Source: Trichodelitschia bisporula (lineage: Eukaryota). From it: DNA of 64,000 nucleotides. The stretch spans positions 1-64,000 of the forward strand of contig ML996711.1 in assembly GCA_010356995.1 (NCBI GenBank). The letters run 5' to 3'. Shown here one piece after another: positions 1-64,000 of this stretch. A model generated the notes under the pieces. That model did no database searches. It was not told the DNA's origin and saw only the letters and a list, made by a program, of their open reading frames with translations. The position numbers were made by a program, and so were the translations under genes. Numbering within the stretch: the first letter of the stretch is position 1; each line of letters begins with the position of its first letter.

Positions 1-1045
1 CCCCCTAGCCACCCCATTCGGAGAATCGGAGTGCGAGGTAGTGTTGCCTGAGTCACGTCGAGGCAGAGCTGACACTGCGAAGACGGAATAGGGGTCCTAA
101 CAGGCGCCCCCGCTTAATTGAGATATGACCCTTCCGATACTCATGATACTTCGCTTGCAGGTCCAACCGGGCCGGTTCTAGAGAGGGGAGCCGGCGACAG
201 GGCCGAAGACGGGGCGATTTAAGGGAGGCGTTGTGGTTCAATGCGGAGGGCAGGACGAGCACATGTTACTGCCCATCTAAAATCACTTAGCGCATCAGTA
301 ATTTCCAATTGAAGGAAATCTGGCGCTGGATTTAGCGGCAAGACGGAGGAAATATTGGCTAGCAAGAATGACAATGCATGGGCTAGTCTAGATTGAGCAC
401 TTTCCTCATTGAGCTAAGGATACGGACACAGGTCAGAGATAAGACGTTTTCGAATTCAAATCTAGCCGGCCAAGCATAGCACAGTATTTTTGCGAGGATA
501 ATATGATGAGGTAGCCCGTATTAAAGTGCTGCCGAGGGCGGTGTCCTGATCCGGACTTCCTAATGCGGAACGCGGCCATAGATCAAAGAGTACACCAGTC
601 CCCGTCTGCTCACTGAAGTTAAGCTTCGAACCGGTTGACTAGTAGTTGCGTGGGTGACCAGCAGCGAATCCCAACTGCTGTATGTTTTTGCTCGTTTTTG
701 CCTCACTGTGGACGTGTATCTTTTTACGGCAGGTTGGAAAATGGAACGGAAGGAGAGACCTGGGGATAGGACAAAAGGGAGACGGGACGTGGGTATGCGT
801 AACGTCGACTTGCCATTCATCGTGGAGATCGGCAGGAGATATGAAAGTCCGCATTGAAAGGTCCCTTTCGCTCCATGCCCCTCTGATGTGTTGATATGCC
901 AACGGTTAGGAAGCACAATACTGCTTTGCATCTTCTTTTACATGGTATATTTGATTTGCTCGTCATGTCATACAACTTCTAACTTCATGGAACTACCATT
1001 CCGTTCCGCCCATCCCCGCTACGCTTGCCTACACTACACTGTCCT

Positions 1046-2164
1046 TCAGGGCGCACCACGCACGCCCTCCTTCGCGATCGGGTCGATAAACCGCGTCCGG
1101 TACGGCAAACTCCCCAGCTTGTCCGACAAGACCTGCTCCGACAGCTTCCACAGCTGGTCTTGCAACTCCTCATCCTTGGCCACACTCGAGACATCGCTCG
1201 TCTTGCGGTCAGGAATGATATAAGCGCCCTTGAGTTTCTCCCTCACAACCTCCGGGCCAGTGGCCGCAAACAGCATAGACCGACACCCTTGCTTCACGGG
1301 ATCGACCATAAACCGCCGCACCACACCAACACCCACCTTACCCACCAGGCCATATGCCTCCACGGCTTGATCCGTCTGGTCCGTCTTCACAGCCCCGGGA
1401 TGGGTCGCAAGAATGTATGGGGCCGCGTCAGGTGCCGGGTCAAGTCCCAGCTCCCCGGCAGCCTGGTAGCGCGTGAGCGTGAGCACAAACATCAAGACCG
1501 CGAGCTTGGTGCGGTTGTACAGGCTCGCAGCGCCGACGTCCTTGTTGATCTCGTCGACGGAGGAGAACCAGGTCTTTGCTTGGGAGGCGAGGACGGGTCG
1601 GTGGAGCTCTGAGGATTGCATGAGGAGGCGCGAGTTGGGTGTATTTTGTAGAATTGGGAGGAGTGAGAGGGCGAGGTGGAAGTGCGCGAAGTGGTTGACC
1701 TGCATGTGGGTATCGAGTCCATCTTTGCTTTCGTTGTAGGGTCCGATGCCAAGGCCGGCGTTGCAGATGAGCTGCTGGCGTTAACCTAGAGATGGGGTGA
1801 TAGAGCGCAAGGCTTACAGCATCCAGTTGGTCGAGGTTCTTCGCGAGCTCTTTTGCAACCTCATCGACTTGCTTCAGATCCTCAAAGTCGCACTTCTTCC
1901 ACTCTACTTTGCTGATATCTCCCCATTCCTTGAGTTCTTTCTGTGCGTCCTCTGCGTGTTCCTCCTTCTTCGAGAGGATATAGATCTTCTTCGGGTGGTG
2001 CTGCAGCAGGTGGGCTGTGATACCAAAGCCAATACCTGCGGTCCCGCCGGTAACGATGTAGACCTTCAAGGCGTGAGTAGGGAACTTGATACAACTTGGA
2101 TGAAGCCTACCTTGCCGGACAGGTCCGGGATGTCATTGTCGGGGTCGTAGGTGTTGCCGAACAT
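1046..2164 (-). CDS. Short-chain dehydrogenase/reductase (retinol-DH-like SDR), 3 exons (2164-2111, 2063-1818, 1771-1046)
   Basis: Spliced product MFGNTYDPDNDIPDLSGK|VYIVTGGTAGIGFG (TGxxxGIG Rossmann motif), LICNAG and YNRTK (YxxxK); GT-AG introns with branch sites. Confidence 0.9.
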
Positions 2165-2662
2165 ACTTTCGACTCGAGTGGTTTCTCTTACTATTTAGGA
2201 TGGAATGTAAGCTGGTGAATAGCGGTAGACATGTGTACGACGTCGGGAATCGCACTCCGAGAGGAATTTATCAATCCCCATCTCGACCCCGCATGTACTA
2301 TGACACTTCTTGACGTCAACGCGGCATCACGATCGAGCCGTGCTACAGGCAATCGCGATGGGAAGAACGAGGCAAACAGGGCAAGCGCCATTGCGCGACA
2401 CGGTTATCCCCGGCCCTGTTGATCACTTTCCTCCTTTGAGGCTGATGACGATAGCTTGTCGTAGGTCTCTGACCAAATGACGTTATGCCGGGTCAAGCTC
2501 CGCTCCGCCCTCCCGCCCCTCTGAACTCCGCCCCGCCGGCAAGTTCCCAAGCTCCACCAGCCACACGCACTCGCCACAACACCAAAGATCACGTCGCCCA
2601 ACCCAAAAGACGCCTAACCTCACGACTTCACACGTCGTCATTCCACCCGTCCACCCTCAACC

Positions 2663-3599
2663 ATGGCCTGGCACTCGCCCGACGGTTGGCTAACGCAGGG
2701 CCTAGCCCCGCACGTCTCAACCATCACAATAACCTTCATAATTACCCTCGCCCTCCCGATCTTCGTCCACTGGTACCTCTACCGCTCCCGCGCCGCAACC
2801 GTAACCCCAAAATTCCTCGTCCTCGGTCCCAGCGGCGCCGGTAAAACCGCATTAATAACCACCGTTCATCCCCTTCTCCCTCCAGCAGTACCCCTACTAA
2901 CACGCACAGCTCGAGCGCGGCGCCCCGACAGCAACACACACCTCCCTCACCCCCCTCACCATCGCCGCCCCCCTGCCCGCAACACACACCCCCTCCTCCG
3001 CGCGCTACCGCAGCACAAACGATGCCGCCTTGCGCCTCGTCCCCATCCTCTTCACCGACACGCCCGGGCACGGCAAACTCCGCCATCTAGCCCTGGGCCT
3101 CATCACACCCGCCCCGCCAACGCCGCCCCCCACAGGCCTGATCTTCGTCGTCGACGCCGCGGCCCTGAGCTCCGAGGCGGACAACGCGGGTCTCCGCGAC
3201 GCGGCCGAATACCTGCACGACGTGCTGCTGGCGCTGCAGCGCGCGTACGAGCGCGCGAAGTCCAGTGTCGCGCGGGAGATTCCGCTTGTTGTTGTGGCGG
3301 GGAAGTTGGATTTGTTTACGGCGCTACCTGCGGGCGTGGTGCGCTCGTTGCTTGAGGCGGAGATTGGGCGTGTGCGGGAGACAAAGGCGAGGGGGATTGT
3401 GGGCGTTGGGAAGGGTGGGGATGGGCTTGGAGGGGAAGAGGTTGTCGAGGAGGGCGCGCTGGGCGGGCGTGCGGAGGGCAAGTTCGAGTTTGGCGTTATG
3501 GAGGAATGGGGGATTAAGGTCTCTGTTGTTGGGGGCAATGTGCGCGGGGAGGGGCCGGGTGTGACGGGGTTATGGGACTGGGTTGCGGGCCAGATTTAG
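2663..3599 (+). CDS. SRP102: Signal recognition particle receptor beta subunit (GTPase), intron 2864-2909
   Basis: N-terminal transmembrane helix, P-loop GPSGAGKT, DTPGHGKLR, IFVVDAA, KLDLFTALP; intron ends with CTAAC...CAG. Confidence 0.88.
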
Positions 3600-3686
3600 G
3601 GGTTAATAGGGGTTGGGGTGGCGTTGTAGATAGCCACGGAGGTACGGATAGATACACGGTATAGAGCGGCTAATTTATTGCCTCTA

Positions 3687-6600
3687 TCATGTCGTTTCCT
3701 CGCTCCGAACCGGCACAGCGCCAGCAGGAACGACCGTCTCCACGCCCGCGGGAAAAGCCTCATCCTCACCCCACGGCAGTGCGTCAACATCAATCGCCAC
3801 GCCCAACAGCGCCTTGAGCACCACCCCCGCGCCCGACTTACTAACGACCACATTCCCCTCTCCACACCGCTCATCACAGCAACACTCCAGACAGCCCTGC
3901 CCACACTTGCACGCCTCCACCCGCGCCAGCGCCTGCCTGAGGAGCACATCTACAAACTCAAACGCCTTCCGGCAGACCCCGCTTCCACCACACCCGGCAT
4001 CATACAGCGTCAGCCTAGCGGGACGCTTGCGTGCCGTCTCCCGCTTCGCGAGCTCCTTCTCCGGCGCTTTGCACTCAGTCCGCACGTCGCCAGGCGCGGC
4101 GATCGCCACGACGGGGAGGAGGCTGAGGAGCGCGTGCTCGGCGGCGTGGATCGCGGCCGCGGCGTTGAGCCGTCGTGACGCCAGAATATCGAGGGCGAAG
4201 CGGGGGACGTCCAGCCAGAGGCCCTTGGTGTGGCGTATGATGGGCGGGTTGTGCACCTCCACGGCGTCGAGGATAGTGCCCCGCTTGTCGACTTTGAAGA
4301 ACCCGAAGACAACTTGCGTGATGCGGACTGCGCCGAAGAAGGCCCTTTCTGTGGAGCCGGGGATGGCGCGCGTGGCGTGGGTTTCCATAGCGTCAACATC
4401 AGTGAAGTCACGCTGGCGTGTCGTGTAGTCGACGCGGACGCGCTCGACGGTTGCAAGCATGCGATCGAGTGAGAGCTCGCTTACGAGGTATGTTGTGCCT
4501 TGGTGGAGGAATATGGCACCTTCGTAGATGGTAAAGTAGGCGCGTGATACTTCAAGTTGTTCGATGACCTCATTGCGTCCATTTGTCGTATCAATGATGG
4601 CAATGTGGTCCTCCTCACTCACTCGGATAGACACGAAGTCTGACGGTCGGGGAAGGAACCGTGCCGAGCAGTAGTAGAGCCCATCGGCATCGCTCCGCAG
4701 CCGCTCGCGTGCCAACTCGGCTAACTGCGGCCCGAAGAACTCCACGTCAGCTTCGAGATTTATCGGAATCTCAAACGCAGCACACTGCACATGGCCCTCG
4801 AGAACAAGCACATTCTCCAGATCAACCTGCAACGCCGCATTCGGCCGATCAAAGATCTCATTCGGATTGCGCATAAAGTGCTGGTCAGCTGGATACGAGC
4901 CGCCAACAAGGACGCTTAGCGAGTCTCGATTCCGCCTTCCGGCACGACCGCTCTGCTGTCGTAAATTTGCAATGCTGTACGGAAATCCGACCGTGACTAC
5001 CGCGTCAAGGGCTCCAATGTCCACACCCAGCTCCAGCGCGCTAGTCGCCACGATGCCCACCAACCGGCCAGCGAACATGTCTTTCTCAATCGCCCGCCGG
5101 TCCTGGGGAGTGTACCCCCCGCGGTACGACATTACGCGAGGTGCAACGGAGGCCCGGCTTTGAGCAGTTAGCTCAGCGCGTACTGCGGCGAGGAGTGCTT
5201 CACAGAGCTTTCGGACGCGACAGAAGGCGATGGTTCGGGCGCCACGGAGGATTAGCGCGCAGAAGAGGTGTGCGGCTTCGGCGACGAGGTCGCCACGGCC
5301 CGATGCGGGCGCGGTGGGGTCTTTGAATGGAGTGTTCCAGCATATGAAAGATTTACGGCCGGCCGGGGAGCCGGAAATGGAGGTGAGAGAAACATCGGAG
5401 ACGCCGAAGATGGTGGCCATATGCTCCTTCGGGTTGGCGACAGTAGCAGAGCAGGAGATAAAGCGGATGTGGCGGTTGCCAACAGCCGCACAAATGCGAC
5501 GTAGCCGGCGCATAATGAGCGCGACGTGGGCACCGAAGATGCCGTTGTAAACGTGCAACTCATCGACCACAACGAATTTGAGATTTTGCAGAAAATTTCG
5601 CCAGCCAGTCTCGTTCGGAAGAATGGAGATGTGAAGCATGTCCGGATTGGTGAATATCACTCGCGCCTCGTCACGGATGAAGCGCCGGTCAGCTATTGGC
5701 GTGTCTCCATCGAACGTCTCAACCAGCACATCAGCCAGCGATGGCATCAGGCCAAGCATGTCCTTGAGGCCGCGCTTCTGATCCTGTGCAAGAGCCTTCG
5801 TGGGAAAGATATACATGGCACGAGTACGGCGATCCTTTTCGAGCTCGTGTAGGACGGGAATCTGATAGATGAGTGACTTGCCCGAGCTAGTCGGAGTCGA
5901 AACGATAACGTGCTTCCCATCATAGAGGTTGTTGATCGCCTCGACTTGATGTGAGTAGAACTGCGTGATGCCGCGGGCACTGTAGAGCGCATCAACAAGC
6001 TGCTGTGAAAGTGCAAAGTTTAAGTTGCCATAGGCGGCCTCCTGAGCATCAATCACACGATACCCATCCTCAACGATTTGTCCCTTGTACCACGGGAGGC
6101 TCTTGATTTCATCCACGATCTCCGGCACGGACTTGCGCTCAGATGAGCTTGGAATCTCAGTTGGTGCTTCGACCAGCGATACGTGCCGCGGCACGTACTG
6201 CTCGGCATCAGCACGTAGCTTTTCCACAGGGTCCAGACCCGACGCGGTGCATTTTTCCAAAAATGAGTCAACCACGGAGCGGAACTTGCGAGTGCGCTGC
6301 TCAATTGCTTTCATCATTTGCGCCTGCGTAATTTTCTGAGTCCGCAGCTTCGTAGCATCGCCAGCTTTGAGTAAATGCCCATCCGTAAACTCAAATACCA
6401 ACTCTTCGCTCTTCGCAGAGCCATCCAGGGCTGGTAAAATGAATTCTTTATCCCGACCATCTTTCCCTCCACTGCTGCTCCGCTCAGGTACCGCATCGGC
6501 ATAGTCTATCGAAACGGATTGCGGTGCCAAAGCTTTGATTTGCGTGAGTTCATCTACCGTGAGCTGCCGTTTGGTATGAGCTGAAACGGCAGGTGCAAGG

Positions 6601-6827
6601 GTGGAAAGGGTAGGAGGGGCTGGATTCCGGGCGGATAGGAACGTTCCAACCGTTACGAGGGCACGGTGGGTGGTGACAAGAGATGCAAAGTGTGCTGGAA
6701 GCGGTCCGGACGGAGCTTTCGATTTGGCCTTCGTGTTTTTGATGGAGGTCTTGCATGAAGATTCCGGTTCAGCTTTCAAGGGGGTCTCGCGCTTCCGCTT
6801 GCCCGTGGCAGAGCGAGTTGGGAGCAT
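3687..6827 (-). CDS. HRQ1: RecQ4-family DEAH helicase Hrq1 with C-terminal Zn-binding (DUF1998) domain, 1046 aa, intronless
   Basis: TPTSSGKS (motif I), PTKALAQDQ, VVDELH, SATVANP, QQSGRAGRR, HAAEHA and C-terminal CKCGQGCLECC. Confidence 0.93.
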   Translation of the reverse strand: MLPTRSATGKRKRETPLKAEPESSCKTSIKNTKAKSKAPSGPLPAHFASLVTTHRALVTVGTFLSARNPAPPTLSTLAPAVSAHTKRQLTVDELTQIKALAPQSVSIDYADAVPERSSSGGKDGRDKEFILPALDGSAKSEELVFEFTDGHLLKAGDATKLRTQKITQAQMMKAIEQRTRKFRSVVDSFLEKCTASGLDPVEKLRADAEQYVPRHVSLVEAPTEIPSSSERKSVPEIVDEIKSLPWYKGQIVEDGYRVIDAQEAAYGNLNFALSQQLVDALYSARGITQFYSHQVEAINNLYDGKHVIVSTPTSSGKSLIYQIPVLHELEKDRRTRAMYIFPTKALAQDQKRGLKDMLGLMPSLADVLVETFDGDTPIADRRFIRDEARVIFTNPDMLHISILPNETGWRNFLQNLKFVVVDELHVYNGIFGAHVALIMRRLRRICAAVGNRHIRFISCSATVANPKEHMATIFGVSDVSLTSISGSPAGRKSFICWNTPFKDPTAPASGRGDLVAEAAHLFCALILRGARTIAFCRVRKLCEALLAAVRAELTAQSRASVAPRVMSYRGGYTPQDRRAIEKDMFAGRLVGIVATSALELGVDIGALDAVVTVGFPYSIANLRQQSGRAGRRNRDSLSVLVGGSYPADQHFMRNPNEIFDRPNAALQVDLENVLVLEGHVQCAAFEIPINLEADVEFFGPQLAELARERLRSDADGLYYCSARFLPRPSDFVSIRVSEEDHIAIIDTTNGRNEVIEQLEVSRAYFTIYEGAIFLHQGTTYLVSELSLDRMLATVERVRVDYTTRQRDFTDVDAMETHATRAIPGSTERAFFGAVRITQVVFGFFKVDKRGTILDAVEVHNPPIIRHTKGLWLDVPRFALDILASRRLNAAAAIHAAEHALLSLLPVVAIAAPGDVRTECKAPEKELAKRETARKRPARLTLYDAGCGGSGVCRKAFEFVDVLLRQALARVEACKCGQGCLECCCDERCGEGNVVVSKSGAGVVLKALLGVAIDVDALPWGEDEAFPAGVETVVPAGAVPVRSEETT

Positions 6828-7073
6828 TGTAGACTGGTCGTGAATTCTTGCATGAGAGATACACAAGCTGTGATGAGAGAAGAAATTGCTGTTGTTGAAA
6901 GTGTTGTAGGGTTAGAGTGACGTCGCCACAGGCGTCGCGTGAAGTTCGCGGTCTCACGCGGTCACGGGACTACCCGCCCATAAAGTACCCCTGACCGGCG
7001 GAGGGAGGCATGCACGGCATAGACCGATCCTGAAGCGTCTTCCCAAACTTCACTGTACAGGTTCTAGCTCAAT

Positions 7074-8584
7074 CTACAAGTTGTCCTGCGTAAAAACCAG
7101 CAGCGCCAACCGATGCCTAACAAACAGTCCCGCCACCCCACATGCAAATTGGAACGCCATCAGCCCCATACATAACCGGTCTTCTCGCATCGGCCCAAAC
7201 CACACCAACCACAAGTTGATTAGTGTCATGTTCGAACACTCGACCACCTCCCCCTTATTATCCGTCTTCACCTGCAACAGCCGCAGCTCGCCTAGCAGCT
7301 TCAAAACCGCCTGCACCGGACGTGCGGGCGGTTTGCGGAACGTCGCCGTCGAGGGTTCCATTAGACCCGTACGCGCATTGAAGTGGGGGAGACGGTGTCG
7401 CGGGCACGGCACTATGTGAAAGAGCTGCGGTGCCGAGTAGACAAAATTGAATACTTGCGGCAAGAAGAGCAACCATAACGTCTTGCTGAAGTGTCCGAGG
7501 ATGCCATCGACGGCGAATACCATTCCTGCAAAGTAGCAGTAGGTGTCGCCGACAAATACTTTGGCAGGATACCAGTTGTGCATGAGGAGGGCACAGGAGA
7601 CGCCCAGGAAGGGCAAGAGGAGGTAGATGGAGAAGAGATGGGCGTCTGTGGCTGGGTGGGGATACGATGTAAAAGGCGGGAGATAGAGCACGTCGTTCGC
7701 GAGGATGAGCAGCGCTATCACTATGGACTGCGAGACCTCGATGCCGTTGATGCCAGCGAGGATGTTGATCGAGTTGGGGCAGAAGATGGCAAAGGCGGCC
7801 ATGTAAGCGTAGTACAGCCAGCCTTACGGGTTAGTCGGAGCGATACAGCGGGCAACGTACACACCGAGATTGAATAGATCCCCCAAGTACTGCTGAAGAG
7901 GCGTTGGAACGACAACCTGCGTCACTCCGAAGTCCACGAAGTAGACGATGAGCATCGGTACCGAGGCAAAAGCCGGAATCAGCACCTTGTGCCGCCAGCG
8001 GATGTCAAACAGGTCGTCCCCTATGCCCAGGATAACTATGCTCTGGAGAGAGAGAATGGCGGAGAGGTATGCCGCAAGCTATTCGCGTGAGCATTACAGC
8101 CGATACCGTAACGGCGCAACGGACCTTGTTGTGCGGAAACCTATGCAGAAAGCGTCCGGTCTCGACGTGGTGCACCTCCTGGATGTAGTCTTTGTTCCCG
8201 CCACCCGAAGTAGCGGCGACTATATCCTTATAGAACGGGAATGGTATGAACATGATGATGCAGAGCAGGTATACGACAGCGCAGACGGCGCCCATTGTCT
8301 CCGGACTGCGTGTGTCAGCGGAGCTACAGCGAGCGGATTCGAAAGCCTACAGACATCTCGACCTTGCGCAGCTTGCTCATGTCTGTCCCCTTGAGTCCTG
8401 CCTTCATGAATGTGTTTCCGAGCCATCGTATCATAGCGTACGTCGCACTGAACGCAATACCGCTGAAGGCCAGTGACGCGACGACAGGGTTGCCGTCGCC
8501 CTGGAAGGCATTGCTGATGATTGCTACGCCGGCAGCGCTGATGGCAAAAAGTGACAGAGCCTCTGACCTGCTCAGAGAGGTCAT
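7074..8584 (-). CDS. ALG7: UDP-GlcNAc:dolichyl-phosphate GlcNAc-1-phosphate transferase, about 4 exons
   Basis: [68 protein letters not shown]. Confidence 0.95.
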
Positions 8585-8800
8585 ATCGGCGCCGGGGGGT
8601 GGAGAGCGCAAAGAGAGCGCAAATGGAAGCAAGATGAGATGCGCCAAACGTGGCCGTTGCACTGACGATGGCAAGCTGCGCCACAGGAATCCCGGTGAAG
8701 TGGCTCAGCCAGCCGCTACCCGACACCAACAGCGGCTAGCTCCCGCACCCATTCCCAATCGCGACTCGCGCGGCGTTAACAATCCACCACCAGCGCCAAC

Positions 8801-10463
8801 ATGGAGCAGCACGACGTCAAGGGCCCTGAAGCGGAAGAAGAGCCTCACGGCTCCGACCACGACGCTGCCGGCAACGGCGAAGAAGGTCCCCACAGTCGCC
8901 CTATCATTCCCGACATCGTCGAAGAAATCAGCGCTCAACTCTGTACCCCTCGCTTCCTCCGCACGCTTACGCCCAGCCAATTGCCCTCGCGTGCAGTCTC
9001 CGACTCCTCACTCTCTCCGCGCGACCGCTCCTTCGACCTTTCTCGGCCCAAGGAGCCCACCACTCCTCCCCCGTCTGGCCTCACGCCGAACTATCACGCT
9101 CGTCATCAGCACTTGTACGCCTCTCCTGGACTCCCAGAGGATCAGCAGGCCGATCACGTTCCTGACAGTGCTGCCATAAGCGCCTGGCGCGCGCTTGCTG
9201 CCATGGCTGCCGACCGCGGCTTCGTTACGTGGGACCACGGCCACTCCGACCTTGTCCTGGCCGTTGATTTTAACTACTATGGCTCACGCATGGTCACTGC
9301 GAGCTCTGACCAGCGGCTCAAAGTGTGGGATCGCAAAGATGACGTCTGGAACATCGTGGACTCGTGGAGAGCTCATGACGCCGAGATTGTCGATGTAAGT
9401 GCTGTTTGATCCATCTCGTTTTTACTAAAACTGGCAGGTCAAATGGAACGGTCCGTTTGTAGGTGAGGTAATCGGCAGCGTGGGCGAGGATGGACGCTTC
9501 CGGCTGTGGATGGAAGACGTAACCGAGATCCCCAACGCAGGCCGCCGCTTCAGGAACATCTTCGAGCTGCGCTCCGACACACGCGTTCCGTACATGTCTC
9601 TCGATTTCAAGAACATCCTCAACGAGACTTACCTCGCCCTCGTCACCCGCGACGGCTACCTCAGCGTCTACGAGCCAGTCGACTTCGACAACCTCGCGGA
9701 ATGGCACGTGATGTCGCAGAAGTACCTCTGCCCAACACCGCCGCGGCAAGAAGAGACCGGCTTCAAAGTGTGCTTCCACCACGAGCGGCTTCCCTGCTGG
9801 ACTGCCGTGCAGGCGGGCCTAGACCGGAAGTCCCTCTCCCTCGCCGTCGCCGCCATGGACGTCGTCAAGATCTTCCGTACGGACAAAGACCGCCGCTTCT
9901 ACATTGCAGCCGAGCTTACAGGGGCACGCAACATCATCCGTGACGTCAGCTGGGCGAACGGTTCCATGCGCGGCTTCGACATCGTTGCGAGTGCCAGCAA
10001 GGACGGCACCGTGCGCATCTACGAGCTGCACCCCGCGGCTGACGTCAAGCTCGGCCAGACCGGCACTGGGGATGCGACGACGCCGTCTCTCGCGGCTGAC
10101 GCTTTGGCCCAGGCCACTGCGCGCCGCTCGGCCCCGAATCCCTCTGGCATCGGCGCCGGCCTCGCTGTGTTCAATCCGACGCGCGAGGCCGCGGCGCGCC
10201 AGAGCGATGCCCAGGCTGGACGTGTGCTGCAGGTGCCGCGGCTGGTGGCGGAACTGGCAGGTGGGCAGGGCGCAGTGTGGCGCGTTGAGTTTGCGCATTC
10301 TGGTGAGTCAGACTCGCTGGGGATCGTGCGGTTGCTGACGTGCGTGCTAGGTGATGTGCTCTTCTCGGCGGGCGACGATGGCGCAGTCCGCTCGTGGAAG
10401 AAAGCGCTCACGGGTGAATGGCTCGAGTATGCACAGGTCGACCTCGGGTCAGATGGCGCCTAG
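8801..10463 (+). CDS. SEH1: WD40 nucleoporin/SEACAT subunit Seh1; introns 9395-9438 and 10303-10350; alternative start at 9203
   Basis: GHSDLVLAVDFNYYGSRMVTASSDQRLKVWD, WRAHDAEI, IRDVSWA, ASASKDG, AVWRVEF...SAGDDG. Confidence 0.82.
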
Positions 10464-13400
10464 GCGTGGGTCTGGTGCGGTGAGTCGAATGTGTGGCTTA
10501 CGGCGGATCTTTGTGGGTGAGTAACCGGCGTTCACGGTGGTCGGATAGCTCATCCTTCGATTTACACGAGTTCTGAATCAGGTGCGAGATGATACCCATT
10601 TCTTCAGATTTTGATGCTTTTCCAAGTCTTGATTGTTCCGGACGGGGGCTCTTGGCCGGCGAAATGGTTAGCAATCTTCATCTTCCTACTGTTTCGTAGT
10701 GACTACTCGCGGTCTGCCAGGCATAAGAATAGGGGGTTCGGCTTATAGTGAAGCCCGCTACTCCCTGTATGTGGCCGCTTCTCCTGGCCACGGAGCATAC
10801 CCTCCATCAACCCCTCATAAACAGCAGTCAGCAAGATCGCCTACAGCAAGTCTCCGGCTCCAATATCTGCTACGTGAACGCCTCACGCCCAGCGCTCCCA
10901 CGGGCCATCGCCTCCATCCCCCTGATCCGCATGCCACCGACCCCATCATCATCCTCCTCTCGAGAACCCCCTCCGCACTTACCTTTGTGTTAGCGAAGTT
11001 ATCACATCACCCCCTCGCCTTCCCACGACGATCCCACGCCCCGTCACTGCGCCTCCCTTCGCCACCAACATGCCACTTCGCCCTCCCAGGCCGCGTACAA
11101 CATAGTAGACCCACCACAGAATCAGCACACTCATCACACCCACCCTACGCCCCACCTCGCCGCCCAGCGCCCAACGGCGGCGAAGTCGTGAGCCCAACGC
11201 CAGGTGACAAAGCACAGGAAAGCGTCACAACGCAGCCGCGGCGGCGGAAGGGCGGCATCATGCCAGCGCCGCATATGCTGTGAAAAAAAGGCGTTAACCG
11301 CGAAGATCGTCCTGGTCAAGAAAGCGTAGGAAGGTACCTCCCGCAGGTACCCTACATCCGCACCGCCACCAGCGCCACTAACCCCACCTAAGCTGCGCCA
11401 CACATGCACCGGACGACCGAGGGCTCATCGAAAAAAAGTCATGACCTCCGGCGACATGACCTCTGCCAAATTTTGGTGAGGGTAGGACATGACTTTTCCG
11501 GGTGGCCCTTGGACGTCCAGCCCTGTACGTTGTATGACGGCCAAGAGCTGAACCTCGACCCGCCGGTGCACGCGGCCAAATATACCCTCAGCGCTGCTCA
11601 GCTCCCGCCGTACTCCCCGGGCACGCCGCAACGGGCGGCGCGGCGCGCGTTTCAGCTCCCCGCTCTCACGGCATCTCTGCGCGGCGAGGTAAGCGTGTTG
11701 GACACCAGCGGCGTAGTAGAGAAAGGGATTGCACATCCGTAAAAACGCGATTCGGGGTAGGAGGTGCGCGCCGTTAGCATAAGCCTTGCGGGCCTGCCTG
11801 GATCCCCGCTCCCGAGCGGCCTCAACCACACCCTGGCGGCTGCGGCCCCGCGCCGCGAGGCTGGTGCTGGGTGCCGCGCGCGTGCGGCCCCTCGCCGCTG
11901 AGCGGGACCGCGCTCACCGGTCTATCTGCCTTCATGGCTGTTCGTGTGCCGTGCATGAACCAGCGCATGGCGGGCGCCGCTGGCACGCGGGACGAGATGC
12001 AGATATGCGGTGCATTGGGGACGAGGCTATGGGGTTGTAGATTTCGGGTGGGACGGTGGTACGGCATTTAATGGTTTATGCGTTGCGGCTCTGCGGGGCC
12101 AGTGGATTGTCGTCGTGCTGGGCCGGTGAGCGGCGCGCGTTTGAGTGCGCGCGTTTGGAATGGTGGCTGCTTCTTATGGCGTGTACGCGGTTGATGCGCG
12201 TGCGGGGTGAGTTGCGCTCAATGTCAATGCTCTCCAACAAGGCTAGGGAGTTTGACCCGCACTGTCGTCAACAGGCTCTACCCGTGGAAATAGCACGAAC
12301 CCTGAATTCCGATCCCGATCCCTCCCCCGCTCTCATCCCCGCCTTCCACCCCCAGGCAAACACGGCCTCACCCCACACAGCGTCAACCGGGCCTCAGCCC
12401 GGCGCGGCATCCAGACCTCTCGGCCTCCACCCACAGACTACTGGCCCGCACAGACAAGGTGTCTATCGGCAACCCATGAATGGTGGAGGTCGGCGAATCG
12501 CCGTCGCGGCTGTTGGCTCCGCAGTCGGGGCTGCCCGTTTCAGTCGCAGGAAGCAGGCTAAGCGGCGGGGAAAGGTTGTGCGTGGTCACGCCTCGAGGCT
12601 ATTCGCCGAGATTGCGGGGTGGGATTGGTGGGTAAGGGGAGGTGCGTTATGTGAGGCGGAGGACTTGGGGAGGAGGATGGAAGCTTGCTTGGGTTTTGCT
12701 GCCCTTGACATTGCTGCTGCCCTCGAGCTGTGCGAGGAGCCCAAGGCTGGCAACGTGGCGCCTTGTCTGTGACGAGAGCGTGGAGGCGCGCCATTGGCCC
12801 GCGAGTACAGTGCCGTGAGCGGGCGCGAGGCTCAGGAAGGTGACGAAGAAAGAGGACGTTGCGGTAGCGAATGCGGCGAGATGCGCCAGCACCGTGCTTA
12901 ACTACCGTCAGATAGCGTATTCGGATGATATCCGTGGGATGCCGTGTCCTGCTCAATCAGCAAAAAGTCGTGCATCACGATTGGATGCAGGGGACAGATG
13001 ACCTGCGAAAAAGATATGCGAGAATGGCGACGCTGCGAATGAGAATCTGCTCATCCCACGCTTTGAAATGATTCCACCTTCGAGAATTCGATTGCCATCT
13101 CGACCCCACTGCACCGCCTCACTGCGCCTCGGGCGATGCCGTTGCCATCGTTGTTCAAGTCAGGCATTAGTAAGGCTGTGACGCAGCGTCCGCGCCTCTC
13201 TACAAGGCAATCAGGAACACATTCCCAACCCCGCCCAGTCCAGCGGCCAGGCGCCAGGGGCACGCAACGCCCGTTCTCGCCCCGCTGCCGCGCTGCCTCT
13301 CGCGGGCACCGGGCCGCGGCTCGCGCCGCAAAATTGGGCTCCGGCACGGCGCGGGCGGGTCGTCAGTGACGTGGGTCTGGAAGCGCAGATCACGCGGGTG

Positions 13401-15445
13401 AGGACGATTTGGGAATGAATTGAAATGCGCGCGATGCAGGCGACGCAGGATTACGACGGTGGGATGAGTGGGATGGGCCAGCGCGGCCTGGTCGTTGGCC
13501 GTTGGTGTTCGGGTTGGTGGATCGGCATTGCGTGCGCGGTGCGCGTTGATGTGACAGGTACGCCACGGGAGGGGCGGGCGGAATCGGGGCGCTCGGGCGG
13601 ATCGGCGGTGGCATTCTCGGCTGCGGAGTTTTTTGCGATGCGGGGTTTTGCGCCGCGGCGTGGCTGATCGTGGGGGTGGCCCCCCGCGGTCTTTGCCGGT
13701 CGTGCCACTCTGACTTTCTTCCATCCTAGAGGAGAAGGGGAAGGCGCAAAACGTTTTGGCGTGTGCTGTGAGAGGTGAGAGAGCGGCGTAGAGGCACAAA
13801 ATACGGTAGGTGAGCTGATGGTGATATGCACTGGGCGTACCGACAGGAATGGTAATGGTAAGCAGGGTAAGACGAATGCGCAGTGCACCGTACAGCACGA
13901 CGGGCAGTCGCAGTGGAATGTTCCGCAAGTCTTCGATGATGACGTCTGCTGCATTTCCTCTCTCTTCAACGCTTCCCTCCTCTTCTCCAACTTTTGCATC
14001 GGATGCCGGATAGCCAAATTAACGTAGCCTGGGGTCATTAGGGTAGATGCCTGTCTCTCGACGCCGTTGTCACCGTTATGATCTGTACTATGATATCGAC
14101 CTGCCTGATATTGCGCCCGAGGCACCGGCAAAGTGACGATGAATGTTGGGCAGGTGCGTGGTACAGTCCAAACAAGCAGCAGGCTAACCCAGATGGCTTC
14201 GTATTGTCACTCGTATCCACCTACTCTTCCGGCTCTTCCAGATGACCTACGGACAAAGCGGGGACATGACTACGAGTCGATGAGCTGCCACGACAGCGCA
14301 GCGCAGCACAGCCTAGCAAAGACACTTCTTCCTCACCGTAGACTCAACGCTCTCTGTCTCTAACACATATACAGTCTTTCTCCACTCCACTCTTGCAAGA
14401 CAGCAAAATGAGGCAGCGAAATCGGATCGAGCTTATGTTCGCTTTGCGCATGCTGAGGCAGAGAGGGCGAGCGATGCGCACTTGATGGAGCACAGAAAAC
14501 GGCGCAACTCCATTCTATGGGTGTGATTGGAGATGATGCAGAAACTGCCTCTTCTTCTCGACCTCTTCGCTGGTCAACTGGTCCGGCGGCACTGGATCGT
14601 TACGAACTTGCCTGCCCGCATGTTCTTCCCGAGTGGCTGGGGCTGGGGTGTTGCTCGACAAGGACACGCGAAGCTGTAGCCAACAAATCACGATGCCCAC
14701 CCTCCCTCCAACTCTCTCATCTTTACTATCTCTCTGTATCTGCATCCTATAGCCCCCCTCCCAGTCCATCCTGCCATCCTACCGTACAGCCCTACCCTGC
14801 CCCCATCATCTTCCCCCCCAGTCGCATGCCTCCCCACGTCGTCTCCGACTCGCAAAGCGCCGCCTGCCCGCCTTTTCTCACGTTTCCAACTTCCCGCTGC
14901 CGCCCTCGGCTTTTGCGCAACCCCTCCGGCCAGCCAGCGAGCGGCTGCCTCCACTTCGCCTTTGCTGGGCTTTGCTCGCGAGCCGCCGAAATAAGCTGAA
15001 TCTAGCCGGTTATCCATGGAAGGTCGTCTGTCAGAAAAGTGCACGGTCATGCCCACGCCTCCCCACCCCGTGCTCCCGCTCACTCACTCCACCCACCATT
15101 TCTACCTATCCCCATCCCGCACCACCACAGCCCGGCTTTCTCTAGAGACAGCCTGTTCCTCTCCGCCCTTTTTCTTTGGCTCTCCATACGGATCGGGCTC
15201 ATGGCACCTTTAGCGACTTGATTAGCTGCTTTGCTTTTCTTCAGTTTCCCATATTTTAACGACTTGTAATAGTCGCAGTTCTGGTTGCCTTCTCCATTTT
15301 CCCTTCATCATCACCATCACCATCAACCAGCCAGAACACTAAATACGTTCCCTCTTCATCAACCATTAGCCATACCTAATCCTCACTTCCAAAATACGTC
15401 CTTGTGATACAACACCACTCCCCCATCCACTCGAACCCCTTCACA

Positions 15446-16881
15446 ATGACCCAAAAAATCCACTGGCGGGATGACACGGACGCCCGCGACAGCGAGGAGA
15501 GCTCTCGCCGCAGCGACGCCTCGTACCGCTCCTACAGCACCGCGCCAACAGAACGCAGCGAACGCGATAGACAGCCTGGCCTACCGCGTCGGGAAACCTG
15601 CCATGCGCGTCTCGAAGGCCGGCGTGAAGTGCCGCCGTTTGTTTACGACGCCTCCTCAGCTTCGGTAGACTCCGTGTCGACCATCGCTTCTGACGAAAGC
15701 GATGCGGAGCAGGAAGAGGATGATTTCTCGGCCTATGAGGCCGACGAGTATGACGCTGAGCACTACCGCAGCGATGCCCTTCCTGCCTCTCCACTCGACT
15801 TCAGCGAGCTGTTCCCGTCGGCCCGTCGTCTGGTCATCCACCACGACGACTCGACCGTCGACGGCAACATGAACCTGCGCATAGACACCAGCGTCGAACT
15901 GAAGTGGAGCGGTAAGAAGCGCGACATGACCCTCTTCCACCTCCGCATGCACGACCTCAAGAGCCGTCACTTTTCTCTGCGTCGATATTGCCGCGATTCG
16001 GGCCGCGAGGTCTGCAGTACCGCTCGCAAGTACCAACAACCAGCGACAGCAAAACGGCCTCCGTTACAAAAGTCGTTCAGTAGCGCTTTTGCCACTCTGC
16101 GACGTCAAACTCTCGAGCACAAGGCGCCTGGCAACAACGCCTCGATCAGCAGACAGGATTCTGGATATGGGTCCCTGAACGGCGATGGCGCCGCTGCCGA
16201 CGAGGAGGCCGACGTGCAGTCCATCGGCAAGGTGCGAACAAAGCCGGCCGCTCGCTTGCCCACCAACACCATCAAGCTCGAGTTCTCAAACTACGCCCAC
16301 GTCAACGTGAAGCGGAGAGGGACCGGTGCGAACAACAAGCGATACCAGTTCGAGTACTGGGGCCACCAGTATTCGTGGAAACGCTGCGTCAGGACAGAGG
16401 GCCATGAAGAGGAGGTGTCTTACCATCTTGTACGCGATGACAAGTACGATGCCCTCGCACACATCGTCCCTGTGCCCTTGACCACGAGTCAGGTGGAGGA
16501 GGAGCGGTTCAAGGGCGGGTGGGTGCCCCCGTGCTCCATGTGGATCAGCGACCAAGATGTAATCGATGGTTCGCCCGATCTCGCCGAGTGAGTCTTGTTC
16601 TTTTTGAGTGACAGTCGCACAGCTGCTAACCTTCTTCAAGTGTTGTCATGGCTACCGGCCTCATAGCCCTGGTTGACGATACCATCAAGCGGCGCTGGCA
16701 CTCCAAGCACATCCGCCAGATCGTGCTACCTTTGGCGCGAAGCTCCTCATTTCGCATGGAGTACATCGGACCGAAACAGCTGATTAACGAGGTGTTCCAC
16801 CGCAGCGGCGCCCAGAATCGTGGTCCCACGTCCGGGCACCCGTCGCCCATCCGGCGTCACTCCAAAGGCTTCGAAGACTGA
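15446..16881 (+). CDS. Conserved fungal hypothetical protein, 2 exons (intron about 16588-16640)
   Basis: Long ORF with coding-like codon use after a pyrimidine-rich leader; motifs HHDDSTVDGNMNLRIDT, LFHLRMHDLKSRHFSLRRYCRDSGREVC and GGWVPPCSMWI; GTGAGT donor and CTAAC...AAG acceptor. Confidence 0.85.
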
Positions 16882-19753
16882 GAGAGCGGTGACCGCGAGG
16901 TGACGCTGTCGTGCTTCACGACAAACTCTCCACTGCTCGGGCCGCTGGTGGCAACTTGCATCGCATTTTTATTTCCATTCTCGTACATGCCTTTTCTGCC
17001 TCTCCCACTCCACCCCAACGGGGTGGCGAGGGAGACGTGTGTCGGTGTTTGACGTTGCAACGTGGCGGCCATCTCGCTACCGTTGGCCTCTGGGGAAGCG
17101 GGCAAAAAAGGGCACTTTTGGTTTCAATGGGCTCTATATTCTTTTGAAACGTGTTTCCCGTTGTTCCCTCATTTCGCGCCATTTGGGAGGTTGGGAGTGT
17201 TTTCCAGCGCGCACAGCAGGGTACGAGGAGGTGTGGCGAGGGGAACGAGTGCATCGAACGGCGATCCGCTGATATTTTCGGGGTCGGATATTGGGCGCAC
17301 AGCATGTTTGCCTTGAACTGCTCACGAATGGAATAACGCTTCACGACCCTCTTTCAGAGACAAAGTGATGTGTTTGACATGCTGCGAACCGCCCTTTTTT
17401 TGGGGGGGCAAGCTACGCTCATATGCAGTTCTTTCTGCCCTCGTTCGGCGGAGGTTTTTGGAGTGGATCCCAGCCAGTAGCCGGGCGCCTATCTTCGGCA
17501 GCTGGCTGAACGATGCCCACGGTAGAGGAGTCCAGACACGACGGACCGATGAGCGGAATTGCCCCGTTGGTTTGCGTGTCACGGGAGATTGCGTTGGGTT
17601 TGTCTTACCGAGGCGGTGTCGCGCAGCTGTGGGATTCCGCCTTCGGAGACGGGTTGCTGCGCAAAAACTGGGCTCACATATGCAGATGGGGGGGAGACAC
17701 GGAGATGGGCGAAAGGTAGGTACCCGAGATGGCACGACGGGCCTGTACAGCAGGATTTGCATGCATTCCTCTTCGGTGGGTTATGAAGACCACATGGGGA
17801 GTTTGCTCCGGTGCTCTTAGTACCGTTACGGTAGACGATAGGCTTCTGGAGTGGAACACAAACAGACATGAGATGACATAATGGGATTTTGAAGTCATGT
17901 TTGAAGCGTTGGAGATGTGTTTTGAGTGGGGAGCGCACGGTTCGCCCGGGCAAGTTACTCGTTTTACTGTACCAACCTCGCTCAGGCAATGATCTTGCCG
18001 TTCAGGCATCAAACACCGTCATTATCTCAGACATCTGGCGTCCGGTAATTGGCCACTGGCCGACCTCGCCTCTCTCCTCCAACTTCCGTCTATCGTCACT
18101 TGGCTTGGCTCTATTTTCTCTCCAACTACTCTTCTCTCTCCACTGTAACTTTTCTTCATCTTTACCTCATCCCAACCTGTCGTCACCTCCAAGGCATCGA
18201 AGCACCACGCCTCCTGGTGACGTCGTTGTCCTCGGCGGCTTGTCACTGCTAATCGTTAGCAGAAAATCATTTTGGCAGCTAGCATTGACACGTCGTCCGC
18301 CATGTCAGCATGCATCAACCTCGTTACCTCTGCTTCCCCACCACCTGCCTAGCCGCCTTTCTTCCTCGGAAAGCCAACTACCGCTCGTCCACCAGCAATC
18401 AACCACCATCTCTACCTCATTGAAGCCCTTGCTCTGAGCCTCACTGTCACTCGGCCAAAAACTCCCCGTCCCCAGTCCTACCCTCCTTAACCCCCCCCTC
18501 CAACCCCCCAGTCCCCCAGTCTCCCCATCTCCCGGTTCCTGCGGTCGTTTTCATTCATCCCCCGCTCCCAGTCTTCGCCTTGATACCCACCATCTTCAAT
18601 CCTCCACCCAGAAATCTAAACGCTTTGAAACAACTCCCTCACGCAAGCCGAGGCAGTCTTTGCAGAATGCGTTGCGTCTTCGCTTCCGAATAAGACACAA
18701 CCACGATGTTCTTTGCTCTCTCGTGTGCATAGAATCGTTACATGCACGCCTATCTTGCTTGGTGTCGGACAAAAATCGCCTCCCTAACAACACTGCCGAT
18801 GCCACTTCACCCATTCTCCCCCGAAGCAGTGGGTGGCGGCCATGCGGGCTAGCCTTCAGTCCCCAATTCGGGATCCCTAGCCATTGCTCTGCGTCTTCGT
18901 ACAGGAAAGCCAAGCGCGGGAGCGGACCCATAGACGCGGTACATCGACCACGGCACGCCATTTTTTGTTTTTGTTATTCTCTTCTCAACTCTCCACTCTG
19001 CTCCCTTACCCCCTCAGCCGTAGGCCATACCGCCCACCCCCCTCTCTCCCATTGGAAGCAAGACCTTGTCTTCCTCGGCGGCTGCGGCACTCATGGCTCG
19101 GCCCTCTCCTTCCGCGTGGCCCAGGCCAATGCGCTGGGTGTTGCTGCGAACCATTGCCAGGACTTCCGTTGTTCGAACGGCGAGATCGTCGAGAATACCG
19201 CTCGCACATCCCACACACCCCCGTAATTAGGGGCTGAGCTGGCACTTCCAGTACCGAGCGGGGAGGAGCGCGAAGCGCACTCCTTCGTTTACCCACACTG
19301 CTGTAACCCACGGATAGCGACTGCTGTCCTGCCCGCAAGTATGCTAGATGGCATTGGTGGAGGGTGAGTGACGAGCGAGAGGATCAGGTCAGCAGCGCTG
19401 TGGGCGGCGGGAAAACCGTATAAAGTGCTTTTCTCGGCTGCTGCTGCTGTTGCTGCTTGTTCAGCAGAGGCAACGGACCGGACAGCAATTTTAGCGACCT
19501 TGTCTTTTCAAGTGAAGCGCTATCCAAGTTAAGCGGCTTTTTTTGCGTCGTCCTCGCATTTGCCCGATCCTTTCGCGTCTTTGTTCCGCGCTTGCCTTTA
19601 TCTGTCCCTGCTCTTTTCGCCCTATCTTCTATCGTCATCGCCCCCTTCGTCACCGCCGTTCGCCAGCCTTACCAACCCACCTTTACCCTCGCCCCGATCT
19701 CCGATCGCTCACCGTCCCCGCCACGGGCTACTGCCATAGACCTGGTCGCCGAT

Positions 19754-20214
19754 ATGTCCTCCAACTCGGCCCAAACCGCCGAGCGCGTGGGTCATTGGCA
19801 GGAAAACCTGCAGAGTGGGTAGTCTCCCATGCTCCGAACCACCAACTGACTCCATAGATTTCTGCGCCACGCACCAGCTCGGCCAGCCAACATACCAGAC
19901 GGCTTCTGACCGGCGCGGTGCGTGCCCCCAGCCGGGCGCCAGCTTACGCCTACCCCCCACCCCACCCCTTGCTAACCCCCACAGGCACTCGCACAGCCTG
20001 GTCTGCGACCGTGTGCGTCGGCGGCTGCTTTGTCCCCGCGCGCTACTGGTACTCCGGGGAGTACATACACAACGCGCGCGAGGATGCGGCCCATGTGGCT
20101 TATCAGTGGCTCATCAGTCTGCCGAATTATCAGCAGTGTCATCGGAGCCATCCGGGACCCGCCCGGCCACCGCAGACGTATCCGAATGCTGGGCCCAGGG
20201 AACCGGGGACGTAG
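19754..20214 (+). CDS. Small fungal double-stranded RNA-binding-motif (dsRBD-like) protein, 3 exons (19754-19814, 19858-19917, 19985-20214)
   Basis: Spliced MSSNSAQTAERVGHWQENLQNFCATHQLGQPTYQTASDRRGTRTAWSATVCVGGCFVPARYWYSGEYIHNAREDAAHVAYQWL. The alpha-beta-beta-beta-alpha pattern ends in A(R/K)EDAAxxA. Both introns restore the frame. Confidence 0.78.
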
Positions 20215-22094
20215 GCTTTGGCGAGCTTGGATGGAGGGTGAGAGGACGATGGGGACGACGTAGGGGACGAGGAGACGCTGGGGAGGATATGATACCGCGG
20301 GCTCCATAACTTTCTCCGTGCTGGGGTTCTCGTGAGCGCTCACTTCGACTTTTACTTGGCTGCGATGCTGCATTTTCAGCGCTTTTTTTGAAAGGCGTGC
20401 CTTCGGGTTCTGACGAAGTACGGAGCGTTGGCGCTTCAGTCTTTTTTTTTTTTCCTTGCGAGCGAGACGGGCGGTGGCCATCTCGTTTTCTGATGTGCGG
20501 TTATCTGTCAAGTGTCGATTAGGTTGGGCCTGGGGGACGCGGTACATCCGCTGTTGTTCGGAGAGACGAAATTTGGGATATTCGGCCAAAGTATGGGTTG
20601 AGTGGGAATCGCGGGCTGCTACCGGGCAGCGTGTCTCTCGAGCGTTTTGTTTTGGATGACCAGTCGCGGGCAAGCACGGTGGCTACATCTTCATGGCGGT
20701 CGAGTTCAGCACCTTTGGTGGGCACATCGTTTCCCTTTTTCAGGCCGCGCCTTTTGGGACCAGTGCTGCGAACTTGTTGGAGGGTAGTTTAGTTCGAGGG
20801 AGCGAGCCGGGCTACTACGTAGCTAGTGTACTTTCGAAGGGTACATCCGAATTACTTTTGCCGTCCAGTTATCCCGCTGCGAACAAAACTGCGAACTACT
20901 CGCGAACTATTGAAGTCTTTCGCATAAGTTGCGTTACGCAACGTCCCCGACGCTGGCGTAGGATTCGCAGCAAAGGCGGAAGGGCTGGCGGGTAGTTGAC
21001 CTGGTACTGGCTCCGTCTGGCGCACACTGCGCAGCGGTTGGCTGGTATATCGGGAGCGCAATTCGTCGGGCGGCTGTGCGGTTAGCGGGGGCGTTCAGCC
21101 AGTCTCGTGGGATCGCGGGGATTCGAATATACTCCCTTTGGAACTAGGTCCAGTGTTGAAACTTGAGGTGTGCCTGTGTGACTATATGTTTGAGATGAAG
21201 AACATTCGCTCCTTCGGCGCGCGCGCCTGACTGACAGCGCCTTCACGCGCTTTTTGATAACGGGCCCCCGCGTGTCCCGGCCGTGGGGCGCGTGGTCGTC
21301 GCGTGGGGCGGCACATGATGACAGCCTTGGGCGTTGGGCACGGGTTCGGGCTGCGGGGTGGGTCGGGTTGCAATTTTGGCTTGTTGGGCGGGAGGAGAGG
21401 GATGGATTTCAAGGACGGATGGACGTGGTTGTATTTTGTGCTTTGATAAAGCGGGTAGTTGCGGGCACCGTAGGGGCGGGGTGCGGGTGTGGGGTGCTGT
21501 GGGGTGGGGCGTCCAGGATGGGATTTTAAGGGTGGATTTGGAGAGGCTTTTGAGTGTGGGGTGCGCTGTGATGGGCTTGGAGCTGCTAGATTGAATATCA
21601 TGTTCACGGTTGAGGCAGTTTGGCTTCAAGTTTCATTGTGGTACATCGCCTTCATGTATACATCTTCAAACATGTCTTCACGCTTTTATCCTGACCCATC
21701 CCATCGTGATATTGTCCCCGTACATGTCCATTTCCACTGTCCCCATAGCAGTCCCCTTTCCAACATCCCCACCAGCCCGAGGTCGCCCTATCCTAGCCCG
21801 TAGTTATCCTTCGTCTGCGCATATCCTTCCTTTTTTGACGGTATCACCCCCCCCCGCAATCCCTCACAGACCCTCCCATCGCACCCCGTAAGCATCCTGA
21901 TGCCCACTTCAATAGCTTCCTCCATAGAACCCACTCATCAAACTCCCACGTCGTCCTATCGTGCCATCCATTGTGCCATCTCATCGTGCCGTCCCGTCAT
22001 GCACATCCAGTCGTGTCGTCGTCAGAGAGAGTGTTTGCCCCTGCCCTGCACAGGTGCTCGAGGCATACCACCTGTACTAGACAGGAGCAAAGTA

Positions 22095-23370
22095 GTCTCC
22101 CACAGGGAGCATGTCCCCCACTTGGGAGAACGTGCAGCCCCACCGAGGAGGTACACTCGCCAGCCAGATATATTTCAATGTCCAGCCAACTTGCTGGGGC
22201 CCCGGGCGGTTGTGGAGTGTAGAAGTGTACGCCCGGAGCCATAGCTGTTCCCCCCAGGGAGGGAGTGGCACCTCCCCAAGGTACAGGCACACCCTGGCAG
22301 ACACCTTTCGCTGTCCGGCCGACTGTTGGGGCTCCTGGCAGCGATAGAAGTGCGCGCCTGAAAGCCCCAGCAGTCCCCCATCAGGGAGGATGTGCCGCCC
22401 CAATAAGGGATGGGCACTCCCCGACCAGACACATTTCGGTGCCTGATCGACTGCGCTGGACTCCGGGAAGCAGCGGCGTTGGACTGCATGCCCGAGAGTC
22501 CCAGCAGTTCCTTATTGCGGAGGGCGTGCCAGCCGGACAAGTGGTAGTGTCCGGCCGGCTGTGCTGGGGCTACGGGCAACAGTGGCGTGGGAACTGCATG
22601 CCCGGAGCCCCAGCGGTCGCCATTCCGGGAGGACGTGCTAGCCGGATATATAGCGGTGTTTGGCGGGCAAAGAATTGATGGAAACTCGCCAGCGGAGCAC
22701 ATTTCGGTGTCCGGTCGACCGTGGTGGGGTCCCGGGCAACATTGGCGTTAGAACTGCATGCCCGAGACCCCCAGCGGCCCCCCTTCGGGACGGACCTGCC
22801 AGCCGGACAAATGGTGGCGTCCGGCTGGCAGTTCTATGGCTCCGGACTACAGTAGCATTTGAACTGCGTGCCCGGAAGCCCCAGCCGTCCTCCATCAGGG
22901 AGGCCCGTGCCATCTCAGGCAGAGAGAGGGAGGAAGCTCGCCAGTCAGACACATTTCGGTATCCGGCCGACGGTGGTGGGGTCCCGAGCAACAGTGGCGT
23001 TTGAACTGCATGCCCGGGACCCCGAGTGGCCCTCCCTGCAGGAAGGACCCACCAGCCGGACCGATAGCGGTGTCCGGCTGGCAGTGCCAGGGCCCGGGCA
23101 GCAGTGGCGTTTGCACTGCGTTACCGAAAGCCCCAGCCTTCCTTCATCAGGGAGGCCGTGCCACCTCCCGGGAGGGGCACTAGCCAGCCGGACAGACAGG
23201 GCTGTCCGGCCGACTGCGGGGCCAAGACTCCGGACAACATCGCCATATCGACCACGCATGCCCGGAGCCCTGCGTCCCAGCCACCTCCTCTACGGAGGGG
23301 CGATGGACGTCTCCTCCAGGGAGAACCCCACCAGCCGGCTACAAGATGGGGAGTGTAGCCGGCTGGCCGG
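22095..23370. repeat. Degenerate tandem array of modular palindromic (hairpin) units, 110-160 bp period
   Basis: Core GAACTGCATGCCC-like motif at 22222, 22347, 22481, 22591, 22751, 22861, 23003, 23113 and 23251; perfect 13-bp stems at 22796-22831 and 23331-23366. Confidence 0.9.
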
Positions 23371-23540
23371 AACCAATATACGCGGCACGCCGGAGTTATA
23401 TATAGGATATAACGTCTTCTGTCGTTGGAGCGGGTCGATTGATGATATACCTCTGCCAGGTGACATTCCGGCAGAGAAAGGGTCTTACGTCGACCGGCAA
23501 GGAGATAGTGCCGACCGACCGCCCGTAGTGATTCCAGCGA

Positions 23541-26500
23541 TTAGTTCTGGGGGCCGGACGCCCCAGAACGCTTCGCGGCCTTCAGAAATTCAAAGTCTGC
23601 GTTTTGGAGATTCAGATTCTGCCCCTGTGAAGGAGGAGGTCTCATCGGAGCTGTACCGGGTGAAGCTTGCGCGCCGTAGGCCGCCTGGTAAGGGTCCCTA
23701 CGCGGTCCAGACGTTGGGGCCCTAGGACCACCCTGGATATTGTAATACGGTGAGGGGGTCGGTGCAAGAGAGCGGCAGTACGTCGAGACTTGCGGGGTCG
23801 TGGTCGGATATGCTGGACCTTGGTTCATAGGGGCCTGGGCACCCATCGGAGCATGATGCATCGGGCCTGCAGCCATCGGAGCACGATTCATCGGCCCTGC
23901 GCCCATCTGAGCGTGAGGCATTGGGTGCCCACCCATCGGGTTTCCGCCCATGGGGTTCCCGCCCATCGGGCCTGCACCCATCGAAGCGGAAGACATCGGA
24001 GCTTGCGGAATCGGGCCTCCACCCATCTGAGCATGATGCACCTGGCCTGCAGACATCGGAACCTGAACCATGGGAGACTGAGTAGCAGGAACCTTGAACT
24101 TCGGAGCCTGGTTCTTAGAAGGTTGACGCTTCTTCTTAGGGGGGGAATTTGGCGCAGGATTCGTGTCTTTGGCCTGTAGGTCGCGGAGGCGGGTACCGTA
24201 CCAATCTGCAACTTTCTTTTTCTGTTCCTCAGTGGTGGCGTTAGAGAGAGCCACCCGCATACGTTCCTCTAAGACCGCACGCATATCTTGCGGTGCAAAG
24301 ACAGGCTGTTGCGCCTGCTGTTCCTGGGGAGGAGCAGCGTGCTGCACCTGCTGTCCCTGGACTTGAGCACCACCATACTGCGCCTGCTCGGCCTGGCGAA
24401 TAGCACCAGCTGCGGCTTGACGACGCATATCTTGTTGATTATTCCGAAGCTGAGTGTCGATGAGTGCATTATTGACTCCTCCCTGGGATGGCGCCTTAAG
24501 AGCCGCATCCCTCTCAGCCAGCGCTTCCGACGACCCGGACCACAGGACCTTTAACTGGCACAAAGGATTGTCATCCTGCTTCAAGTCCAAGTAGTGGACC
24601 CCACCCTGCCTAGGACCTGTAAAGCCAAGCAGGTCCCAAGCTTGCTTGTCGAGTATGTCATGATACTTCTCGAATGCGGGCTTCCAAGCTTCACCAGGGT
24701 CGGCCCTCAGCTCAGCCTCCAGCTCGGCCCAGGTTTTCTGCCCTTCGTGATAGCAAAACATGAAGCGCAGCTTGTGTTCGAAATCATCCACCGGCGTGTT
24801 CTCCGGACAGTCGCACGGCCCCTGCGGCTGTTCCTGAGGTTCCGACAACGCCCCACCTTGCGGCTGTCCATATCTAAAGTTTGCAATATCCGTTCGAATA
24901 TTGCACAACTTCTTACGCCCATGCGGCTCTTCCTGAGTCTCCGGCTGCGTGCAATCACTAGGAGCGATCGGGATAAGAGCGAGCGGAGGAGAGAGTGGAG
25001 TGAAAACCCCCCGCTGGAACTGCGCCATCATCTCCTCATTAGGCTTGTGAGCGTGCTCGACCGACGTGGAGGGCTTCTCAGCACCTGTAAGGTCTGTGGG
25101 CTCAGGCAGTTCGCCAATGATGCAGCGATTGGGGCTAGACACCGTGCTAGCCGGAAGGGTCGCTACAAAGTCATCCCGAGCTTGAGCGCTCAAAGGTGGG
25201 TTTTCCGCGGACTGAGGAGCGGCATCGTTTTGGGCACCCACATTTTCGGTGACAGTGCTCCCAGCACTGCTGGGGATGGGAACACCGAAGGGCCCGCTGA
25301 GCAGGTGATAGGCCTCAGACACCTTGCTGGCCGGAAGGCTCTCTACAAAGTGTTCCAGAGCTTGGCCACCCACCCATTGCTTTTCCAAGGGCTGACGTTC
25401 GGCATCGCTCAGTAAATCCAGATTTTCGGTAATAGTGCCGGGAATTGCGCCGAATTGAATAAAAAGCTCCCCCGTCCCGGCTCCAGCCTTGTAGAGGAAG
25501 GCCATAAGCCACCGACGTATCTCCCAATCGTCCGATGCAACATTGCCATCGACGGTGACTCCGGCGTTGCCAGGGAGGTTCTGTGCATCGTTGTTGGCAG
25601 CATTGCCATCGGCGTTGACTTCAGGGTCGTCGGTAAAGGCCTTGAGCCACTGACCCAAGTTGCCCTCAGGGCTTGCGAGCAAGGCGTTGACGCGCTGATC
25701 CGTCTCTGCATCGCTGCTTGCAACATCGCTATCGACGGTGACTCCAGCATTGCCAGAAAGGCTCTGTGCATCGCTGCTGGCAGCATTGCCACGGACGGCG
25801 ACTCCAGCGTTGTCAGGAAGGTTCGGTGCGTTGCTGCTGGCAACATTGTCGTAGACGTCGTCAATGATGAGGTACTCATTAGGACCGAGCGTCAAACCGA
25901 TGCCAGGCACGTTTGGGAGGTCGGAAAGTTTGACACCGCGCTGAGGAAAAAAGTGCACTTCGCCCTCATCAACCTTCGCACGCTTTGGATCCGGCTCGGA
26001 CGGGGAGCTATAGCGACGCTTTGAGCCAGTCGCAGCCTTATCAGGAGCGGTGTTCTGCGGATCATCAGATGAGGAATCCATAGCATGGGAAAGACTCACC
26101 CCAGGTTCAGCCGGAGTCCGAGAGCCCGCAGGCTTGAGTTGAGCAGAAGTGGTTTTCGGTGTAGTCACACTGGAAGCAGAGTTATGGGGAGAGGGGTTCT
26201 CATTCATCGGCTTAGACGCGCACTCGGGCTTCTGCGGAGGCCCTTGAAACTTGGGAAGGCTCAGGCCGAGTCCGGCCGGAGTCGGAGCGCCCGGAGTAGG
26301 CTTCGGCAGAGCAGGTTTGGTAGGGGGGCCTTGAGACTTGGGAAGGCTCAGACCCAGACAAGCCGGGATCGGAGCACCGGGAGTCGGAGCCGGCATAGGC
26401 TTGTGTTGAGCAGAAGTAGCTTTCGATGAAGTTCCACTGGAAGCAGAGTCATGGGGATTGGGGTTGCCCTTCATACGCTTAGACGCAGACTCGGGGAAGC

Positions 26501-28375
26501 CCTCGGCAGGACGCTTCTTGCTAGAAGGCACGCCAGGTGTGGTGGAGGTTTTGCCAGGCTTCTGTTCAGCAGTCGTCTCCATTTCATCGAACAAGGTGTC
26601 GAGAGTCTGATCACCCATGCCATCTCCGAAAAGATCATCGAAATCGAAGTCGTCCGCGTGTCCCGGATCCCCGGTGGCTTCACTGAACGCAGTGTCAGGA
26701 TTCCCGGCGGGTTCGTTGAGCGCGGCGTCAGGATTCCCGGCGGGTTCGTTGAGCGTGGGGTCGGGATTTCCGGCAGGTTCCTTGAGCGCGGTATCAGGAT
26801 TCCCGGCGGCTTCATTGAGCGTGGCGTCGATATCCTTAGGGGGAATCTTCTCTCCGAACCAGTCAGTGGGATCGAAGTTGGCCGGCAGTCCAGAATCTGC
26901 CTCGTTTTGCGAATTTTCAGCGGTCAAGGCGTCCACTGTGCGAAACAACTCATCAACATTCGGATCAGGACAAATGCTGGTGTCCACCCATTCTGGCACA
27001 TCCAGGGCAGGATCAAAATTAGTGTCCACCCATTCTGCCATAAAGTCCGGCTCGCCGGGAGTCGGCGCTGACTCCGAAGTTTCCATAAGATGGTTCTCCT
27101 CGGCAGCGATGGCGGAAGAAGCCTGGCCAACGGCGCCTTGAGCACCAGAATTGACAATGACATTGCTATTGGCCTGACCAGAAGGATTGAGAGAGCCGTT
27201 GTAACTACCAGTCTGGTTGATATTCAAAGTGTTACCAGGGCCCGTACCGCCAAACTGACCAGCGAGGCGAGGGTTGACAGTGCCACCCGTAATGTCGGTG
27301 CCATTGAGATCGTGAGCAGGCGGGTAGGACGCCGCATTGTACTGACCCTCAGCCGCAACAGGAACGAGAGTTTGCTGCGGCCCGCCATGTCCAAAGCGAC
27401 CGAAGTTTTGAGGAACTTGATTCTGAAGGGCACCCTGATTGCCCTTATTGCCGTGATCCTGAGAAGCGCTGGAGCCACCCTGGTTGTTGTGATGAGCTCC
27501 GTGCATGCCCTGAGGGCTGTTGCTGCTCATCGTGGGAGGGGCAAAGACCGGACGAACCGGGTTCAGGTTGGTCCGACCGCTCACGTACAGAGGATTGCCG
27601 TAAACGCCGGGATCCACATAATGACTACCCTTGTTGATGTTGACCTGGCCAGGACGAGGACCATTTTGGTTGAAATTGGCCTGACCGGGATGGAAGGCAC
27701 CGAGACTGCCGTAGGCCGGGCCAGTAAACTGACCGCTGTTGGGGTGCTTGTTCTGGTCTGCGCCATTTTGACCGGGATAGGTATTAGCTTGATCACCAGT
27801 CTGAGGACCATAATTGCCAGCAGCAGGTGGCTGGTATCCGATACCGATCTTCCGAACCGGGACCTCTCCCGAAGGGGTCTTAGCCGTGACCATAACCATG
27901 TGATCAGGGGCTTTGCCACTAATAGCCTTGATGTGATGCTCAGAGATTCCGAAACTCCTCATGTCCAGTTGCTTGCCGATCACATGGCGGAGTTTCTCGC
28001 TCTTCTGAGGCAGACCCATGCGCTTGAGGTAGCTGGAGAGACCCGTAGTGACCTTCCTCAGATCTTGATCGGAGTCGGTGAGAAGGCTACTGGTAAGTAC
28101 AACAGCCGTGGCGTGCACTAAGTTCCGATGCACGTTCTTGAAACGTTCGAATCTCTCCTCGGCAACGTCCAGGGGAACGCGAATGTTCTCGGCAATCCGC
28201 GCATGGGTCCCAAGGTAGGAATTCTTGAGTTCATCTATGTCGGGGGCTGCAAACTATTTATCGACGTTAGCTACCGTGTATACAACTTGCGTAGAATGAT
28301 CAGTTAAAACCAAGAACTTACCGACATAGTGAGCGGGCCTGTCTTAGGGACGGCACGATCCTGGCCTGTAGCCAT
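23541..28375 (-). CDS. Large (~1588 aa) low-complexity protein of unknown function; exon 1 28375-28322, intron 28321-28254, exon 2 28253-23541
   Basis: 4.7 kb stop-free frame; upstream exon MATGQDRAVPKTGPLTMS joins in frame via a GTAAGT...CTAAC...TAG intron; N/G/Q-rich, acidic, Pro-rich and Q/M-rich segments. Confidence 0.85.
25530..25850 (-). repeat. Coding ~60-bp degenerate repeats (N(V/A)ASS(N/D)Axx LxxNAGVxVxG), 3-4 copies
   Basis: Repeated peptides NVASSNAPNLPDNAGVAVRG, NAASSDAQSLSGNAGVTVDS and NAANNDAQNLPGNAGVTVDG. Confidence 0.8.
26656..26830 (-). repeat. Coding 33-bp tandem repeat, about 5 copies (L(N/K)EPAGNPDxx)
   Basis: Repeated GTCAGGATTCCCGGCGGGTTCGTTGAGC-like unit on the + strand with 33-bp period. 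Confidence 0.9.
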
Positions 28376-29193
28376 GATGACGGATGGCGAGCAGGTCTGA
28401 CTGAGGATGCGTGTTTATCTGACGCGGATGTGATGAGAACCGTGACGCGTCGCGAGTTCGCGATGTAGATGTCAGGTATGATGAACGCGTGTCGGTACAA
28501 CTCGCGAGAAAGTGCTTTGGGTCGCGGGTTGAGTCGAGCCAAGGGGGAAGAGTACGCCACTGATCTGCTGCAATGTCGCAGGGAACTGATGGCTATTGTG
28601 AGCTCACAAAAGTGCCAACCAGAGACGATGTTATGTGCAACAACGCGATGGGTGTGCAACGCGAAAACGCGCTTTCAAGAGGCCGAGCGTATTTGCAGAG
28701 CAAAATGACAATGAATAAGGAGGTGTGAACGCTTGGGTATTGCTTGAGGAAAGAAGAAGCAGTGGACGATGCTGATGATCGAAATGTGAGTAGGTTGGTG
28801 TGGAGAGGTTGCAGAGAAGAGGAAGGAGAAGAGAAGACGAGGTGTTGATGAGCGAAGGGCCACAGTCTTCGCGCATGCCCATTGAGAGCTTGGCGACTGT
28901 GGCCTAAGCTTCATATCGTCCGAAGTCTGGAGTTATCGTGGACAGATGATATGTTCGGATGGAAGGACCCGAAGGGGGTGTGGGTGGTAAGTAAGGGCTA
29001 GGAGGACTCGGTAAGCAAACACAACACCCAAACATCAGCCAACACCCAAGTCAGAAGCAGAAGACCAGTCAAGACCGACAAAGACAAGAGCGGATACATT
29101 TACAAATCTATCCCAACATCAATTACAAGCACCAACGCCACCTAGCGCAGTTCCGATCCGAGTCCGTCATGTTGCAGGTTGAAGAAAGTATAT

Positions 29194-30602
29194 TCAGAGA
29201 GATCTCGGTTTCTCCATCTTCTCGTCATCATCCAACTCTTCTTCCGTCGTAAATTGGCCGTCCGAGTCAATATCTTCAGGCTCCGGTTGCTGGGAGACGG
29301 ACTTCGCGTTCGCATATTGTAGGCCGCTAGTCCGTCCAAAGAAATCTCCGGTTCGTAATCCACGAACATCGGCGGGGTTCACAGCTTGCTTCAGGTTGCC
29401 TTGGGCTTTCATCTCTTTGATGTATTCGCGAACGGGACACATGGCTGCATCGCGACATGCTTCTTTTATGTCGCTTCCGGACATGCCGGCACTGACCCGG
29501 ACTAGATAGTCCAGATCGAAATTCGCATGGTCAACTTTGGTATCCCGCAGAATGAGCTTGAAGATCCGTCGCCGCTGGTGCGTTGAGGGGAGAGACACTG
29601 GGAACTTCTTTGGCATCCGACGCAGAATGGCCTCGTCGATATCTTGAATGCGGTTGGTAGCTCCCAGTATGCATATTCTTTGGGGAACTCCTGAGGAATT
29701 CGCGGAAGCCAGGCCATCCCAGTGCGTCATGAATCTACTTTGGTTAAAACTACTGGACTAGAACTTTGAAGACGCATACTCAGCCTTAACCATACCGCTA
29801 GCCTCGTGCTCGCCACTTCGCCTTTGGCCCAGCACAGCATCTATTTCGTCGATGAACACGATGGTCGGCTGAAGCTTACGCGCAAGAGAGAAAACGGCGC
29901 TGACAAGCTTGTTCGAATCGCCGTACCACTTCTCCGTCAAAGTGGAGATATGGAGGTTGATAAAGCAAGCGCCGCTTTCATGTGCCAGAGCTTTAGCAAG
30001 CATCGTTTTGCCGCAACCGGGAGGACCGAACAGTAGAACGCCAGATGGGGCAGACAGCAGTGAAGATGAGTGGGCGTAAAGATGGGGCATGGTGAGAGGG
30101 TAGATGACAGATTCCTTCAGTTCTTCGATAATGTCGTCAAGGCCGCCGATATCTAGATTGCACTCAGAATACATTCGGTTATCAAGGAGCGAGCGGCTCT
30201 ACCCTCGAACGTCACCGGAATATCCTCTGGAGCCACGACTTCCATGGCTATTGTCTGCTCATAGGGGGTGAGGTGGAGGTCTTGCAGCCGGGGCCGGTCA
30301 TGGCCGTAGGGATGGTCTTCGTCGCCATCGACACCCTCCTTGCTGGCGAGGATGCCTTCCAGCTTCTTACGGGCGGCGCTGGCCTTCTGCTTCGCCTCCT
30401 CTTTCTGGCCGCCATCGAAGTCTAGCTTGGAAATAATGCTGCGTGCTACCCAGTATGCCGCGACGGACTGTAGTTCCGAACAACGCATCAGCACGCGCCA
30501 CTTAGAAACGGAGACAGCAGGACACGAGGGAAATCTTACGGCAAGGGCGATGGAGAGCACATCCTGTAGCAGGATCCACTTGCGGTTCGTAGTAGTAGTC
30601 AT
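29194..30602 (-). CDS. MSP1: Mitochondrial/peroxisomal membrane AAA ATPase Msp1 (ATAD1), 4 exons
   Basis: N-terminal membrane anchor, [72 protein letters not shown]. Confidence 0.95.
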
Positions 30603-30964
30603 GGAGGTAGCGGAGAAAACATGCGAAGCGCCGAACAATGATGCGACGAAAGTAACAAACGACGAAAGCCGAAAGTTGAGGTGATGTTGCACGATGGAAC
30701 TCGGACAACAGCACTCGCCACAAGCGTGCGTTGCGGTAGACTAGCCGCATTCATCTTAGCTCAGATGCAGTGTCAGCCACATCTTGGCCCGCCTGCATCC
30801 CCGGCGCGAGCCTCCCCGCAGTGGGTACCGCACACGCCACAGCAAGCTCTTTGGAGTCGAGACATGTGCGAACTCGCCCCGCACATCGTGAACAGTGTAC
30901 TGCATTCCTACGTCGAAGCTTGCCACGCCAGCAACATGGCAAAATGGGCGCTCTCCATATCAAC

Positions 30965-31839
30965 ATGATCAGAACGAGACTGTTCGCCCTCTACCGGCCC
31001 CATACCATCCGATTGTGCGCAGCACCCACATCCGCCCCACTCGCCAGAACCTACGCGACACACCAGACCTTGGGCGGCAAGACGCCGTCCCGGAAGCAGA
31101 TTACAGTGATTGGCGACGATGGTCGGGTTAACTGGGCCGATCTCAGCACGCGAGAGAAAGCGGCGCGAACGACGCAGCAGTCGGTAAATCTGCTAGTCAT
31201 CCTCGCCGGCGTTATCCTGACCGTTGGTTGCATCCTGCCCGCTATACATCATGTGTCTAATTTTGCTGTAGGGTGCCGTTGCTACTGCCCTCTACACCGA
31301 AGTCTTTGCTGTGGACAGCAAGGTCGCACATTTTAACCGAGCCGTCGACCGCATCAAGCGAAATTCGCGCTGCATAGAAGTTTTAGGAAGTAGAAGGGAC
31401 ATTAAGGCGTATGGAGAGTCCTCCTGGAACAGATGGAACCGGAACCGTGCAATCGCGTATGGAGCCCCTATAATGATGGACCTTGAGCTTATATTCCTTC
31501 AGCTCGAGGCGTGAGACAGATCGAATGGGCACTGAGCACTTCTACATGCATTTCAACGTGGGTTGTTTACACTCTCGATTTGACGATATCACACCTAACC
31601 GTGGAACAGGTTGAGGGCCCGCTTAGCCGAGGAGTTGCTCAAGTGCACCTGACAAAGAGAAAAGGGGACGATGAATGGGAATATCGCTTGCTTGCCCTCG
31701 ATGTTGAAGGTTTGTTGACAATGTCTGAGCTTGTAGCTGGAACTAACGCCTGTCAGGCCACCAACGCATCTACCTCGAGAATTCGGACGCCAAATTTGAT
31801 AAGCGCTCTGGCAAAATGTTTGGGGTCCGTTGGTGGTAG
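30965..31839 (+). CDS. TIM21: Mitochondrial inner-membrane translocase subunit Tim21, multi-exon
   Basis: Arg-rich presequence, DDGRVNWADLSTREKAARTTQQSVN plus TM helix, FNRAVDRIK, IKAYGE, VEGPLSRG, ends KMFGVRWW*. Confidence 0.88.
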
Positions 31840-32366
31840 CCTTTCAACGTTTAGAATTCGTTTAGGTCCGAGCCAATATGCCAACCAGACAGCTTACAAG
31901 TCATTCCTCGCGTAAGAGGCGCGAGATGCTCAGAAAGTTAACTTTAGGAGGCTAGCAGGGACAAAATAGCTAAAAGTGACCTCATAATTGTTATAGCGAA
32001 TGCAAAATCTGCAACCTCTGTTATCCAGAGCTATTGCCGGTCTTGATGATCTTTTCCACACATTGCTGCCGTAAACACAGTCATTCAACCCAGACTTCAC
32101 TCAAAAAATGCAGGCAGATTGCGGCAAATACGTCGTGCACCTGTCTGTTAAATGGGAGGCAGATATTGTGGCATCCGCTCGTTGCCATCATAACTTCATT
32201 TTGCCAGTAAACCTATTGTCAGAGCCCCGTAAAATGACGCCCGCCTAATCCATTAACCCTCACAAAACTATCATGTTCAAAGTGCATCACCAGACACCCA
32301 GATCTCTCGTGCCAGGACAACCACTGCAGGGCCATGGGAGCTTCAGCATGGGGCCGGTCAACTGCT

Positions 32367-34120
32367 TTACAAGGCTAGACCCTGAGTGGGACCATGACGC
32401 TGATCCAGGTGGTCGTAGTTCAGAAGGAACTCCTTCTGATGCGTTGCGTCAACATTCGTCAATGGATGACAGGGAAGATATTTCAACTTACCCGCTCGCG
32501 ACGCCAGTTGTTGACATCGAAGAAAAAGTAGCAGCCGCGCTCTTGCTTGTCGTTAATGCGGATAGGCTGCATATAGGTCGTATCCTTCATCATCCACTGC
32601 TTGAGCTCCTTATGCCAGCGCCAGTCACGCTTGTACAGCTCTTGGGCAGCAAGCTCCTGGAGAATGTCACGAGGATACTGGTAAAATATCATGATGAGCG
32701 TCTCGTCCGTGAGACTAGGAATCTTGGAATGAAGCGGCGCGATGTTCGTGACCTTGTATGCCTCCGGGAGCTTGAATTCAGGGACCACTGGGCGCTCATC
32801 AAACGGCGACCCAAACTGAGGCCAGAGCGGCCTATCCGTATTAGCATCATCTTGTAGTATCCGAAGCAATATCTTACTCGGAGCTCTCCAGATCCAGGCC
32901 AAGCTGTGTCAGGTCCATGCCGAGATAGTGCTCGTTGTAGTCTGGACTGTCCTTCGACACCTGCGCGACAAGCCCGGTCAAACCCCATAGCTCTTGCTCG
33001 GTCATCTCCGCCAGCCGCTTATGGCGCTGTGGTTGCAGAAGCTGCTGCGGGGAGTCGACGACTTCAGGGCCCGGCGGCTGCGTCGGCAACACAGTCGACT
33101 GCGCAGCATCCTGGAAGCCGCGGCCCTGATAGCTGCCCATGAGGCCAGGTTGCTGTGGATCTTGCTGGGCCGGGAACGGGTTCGCAATGGTGCGGCCGAC
33201 ACGGGCCTGGCGTGAGGATGCGTCGGAGAAGCGGTCATCGCCAATGACAGAGCCAGTTCCACGCTCGGACTGGTCGGCAATCGGGCTCGTCACACCCATG
33301 CGCGATTGCTGCTGGGATGCACTGGTCTGTTGCGCAAGACCAGAGAGCTGAGGGACGCCTCCCTGGTTGCCGAAGTGGTAGCCGTCGCCGCCAGGAGCGA
33401 AGTGCGAGGCAGTGGGAGTGGTCTCATCTTGGCCTTGAGCATGAAGCTGTTGAGCACCGGACTGAGGCAAATTCGCACTGGAAAGCCAACCTGGAATACC
33501 ACGTCCGCGCCCGATGCCACCCATGAAAGCGCGCCGCTCCGGAGACCGCGGACGCACGTTGTTTGCCCAGGAGGAGAGGTTGGGGGGCAAAGTAGAGGTC
33601 TGTTGAATTGTCTGCTGGCCAGGCTGAGGCTGCTGCGGCTGCGATCCGCCTCCAAGGGAGGGGAAATCACTGTCATACGATTCAGAAATCATGTTTGATG
33701 CGCGGTTATGAAAATCCAGGAAGCTCGTGATGGAGCCAGGAAGTGGATGGTTTGGGGTGCGGAGAAGAACAAAATTTGTTTGCAAAGTTGAGGATAATGG
33801 GAAACTTACGCCGCCAAATCGATAGGTCGATGTTGAGGTTGGTTGCTAATGGCTTGCGCGAAGCTAGAAGTGCCTGGTGCCGTCCGAGACTGTGCGCTCG
33901 ATATAGCAGAATTCTGGCTCAAGCCAAACCATGATGGGTCGGCACCTGATAGCAACATTTAGCTGTGAGCAGGGCGGCAGATAGGAATTCTTTACCTATC
34001 TTCCCGTTCTGAACATTTTGCAGCCGAGCTGCCGCCGGAGTTGCGCGTCTATTGTCGCCTGGAGGAAACATGTTCCCCGGGACTTGTCGTAAGCCCTGCG
34101 GCCCCGAACCTGTGCTCGGA
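32367..34120 (-). CDS. NOT2: CCR4-NOT complex subunit Not2 (NOT2/3/5 domain); first exon and start codon unresolved, upstream of 34120
   Basis: SSFAQA...DFPSL in the N-terminal region; LGMDLTQLGLDL; PEFKLPEAY, DETLIMIFYQYPRDILQELAAQELYKRDWRWHKELKQW, ERGCYFFFD. Confidence 0.9.
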
Positions 34121-34940
34121 GTCAGAATCGATTTTCAACATTACGTTTTCAAAGAAGACAGCGACTGAAGCTTTGTGCAGCGCAAACAACCGGTCAGCCC
34201 CGACATGCCATAACGGCAAGTCTCACGTCGGGCGATTCGAGACTCGGTTACACGGGAGGGGAGCCGTTAGTATATAGAGAGCTCTTCTTGAAATGCAAAG
34301 CCTGAGAAGCTATGGAGCCTGAGAAGCTTCACCGATGTCACTCGGCGCATAGCTATGTCGCTTGACGTAGTGTAATGAAGCACCTGGATGAAAATAGCCA
34401 CCATACCTGGACGATGCATTTGCCTTCGAAGGCGAGAATTGGATGTACGCGGCGATTGGTAAAAGCGAGAGAAGGGCTCGATAATGTGAGAGAGGTGTCG
34501 TCGTTGTCGGTGGAGATAGAGCAAGAGCAGGCGAGGTTGAACACAGGGCTGGCACTTTTCCCGTTTCCGCTGTAGCGAATGATGGCCTGCCTCCTGGAGG
34601 CTTCCCTTTGCCAAGTACTGGACGCTCGGACCATCCAAGTGTCAAACTCGTTTGTCCGCGTCTGTCACATCCAATTATTCATAGTACAGCGCTTAACGTG
34701 GTAAACTCGATGAGCCTCCGCAGGGGTTGAACTTTTTTGTGCTATGCGGTACTCAAAAGTGTACCACTATCTACGCGACCCTTGCCCTCCAAATTCGACT
34801 CAACGGCTATCTCACTCGTTCGGATGTTGTGATTGATTTACATAGCAATCTGTACACGTCTCCGAGTGTTTATCGCCATCCATACTTTCGTACATTTCTA
34901 CAACCATCAGTTCATACAGAAGACTCTCAGCGAACAGGCT

Positions 34941-35813
34941 ATGGCCGCGCGCATCTCAGCTTGCATGGCTCAGCCAGCGCATCGCTCTATATGCCTGGAT
35001 ACAGTACACTGGTCTTCTTCTTCAGCTTCTCGGTGTCAATTCCTCCCGACCTACAGAGCCTCGCAATTCTCCACATCTCTCCCAAGATGCTATCCCCGGG
35101 ATAGGAATCGGCTCAGAAGCATGTCTGCCATCAAAGGCTCCGGCCTCGGACCCAGCTACAAGCTGTCGGTAACGTTGGAGGATCTTCCTATACCCGTTGA
35201 CTCGAAGGAGATATCGAAGCCCCAGCCGGACCAGCAGCATGGCCTATGGGGCTTCTTCAACAAGGAAAGGACTGTTTTATCACTCGTTGAAACAGACAGC
35301 GCACATGGTCAGTGCCCCGTTGGCCTACATGCTTAGATTCGACTGACCTGTCGATAGGGCGGGAGTGGAGTGTTGAGGAGCTGCGCCGCAAATCGTGGAC
35401 GGACCTCCACTCTCTCTGGTGGGTATGCGTCATGGAGAGGAACAGGCTCGCAACCGAAGCTCTTACCCGAGAACGCCTCAAGGCTGGCTACGGAAAGCAC
35501 GAAGCCTCGACGCGGGACAAAGCCGTAAGTCATATCTGCCCTCCCGATGCGAATCTTCTGACAGCATGGCATAGATCAGGCGCACAATGCGCGCCATCAA
35601 GCACACTCTCACAGAACGGTGGTACGCTTGGGAAGATGCTAGGCAGCTTGCCGATTCCGATCCTGAAATCAACCAAAGTGGGAGCGGCCCCTTGTATCGC
35701 CCCATTGTTTCAAATGTGAGATGTCTTTACTCACTAAAATATATATATGCTAACGGTTCAAGGATTATCTGGAAGAACACGATGCTGCACAATCTAACGA
35801 AGTAAAGGCATAG
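34941..35813 (+). CDS. MRPL4: Mitochondrial large ribosomal subunit protein uL29m (L4/MRP-L47), 4 exons
   Basis: HGLWGFF, GREWSVEELRRKSWTDLHSLWWVCVMERNRLAT, MRAIKHTLTERWYAWEDA. Confidence 0.93.
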
Positions 35814-36547
35814 GAAGACGCTTCTGCGCGTTTCTTGCACGAATAGGTCCTTCGGTGCCGTGCTTCGTGGCTTGAGATGAACGCATGCAGGGCCCACTTC
35901 TCAAATTCAGAATCGTAGATGTTTTAAGGTATGAACATTGACGGTGTGCGATAGATCTGCATCCGTGATCTCTCCGAATCTGAACTTGCATGTGCTATAG
36001 GTGGGCTTTAGCGTGAATCTTAAGCCTTTGGGGCACGCAGTCGTGACAGTTCCACCTGCAGGCCAAGCCAGCCAAGTTCGAGGACCTAAGGCCGTATGCT
36101 CAGGAATCGTATACTTCATAGATAGCGAGCTGACTGCTCTGACACTGAAAGAGGTCACCTGTAAACTTGGCATTCATGAGTTGTTAAAGAAGTTACAGGC
36201 CAGTTCGACTCGATACTCAGAAGCCCACAGAAGTTCTACTTCTAATGCACGCACTGTAGCATGAGTGGAATGCAAGCATGCTTGACACGTCGTGACGATG
36301 GTCGGCCAGGGACGTTGGCCAACGTTGCTTTTGTTCAGTCCCCTGGCCGGCCAGTCGCAGTGCGCCCTAGTCAGACATGGCGGGCCGTCCCCATTATCAA
36401 AGCTTCCCCGGCCAAGCCGCCTCCACTTCGTCACCTAGACCGCTAGAACAACTCCAAAAGCAATAAACTACCGGTAAAACTGCTTCCTGCTTGTCGAAGC
36501 ACCCTTTCTCCACCTTCTCGCAAGCTTATTCTACCGCATCATTCGCC

Positions 36548-38282
36548 ATGGAGGAAGTTGCGCCCGAGTATGACCTTGTTGTGCTGGGGACTGGTGCGTA
36601 CTGCCCCGCCTTTGAGCTCTCATGTCGTCACGACGTCCGCCTAGCTAACTTTCCCCAGGCTTGACCGAGTGTGTCCTGTCCGGGTACGTATTGTAGTGCG
36701 ATCCTTTTCATCTCCCCGCTAATATGTTACCAGCGTCTTCAGTGTCAAGGGCAAGAAAGTGCTGCACATCGATCGCAATGATCACTACGGAGGGTGCGTC
36801 GCTGCAACCCCGCTTCAGACACGTCCTAACTTGCAGACAGAGAGGCGGCATCAGTCAACTTGGAATATGTAAGAATATCCACCTCTCATTGTGCGCTTAG
36901 CTTACTCTGGGTAGCTCTTCAAGAAGTATGGCAACTTCCAACCTGGCGACGAGCCCTGGAAGAAGTACGGTCGCACGAACGACTGGAATATCGACCTTGT
37001 CCCCAAGCTCCTCATGTCTAACGGTGAACTGACAAACATCCTTGTGTCGACGGACGTCACGAGATACCTGGAGTTCAAACAGATTGCTGGGAGTTACGTA
37101 CAGCAAGGAAACGGGTCCAAGGCCACCGTCGCAAAGGTGCCTTCGGACGCGGCGGAAGCGCTGCGCAGTCCACTCATGGGCCTGTTCGAGAAGCGCCGCG
37201 CTAAGAAGTTCCTCGAGTGGGTGGGATCGTTCAAGGAGGATGATCCTGCTACTCACAACGGTATGTTGCGGCTTTCCTCCCACCAGACGCTGCTGATAGG
37301 GCTCCAGGCATGGATCTCAGCAAGACGACGATGCGTGAGGTGTACGACAAGTTCGGTCTCGAGGCGACTACCCGGGATTTTATCGGCCACAGCATGGCGC
37401 TCTTCCAAACCGATGACTACCTCACTTCACCGGGCATGGCTCAAGATGCTGTTTCTCGCATTCGTCTCTACGTCAACAGCATGGCGCGTTACGGTAAATC
37501 TCCGTATATCTATCCTCTCTACGGTCTGGGCGAGCTGCCGCAGGGCTTTGCTCGGCTTTCGGCCATCTACGGGGGCACATACATGCTGAACACCGACATC
37601 GACGAGATCCTCTATGAGAATGGAAAGGTGTCGGGCATCAAGGCGACCATGAGGAACGAGAACATGAAGTTTGAGACCAAGTGCTCGCAGATTCTGGCCG
37701 ATCCGTCGTACTTCCCCGGCAAGGTGCGGGTCACCGGGCACCTGCTTAAGGCCATCTGCATCTTGAACCACCCGGTGGCGAGCACAGACAACTCAGACTC
37801 GCTTCAGCTGATTCTTCCACAGAGCCAGATCGGGCGGAAGCATGGTGAGCCACTTTAGCCTTCTCTTTCGATGCTAACAGAGCAGACATCTACATCGCCG
37901 TCGTTTCCTCCGCGCACAACGTGTGTCCCAAGGGCTACTACATCGCCATCGTGTCCACCATCGCCGAAGGCGACAGCAACCACCATATTGAGCTGCAGGC
38001 CGGTATCGACCGCCTGGGCAAGATTGAGGAGCAGTTCATGGGCCCACCTATCCCGCTCTACGAACCAGTAGAGAGTGGCGAAAAGGACCTAGTCTTCATC
38101 TCCAAAAGCTACGATGCCACCAGCCACTTTGAGACCACCACAGGTAGGGATCCCTTGATGATGTTTTTCAATGCTGATTCTATTTTGAAGACGACATTCG
38201 CGACATCTACAAGCGGGCTGCGGGCGAGGAGCTGGTTGTTGAAGGGCTGCGGAAGGGTCAGAACTTGGTCACTGACGAGTAA
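36548..38282 (+). CDS. GDI1: Rab GDP-dissociation inhibitor, 8 exons
   Basis: MEEVAPEYDLVVLGTGLTECVLSG, KVLHIDRNDHYGG, DWNIDLVPKLLM, YGKSPYIYPLYGLGELPQGFARLSAIYGGTYML, SYDATSHFETT. Confidence 0.97.
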
Positions 38283-39530
38283 CTCTGATGCAGTTCCGGG
38301 TCAAGCACTTCGTTTTCCTTCGCTTGAAACCTTTCGTTACTGTAAGGTTTGCCTTTTAGCAATAGGATAACAGGCGTGAATCAGAGCGGCGATACGATTC
38401 CTCATTCGTGACGATATGAGTGCTGGATTGACCGATGCCATGAGCTAATGCTGGGCGTCGCCATAGGCGTACTGTGGTAGTGTTAATATTTCCTCTGTCC
38501 TTCACAATCCGGAGTACATAGATCTTGTTCGATCTGATGGATCGACCTTGGTGCTACCGTACTTGAACGCTACTGAGATATTACGCTATGGACATCTGGA
38601 TGTTTATAGCGATTAAGAAAAGGCTTGACGATCTGATATTCTTCCGAGGGCGGCTCAAGAATGCCTTTTGCCGCGTCCCGCAAGGCGGGGTTGAACGGCT
38701 TACCGGTACAGCGATTGTATGCCGCACGGGAGCGGCGACCCCATGGACCAAGGGGATGCAGGTGGCGCTTGCGCGTGAAGGCGCCGATAGCGCAATTTTT
38801 CTCGGGGTAACAGGGACTTCGACTGGATCGAGGTGTACAGCCGTGAACCAAGTACATGATGATGCGGTCTAGACTGCCATTCACAAATCTAGATCATTAG
38901 TTCTAGTCTGGACACCGGCAATCCTTAGCCCCTCATTCCCGTCCGCGAAAGAGGTTTCTTTTGCACGACCGTTTCTTCGTGCGACCACGGCTATTTGTGT
39001 TCGGCATCCACCCAGCATCTCCGAGGAGGCATCTTCGTCACTTCGGACTTACGCAACTTCTAGACCGAAACGGACTCCCCGACACCAGGTTGGCAATTAG
39101 AATAGTTCAGCTGCCGAACCCAACAGCGCAAGAATCTTCGAACCTTCAAGACTTCTCGTCTCCCCCTCACCAACCACGGAACCCGCGCTAAAAGGCCGAG
39201 GCGCCACCCTGCAGCTGCAGAGGACCAGGACCACAAGCATCCCCAGCATCACCTGCTTGACCTTACTTGATGCGGCGCACAGATACCGCTAGCATTGGGA
39301 ATTCCGTAAACTGAACCTCCTACCTGAAGCCTTCAAATGTACCTTACTTCCCGCTGTCGGAGTCGGAGCCAGGTCCGAATCCCAACCATCGAATCCTCCG
39401 TCGCCCTCCCTCCATCTACCCGTCTATGGTACTTGGTCGCCTTATCCCGTTCCGCTTAATCGCCGAAGCTACCTCCGTTTCTTGGGACAGGGAAGGTGCA
39501 ACCATCCGATCAGTGGTGCTTTGGCACTCG

Positions 39531-42118
39531 ATGTCGTCCCCTTTCCGCCCGTTGTTGCCTGCGGACAACAACGGAGGTCACGCCACGCGCTCCCCGCGAC
39601 GGGACCCCGCTGCGCTGCGGAAGCGAACCGTCATCAACTCAGCCTGTAGAGCGTGTCGCAAGCGTAAGAGCAGGGTGTGTTTTCCTCCGCCTTTTTTTCG
39701 GATCATTGTTTGTGCTCTATCCGGACCGCTGACCGATATACCCAGTGCGATGGGAAACGGCCTGTCTGCACGACCTGCCAGAACAAGAGTTCCAACTGCG
39801 AATATGAAATTGATCCAGGCGTGACTCGGACATCGGCACTGAAGGTCAAGGCGCAGCGTCTGGAAAATGAACTCGGCACGATGCTGGAGTTGTACTGGTA
39901 CCTGCAAACCAAGTCAGAATCTGAGGCGAGATCCCTCTTCGACCGCATCAGGGCTGGCGCCGACTTGCCCAGCGTGACCAACATGCTGGCTGGTAGCCGG
40001 GAACTTCCGACGCTCGAGCGTGACGGCGACGACGAGATGGTCGATCCGCTTTCTCGGCCAACCGCTTCCGAGCATGTGGCTGAAGATGAGGCCTCACATG
40101 CTAAGTCTAGCGATTCCGACGAAACTGGAACCCCGCGGATTCTCATGGTTCCCTCCGAAAGTACACTACTTGACGTTTTCCGCATACCGGAAGCTGTTGC
40201 GACTTTGACTTCGGCGATTGATACTTTTTATCTGGGGACGGGAATAATGTTTTACGTCATGCCGAAAACAGAAGGCTACAACCTGCTTTCGCAATTTCAT
40301 ACTGAGTTCGGTGGTGGGGATGGGACCACTCTGGGCCGCATGTTCTGCGAGCCCCTGGATCAGCAGTCCAAAGTGCTTCTCTGTGAGCTTGCGGGTATGG
40401 CGGCCGTAGGATTGCAGTACGGAAGAGATCCGATACCAGCGTTGAGGTTTGAAGGTACGAAAGCTGCTGGCACACTGGAGTTCGTCGATTCATTCTATAT
40501 GATCTCCAAGCATTTCCTCGAGGCCGTCATCCAGTTCGACCCTGTTCGGGCAATTAGGTCATGTGCACTTCTAGCTTTGTTCAACGTTATTGCACATTCG
40601 ACCATGGCCTTGGCTTATGCTGGTAAGCTGCACTCTAAACAGTATAAAAGGGAAGGGGAATAACATGCGATTTCTTAGACATGGGGCTAACTTTGGCCGA
40701 CCGATTTGGCCTCACCCAGCCTCAACAACCAGCTGCAGTGAGTCAGGAAGAGTGGCTAGACAGGAAGAAGATTTTGCGGACTCTCGTCATCATACGATGG
40801 TGAGTTGACAACCCAATAGCGAACCTGCAGTACTGATGCAGAACAGTTGGCTGGTTGCAACATTGGGTTACGTTCCAGCCAATAATGAGAGCAAACAGGA
40901 CATTGTAAGTTATATCAGTCTGTGTCGCAATTGCTCACACGAGGCCAGAGTCCCTTGGGCGAAGGTTCGGGGCTGGAGGAAACTATTCAGCAAGAAACCG
41001 CAAAACTCCTCATCCTCAAGTCGAACTTACTCCGCATGCTGGACAGCTTCAGACAACTTACTCCAACCCTAATCATGACCGTTAGGGAAGACCTGAATGC
41101 CTGGCACACGCGAATGCCAGAATGGATGCAGCTTCGGGCATTGGTCGCCGACACAGTCATCCCTCCGGAGGTCAGAAGAGTGATCTTCTTCGTACACCTC
41201 TTCTATCTTTCTGCAGTTACGCTGTTGTCTCGCCTTGTCCACGCCGTTGAGAAAAACAAAACTCAAAGCTACAGCTCACAAGCAACCCGGATGGCGGTTG
41301 AGGAGGGCCTTATGGCCTCCAGAACATCAGCGAGGATTTTGTCATTGCTGTTAGTAGAGCAGACCGTGTTCAACAAGTGCTGGCTCTGCATGTAAGTGTC
41401 CCTCTCCTTTTCTGTTGTCTGATGCCTGACGATGCACCACAGCTTCCAGGCTTACACCTCTTCGATAACAATTCTCTACGGAACCACCCAGATGATCTTG
41501 AACGCTTTTCCGCGCAAAAATTGGGAACGCGATCTAATCCTCGCCAAGCGCTGTCTGGAGTTTCTCAGGTATTGCAGGGAAGCTGATTCAGTCGCGCGCA
41601 ATTTTTATGATATCGCCAACCGACACTATGAGTCTGTAACGGCGGCAGTACCAGAAACTCAGAGCACAGGTGTCGAGACGCCGTGGATCTTTGAAGCGAT
41701 CTCGGAAAACAGCGACTATTTGTTCCAGTCGCCGGCCGGTGATTCAGGCTTGCACAAGACGTCGCGTGAACTCCTGATGTTAATCAGCCACCCGTTTGTC
41801 GGCTTTCGGATCCCGGAGTCGCAGGCAACGCCGACCGCAATGCTGTCAGGCTCACTTGCGCGAATGGTGAATCAAGGGGAGTCGGAATCTTCAATAGAGT
41901 TCAAGTTGGCCTGGAGCAGGCAGGTGGGCGCACCGTTCAATTCACCAGGGATATTCAGGATGGATGAGTCTTCGAGTAGTGGGGAGAGCTCGGACATTAC
42001 TGGAGCCAGTGGGGATGGGACTCCCAATTCTATGACGATCGACGTTAAAACTGGACGATTTGTTGGAGCGAAAGAGCCCTCGGGGTGGACTAGGCTTACC
42101 CTTTCGCAAAGGCTCTAA
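39531..42118 (+). CDS. Zn(II)2Cys6 fungal transcription factor, multi-exon
   Basis: ACRACRKRKSR|CDGKRPVCTTCQNKSSNCEY binuclear cluster split by an intron (~39675-39745), followed by a coiled coil and a helical middle-homology-like region. Confidence 0.9.
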
Positions 42119-42282
42119 TTGGGCGGCCAAACCGTTGATACTCTGGGAACTGATTGGCAACGGTAAATTTGGCTTATATTGATGCGCCGCTAGCGATTTT
42201 TGGACTATGGACATCTCTGTGGCATCTGAACCACCGAAGTGGTGAACAGATGTACGAAGAAATGGATAAGAATATCTACCGA

Positions 42283-43282
42283 TCAAGGCCTCTTCCAATT
42301 CTTGGACTCAATCGCCCAACCATCCTTCGTCAGTGACGAGGTGGCTGGATTCAGGAACAGCTCCCCCGCCGCCGTATCACCCTTGAGCTGCCACTTGAAA
42401 AAGGCAACGGCGGCCTTACCGAACTTACCGCCGTATTGGTCCCCGTACGTCGCCATGTGGCCAACTGGCAAGTTTGCTTTGACCGTCGGAATCTTTGCCG
42501 GCAAGGTCTTGTAATCCCTTTCGCCCTAAACGAGTTAGCCGCCCACGCTGTCGCTGAGATCTGCTTACATTAAGATATGCAATATCAGATTCTCCACCGA
42601 GAAAATATCCGACTGGTGCGTGAAGCCGGTCGAAATACTTTTGGTTCTCAGCGATGATCAACCCGCTATTGAAGATTCCCGTTAATTTGATCCGCGGATC
42701 CACACTCGCAGAATATGCCTGGATCCCTCCGCACGATTGTCCCGCCGCCGCAAGGCGAGTCTTATCGAGATGCGTCCAGTTTCCGGTCCCGGCGTTCTGG
42801 TACACCCACTCAATCGCATCGGGTATGTCCTTGGCCGTTGTTCCCGAAAGCAGCGACCCATTCGGATCGCCATTGGCAATGACTACAAACCCATGCGACG
42901 CAATCTCAGTCAGGAACTTGGAAAACCACTGCCCGTTTCCAGAGCACGCGCCGTTGCCCCACAGGATGACAGGCAGCTTCTGTCCCACCGGCAGCATCTT
43001 GGGCTGGAACACTGTGTGCCGGGTGAAGCTTGCGATTGCGCCACCGGAGGCTTTGTACGGGCCTGAACCGCCAGTCGTGTCTACCGTCATGCCGAGCACC
43101 GGTCCAACCATTCCGACTAGCCCACCGATGCTGAAGCTTGGAGACGAAGATGCGCCGGTCCCCGAGCCGAAGATGCCTGTTTGGGCTTCAGACATGATGC
43201 CCTCGACCAAGCCTTTCGCTTGTGGGGCTGCGAGGGCGGGAGTGAGGGCGACGAGGAAGGAGAGAGTGGCTGGGAGCTTCAT
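42283..43282 (-). CDS. Secreted alpha/beta-hydrolase (esterase-like), 2 exons
   Basis: Signal peptide MKLPATLSFLVALTPALA, LPVILWGNGAC, FLTEIASHGFVVIA, nucleophile elbow GQSCGG, GGESDIAY (Asp), VGHMATY (His). Confidence 0.85.
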
Positions 43283-43962
43283 ATTGAACGTAGGGAATGA
43301 AGAGCGCCTTCAATGGGATTGGAATGCTTGAGCTGTTAAACTAAACAATGTAGAATCGAACGTGCAAAGGGGTTGTTATATCTGATTTCGAATGATGGAG
43401 CCTCACGGAACAGGTAAATCGTGATTTTCATCCTGCCTACCAAGACTCGTTTTGGCTCTCGTTCTCGCATTTGTTCTATCTTCAGGTCTGTTGAAGTTGC
43501 CCACGGTCATAAGCTGGAAATTAATTGGTTGGCTCAATATGTACATGAACATAAATCGGTCGACTAGTAGTATAACTCACTATCATCTCCGAATAAATTG
43601 CTATTTACGTCCGTAGTCTACTGTAGCACTATCATATTACGAGCCAACCAGTAGTCGGGCAGTCTAACATGCGGTCGGATTCACAATAAGAAACGCTCTC
43701 CTTATGATGGCATTAGCGATGGATGTTTTAGATTGGTGAGTTCAACTATTGACGCCTGGCAGAAGTCTACCTGGCAGAATTGGGTACCAAGTTAGGTAGA
43801 CGTCTGTATCTTCTTTCACAATCACTCCTGAGTACTATGTCCAAATTGCAGCACAGCGCCTGTAACCTCGAGATACCATGTTATCCCAAAAGGGCAGTCG
43901 CCCTTGATTGGACATGATGCGTCCGCCCTTCCCGAATCTCGGCCGCCAAGTCTCGCCGCCAA

Positions 43963-43968
43963 ACGCGT
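43963..43968 (+). promoter_or_regulatory. MCB-like element (ACGCGT) about 100 bp upstream of ORC4
   Basis: Exact ACGCGT upstream of a replication gene; a single hexamer, so it could be chance. Confidence 0.3.
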
Positions 43969-44067
43969 CCCAGGATCCAGGAACTTCGTCTCGACGCGCT
44001 TCCTCCGACGACTACAGCTCAGACGACGCATCCGCATCCCATTCGACCTGCACTCCGTGCCCGCACT

Positions 44068-46816
44068 ATGACGGAAACACCCCGGGTATCGAAACGCCGG
44101 CGCCTCAATTCCCAAGCCGACGTCTCGTCATCTAGGACCGCGGATCCCGAACCCGAACCGCTTGACGTCTACGACGACATTGACGGGGCCTTGAACCCGC
44201 GGGCCACGCCGAAGAGGGTTAATGAAGTTGGAAGTGCGACAAAGAACTCTGCGCGGCGGTCAGCGAGGCAGAAATCTGCGCTGGGGAAGAGTTTGGAGGT
44301 GGAACGATCTGGATCCAACGGCGTGAATGGGCGCACGACGCCTTCTCGAGTGAATGGAGCCTCCCGGAAAGCCCGAAACGGCAATACACCCTCCAAGCTT
44401 GCGTCTCAGGCAAATGGCACGGCGGATGGACCGGGTAACAGCGAGGACGAGCTGGCGTCTCAACCGGCGACAGTTAATGGGAAGTTGAACGGCAATAGGA
44501 TACACGTGGAGACCGAGGATGAGGCGGCTATTGCTGCGGCAGTAGAGAATCCTTCAAGAGGAGGCCGGAAGCGTGCTCTGCCTGATCGGCAAACCACCAA
44601 GGTGACGGCCAAGGGACTTCACACTACGCCTGCGAAACCGACACCTCAAAAGCGCGCCGCACAGCCAAAGGCGCAGCCGGTACCGGTGTTAGACAGTGGT
44701 GATGAAATTGCAGCCACGAAGAAGCCAAAGTCTGCTTCAAAGCCGACTCCGAAAACGGCGACGCCTCGGACTCGCCGCCAGCCCCTCAAAAGCCAACTGA
44801 TGGCCCAGCCTACTGAAGCCACTGAGGTGCCGCAGGATGTGGAAACTGTTTCGGTTGAAGCAGATTCGGCAGAGGACATACGCCCTGAGTCGAGCCCGAC
44901 AAAACCACGTCGAGCGACGAAGAAGCCGGAGCTAGCTTCACAAGCTGAACCGACTGAGATCGAAGATATGGAGATGGGTGGAGCCGATGAAATGGTCACA
45001 GTGACAAAGCCGACCCCGAAGAAGTGTGGTAGGCCGCCGAAGTCGGCTAGCCTTGCCGTGGGCGATGTCCCCGCTCGAAATATTCTTACACCTCGGAAGC
45101 GTGGACGGCCCCCTAAGTCGAAGTTGGCTGAGGAGAATGGCGAAAATGAAGTCCCGGCAACGACCCCGAAGCGCCGCGGCCGGCCACCGAAGAAAGCAAA
45201 CGTTGTTCCGGTTATTCAAGTTGAAGTGCCGGGAGCTGCCGCCAAAATTGGTGAATATGACGGGCCTGATCCTATGGACCTGGACATTATCGTCAACGAC
45301 AACATTCAAGAGCTCACTTTTGCCGAGGCCGTGGGTGGTTCGGCTGCGATACCCGTGCTTCCAATGGCGACAAAGGATATTCCACAGGAACTGAATACCA
45401 TCAAGAAAATCGTGTTGGAGAAGATAGCTCAAAAGCGTCCTATCCCCCTTACCGGACTCGACGAAGAATATGGCAAAGTTTATCATTTGATGGAAGCGAC
45501 AATTACGTCCGGTGAAGGAAACTCCATGCTTCTCATCGGTGCAAGAGGCAGTGGAAAGAGCGCTTTGGTGTCGAAAGCCATCCAAGAGCTCTCTCGCTCA
45601 CAGAAGGACCATTTCCACGTTGTCCGGCTCAATGGATTCATTCACACCGACGACAAACTGGCTCTACGCGACGTTTGGCGACAGCTAGGAAGTGAGATGG
45701 AGCTCGAGGAGGATAATGGCGTCAAGAGCTATGCCGACACATTGACGATGCTTCTGGCCTTGCTGTCCCACCCATCTGAAATCACCGGCGATCATTCGGA
45801 CCAGGTTATCGCCAAGTCAGTTGTCTTTATCATGGACGAGTTCGACCTGTTTGCCTCGCATCCGCGACAGACTCTATTGTACAATCTCTTGGACATTGCT
45901 CAATCACGGAAGGCTCCGATTGCCGTCTTGGGTTTGACGACTAGGATCGACGTCATGGAGAGTCTGGAGAAGCGAGTCAAAAGCAGATTCAGCCATCGTT
46001 ATGTTCATCTTTCCCTACCAAAGAGCTTGACGCTTTTTGTTGAGGCGTGCAAAGCGGCGCTCATGGTGCAGAAGGGCGAATTGGACTTCACTGAAAAAGC
46101 ACTTCTGATACAGCCTTCTCCAAGGACCAGTCTGGGGGCCGGGACCACCTCGACTGACTACCTAACGGACTGGAATAACTCTATCACCGTATGTCACCCT
46201 TTGTTTTTCAATAGAGCCACGCTAACATCTCGTACAGACACTGTTCACCTCTCGCCCGTTCCTCCAAACCTACATTTCACCCCCCTACGCCCTCACCAAA
46301 TCACTCCCCAGCGCCCTGACGTCCTTTTTCCTCCCCCTTTCCACACTCTCCACCCTCCCAACAGCAGATCACTTCCTTTCCCACCCCCCAACCCTCCTCT
46401 CCCCACCCCACTCAAACCTCCACCTCCTCCCCTCCCTTTCGGACCTCGCCCTCGCCCTTCTTATCTCCGCCGCCCGCCTCAGCATCATCCACGCCACCGA
46501 CACATGCAATTTCGGCCTCGCATACGCAGAATACGTCTCCCTGTCATCGAAAGCGCGCATCCAGACCGCAGCTCATGGTGCCCTTGCCGTCGGTGCCTCG
46601 GTCCGCGTCTGGGGCAAGCACGTCGCACGCAAAGAGTGGGAGGGTCTCATCGCGCAGGGCCTGCTGGTGCCTGTGCTCGCTGGTGCGGCGACGGGGTGGG
46701 GTGAGGGACGCGTGGCCGGCGGGGCTATGGTTCGCGTCGATGTGGCGCTCGAGGAGATTTCGGGGGCCGCGGGGTCGCTGTCGGGGGTCATGGAGCGGTG
46801 GTGCCGGCATATTTAG
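44068..46816 (+). CDS. ORC4: Origin recognition complex subunit 4 with long N-terminal disordered region and AT-hooks; intron 46189-46237
   Basis: GEGNSMLLIGARGSGKS, VVRLNGFIHTDDKLALR, FIMDEFDLFASHPRQTLLYNLLD, LEKRVKSRFSHR; exon 2 encodes the ORC4 C-terminal region (LSDLALALLISAARL). Confidence 0.95.
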
Positions 46817-49800
46817 AGTGGGGGCGGGGTTGGCATGTGAGGCGGTGTCTGTGGGGGTGGGAACAGCTTGTAGCACGTTTTGGTCGGTTACGAGTGCACC
46901 TGGTGGGGACTGCATGTAGAACTACGGTATCGGTTTTGCCCTATACCCTTCTGGTCCTGTCTGCGCCCCGCTGCTACAACCTATCGTCTCCCGGCAACGC
47001 CTTCTAGGCAACAAGGATCCGCGGAGCTGGGGCCCGCCTCCGTAGCGTGACGTTGTGCGACTTACGTGCATGGCGAGCCGCCTGTTGGCGTGCCGGCCGA
47101 CTCCCCAATTCCGGAGGCATGCTTGTCGGGACCCCGGCCGTGGATCCCGATCCGGTTATATTTGACATCCCGGCCACACGAATCCCGGTTCTCGGTCAGC
47201 TCACGCGAAATGAGGCGGCAAGATCGCTGTCCATGGCTGGTGTGTGAGACCGCAGCCCCGGGTCCAGCCTTGTACACTGCATGCTCAGGGGTGTTGGAAG
47301 GCGTGTAAGTCTTTCAGAATGCGAACATGGCGCGTGGGCAGGTGCAGGTGAAGCACGCTGCGCCGCGTCTGCGGCGAGCCTGTCGGAATCGCCGGTTCGG
47401 AACCCATTGAGCTCTCGCGAGTCAATTTTTCCTGGCTTGTGCGACGTTCAGCTTCTGGCCACGCGCCGTACGCGGTCTGGCCCAGGTTGAGTGCGCAGCG
47501 GCGTGGAGTTTCTGTCATGAATCACGGATTCTGTCCCTTCCTGTGTGTTTAAACCGCAAAGAGGCCATATCCAACGATATGGAGACAGTGCTGGCGGTGG
47601 GGACAGTGGGGCGCGATTGAAAGACGGTGAGGCTGAAGCGGGGACGCGGAAATGCACAGAAGACCAGTATTCCAGAGGATAGACCTTGCAGGTTCTCCGA
47701 GGGTCCGCCTACACTGCAGATGTCGTCGACGTCAATCTGCACATATGCTTGCATCATTTCGCCCTGCCTTAGCGGCTGCAGCCACAGTCGCTTCAACCGG
47801 AGAAGCAGACCACCACGCGGGATTGGACCTCTGTCGTGGAAGCGGTAAATGGGGAGAGTGGAGGGCGGATAGGATCCTGTAATGGTCGCAAAGGTCATCC
47901 TACCAGGACCCTAGTGTTAGGTATTCAATCAGGCCTACTCTTCACATTAATTAGCTATCGGACCTCCGCATTGACAAGTGAAGCACGATCGACTGAGGAC
48001 TTGAAGTCAATGGAAATCCCGACGGCTTGGTAATAAATGCCAAGTTTCCCCGCCGCAAACCCGATGGAATCGCGGATATTGCCGTCTAGTTCGAGTTCTG
48101 ATGCCCGCGACATAACGTTATCGTGCAGCGATGCGAAAGATCCTCGGAACCGTAAGCAAACATTCCCCAAAAGAAAATGTAACCGAGGGGTCCGAGATGA
48201 ACCTTGGGATGTTCCGCTGCACGTTCTACTGACTTGTTGCACCTTGAAGCACTCCGTGCTCCGCAAAGTGGTGATTGGACGGTTAGTCGACTCAGCTCTT
48301 TATACCTCGTAGTGCTGGTCAAAGATTAACCGACCCCCTGAGCCCACTCGCCGTACTTTGGCAGTTGATAGTTCTTCACCGCAGCCGCCCTTGAAGTAGT
48401 GAACTTCAGTTCCCCACAATAAATTTACGCCAGGTGCGGATCGCGAGAACCAGAATGGAGACTTGCAGTCTCGACCTGCACTTGTGGTCCGCGAATCTCC
48501 ACGGCAATGACTCGCTAGTCCTGTTTGTAATATCGTACCAGTACGGTCGTAGCCACTCTGCTGCATGAGCAACTGAGTCAAGATCGCGGCGACAGCTGTA
48601 CGACGTGAAATTACGCCAATTGTGAATGACGACAAAACGGCACAGTCGAATAAATTCGGGCGGCAAAACTCGGCCCTTTTAAAGCGATCAACACTAACAA
48701 TGAGAAATCACTTACCAGCAAGAGCAGTAAAGAACTACTACCCACAGCTCTTCCATTTCCAATCCGGAGAAGTTGAGAGGCTCACACCGGCTCGTTCATA
48801 CATGTTGTAAACTCCCGGGAAATTAATGGCCGTTAGGGCGCTCCTTGCCTCGATGCAGGGCACCGAGCTAAGCAGTAGAAGACAGGCCGATTGCCGGAAA
48901 TTGCAGGGAATAGCTTTGGAAAGATGGGAATGCGCCAGAACATGCCAAAGCCCCTTCGAGGTGTGGATAAGAAAGCATGGTGGCCTCCATCGAAGAGCGC
49001 TAAATGGCAAGTCATGGCAGAATGTTAATTTCTTGGTCAAGCGGTTGTTGCCGTACCATGAAGCAGGGTGCCAATAATCCGACCATCACATTCTCCTGAG
49101 GATCATCTTCAGCTTAGGTGCACTTCGGGTCTGTTTGCCTGGATATTACAGCCTTGTAAAGTAAGACATACATGCTGTTGCTTTGCGTTAGCAGTAGCGG
49201 CATGGCATCTGATATGGTGAAGAGGCGGTCCTAGCTGTGCGTAAGGCATACCTTGATGCTATGTACGTCGCCTCGTGCCGACCCGCGCACGGATTGGTCA
49301 TGTTTTGCTCGGGAGACATCAAGCCGACAGCGGCCCAGCGCGGGTAAACTTTTGCTGCGGAGGAAAACAAGGTTTAGTGCTCGCCGCGAACCCTACTTCG
49401 CACATCACGTCGGGCTTGAGTAGGAGCCCGGAATGCGGAGATCGTAGCTGGACCTTTCACTTTGTGATTGGCAGGTGGTCAGCAGAGGCCATCGATGATA
49501 ATCAAGTTTTTCCCCCTCCAGGACATATTTTGCATCCTTAGCTGCATACTCAGCAGTTGCCGACGCTACGTGGCGCATGGCCTGCGGGCCTGTCGGTAAA
49601 CAGCCGAGGGGGCATACGAAGTCGTCTTGAAACCTAAAGCCGGACCGCATTTCAGCTCTGGAGGATAGACTATGATCGAAGCAACCTCCGAGAGGACTGG
49701 AAATGGCGGCGTCATCCGTTGGTGCTCCATCATCCAAAGCCAGGCGACGAACTAGAGACGGGAGCCGGGGGGGAAAGGCGTATGATGATGCGCCATCGTG

Positions 49801-51103
49801 ATGATACGGTAGCTGCGTGTCGGGGAAATGTCCGTGTGACTTCTGTTATTTCTTAGTTCCATGCGGTTTGCTGTGCGTGCACAGCCCGTCGGTTTCAACA
49901 CCCAGTAACATGGCTTTGGGATGCGTGGCGTTATCTCCCGTCGGGCACTTGTCAAGGGTGGCTTTTACCTAAGGCTCAGCGGCTGAGGGCGCCGGTGATG
50001 CTTCGCAACAATGTGGTCGAGGGCACGGTTCAGGCCCGCATTTCTAGCGCGGGTACAGCGGGAGTCCCCGTCCGGCAGTGCTTCTGAAGGCGTGGGAAGC
50101 TGAAGCACAGACCGCCCAGGATTGAAGGTGTCTGCACTACTGTTAGACAGTCAGTACACTAGGCCGTACATATGTCTGGAAGAAAACAAAGGAAACGGAA
50201 ATGAGGGCGGTGGGCGCGCACGAGACGCTGCAGAGCCCAAGCCAGCAAGGGTCCGCAAGTGTGGATTAGTATACGCAGTGGTAACCCGTCGACCGTGATG
50301 TGTACGGGGTGTGTGAGAATCCCGGTCTGGTGGGAAAGGCCTGGGGTAGCCCCACGTTCAGTTATCTGCCAAGCTGGAGCGGGTCGAATGCGAATGTCAT
50401 AGTTAGGGAGTTGCTGGATTCCTTGACGGCGGTCCAAAGGAGTGGTCGATGTTGACCTTTTGCTTTGCACCTCTGAGTCCGAAGCGGGAGCATGCCCCGC
50501 TCAACCGCTCTCTCCAGTTGCGCCAAACGCGACGTCTGCTGTGTCTGCCAACTGGGCGGTCTAGTCGCCAAAGTAGTAAATTTTCTCGAAGCAGCAACGG
50601 CTATGTCATATCGCCATGCAGGATGGTGTTTACCGGGGTTCGTTCGCTTCCTGTTCCCTAGTGCGAATTCCAGTCAGTCAAAATGCCCTCCGTCGCGAAA
50701 AGGAAACCCCCAACCGATCGGTTCCTGTCCACATCAGCCAGCTTTCGGCCAAGCTAGACTTCCAACCTCGGGCTGTGAGCATGCCCATATTGTCCAACAG
50801 TCCTAGCTGCGATAGGCCAGCACGATCTGCGGCGAGCCGTGAAGCCCCGCAGCTGGCAAAATCGGGTACCATTGGCGCAGAAGAAGGCGGCCAAACGAGC
50901 AAAATAGTAGCATTCCCTGCATGCCGCCGTGTAAGTAAGCCATGATGGGCAAGGCTGGGGGGAGTCTTCTTGCGCATGGGCGGCTTGGTCCATCGTCATT
51001 CTCTAGCCCCTTGTGCGACTTTAAGCCTCCTCCTACCACTCCTAGGTTATTATCTCAAGACCAGGTGTATCCAGCATTCCGGGTCAGCACGCGCAAAGTC
51101 GAC

Positions 51104-52758
51104 ATGGCAGAAGAAGCTGTGCCGGAAGGGTATTACGAGACGGTGGAAGTCCATGAGCGGACATTCCAGAAGTACTCCATCGATCGCGGAGTCTATCCCG
51201 TTCCCGTAGATGAGGTACGTAGGCTATCATCACATCAAGCTGCTCTTCCCGCGCAAAATATTCGCCTTGTGTCAGCTTGCTATCCCATCACATAAGAGAC
51301 CAGATACTCAACTTCGAACGCACAGGAAGAAGAAGATCGGCTCTCGGCCCAACACGCAGTTTTCCAGGAGCTCTTCGGTGGTAGATTCTACTTCGTGCCA
51401 CTTCAGTACCCTCGACAAGTCCTAGACTGTGGGTATGGTCAAGCCCACTGGGCAGTGTCGTTTGCTCAAACATATGGCAGCAGCGAGGTAAGTTGCTGGT
51501 CGTCTCTCATCGCAATTACCCCGCAGCGCCCTGAGGAACCGCTTGACCGCGACCGCCCCCCGTTCAGCGCACTCGATGGGTTGGTGGGTGAACTTGTGAA
51601 AGGATACGAAGCCGGGCATCTTCGTCTCCGCCGCATCAAGTCCTTCAAAAGACCGAAAAAGACAGGCTAACCGTCATGCCGGACAGGTTACGGCCATTGA
51701 CATCTGGCCTGCTGATATCGCTGACGAACCGGACAATTTGTCTCTCGAGGTCTGGAACCTGAACGAATCTTTGATCCCGACATACAAACCGAATCACTAC
51801 GACTTCATCCATTCCCGTTGCGTAGGGCCCGGAATTCACACAGACCGATGGCGCGGCTATGTGCACGAACTCGCGCGTTTGTTGAAGCGTGACGGCTGGC
51901 TGCAGATGGCCGAATTTTACTACAATATCCAATCCGACAGTGGCAGACTGACTGACCAACATGCACTCCACCAGTGGGGTGCCAATTACAGGGCTGCGCT
52001 AGAGCGTGACAGAGATCCCAGAGTAGGAAGGAGCTTGGTTGAGAAATTACGGCAGGCGGGATTGAGAGAGGTACAGCACAGGATGTTTCAGGTACCAATT
52101 GGTGCGTGGCCCACAGGTACGTCAGACTTCCGCATCGTCTCCTGAGTCGGGTAGCAGTGGATGATCCATCGGAGTTTGAGCGATTTCAAGTCCAGCTCTT
52201 AAAGATGCCCGGCCCGGACCGTCGGAAACGGCAAGATCCATGCGATTTCCACCGGGTCGGGGCATTAGTGCGGGAACCTTATCTCACCACATTCCGAACA
52301 TCTTTGCCAAGTTTGCGGTCTTCGAAATTTAGAGGCAGAGCACTGGTTGTCGAATGGGTAACTAAGATAACAGCAGCTTCACCGCGAAGTCTCGGGGTTG
52401 CATCGATGGCTTCAAGACTCGGGCCTCGCTAATTGCACTTCGTTGGCGCCATTGCGTCTTGGAGACTGCAGTCCGTGTGCTGATATTTTGATACTCGCAG
52501 ATCCCACCCAGCGCCGGATTGGAGAACTGAACCTCGACAACATTAAAGCAATGCTCGAGTCTCACGCGATGTGGCCTTTCACATCTCGCCTCGGTTGGAC
52601 CAGGGAGCAGGTGGTTTGGCTCACGGAACGCGCGAAGCAAGAGGCAGAAGACGTGACTCTCAGGCTCTATATCCCGTTGTTAGTTGACGACATTGCTGTT
52701 CGCGAGGACTGGAACTAATGAGCTGAGCAGATACGTGGCCTGGGGCCGAAAGCGATAG
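51104..52758 (+). CDS. LaeA-like SAM-dependent methyltransferase, 5 exons (51104-51214, 51326-51487, 51687-52117, 52501-~52678, 52731-52758)
   Basis: YPVPVDE|EEEDRLSAQH, VLDCGYG...W, VTAIDIW, WNLNESL, YDFIHSR, LLKRDGWLQMAE, QVPIGAWP, ends YVAWGRKR*. Confidence 0.88.
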
Positions 52759-55455
52759 CCAAAGCTGCAAGGCGGCCTCGTCTTGCTGGCAGCGCCACAA
52801 ATACCAGGTGTTGGCCCTGACTTTTTGGTGTCGGAGGTCGTTTCTTCTTTGGCTCAAGACTGATTCCTAGAACGTAAAGCTCCATCTAGTATCAACCCGG
52901 TGTGGGAATGACAGCTTCAGGTACCTGCGTGGTCTCTCAGTTTCAACCCATACTCCTCAAGCGTGCTTTTCTGCCTCGCCTCGTCGAGCTGATGGCTGAG
53001 TGGCGATGTTGACTTGCTAGGCGTCGATTTTGAAGTTGAATGGAACTTTGTTCGACGTGATTTGCAGGCCGATATTCAACTTCAACTGCCCCCGACATCA
53101 GACGAAGTAGCGAACAGAACCGACCACGCTTCGCTGGGAGGAAAAGAGGAAGGAACCGCCGCCTCGGCTACCATTCACCATCATAGACAATCGTCAAGAT
53201 GATGTAAGGACATGGAATCCAGTGTAGAATACGAAAGAACAAGCCGAAGGCCAACAAACGCAGATACCCTCAAAGCGGCATCGAAGCCCGAGTGTTTCCT
53301 GGTGTGAGAAGTAAAAAGGGAGGCAGGTTTCCAACCAAGAGTGGCAAGCGGGACCTAGCGGGGGCCTTTGACCCAGTATGTCGGGACAGAAACTTTTGTT
53401 TTCACTACGAGTCTGATGAACTGCGGGGTGTGAGGGAGTTAAGAAGAGGATATCGAGTTGTTGGTGCATGACAAAGAGGTTTGCGCTGTGAAGGATGGAA
53501 GATGGTTGTGTTGTCATCAGTCTCAGGTGTCGTCGGATTGGAGGAAGGTGGCGATGCGGGAGGAGCTTCAAGAGATGTCGACGTCTTCTCTCTCGCCTTC
53601 TTTCTCACGAAGCAAAGAGAGAAAGGCGCGACGCGATGAGGCAAAGAGAAAGCAAGATTCGAAGTTGATGTCACTTTGGGTGTTTCTTCTTCTCATCTTT
53701 GGCTTCTCCCTTCAGCCGTTCACCCGACCCTCCTTCCTTCCTTCCCCTCCCCCTTCCCCGCCTTCCTCCCAACACCCCTCCCTCCAATGCAATGCCCCCA
53801 GCGCAAGCAACTCAGCGCGAATTGCTGCAAGGAAAAATCATCCATACGGAGTGATTTCCCATCTCTCCAACCAAGGGCATCCTCCTACGCCTCCTCCGAA
53901 ATACGCTCTGGCATCTCCGCTTGATTATTAGCATTTCCTGCACCTCGAACGCCACATCCATCCCCGAGCTTTCCCGAATCCAGCGCTATTGGGTACCAGC
54001 GTATTCGGTGCACCTTGCTACCGGTGTATCGCGTGCAGGAGACTTCTCCGCATTTTACTAGCCTTACCGTAGGCTGATTCTTCGACTGGAAGCGAACACC
54101 ACCAGCTACGGCATGGCTGTTGAGCCGAACCATGGCGCCGTTCCAAGGTCCTGCAGCCATGGGGTTGGGTCATGCAGCAGCCAACCTCACATCACCCATG
54201 AAAGCAGTCGCCAGCGCGTTTAACTATCTTGAGCGAGTTTATCCCTCGCAGAAACATGCAGAGTGTCTATTTTCAGGTCAGGCAAGCGGAAACCACTAAC
54301 ATACCTTCCCAGCATTGGCAGGCTCGGCAAACCCGCATCTCTGGTCAAACCCGTGATGAGCCATCGACGGCAAAGCAGCCGCATGGCCGCCATCGTGATG
54401 ATCACAAGCCACGTCACAAAGCTTTACTTCGGAGCACATGGACTTTGGCGCTTAGCATGTCCAAACGAAGATTAGGCTGGAATAAGCGCCATGCGGGGAG
54501 ATGCTCCCGCCGGCTAGCGGATGGGCAGATAGAAAGTCTTCAGGGGTTTTAGCTGGGCACCCAGAACGCAGGGAGTACGACTGCATATGGCGAAGGGTGA
54601 CTTCCATCCTATCTATGGGAAGTAAGGGGAAATGAACATCAGCCATTTGGCATTCATATTCTGCCTTATCTCCAAGTCTGCACAAAAATCGTGAAAGGTA
54701 GGTGGGTGGAGAATGCTTCCAAGGAATTCAAGATGTTAGCCGAAGTTCTCGAGTCTATTCGAAATTCCGCTGCATCAGTCCAGACTTGCAGCGTGCATAT
54801 CTTCGGTGTTCGAGCTGCATATTCAACCACCGAAAACGCGATAGGTCTTCGGCTCCGCCCAATGGCCAAGGAAAGCGCGAAGAGAACGTTGCATCTCACA
54901 AGCTGCGATTCGATGGGTTAAGCGTGCAACGACTTTTTCGGGTCGGCTTTTGGCTCAATCCCTTGTAATCGAGCCTGGAACGACGTCTAGCTGCCAGCAA
55001 TCATGTCCAATCGCGTAGGAGCGCGAGCCGTGTGGAAAGCCTCTTCCGGATATATGCAGTATTCCTGCTTCAATTCTGGCCTGTTTGTGATGATGAGCAC
55101 AGGTTTTCGGAAGTTCTGGCCAACCCAGCAGCTTACATACCCGGATGTCAAGCGCTTGCTTGGGACTCGGGCCTTTCTTATAAGGCATAGTCTGAACAAC
55201 TTTGAACGGATTGTTTAAGATGCTGCCGTCTATGTACCCCATCCTAGCGCATTGGTCCGCAGTTTCTCCGCCGTCGGAGATGCCCGTGCCCGGCGATGAA
55301 TGACCCTACACTGCAATCAAACTACTATGACTGAAATTGCAGCACAGCAATGCTGCGCACTCGGAATCGAATTTTCCGAATGCCTTTTAAAGTTCACCAT
55401 AACTCTAAAAGGTGCGGTTCTGCCGAACCAGTCTTGACGAGTCGTGCAGATCGCA

Positions 55456-56835
55456 ATGGCTTCAATCCAACACCTCCACGTTATGCTTTTCCTCTTCTGG
55501 CTCCCGTGCATCAGTGCCATGGTACCGGGGGGAGCTTCTTGGGCCCTGGAGAACTTCAAGAGCCTAGTCACATTCGGAGACAGCTACACTGACGAAGTGA
55601 GGATGAGCTACATCGGTCAGCATGGCGGAATCACCCCTCCGATTGGCTGGGTACCGCCAGTGGTAAGGCTCTCGAAATTCTCTTCTACCTGCATGCATAT
55701 GGCGCCATGTTCTTAATGCTGCAACTGCATGAACGTCTGCTTTTGAATGTCGTTCATGTAAAGCTATATGCTCGTGTTCACGTCCGATCTTGTTTCGACC
55801 AATGGCTTTGATTACTTTTTGATGCTACGCCTTAGTGCGCGGCGGTCTCATTCTAGCCTGCTTCCCCGCTGCCATGTTGAGTGACGTGTCTGGCGTTCTT
55901 TCCCTATATGGTCTACTAGCACGAGCTCATTTCTAAAAAGGGAAACTCTGCATCCAGCCCCGCGCCATGGGCTCGCTATGTCTCCTACTATACCGGCGCA
56001 CAGCTCTACAACTACGCCGTCAGTGGGGCCGTTTGTTCTAACGCCATCACCCCGCGATCAGCCTCGTCGTCGTATCTCTTTCCATCAGTTGCTGAGTACG
56101 AGATCCCCGCCTTTGTCGCGGATAAAAAATACTTCAAAACCCAGGGTGGACCTAACTCCGTCGCCGCGCCAGTCGACGATAGCACCGTCTATGCGCTCTG
56201 GATTGGAACGAACGATCTTGGCAATAATGCGTTGCTTACGGACTCTCAAGTCAAGGGGAAGACGATAGCTGACTACGTTGATTGCGTTTACGAGTCGTTT
56301 GATAAGCTGTATGCTGATGGTGCGCGGTACTTCATCCTCATGAACCTGGTCCCGCTGGAACTGGCGCCGCAGTATGCAACGCCTGAGAAAGGAGGTCTGG
56401 GGAAAACTCAGTTCTGGTCAGATAAGCCAGAAAACGTCACCGAAGTGAGCTACCGGATGAAAGAGATGGTGGTTGGGGTCAACGAGCTATTCAAGTACCG
56501 CACACCATATGAAGTATGCTTGGCAAACCGGTGGAAAGGAGCGAATGTGGCTTTGTATGATGTCCACCGCTTGGTACGTGCTTTCCAGCACAAATCTCCC
56601 CCAGATGTTAACCGGACTGATGTAGTTCGCCGACATTTACCACAACCCATCCAAGTACCTCAACGGCACTACCCCGCCCAACGTCACCGCTAGCCCGCCG
56701 ACGGCTTCCACGAGTCCAGATTCATATATGTGGGCCGATGCCCTACACCCCTCGCAACAGGTGCAGCGCCTCGTCGCGCAGGAGTTCACACGCGTAGTTA
56801 ATGGGAGCAGCAGTTATGCCGCGTACTGGAAGTAG
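55456..56835 (+). CDS. Secreted GDSL/SGNH esterase (CE16-like acetylesterase), 3 exons (55456-55662, 55941-56573, 56626-56835)
   Basis: Signal peptide, FGDSYTD (block I), YNYAVSGAVCSN (block II), WIGTNDLG (block III), WADALHPS (block V). Confidence 0.9.
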
Positions 56836-56892
56836 AAGTATCACCACCGCAAGCCATCATAAACAAAATCAAACACCAACCGCATCTTCTTC

Positions 56893-57525
56893 TCATTCAC
56901 CACTGCCTGTCGATTTCACCTCAATACGTGCCTCCGCCTCACGTGCATCCCTGAAGTTCCCCGCCTGACGTCCCGCTAACGTCAGCACCTCCTCTCCCAC
57001 CTCCTTGCCATCCTCAGCCGGGATGAAACCCCGAATCACCCGCTCCACATACGTCTCTGGCACGCCGCACGCCAACGCATCCGCCACACCGCGGTTCATC
57101 CGGTACACGTACTCCTTCCTCGGGACGTCAGGCACCGTTCTCTTGCGATCGATATAAACAAGAACCTCGCACTGGACCGTTGGCAGGGTAATATCGACCG
57201 GTTCGTCCGCCCATCCCGCCGGCCAGTAGTCTGCACTGACGTAGGCCTTCTCGTAGGCGTGCGGCACGCCTTCATTTATGTCTAGCGCCGCTTCGTCGGC
57301 GGGAGTTAGGGCGTAGGTTAGGGCCCAGACGTGGGAGGTGTCAGGGGTCTCGAGGGTGTTGGGGAGTTTGGCGACGTTGGCGTACCCTCGTGAATTGATG
57401 AGCCAGTAGTAGCCATGGAGCCGGGCGAGGCCGGTGTAGGGCGAAGAAGGACAGCGGCGGGCCATTTGGGCGAGCCAGAGATTGGAGCCGTAAGCGAAGT
57501 AGAGAGTTGAACTTGAGTGGGACAT
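56893..57525 (-). CDS. Gamma-glutamylcyclotransferase-like (GGCT/AIG2-like) protein
   Basis: LYFAYGSNL, RGYANV, LDINEGVPHAY, YVYRMNRG; intronless, 210 aa. Confidence 0.88.
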   Translation of the reverse strand: MSHSSSTLYFAYGSNLWLAQMARRCPSSPYTGLARLHGYYWLINSRGYANVAKLPNTLETPDTSHVWALTYALTPADEAALDINEGVPHAYEKAYVSADYWPAGWADEPVDITLPTVQCEVLVYIDRKRTVPDVPRKEYVYRMNRGVADALACGVPETYVERVIRGFIPAEDGKEVGEEVLTLAGRQAGNFRDAREAEARIEVKSTGSGE

Positions 57526-58030
57526 GGTGGAAGAGGGAGAGGAGGGAATTGGGTCTTGGAGGAAGTGGTGATACCCGAAGCTGAGATTTGATACCGGCTT
57601 CCGCGGCTGGCTATGTAGCTTTTATGAGATGCAATGTCTAGTCCTTCGCTCGAATCTCTTATGTGCTTTAAGCAACAATTGCCCAAGTATCAAGTGAGAT
57701 CCGGTGCCGTGACGTCCGCCTCCATCCGAGGTCACGATGTCCCCGCACTCAAAATAGCGCCACAACGCCAAGCACTCACCATGGCAACCGCGCCCTTAAG
57801 CCACACACCACACCCGACAGGCAAACAAGCCAGCCACTCACAAGCGCAGCAGCCGTGAACTTGCTTCTGTTGTGTTTTTCCCTTCTGCCACACCTTCCGA
57901 AACCTCTTCCCTTCTATCTCAACTTCACTTCCTTCCCCGCTGCCATAACTATCTCACTCTTCCCAAAAACGCTGCTGCAAACCCGCCAGTCCAGACTTCC
58001 GCACCTGTCCCGACCCATCTCCATCTAAAA

Positions 58031-58765
58031 ATGGTACGTACCTCCCCCGCCCTGGCTCCCAAAACGGCGGGCAGCGCCGCCGCTTCTCGCCCCCGTCCGT
58101 TGATCCCCCATCTCCATCTCCATTCCCATCACCACAATCCGCACAACCCCTAGAACACCCTTTCCTCACGCTTCTCATCTCTTCAAACCCGCGCAATGGC
58201 CAAAGACTCACACCCCACGCAGGCCAGCACAAACTACAAGGAGGCATTCAGCCTGTTCGACAAGCGGGGCACGGGGCGCGTCTCGCTCGACAGCCTGGGC
58301 GACCTGCTGCGTGCCTGCGGGCAAAACCCCACGCTCGCCGAGATCACCGAGCTGGAGAAGAGCGCGGGCAGCGACTGTGAGCTTTGCCTCCTTCCCTCTC
58401 CCGCAAAAACACCCAAGCCTAGCGATGCTGACTGTGTGGCTAGTCGACTTCGACACCTTCCAGCGCATCCTCAACCGGCCCGGCGGCTTCCGCGAGCCCG
58501 GCGAGCCGGAGGAGTACTGCCGCGGCTTCCAGGTCTTCGACAAGGACATGACGGGCTTTATTGGCGTCGGCCAGCTGCGCTACATCCTCACGAACTTGGG
58601 CGAGAAGATGTCGGATGAGGAGGTTGATGAGCTGCTCAAGGCGGTGGATACCAGCTCGGGCGAGATCAATTACACCGGTGAGTTTTATTCTATTCGCCCT
58701 GCCGGCTGGCTTATGGACGATTGCTGATGTGGGCAGATCTCGTACGCACGATCCTTGCGAACTAG
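58031..58765 (+). CDS. cdc4: Myosin essential light chain (EF-hand), 4 exons; exon 1 is the ATG alone
   Basis: M|ASTNYKEAFSLFDKRGTGRVSLDSLGDLLRACGQNPTLAEI, FQVFDKDMTGFIGVGQLRYILTNLGEKMSDEEVDELLK. Confidence 0.93.
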
Positions 58766-59614
58766 CCGCGATCTGGGGTTTTTCTTTTGTCGGTCAAGCG
58801 CGCTTGGGCATTGATGGCGTTAAGGCGCGTTCCTGGTCTGGGTCTTCGGCCGGACTCGGTTGGCGTGCTGGTGGGACGCTGGACGAGGAGGTGCGGCGAT
58901 GATGCTAGTACGATTTTATCTGTGCGATAGCCACGTTTCTCTCTAGCTGGGGGAGCTTGGAACAATAATGCGATCCTGTCTCCCTTCAGAACTTTCCTCG
59001 ATCGTGAAGCAAGGGGCACAGTGAAGTGGTTTCTGACGGACATGTCAGAAGTGCAACAGAGGGTTTCATTCATCATCATCATAAAGATATGCTCCTCGCT
59101 TCTACGGGGGTTAACGTTGAGTCTAGTCTCTAACCGCCCGATAGGCTCACATCTCTACAAGCAGATCACCTGGCCAAACGCAGGGCCCGATGGCCTTCTG
59201 GAGCGTACACACTCAGGATTGAAGCGCGAACTTGGCTCGGCTGTGTTTCATGCGTGGGCTATGGTGGTGATGTGACTTCTGCTCCGGTCTGATCTTTACG
59301 GGGCGGATCAATTCGGAGCAAGAATAATATCCTACCAAAGCCCAGGAGTGAAGCCCAGACGAGCCGAGTTTGTGCTTGTGCTGAGTACAGTCGGCTCAGG
59401 GGAGAGTACAAGAGGAGACGAAAGCATCCACAGAACACCGATACATGCAAGACGATCCAAGCCACTCCAAACCATGCAAAGCCCCATAATTTTATGCACG
59501 TCCTCTCCACGTACCCGGGACAACGCCACTATCAAACATGACGCCGAACGCTAGCCAGTTAAACACCCATAGAAGATGAACAGAAGAGAAGAAGTATGCA
59601 TGGAAACTCATGGA

Positions 59615-61157
59615 TCATCCGGGATAGATGGGGTTGTGGCGTTTTGAACGATGTCGCGTTAAATGATCCTGTCGTGCAAATCTCTGCTCGCAGCCAGGGA
59701 AACCGCAGGCAAAAGGCTTATATTCTCCACCATGCACCGTCCGCTGATGCCGCCTCAGGTCTTTTGGATACCGAAATCCTTCTGAACATCTGGGACATTT
59801 ATGCTCTTTGAGCTTTTTGTTGCCGGGGTCATGGCGTTTAGATTGGAGGTGCTTGCTAGGCGGTTACGTTAACGACTGGTCTTTGACACTTGCATGAAGA
59901 TTGGAGCTTACTTGTAGCCGTTGGCATCTTTGAAATCCTTGTTGCAGTCCACGCAGTGCGAGCTGTGGCTTCTCACAGAGTCGGTCGGGACAGGATTAGA
60001 AATCCCAGGAATATCGTTCCCGGCCGGTATGTAGTTGTATGAGAGAATCGGTTGCGGTAAGGAATTGGAGCTTTCATCCGCAAAGGCCCGGTTGTCCTGG
60101 CCATGCGTGTTTGGGGCTGCTGTTCCCACAAGGTCTTCATCCGAGATGGCCGCATCGTATGGTGCTTCTGCTTCTACCTCATCGACCTGAGATCCAGCGA
60201 GGATATGAGAGAGTGAATCTCCGGGGTATTTCTGCTGATCGAAATGCGTTTCATGGCCTCCATTCGAGTATCTTCGCCTGCTCAAGGGCTGCACATGTCC
60301 TTGGTACAAATAATCATATCCCCCGTGACCAGGAGCGGGGAAAGGCGGAGACGATTCGGAGGCAGTATCCTGCATGGGATACCCATCATGTTGCTGCATC
60401 GACGCTGACGAGTGTGTTCGAATGTAGCTGCCGCGCCTCATGCTGCTTGCATTGACGGCCGGACGACGAGGGAAAGCGAAGGCTTCCGTGGTTGTGTTCG
60501 CATTGGCTTGTCGCGCCGAAAACGCGATGGAGCGTCGCACTGACATCGAGGGGGAGAGTTGGTCAGAGGCATGTATGAGACTGTTTCCTCCTGTTCTCAA
60601 ATTGGCAAAAGAGCTCCGACGAGCAGATGAGGTATCTGGGGCTTCATTCGCATCATGCTGCTGCATTGACATTGAAGTAAATCGCTGATACAACGCTTCT
60701 TGTGCTCTGTTTTCCGGCGTTAGAATTGGCAGCGGTGAAAGGCCACTACCCGCGGTGTCAGGAGGCATCCAGGGAGCATCTCTCATGGTAGTATCATCCG
60801 TTGATGGCTGCATGGGCTGAGGCGGTTCGGGAAGTTCGTTGTACGGCATAAGATACCCGGTCCCGAAGGCGTCGGCAGCGGGAGACTGGTAGGTGACGGC
60901 TGGATTGACGTTGTACCCATGGGAGTATAATCCCTCATCAGAGACAGGATAGCTGTCGACATTCTGGCCACCGGTGTTTGTGGTGCTCCCGGCAATATAA
61001 TGACCGTCGGCAGCATAATGGTCGTATTGGGAGTCAGTGGCGTAGGAGGACTCCTGTAATCTCTTGAAGAAGTGAGATAAGTCGACATAATCGGAGCGCT
61101 ACCAACCTGCTCACATCCACAACCCCCAATTTCACACTGGTAACAGAAATGCGACAT
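59615..61157 (-). CDS. C2H2 zinc-finger transcription factor with three C-terminal fingers, 3 exons
   Basis: Spliced fingers CVDCNKDFKDANGYNKHLQSKRH, CPRCSEGFRYPKDLRRHQRTVH and CGFPGCEQRFARQDHLTRHRSKRH; exon 1 MSHFCYQCEIGGCGCEQ joins the frame that continues into the 59908-60849 ORF. Confidence 0.85.
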
Positions 61158-64000
61158 TGGTATTAGATTGAAGAGGTATGATAGTGAAGGAAAGCCAGAG
61201 AGCAAATGATCCCAGCTACCATACCCATTTTGAAGCCAAAAGGTTACCAAGAGCAGCCTCTTGGGCTGTGAGTCGTAGGTTGTGAGCCGCAGTGCTGTGT
61301 TGCGCTGGCAGGCGTCGCGATGATGAGCTGTCAAGAGGCGGCCACCGCCGCGCAAGGCAAACACAATCTAAGGTAAGGCCATCAGAGCATATGGTGAGGG
61401 GGCCATTGGGACTTGCGGGCCACAGCAAGCGGGGCTCAGGGGAACGACGCTTGGTTGGGGTTGTAAGGCATCGCTTGTGGTGAGTGGACGGGGGAAGGTT
61501 CGCGGTGCATACGCCCGGGAGCGGCCTCCCATCGTCAAAAATCGGCGTGGTGGTTGGCGTGGACGTGAATAATAGGAGACTGAAGGGACGATGGGGTAAG
61601 CGCGGTAATCAAATCCCCGGAATTGGTCCTATTCTTTTGGCCGAAGATGAAAAGCAGATCAAGGCAACAGAAGGCGATGGGAGATTCCAGGACTTAAAAG
61701 ACTTGATGGGGAGGTGCAGCAAGACCTATCTCAGTAACCGCCGCGGCCAACAGGGGCTGGCGCCTCTTCATGCACTCAACGCCTAAACTGTTTAGCAATT
61801 CCACATCGTTGGTAGCAAAGATTGATGGAAGGGTAGCGATTCCAAGCATCAGTGCACCGGATTGAAATGCCAGCGCATCTGTCGGTGCCAGCCTCGCTGC
61901 GGCCGAGAGGATGGCCCACGCTTTATCCCGTTAAGTTGCTCGCTTACCTGCCACTTCCGTCAGTTGGGCTGCAAAGTGACCCTAAGAAAGAAAAGGGCGA
62001 CTTACCTCGCAACAAAAGAACTGTCCGGCCTCTTAAGGTCTGTTTGAGCTCGGTATGAGGAAGGGCAACGGGGCCGAATACTTTCCTCTGCGTTAGCTAA
62101 CAAGTTTACAGGGCATTGAATGCACACAAGCTGTCCAGCGGCCCAACTCGCTAGCCTCGCTGCATTGATGCCAGCTCAGGCGCCAAATGATGATAGTCGA
62201 TGTACGAGGCTGAGCCTTCGGGCCGAATTCCAAGGCTTCATTACCTTCCAACGACGTGGCCGAAGGGTATGTGGTTCAGTCCGCTGCCTTTGACACGTTT
62301 CTGCGCATCAAGCAGTCTTGTGACTCCAAATGCATATGGACATGCCATGGCTCCTGCATCTTCTCAGTCGATGAGGGTTGTTGCGAGTGCCATCCATAGG
62401 CTCAGCCAGGCATCGTGCAAGGCATCAACTCTGCCCAATGAGAGGAAGTCGTGGTGAGGTGCCGCTCCCAAGTTCGCCCGGAACAGAATACTTCTGGAAT
62501 GACCAAAACCAATTGGTCTACTCGCTCGGTTTATGTCGACTAGCTGCGGCTGTTTTCTCCAAAATAGGATTTGGGTTGCTTTCTCTTCCGCGATGCGATG
62601 CCTCGGCGTGGGGATGGGGAACCGGGTAGCATTCCGAAGACGAAGCCAAAGGCCAATCAGTCCACAGGAGCCCTCAGCACGGTGTCTGGCATACTGTTGG
62701 ACCAAGGACATGGACAAAAGTGAGAAGGTGTCAAAAGTGAAAAGGAGCTATGGGACGGGGCCACTCCTTTTATGGCCGTCCGCCTCGCTGGCGCCCTGTC
62801 CGGGGTATAGCTTCAAATCTGCGCTGTCGGCACCTCGATCGAACCGAACAACATTCATGCAACTAGATCAGGACGCGGCAGGCGGAATATAATGCGACAC
62901 CCTTGTCGAGAACGGCTTATGTCACCTGGCAAGCAACAAGTGTACAAGTTTGCCCCGTGGGTCGCTTCTCTGGGCCTCATATTTAGACGGGCGTGTTTGA
63001 TGATGTGGCAATCACATCGAGGTGGTCGTCATCGTATGGAAAGCGCTCTCTGGAATGTGAAGAGAGTCCGTGGAGCTGGAACCTGGAAGTCTCGTTCTTC
63101 GGGCTTGGATTGGAAGAGTGGAAATCCAAGGGGATATGGTGCTGAAATTGGGCAGCATGCACGGTATAAAGGTTCGTGAGCGTATGTACCATAGGAGGTG
63201 CATGATGGCGATATGATGGCGATATGATGAAGGAGATGTGGACGGCGTCGTCGGTCAAAAGGTCCGCAGGTGAGTTCCTTCGTTCTTATTGACTGGCCCC
63301 ACAAAAGCCAAAAGCACCTTCCCGCCGTGTGGAACTGTGGTCCGTTCATCTGCTAGCCGAATCAGGAAACGTCTATCGTGAGGCATTAGACCGCGAGATG
63401 CGCAAAACGGGCACTCTCTCTTCCTTTGCATTCAATTTTGCTTCCTGGGACTCAAAGAACCGAAAGGATGTCGCCATGAAGATTTATCACTACGGATGTA
63501 CCTCCGTACACCCAGGTCTCAAGGAGTTGCCCCATCAACACACACAGGCCGAGAATTCGCTCTCGAATCTGTGCGAGGCCCGACCGGTGAGATGAGGATG
63601 TGGTGGCAGGTACTCGTAAATGCCGCCACCACGGCTCGATGCTTTTTGCGGAAGCCTCATATTTATCCGGCCCGCCTTACTTTCCTAATGGCGTCCAACA
63701 TCGCCCCAGCTTCCCCTGGACAAGCTCACCAACGGAATCATGGGCAATTGGATTCGCTTGTAAGACTTGAAAGTCTTCCGTCAGTGATGGCATCCTTCAC
63801 CGGGTCTGAGGACGGGATGGCCCGGCTGGAGCACTCAGAGACCCGATGAATGTCTGTGTCAAGATATCACGAACAGCCAGAAACAGGCTTTGAGAATGAA
63901 CTATCCACGATCTGGATATGAAAACTTTGAGACTACAGGCATTCGAAGCATCTTGGGTGGTGAAGTGGTCCAAAGATTGATGCGAAAGGCTCTGACAAGC

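Follow-up and report, generated by a model that had tools for sequence, protein, structure and literature searches.

A decayed tandem array of multi-hairpin units in the probable 3'UTR of an orphan gene of Trichodelitschia bisporula

Positions 22095-23370 of the 64,000-nt stretch of Trichodelitschia bisporula DNA analyzed here (the window) hold hairpin modules repeated in a degenerate tandem array, with nine full units of 108-147 nt and two partial ones. The array probably forms part of the minus-sense 3'UTR of its host gene. Our tentatively favored reading is that of a structured repeat array within a 3'UTR of about 1.9 kb, probably acting in cis, with an RNA structure that may be under weak selection. 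If the minus-sense 3'UTR is taken as given, we consider the chances that the hairpin structure is under selection to be even.

The repeat array exists and exceeds chance. Tandem Repeats Finder overlays it with a 252-nt higher-order period, whose row at 22680-23167 (1.9 copies, 82% matches, score 683) stands far at the top of the 38 rows obtained for the window. A repeat search over 21900-23500 returned 20 direct repeat families and 26 inverted pairs; inverted arms are perfect over 13 nt at 23331-23343/23354-23366 and match at 94% over 16 nt at 22793-22808/22819-22834. When cut at 11 H1 anchors (Table 1), the slices align with each other, each unit being a chain of the hairpins H1, H2 and H3 with an optional H4. 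A covariance model (R1) gives the nine full units 78.8-126.2 bits each; run over both strands of the whole window with filters off, it reaches at most 13.1 bits outside 22075-23521 and finds no other copy there. Pairwise identity between units ranges from 55 to 84% with a mean of about 65%. The central units are most similar to one another (84% for unit 7 against unit 5, 81% for unit 8 against unit 6), and the edge units are the most decayed.

Much of the initial annotation of this locus, made from the letters of the sequence, is borne out by these results. Repeat search, H1 slicing and covariance model all recover its tandem hairpin array at 22095-23370, the 9-11 units it proposed resolve into nine full and two partial ones, and its spacings come close to the sliced unit lengths. 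The perfect 13-bp H1 stems (in unit 6 and at the 13-nt arms given above), the H2 arm variants GGACTC/GAGTCC, GGGGCT/AGCCCC and GGGGTC/GACCCC, and the optional H4 hairpins near 22392 and 23158 are likewise present.

Table 1. Coordinates of the array, its units and the surrounding features. Positions refer to the window; slices were cut at the H1 anchors.
Feature	Position	Strand	H1 anchor	Slice length (nt)	R1 score (bits)	Hairpins and remarks
Hairpin-module tandem array	22095..23370	minus				nine full and two partial units plus degenerate distal edge
Degenerate edge	22095..22156	minus			7.6 (weak match, 22075-22154)	from sequence; short H3/H4-like hairpins (CTCCC..GGGAG type)
Unit 1	22157..22289	minus	22160	133	100	H1 22159-22190, H2 22195-22243, H3 22248-22264, H4 region 22266-22289
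Unit 2	22290..22417	minus	22293	128	103.3	H1 22292-22323, H2 22327-22369, H3 22374-22390, H4 22392-22417
Unit 3	22418..22525	minus	22421	108	78.8	H1 22420-22451, H2 22457-22503, H3 22508-22524
Unit 4	22526..22634	minus	22529	109	107.7	H1 22528-22559, H2 22565-22612, H3 22617-22633
Partial unit	22635..22685	minus	22638	51		decayed H1 alone
Unit 5	22686..22795	minus	22689	110	99.4	H1 22688-22719, H2 22725-22773, H3 22778-22794; first half of 252-nt higher-order repeat
Unit 6	22796..22937	minus	22799	142	126.2	H1 22798-22829 (13-bp stem, perfect), H2 22835-22883, H3 22888-22904, H4 region 22906-22937
Unit 7	22938..23048	minus	22941	111	97.1	H1 22940-22971, H2 22977-23025, H3 23030-23047
Unit 8	23049..23180	minus	23052	132	114.7	H1 23051-23082, H2 23088-23135, H3 23140-23156, H4 23158-23180
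Unit 9	23181..23327	minus	23184	147	85.6	most diverged; H2 23223-23279
Partial unit	23328..23370	minus	23331	41		H1 variant, perfect 13-bp stem (23331-23343/23354-23366)
Proximal 3'UTR, stop codon to array	23371..23540	minus				possible array debris at 23467-23482 (88% match to 22915-22930)
Probable host 3'UTR, about 1.9 kb	21650..23540	minus				distal limit is RNA contig end; strand inferred
Main body of host CDS	23541..28253	minus				introns 26055-26099 and 28254-28321; short first coding exon upstream of 28322
13-nt tandem repeat, distal 3'UTR	21958..22015	minus				4.5 copies; CGTGCCATC common to H4 arm
A/U-richer stretch	21640..21700	minus				UGUAUA- and AAUGAAA-like words; possible poly(A) region of minus transcript (by eye)

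The array is non-coding, as the initial annotation had held. Each of the six frames contains 3-8 stops within it, with a longest open run of 190 codons, and the reading frame is lost along the array because unit lengths are not all multiples of three (five of 11 are, namely 108, 51, 111, 132 and 147 nt, and six are not). The overlapping plus-strand ORF 22856-23722 has no match in Pfam, and a coding repeat is rejected on these grounds.

The host gene is a minus-strand orphan with a low-complexity product of 1573 aa, prion-like in composition (Q/N/G/P-rich). Apart from a 15-aa gap, which fits a 45-nt joint in the RNA, the deposited protein equals the ORF of the window, and ORF and deposited CDS both end at the stop codon 23541, 170 nt before the array begins. 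Homolog searches found the protein itself alone, with no homolog among 1.84 billion representatives; the word-based search compared residues 1010-1330 with proteins between 841 and 2678 aa in length. The ESM Atlas gave no usable match for part of the host protein.

Sequencing runs X3 and X4 show GT..AG and CT..AC joints that are absent from the DNA runs X1 and X2, so they represent RNA. One X3 contig (record 17, 2371 nt) is colinear with 21650-24020 and carries, uninterrupted by any joint, the array together with 480 nt of the 3' end of the ORF, while X4 contigs over the array region cover 21869-22420 and 22589-22887. This evidence consists of strandless contigs from two runs of one sample, where a contig over two features need not stem from a single transcript and where uncovered parts (several X4 bins and the gap 21465-21650) carry no evidential weight. 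The transcription that the initial annotation had proposed to check is thus seen in an RNA contig that spans the array. Past the stop codon, before the transcript end and with no splice between, the array has the position of a 3'UTR, and a structured 3'UTR is the best fit among the roles suggested initially. On the other side lies a convergent plus-strand transcript at 17134-21465, with contig depths of 567 and 1856 that are far above that of the array; its contigs end short of the array, at 21465 in X3 and at 21215 in X4.

Folding differs markedly between the strands. The whole array (1276 nt) reaches a minimum free energy of -734.6 kcal/mol in the minus and -662.2 kcal/mol in the plus sense, against means of -587.8 and -577.3 kcal/mol for dinucleotide shuffles (n=40 per strand), and the resulting z-scores of -12.6 and -7.8 place the stability beyond base composition on both strands. 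The fold energy is lower in the minus sense for all nine units; hairpin by hairpin, the minus sense is the more stable in 9/9 units for H1, 9/9 for H2 and 5/9 for H3. Of the analyses suggested at the outset, covariance modeling picks out the nine units, and RNAalifold scores -38.46 in the minus versus -14.72 in the plus sense. A strand-symmetric union of the minimum free energy pairs contains 55 G·U pairs when read in the minus sense versus 14 in the plus sense. When read in the minus sense, H2 forms an imperfect stem in each of the nine units (-21.0 to -33.5 kcal/mol), and that of unit 9 folds at -31.9 versus -10.1 kcal/mol in the plus sense. Since folding and G·U asymmetry favor it, we take the minus sense as the probable transcribed strand, and the array probably folds as RNA in this sense, opposite to the strand on which its hairpins had first been described. 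The cUUCGg-type loop reported at 22781 holds for a plus-strand reading; in the minus, probably transcribed, sense it reads GAAG. Known loop signatures are a triloop for Roquin, an AGNN tetraloop for Rnt1 and CNGG for Vts1/Smaug, and on informal inspection by eye none of them fits the minus-sense loops.

How has the pairing been kept? The 304 stem cells, read in the minus sense, comprise 214 Watson-Crick (WC), 53 G·U, 15 A·C and 22 other combinations. Pairing is kept in 87.8% of cells, a value somewhat inflated because RNAalifold had derived the tested structure from these nine sequences themselves, read in the minus sense, and it falls to 31-48% when the 3' partners are slid by 1-3 columns. 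The initial annotation had stated that copies diverge and keep pairing, and had concluded from compensatory stem changes that selection or conversion maintains the structure. The kept pairing stands; the compensatory changes do not rise above column shuffles. Both sides have changed in 7 of 34 pairs and 9 of 304 cells. Shuffles average 4.9 such pairs and reach seven in 88 of 500 cases, which is not significant; for cells the shuffle value is 5.7 (nine reached in 46/500), and the covariation score of 0.278 compares with 0.255 (reached in 53/500). The paired percentage itself was reached by 13 of the 500. Significant covariation thus does not back the array as a structured RNA, and the conclusion drawn from compensatory changes is not supported. 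Column composition inherited by the units and G·U wobble account for most of the kept pairing; double changes do not. All counts of pairs and changes are to be read as non-independent, since the units are paralogs within one genome.

Parsimony on the unit tree, whose branches are not strongly supported, yields 37 G·U, 15 A·C and 19 other changes, and 23, 10 and 15 for pairs with a clear WC majority (binomial p 0.035). The transition to transversion ratio is 82:22 in paired columns versus 33:37 in unpaired columns, where poor alignment of the loops may inflate transversions. The G·U excess runs the way transcription-associated mutation bias would push; the unpaired columns show no matching bias (18 changes of C>T plus A>G, 15 of G>A plus T>C), which argues against mutation bias alone. 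Neutral, strand-symmetric decay simulated along the unit tree in 2000 runs, with divergence set to the 17% of the units, yields minus-sense pairing of 75.6-81.7% versus the 87.8% observed, a value reached by fractions of 0, 0.0015 and 0.0165 of the runs at transition/transversion (Ts/Tv) ratios of 0.9, 2.0 and 3.7. Plus-sense pairing, at 75.3%, lies inside the neutral range at Ts/Tv of at least 2. The G·U excess above the level of the consensus root is not significant, a difference of at least 38 occurring in 6-11% of simulation runs. As pairing has been kept mainly via G·U-tolerated transitions, these data hint at weak purifying selection on minus-sense RNA structure.

The alternative that survives best, and one we regard as quite possible, is a neutral or near-neutral minisatellite. 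A palindrome-rich founder would have been amplified in the 3'UTR by unequal exchange or slippage and would now be decaying without function, its hairpins simply inherited. Such an origin would account for covariation no higher than in shuffles and for an observed WC fraction of 70%, which equals the prediction of independent decay at 17% per site, but it leaves minus-sense pairing above the simulation at each Ts/Tv tried. Stems diverge nearly as fast as loops (17% versus 21% per cell), as expected of neutral decay, yet they do so with transitions in excess in stems and not in loops, and with G·U ahead of A·C among both cells (53 versus 15) and state changes (37 versus 15). Decayed edges and an alike center (55-84% identity) are found in ordinary arrays, and an orphan host gene and the missing Rfam match are in line with this reading as well; against this, the mean unit identity of about 65% implies that the array is not young, and even in its most diverged unit H2 retains a minus-sense fold of -31.9 kcal/mol.

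If the array is instead a selected RNA structure, as we favor, it would have arisen when a hairpin-rich module was amplified in tandem in this lineage specifically, from an ancestral two-unit block of about 250 nt with units ordered H3-H2-H1 in the minus sense and H4 optional. Co-transcribed within the long 3'UTR of the minus-strand orphan mRNA whose CDS ends at 23541, it would fold the mRNA tail into about 30 local stem-loops, among them the eleven H1 stems, 10-13 bp long, and nine H2 hairpins that are imperfect and span about 20 bp, with pairing kept chiefly via G·U-tolerated transitions and not by double compensatory changes. The array might then act in cis by offering many dsRNA sites to a nuclease of the RNase III/Dicer type or to a dsRNA-binding protein, and these sites could set the stability, translation or localization of the host mRNA. 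A bolder version, which we hold to be improbable, envisages a natural multivalent hairpin platform in the mRNA tail, recently born by tandem duplication and selected at the RNA level, either as a built-in polycistronic Dicer/RNase III substrate that releases small RNAs while throttling the orphan gene in whose mRNA it lies, or as a scaffold on which an RNA-binding protein gathers in many copies. In both forms a minisatellite would have given rise to a structured RNA element.

Also improbable is a product separate from the mRNA: an independent non-coding transcript or polycistronic milRNA-like precursor whose H2 hairpins (stem of about 20 bp, 9-nt loop) Dicer would cut into small RNAs, or a nuclease-resistant 3'UTR fragment that accumulates apart from the mRNA. 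In the minus sense H2 does form the hairpin of about 20 bp expected of a milRNA or miRNA-like precursor, at -21 to -33.5 kcal/mol in 9/9 units, and hairpins of this size are typical Dicer substrates. The X3 contig, however, runs unbroken from the array into the ORF. In X3 and X4 alike, contig word depth is higher on the array than along the body of the ORF, but this is a hint at most, as contig depth cannot rank gene parts. The Rfam search that had been proposed matched no known family: at gathering thresholds, an Rfam 15 scan of the whole window leaves the array unmatched and reports a 5S rRNA at 568-686 alone, and the one family listed by an E-value scan of 21500-23700, mir-192, scores 18.7 bits where its gathering threshold is 54 (E 0.53). 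Known miRNA clusters did arise via hairpin tandem duplication, according to two reports (PMC2607281, PMC2996404).

Explanations at the DNA level fare worst. Repeat-induced point mutation (RIP) is rejected, with TpA/ApT at 0.68, (CpA+TpG)/(ApC+GpT) at 1.33, GC at 0.65 and 4 of 40 C>T changes preceding A, where RIP would give values above about 0.89 and below about 1.03, respectively, and C>T at CpA. Bracketing terminal inverted repeats are absent and units fold into three or four separate local hairpins, which speaks against a MITE or TIR element. Helitrons have TC at the 5' end and, at the 3' end, a hairpin ahead of a CTRR terminus; by eye, no constant CTRR word follows H1 across the units. 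The intra-strand (hairpin-templated) conversion raised initially expects perfect WC stems on both strands and is not favored, because the 53 cells that pair as G·U on the minus strand are mismatched on the plus strand. A relic of mobile elements (the tandem MITE or Helitron-end array also suggested initially) or a cruciform-forming satellite, transcribed incidentally, for example by read-through from the very abundant convergent transcript, is thus very unlikely: the 12-13-bp GC-rich palindromic stems recall transposon-end hairpins, and with a neighbor at depths of 567 and 1856 slight read-through could supply the low depth of the array, but the hairpins are local and do not surround a core as TIRs would, no dispersed copies lie within the 64-kb window, a RIP signature is missing, and both the stop of the plus-strand contigs before the array and the minus-sense folding and G·U asymmetry speak against read-through.

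A wider scan with the H1 pattern found at least 117 metagenome stretches and at least 120 stretches in prokaryote genomes, with a single hairpin site in each listed locus. Applied to 80 loci of each set, R1 gave three and two matches, respectively, of 23.5-31.1 bits; all were the selecting hairpin and none an array, in collections that hold few or no fungi. Titles and abstract starts of the literature on Trichodelitschia bisporula contain nothing on its repeats, and at the level of literature listings no fungal description of a comparable hairpin array appears.

If the minus-sense hairpins are selected, they would show clearly how a tandem repeat in a fungal 3'UTR can become a structured RNA element, with a single mRNA carrying about 30 stems. 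The analysis also yields a useful check, in that G·U outnumbering A·C within stems points to the functional strand even where compensatory covariation is too sparse for testing. A neutral array would be an ordinary palindromic minisatellite, of value only as a warning that inherited palindromes can mimic covariation.

Several known systems share some of these features. 3'UTR minisatellites (VNTRs) and hairpin-forming satellite DNA result from local tandem amplification of transcribed non-coding sequence. The array resembles VNTRs in its higher-order repeat and decayed edges, and differs in its long (108-147 nt), modular units and the strand-specific prevalence of G·U over A·C in its stems. The Xist A-repeat and the roX stem-loops are short hairpin repeats that give many protein-binding sites on one RNA. 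Several hairpin-repeat copies on one RNA are common to both cases, but the Xist and roX repeats are conserved across species, with known protein partners and phenotypes, whereas the array is known from one genome and lies in a probable mRNA tail. Yeast RNase III (Rnt1) cleaves mRNA hairpins. Roquin is reported to bind tandem stem-loop decay elements in 3'UTRs (PMC5775257). By analogy, mRNA hairpins recognized by shape and controlling mRNA level would be the mode proposed for the array, although the loop signatures of these targets were not seen in it by eye and its copy number is far higher. Tandem stem-loop precursors in rice and a human placental miRNA family are described as polycistronic clusters from hairpin tandem duplication (PMC2607281, PMC2996404). 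With them the array shares head-to-tail imperfect hairpins of about 50 nt on one transcript, in diverging copies with paired stems; unlike them, its unit combines three or four different hairpins, lies in the probable 3'UTR of a fungal coding gene and matches no miRNA in Rfam. Tens of tandem hairpins in an mRNA tail are also a feature of the engineered MS2/PP7 stem-loop arrays put in 3'UTRs for RNA imaging (PMC10209184); those are artificial and made of identical copies, whereas the array is natural, diverged and composed of unlike hairpins.

The hairpin array probably lies in the 3'UTR of the minus-strand host gene and folds in the minus sense. The full reading, in which this 3'UTR of an orphan gene carries a minus-sense fold under weak structural constraint with a probable cis-regulatory role, is the leading one but tentative: the array would regulate the host gene in cis.

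Cutting this degenerate array at eleven H1 anchors, the first hairpin module of each unit, gives lengths of 133, 128, 108, 109, 51, 110, 142, 111, 132, 147 and 41 nt in order; nine of these units are full and the other two retain H1 alone. Two types of H1, with the loop ATTTCG versus other loops, alternate along the units, and the ancestral block was therefore two units long, about 250 nt. Tandem Repeats Finder gives its top score among 38 rows to a 252-nt period, and a repeat search of 21900-23500 returned 26 inverted pairs and 20 direct families. Pairwise identity between units is 55-84%, highest for units 5/7 (84%) and 6/8 (81%), and decay is greatest in the edge units.

Features of the array and its surroundings (X3 and X4, RNA sequencing runs)
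Feature	Position	Strand	Details
Dispersed 5S rRNA gene	568-686	+	71.4 bits, full length
Bin of high depth	17000-17433		depth 12397 in X3
Spliced transcript	17134-21465	+	GT..AG joints at 19814-19858 and 19916-19984; RNA contig depth very high, 567 (X3) and 1856 (X4)
Loose contig ends	18003 and 19457		255 nt; all four runs, DNA and RNA
13-nt tandem repeat	21958-22015		ATCGTGCCATCC, 4.5 copies; distal 3'UTR
Hairpin array	22095-23370		degenerate tandem repeat
252-nt period	22680-23167		1.9 copies, 82% matches, score 683
H1			first module in plus-strand order; 10-13-bp palindromic stem
H2			second module; long imperfect hairpin
H3			third module; 5-6-bp stem
H4			last module; additional hairpin, five units only
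Array-like segment	23467-23482		88% match to 22915-22930
Short hairpin	23541-23575		6-bp stem, CTGGGG...CCCCAG in minus sense; spans last codons and stop of host CDS
Host ORF	23541-28253	-	stop codon 170 nt from array start
Coding tandem repeats in host ORF	23839-23981, 25703-25848, 26665-26829	-	periods 15/30, 60 and 33/66 nt

Every motif, arm variant and perfect stem listed in the initial annotation is present, and its observation of a hairpin tandem array is confirmed as more than chance. A covariance model of the nine units gives 78.8-126.2 bits on these same units and at most 13.1 bits beyond the array and its immediate flanks (64 kb, both strands, filters off); on either strand, the folded 1276-nt array is much more stable than 40 dinucleotide shuffles; and paired cells drop from 87.8% to 31-48% when the 3' partners are slid by 1-3 columns. 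The hairpin at the host stop looks like H2/H1 debris; together with the array-like segment it indicates that remnants of the array may extend to the stop codon. CGTGCCATC occurs both in the 13-nt repeat and in the H4 arm of the units at 22905 and 23156.

Transcription was followed by placing contigs of four runs (two samples, two studies, one organism) on 17000-30000. X3 and X4, unlike X1 and X2, show five spliced joints bounded by GT..AG or CT..AC and are therefore taken as RNA, which the record itself does not state. One X3 contig (2371 nt) covers 21650-24020 without any joint, spanning the distal flank, the entire array and 480 nt of the host ORF end, and X4 contigs cover 21869-22420 and 22589-22887; these are strandless contigs from two runs of one sample, and a contig over two features is not proof of a single transcript. 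The array is thus transcribed, on a strand that the contigs do not give. Depth is higher over the array than over the ORF body in X3 and X4 alike, a measure that cannot rank parts of one gene. By eye, the minus-strand sequence around 21650 has a higher A/U content and words resembling UGUAUA and AAUGAAA. In the simplest model, the minus-strand host gene has a 3'UTR of about 1.9 kb that contains the array.

An abundant plus-strand transcript converges on this gene, its contigs ending at 21465 (X3) and 21215 (X4). It holds no plus-strand ATG ORF above 150 aa and no Pfam match among 9 plus-strand stop-to-stop ORFs, and its coding status is unclear. At the two sites of loose contig ends, short repeated words, the GCT run at 19437-19457 among them, appear to connect with a different locus.

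The window is of fungal origin and contains an HRQ1-type helicase, a Zn2Cys6 protein and the 5S rRNA gene. No Pfam domain was found in the host ORF, whose product is Q/N/G/P-rich. A deposited 1573-aa hypothetical protein with the source label Trichodelitschia bisporula is identical to it apart from a 15-aa gap, which corresponds to a 45-nt CT..AC joint in the RNA. For its least repetitive part, a word-indexed search gave one match in 7997 scored candidates and no other relative, and a complete HMMER search of 1.84 billion representatives matched only the protein itself; it is an orphan in the databases searched.

Folding is clearly asymmetric between strands. The minus-sense array reaches -734.6 kcal/mol against a shuffle mean of -587.8 (z-score -12.6), the plus sense -662.2 against -577.3 (-7.8; 40 dinucleotide shuffles), and RNAalifold on the nine units gives -38.46 versus -14.72 kcal/mol. 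The minus sense is more stable in 9/9 units, and by module in 9/9 for H1, 9/9 for H2 and 5/9 for H3; for H2 of unit 9, the most diverged, the values are -31.9 and -10.1 kcal/mol. When the MFE pairs of the two strands are merged into one strand-symmetric set, it contains 434 Watson-Crick, 55 minus-sense G·U and 14 plus-sense G·U pairs.

Is this pairing selected? A neutral palindromic minisatellite comes close in probability to the constrained 3'UTR element, and several results speak for it. Watson-Crick cells (214/304) match the prediction for sites that decay independently, each at the observed 17%, and stems diverge almost as much as loops. The compensatory covariation claimed in the initial annotation does not rise above column shuffles, with 7 pairs changed on both sides versus 4.9 expected (88/500 reach this) and a score of 0.278 versus 0.255 (53/500). 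The interpretation given in that annotation is partly supported. Pairing itself, 87.8% of 304 cells, compares with 86.2% in column shuffles (13/500). On the side of selection, the stem cells other than Watson-Crick comprise 53 G·U, 15 A·C and 22 remaining. Mapped by parsimony onto the unit tree, changes of state in these three classes number 37, 15 and 19, and they number 23, 10 and 15 (p 0.035) when counted only in pairs where Watson-Crick is clearly in the majority. The transition:transversion ratio is 82:22 for paired columns and 33:37 for unpaired ones, and strand bias is absent in the latter (18 vs 15); loop columns are poorly aligned. In strand-symmetric, divergence-matched neutral simulations on the weakly supported unit tree (2000 runs; Ts/Tv 0.9, 2.0 and 3.7), minus-sense pairing was 75.6%, 79.1% and 81.7%, and the observed value was attained in 0, 0.0015 and 0.0165 of runs, the structure under test having been selected on the minus strand of these nine paralogous units themselves. 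Plus-sense pairing (75.3%) is ordinary at Ts/Tv of at least 2. The observed excess of G·U over A·C was matched in 6-11% of runs, since G·U pairs are present in the consensus root from the start. A mutation bias linked to transcription would act in the same direction as the selection signal. Together these results provide modest evidence for minus-sense constraint at the RNA level.

Other readings fare worse. A MITE-like build does not fit units that are each a chain of local hairpins, with no dispersed copies within the 64-kb window, and H1-pattern scans of metagenome and prokaryote collections gave, among the matches listed, single chance hairpins only. A RIP-mutated repeat (indices 0.68 and 1.33), a known RNA family (no Rfam match) and a coding repeat (3-8 stops in each frame) are excluded. 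The array is best described as a variant of two known kinds of element, tandem stem-loop RNAs and 3'UTR minisatellites.
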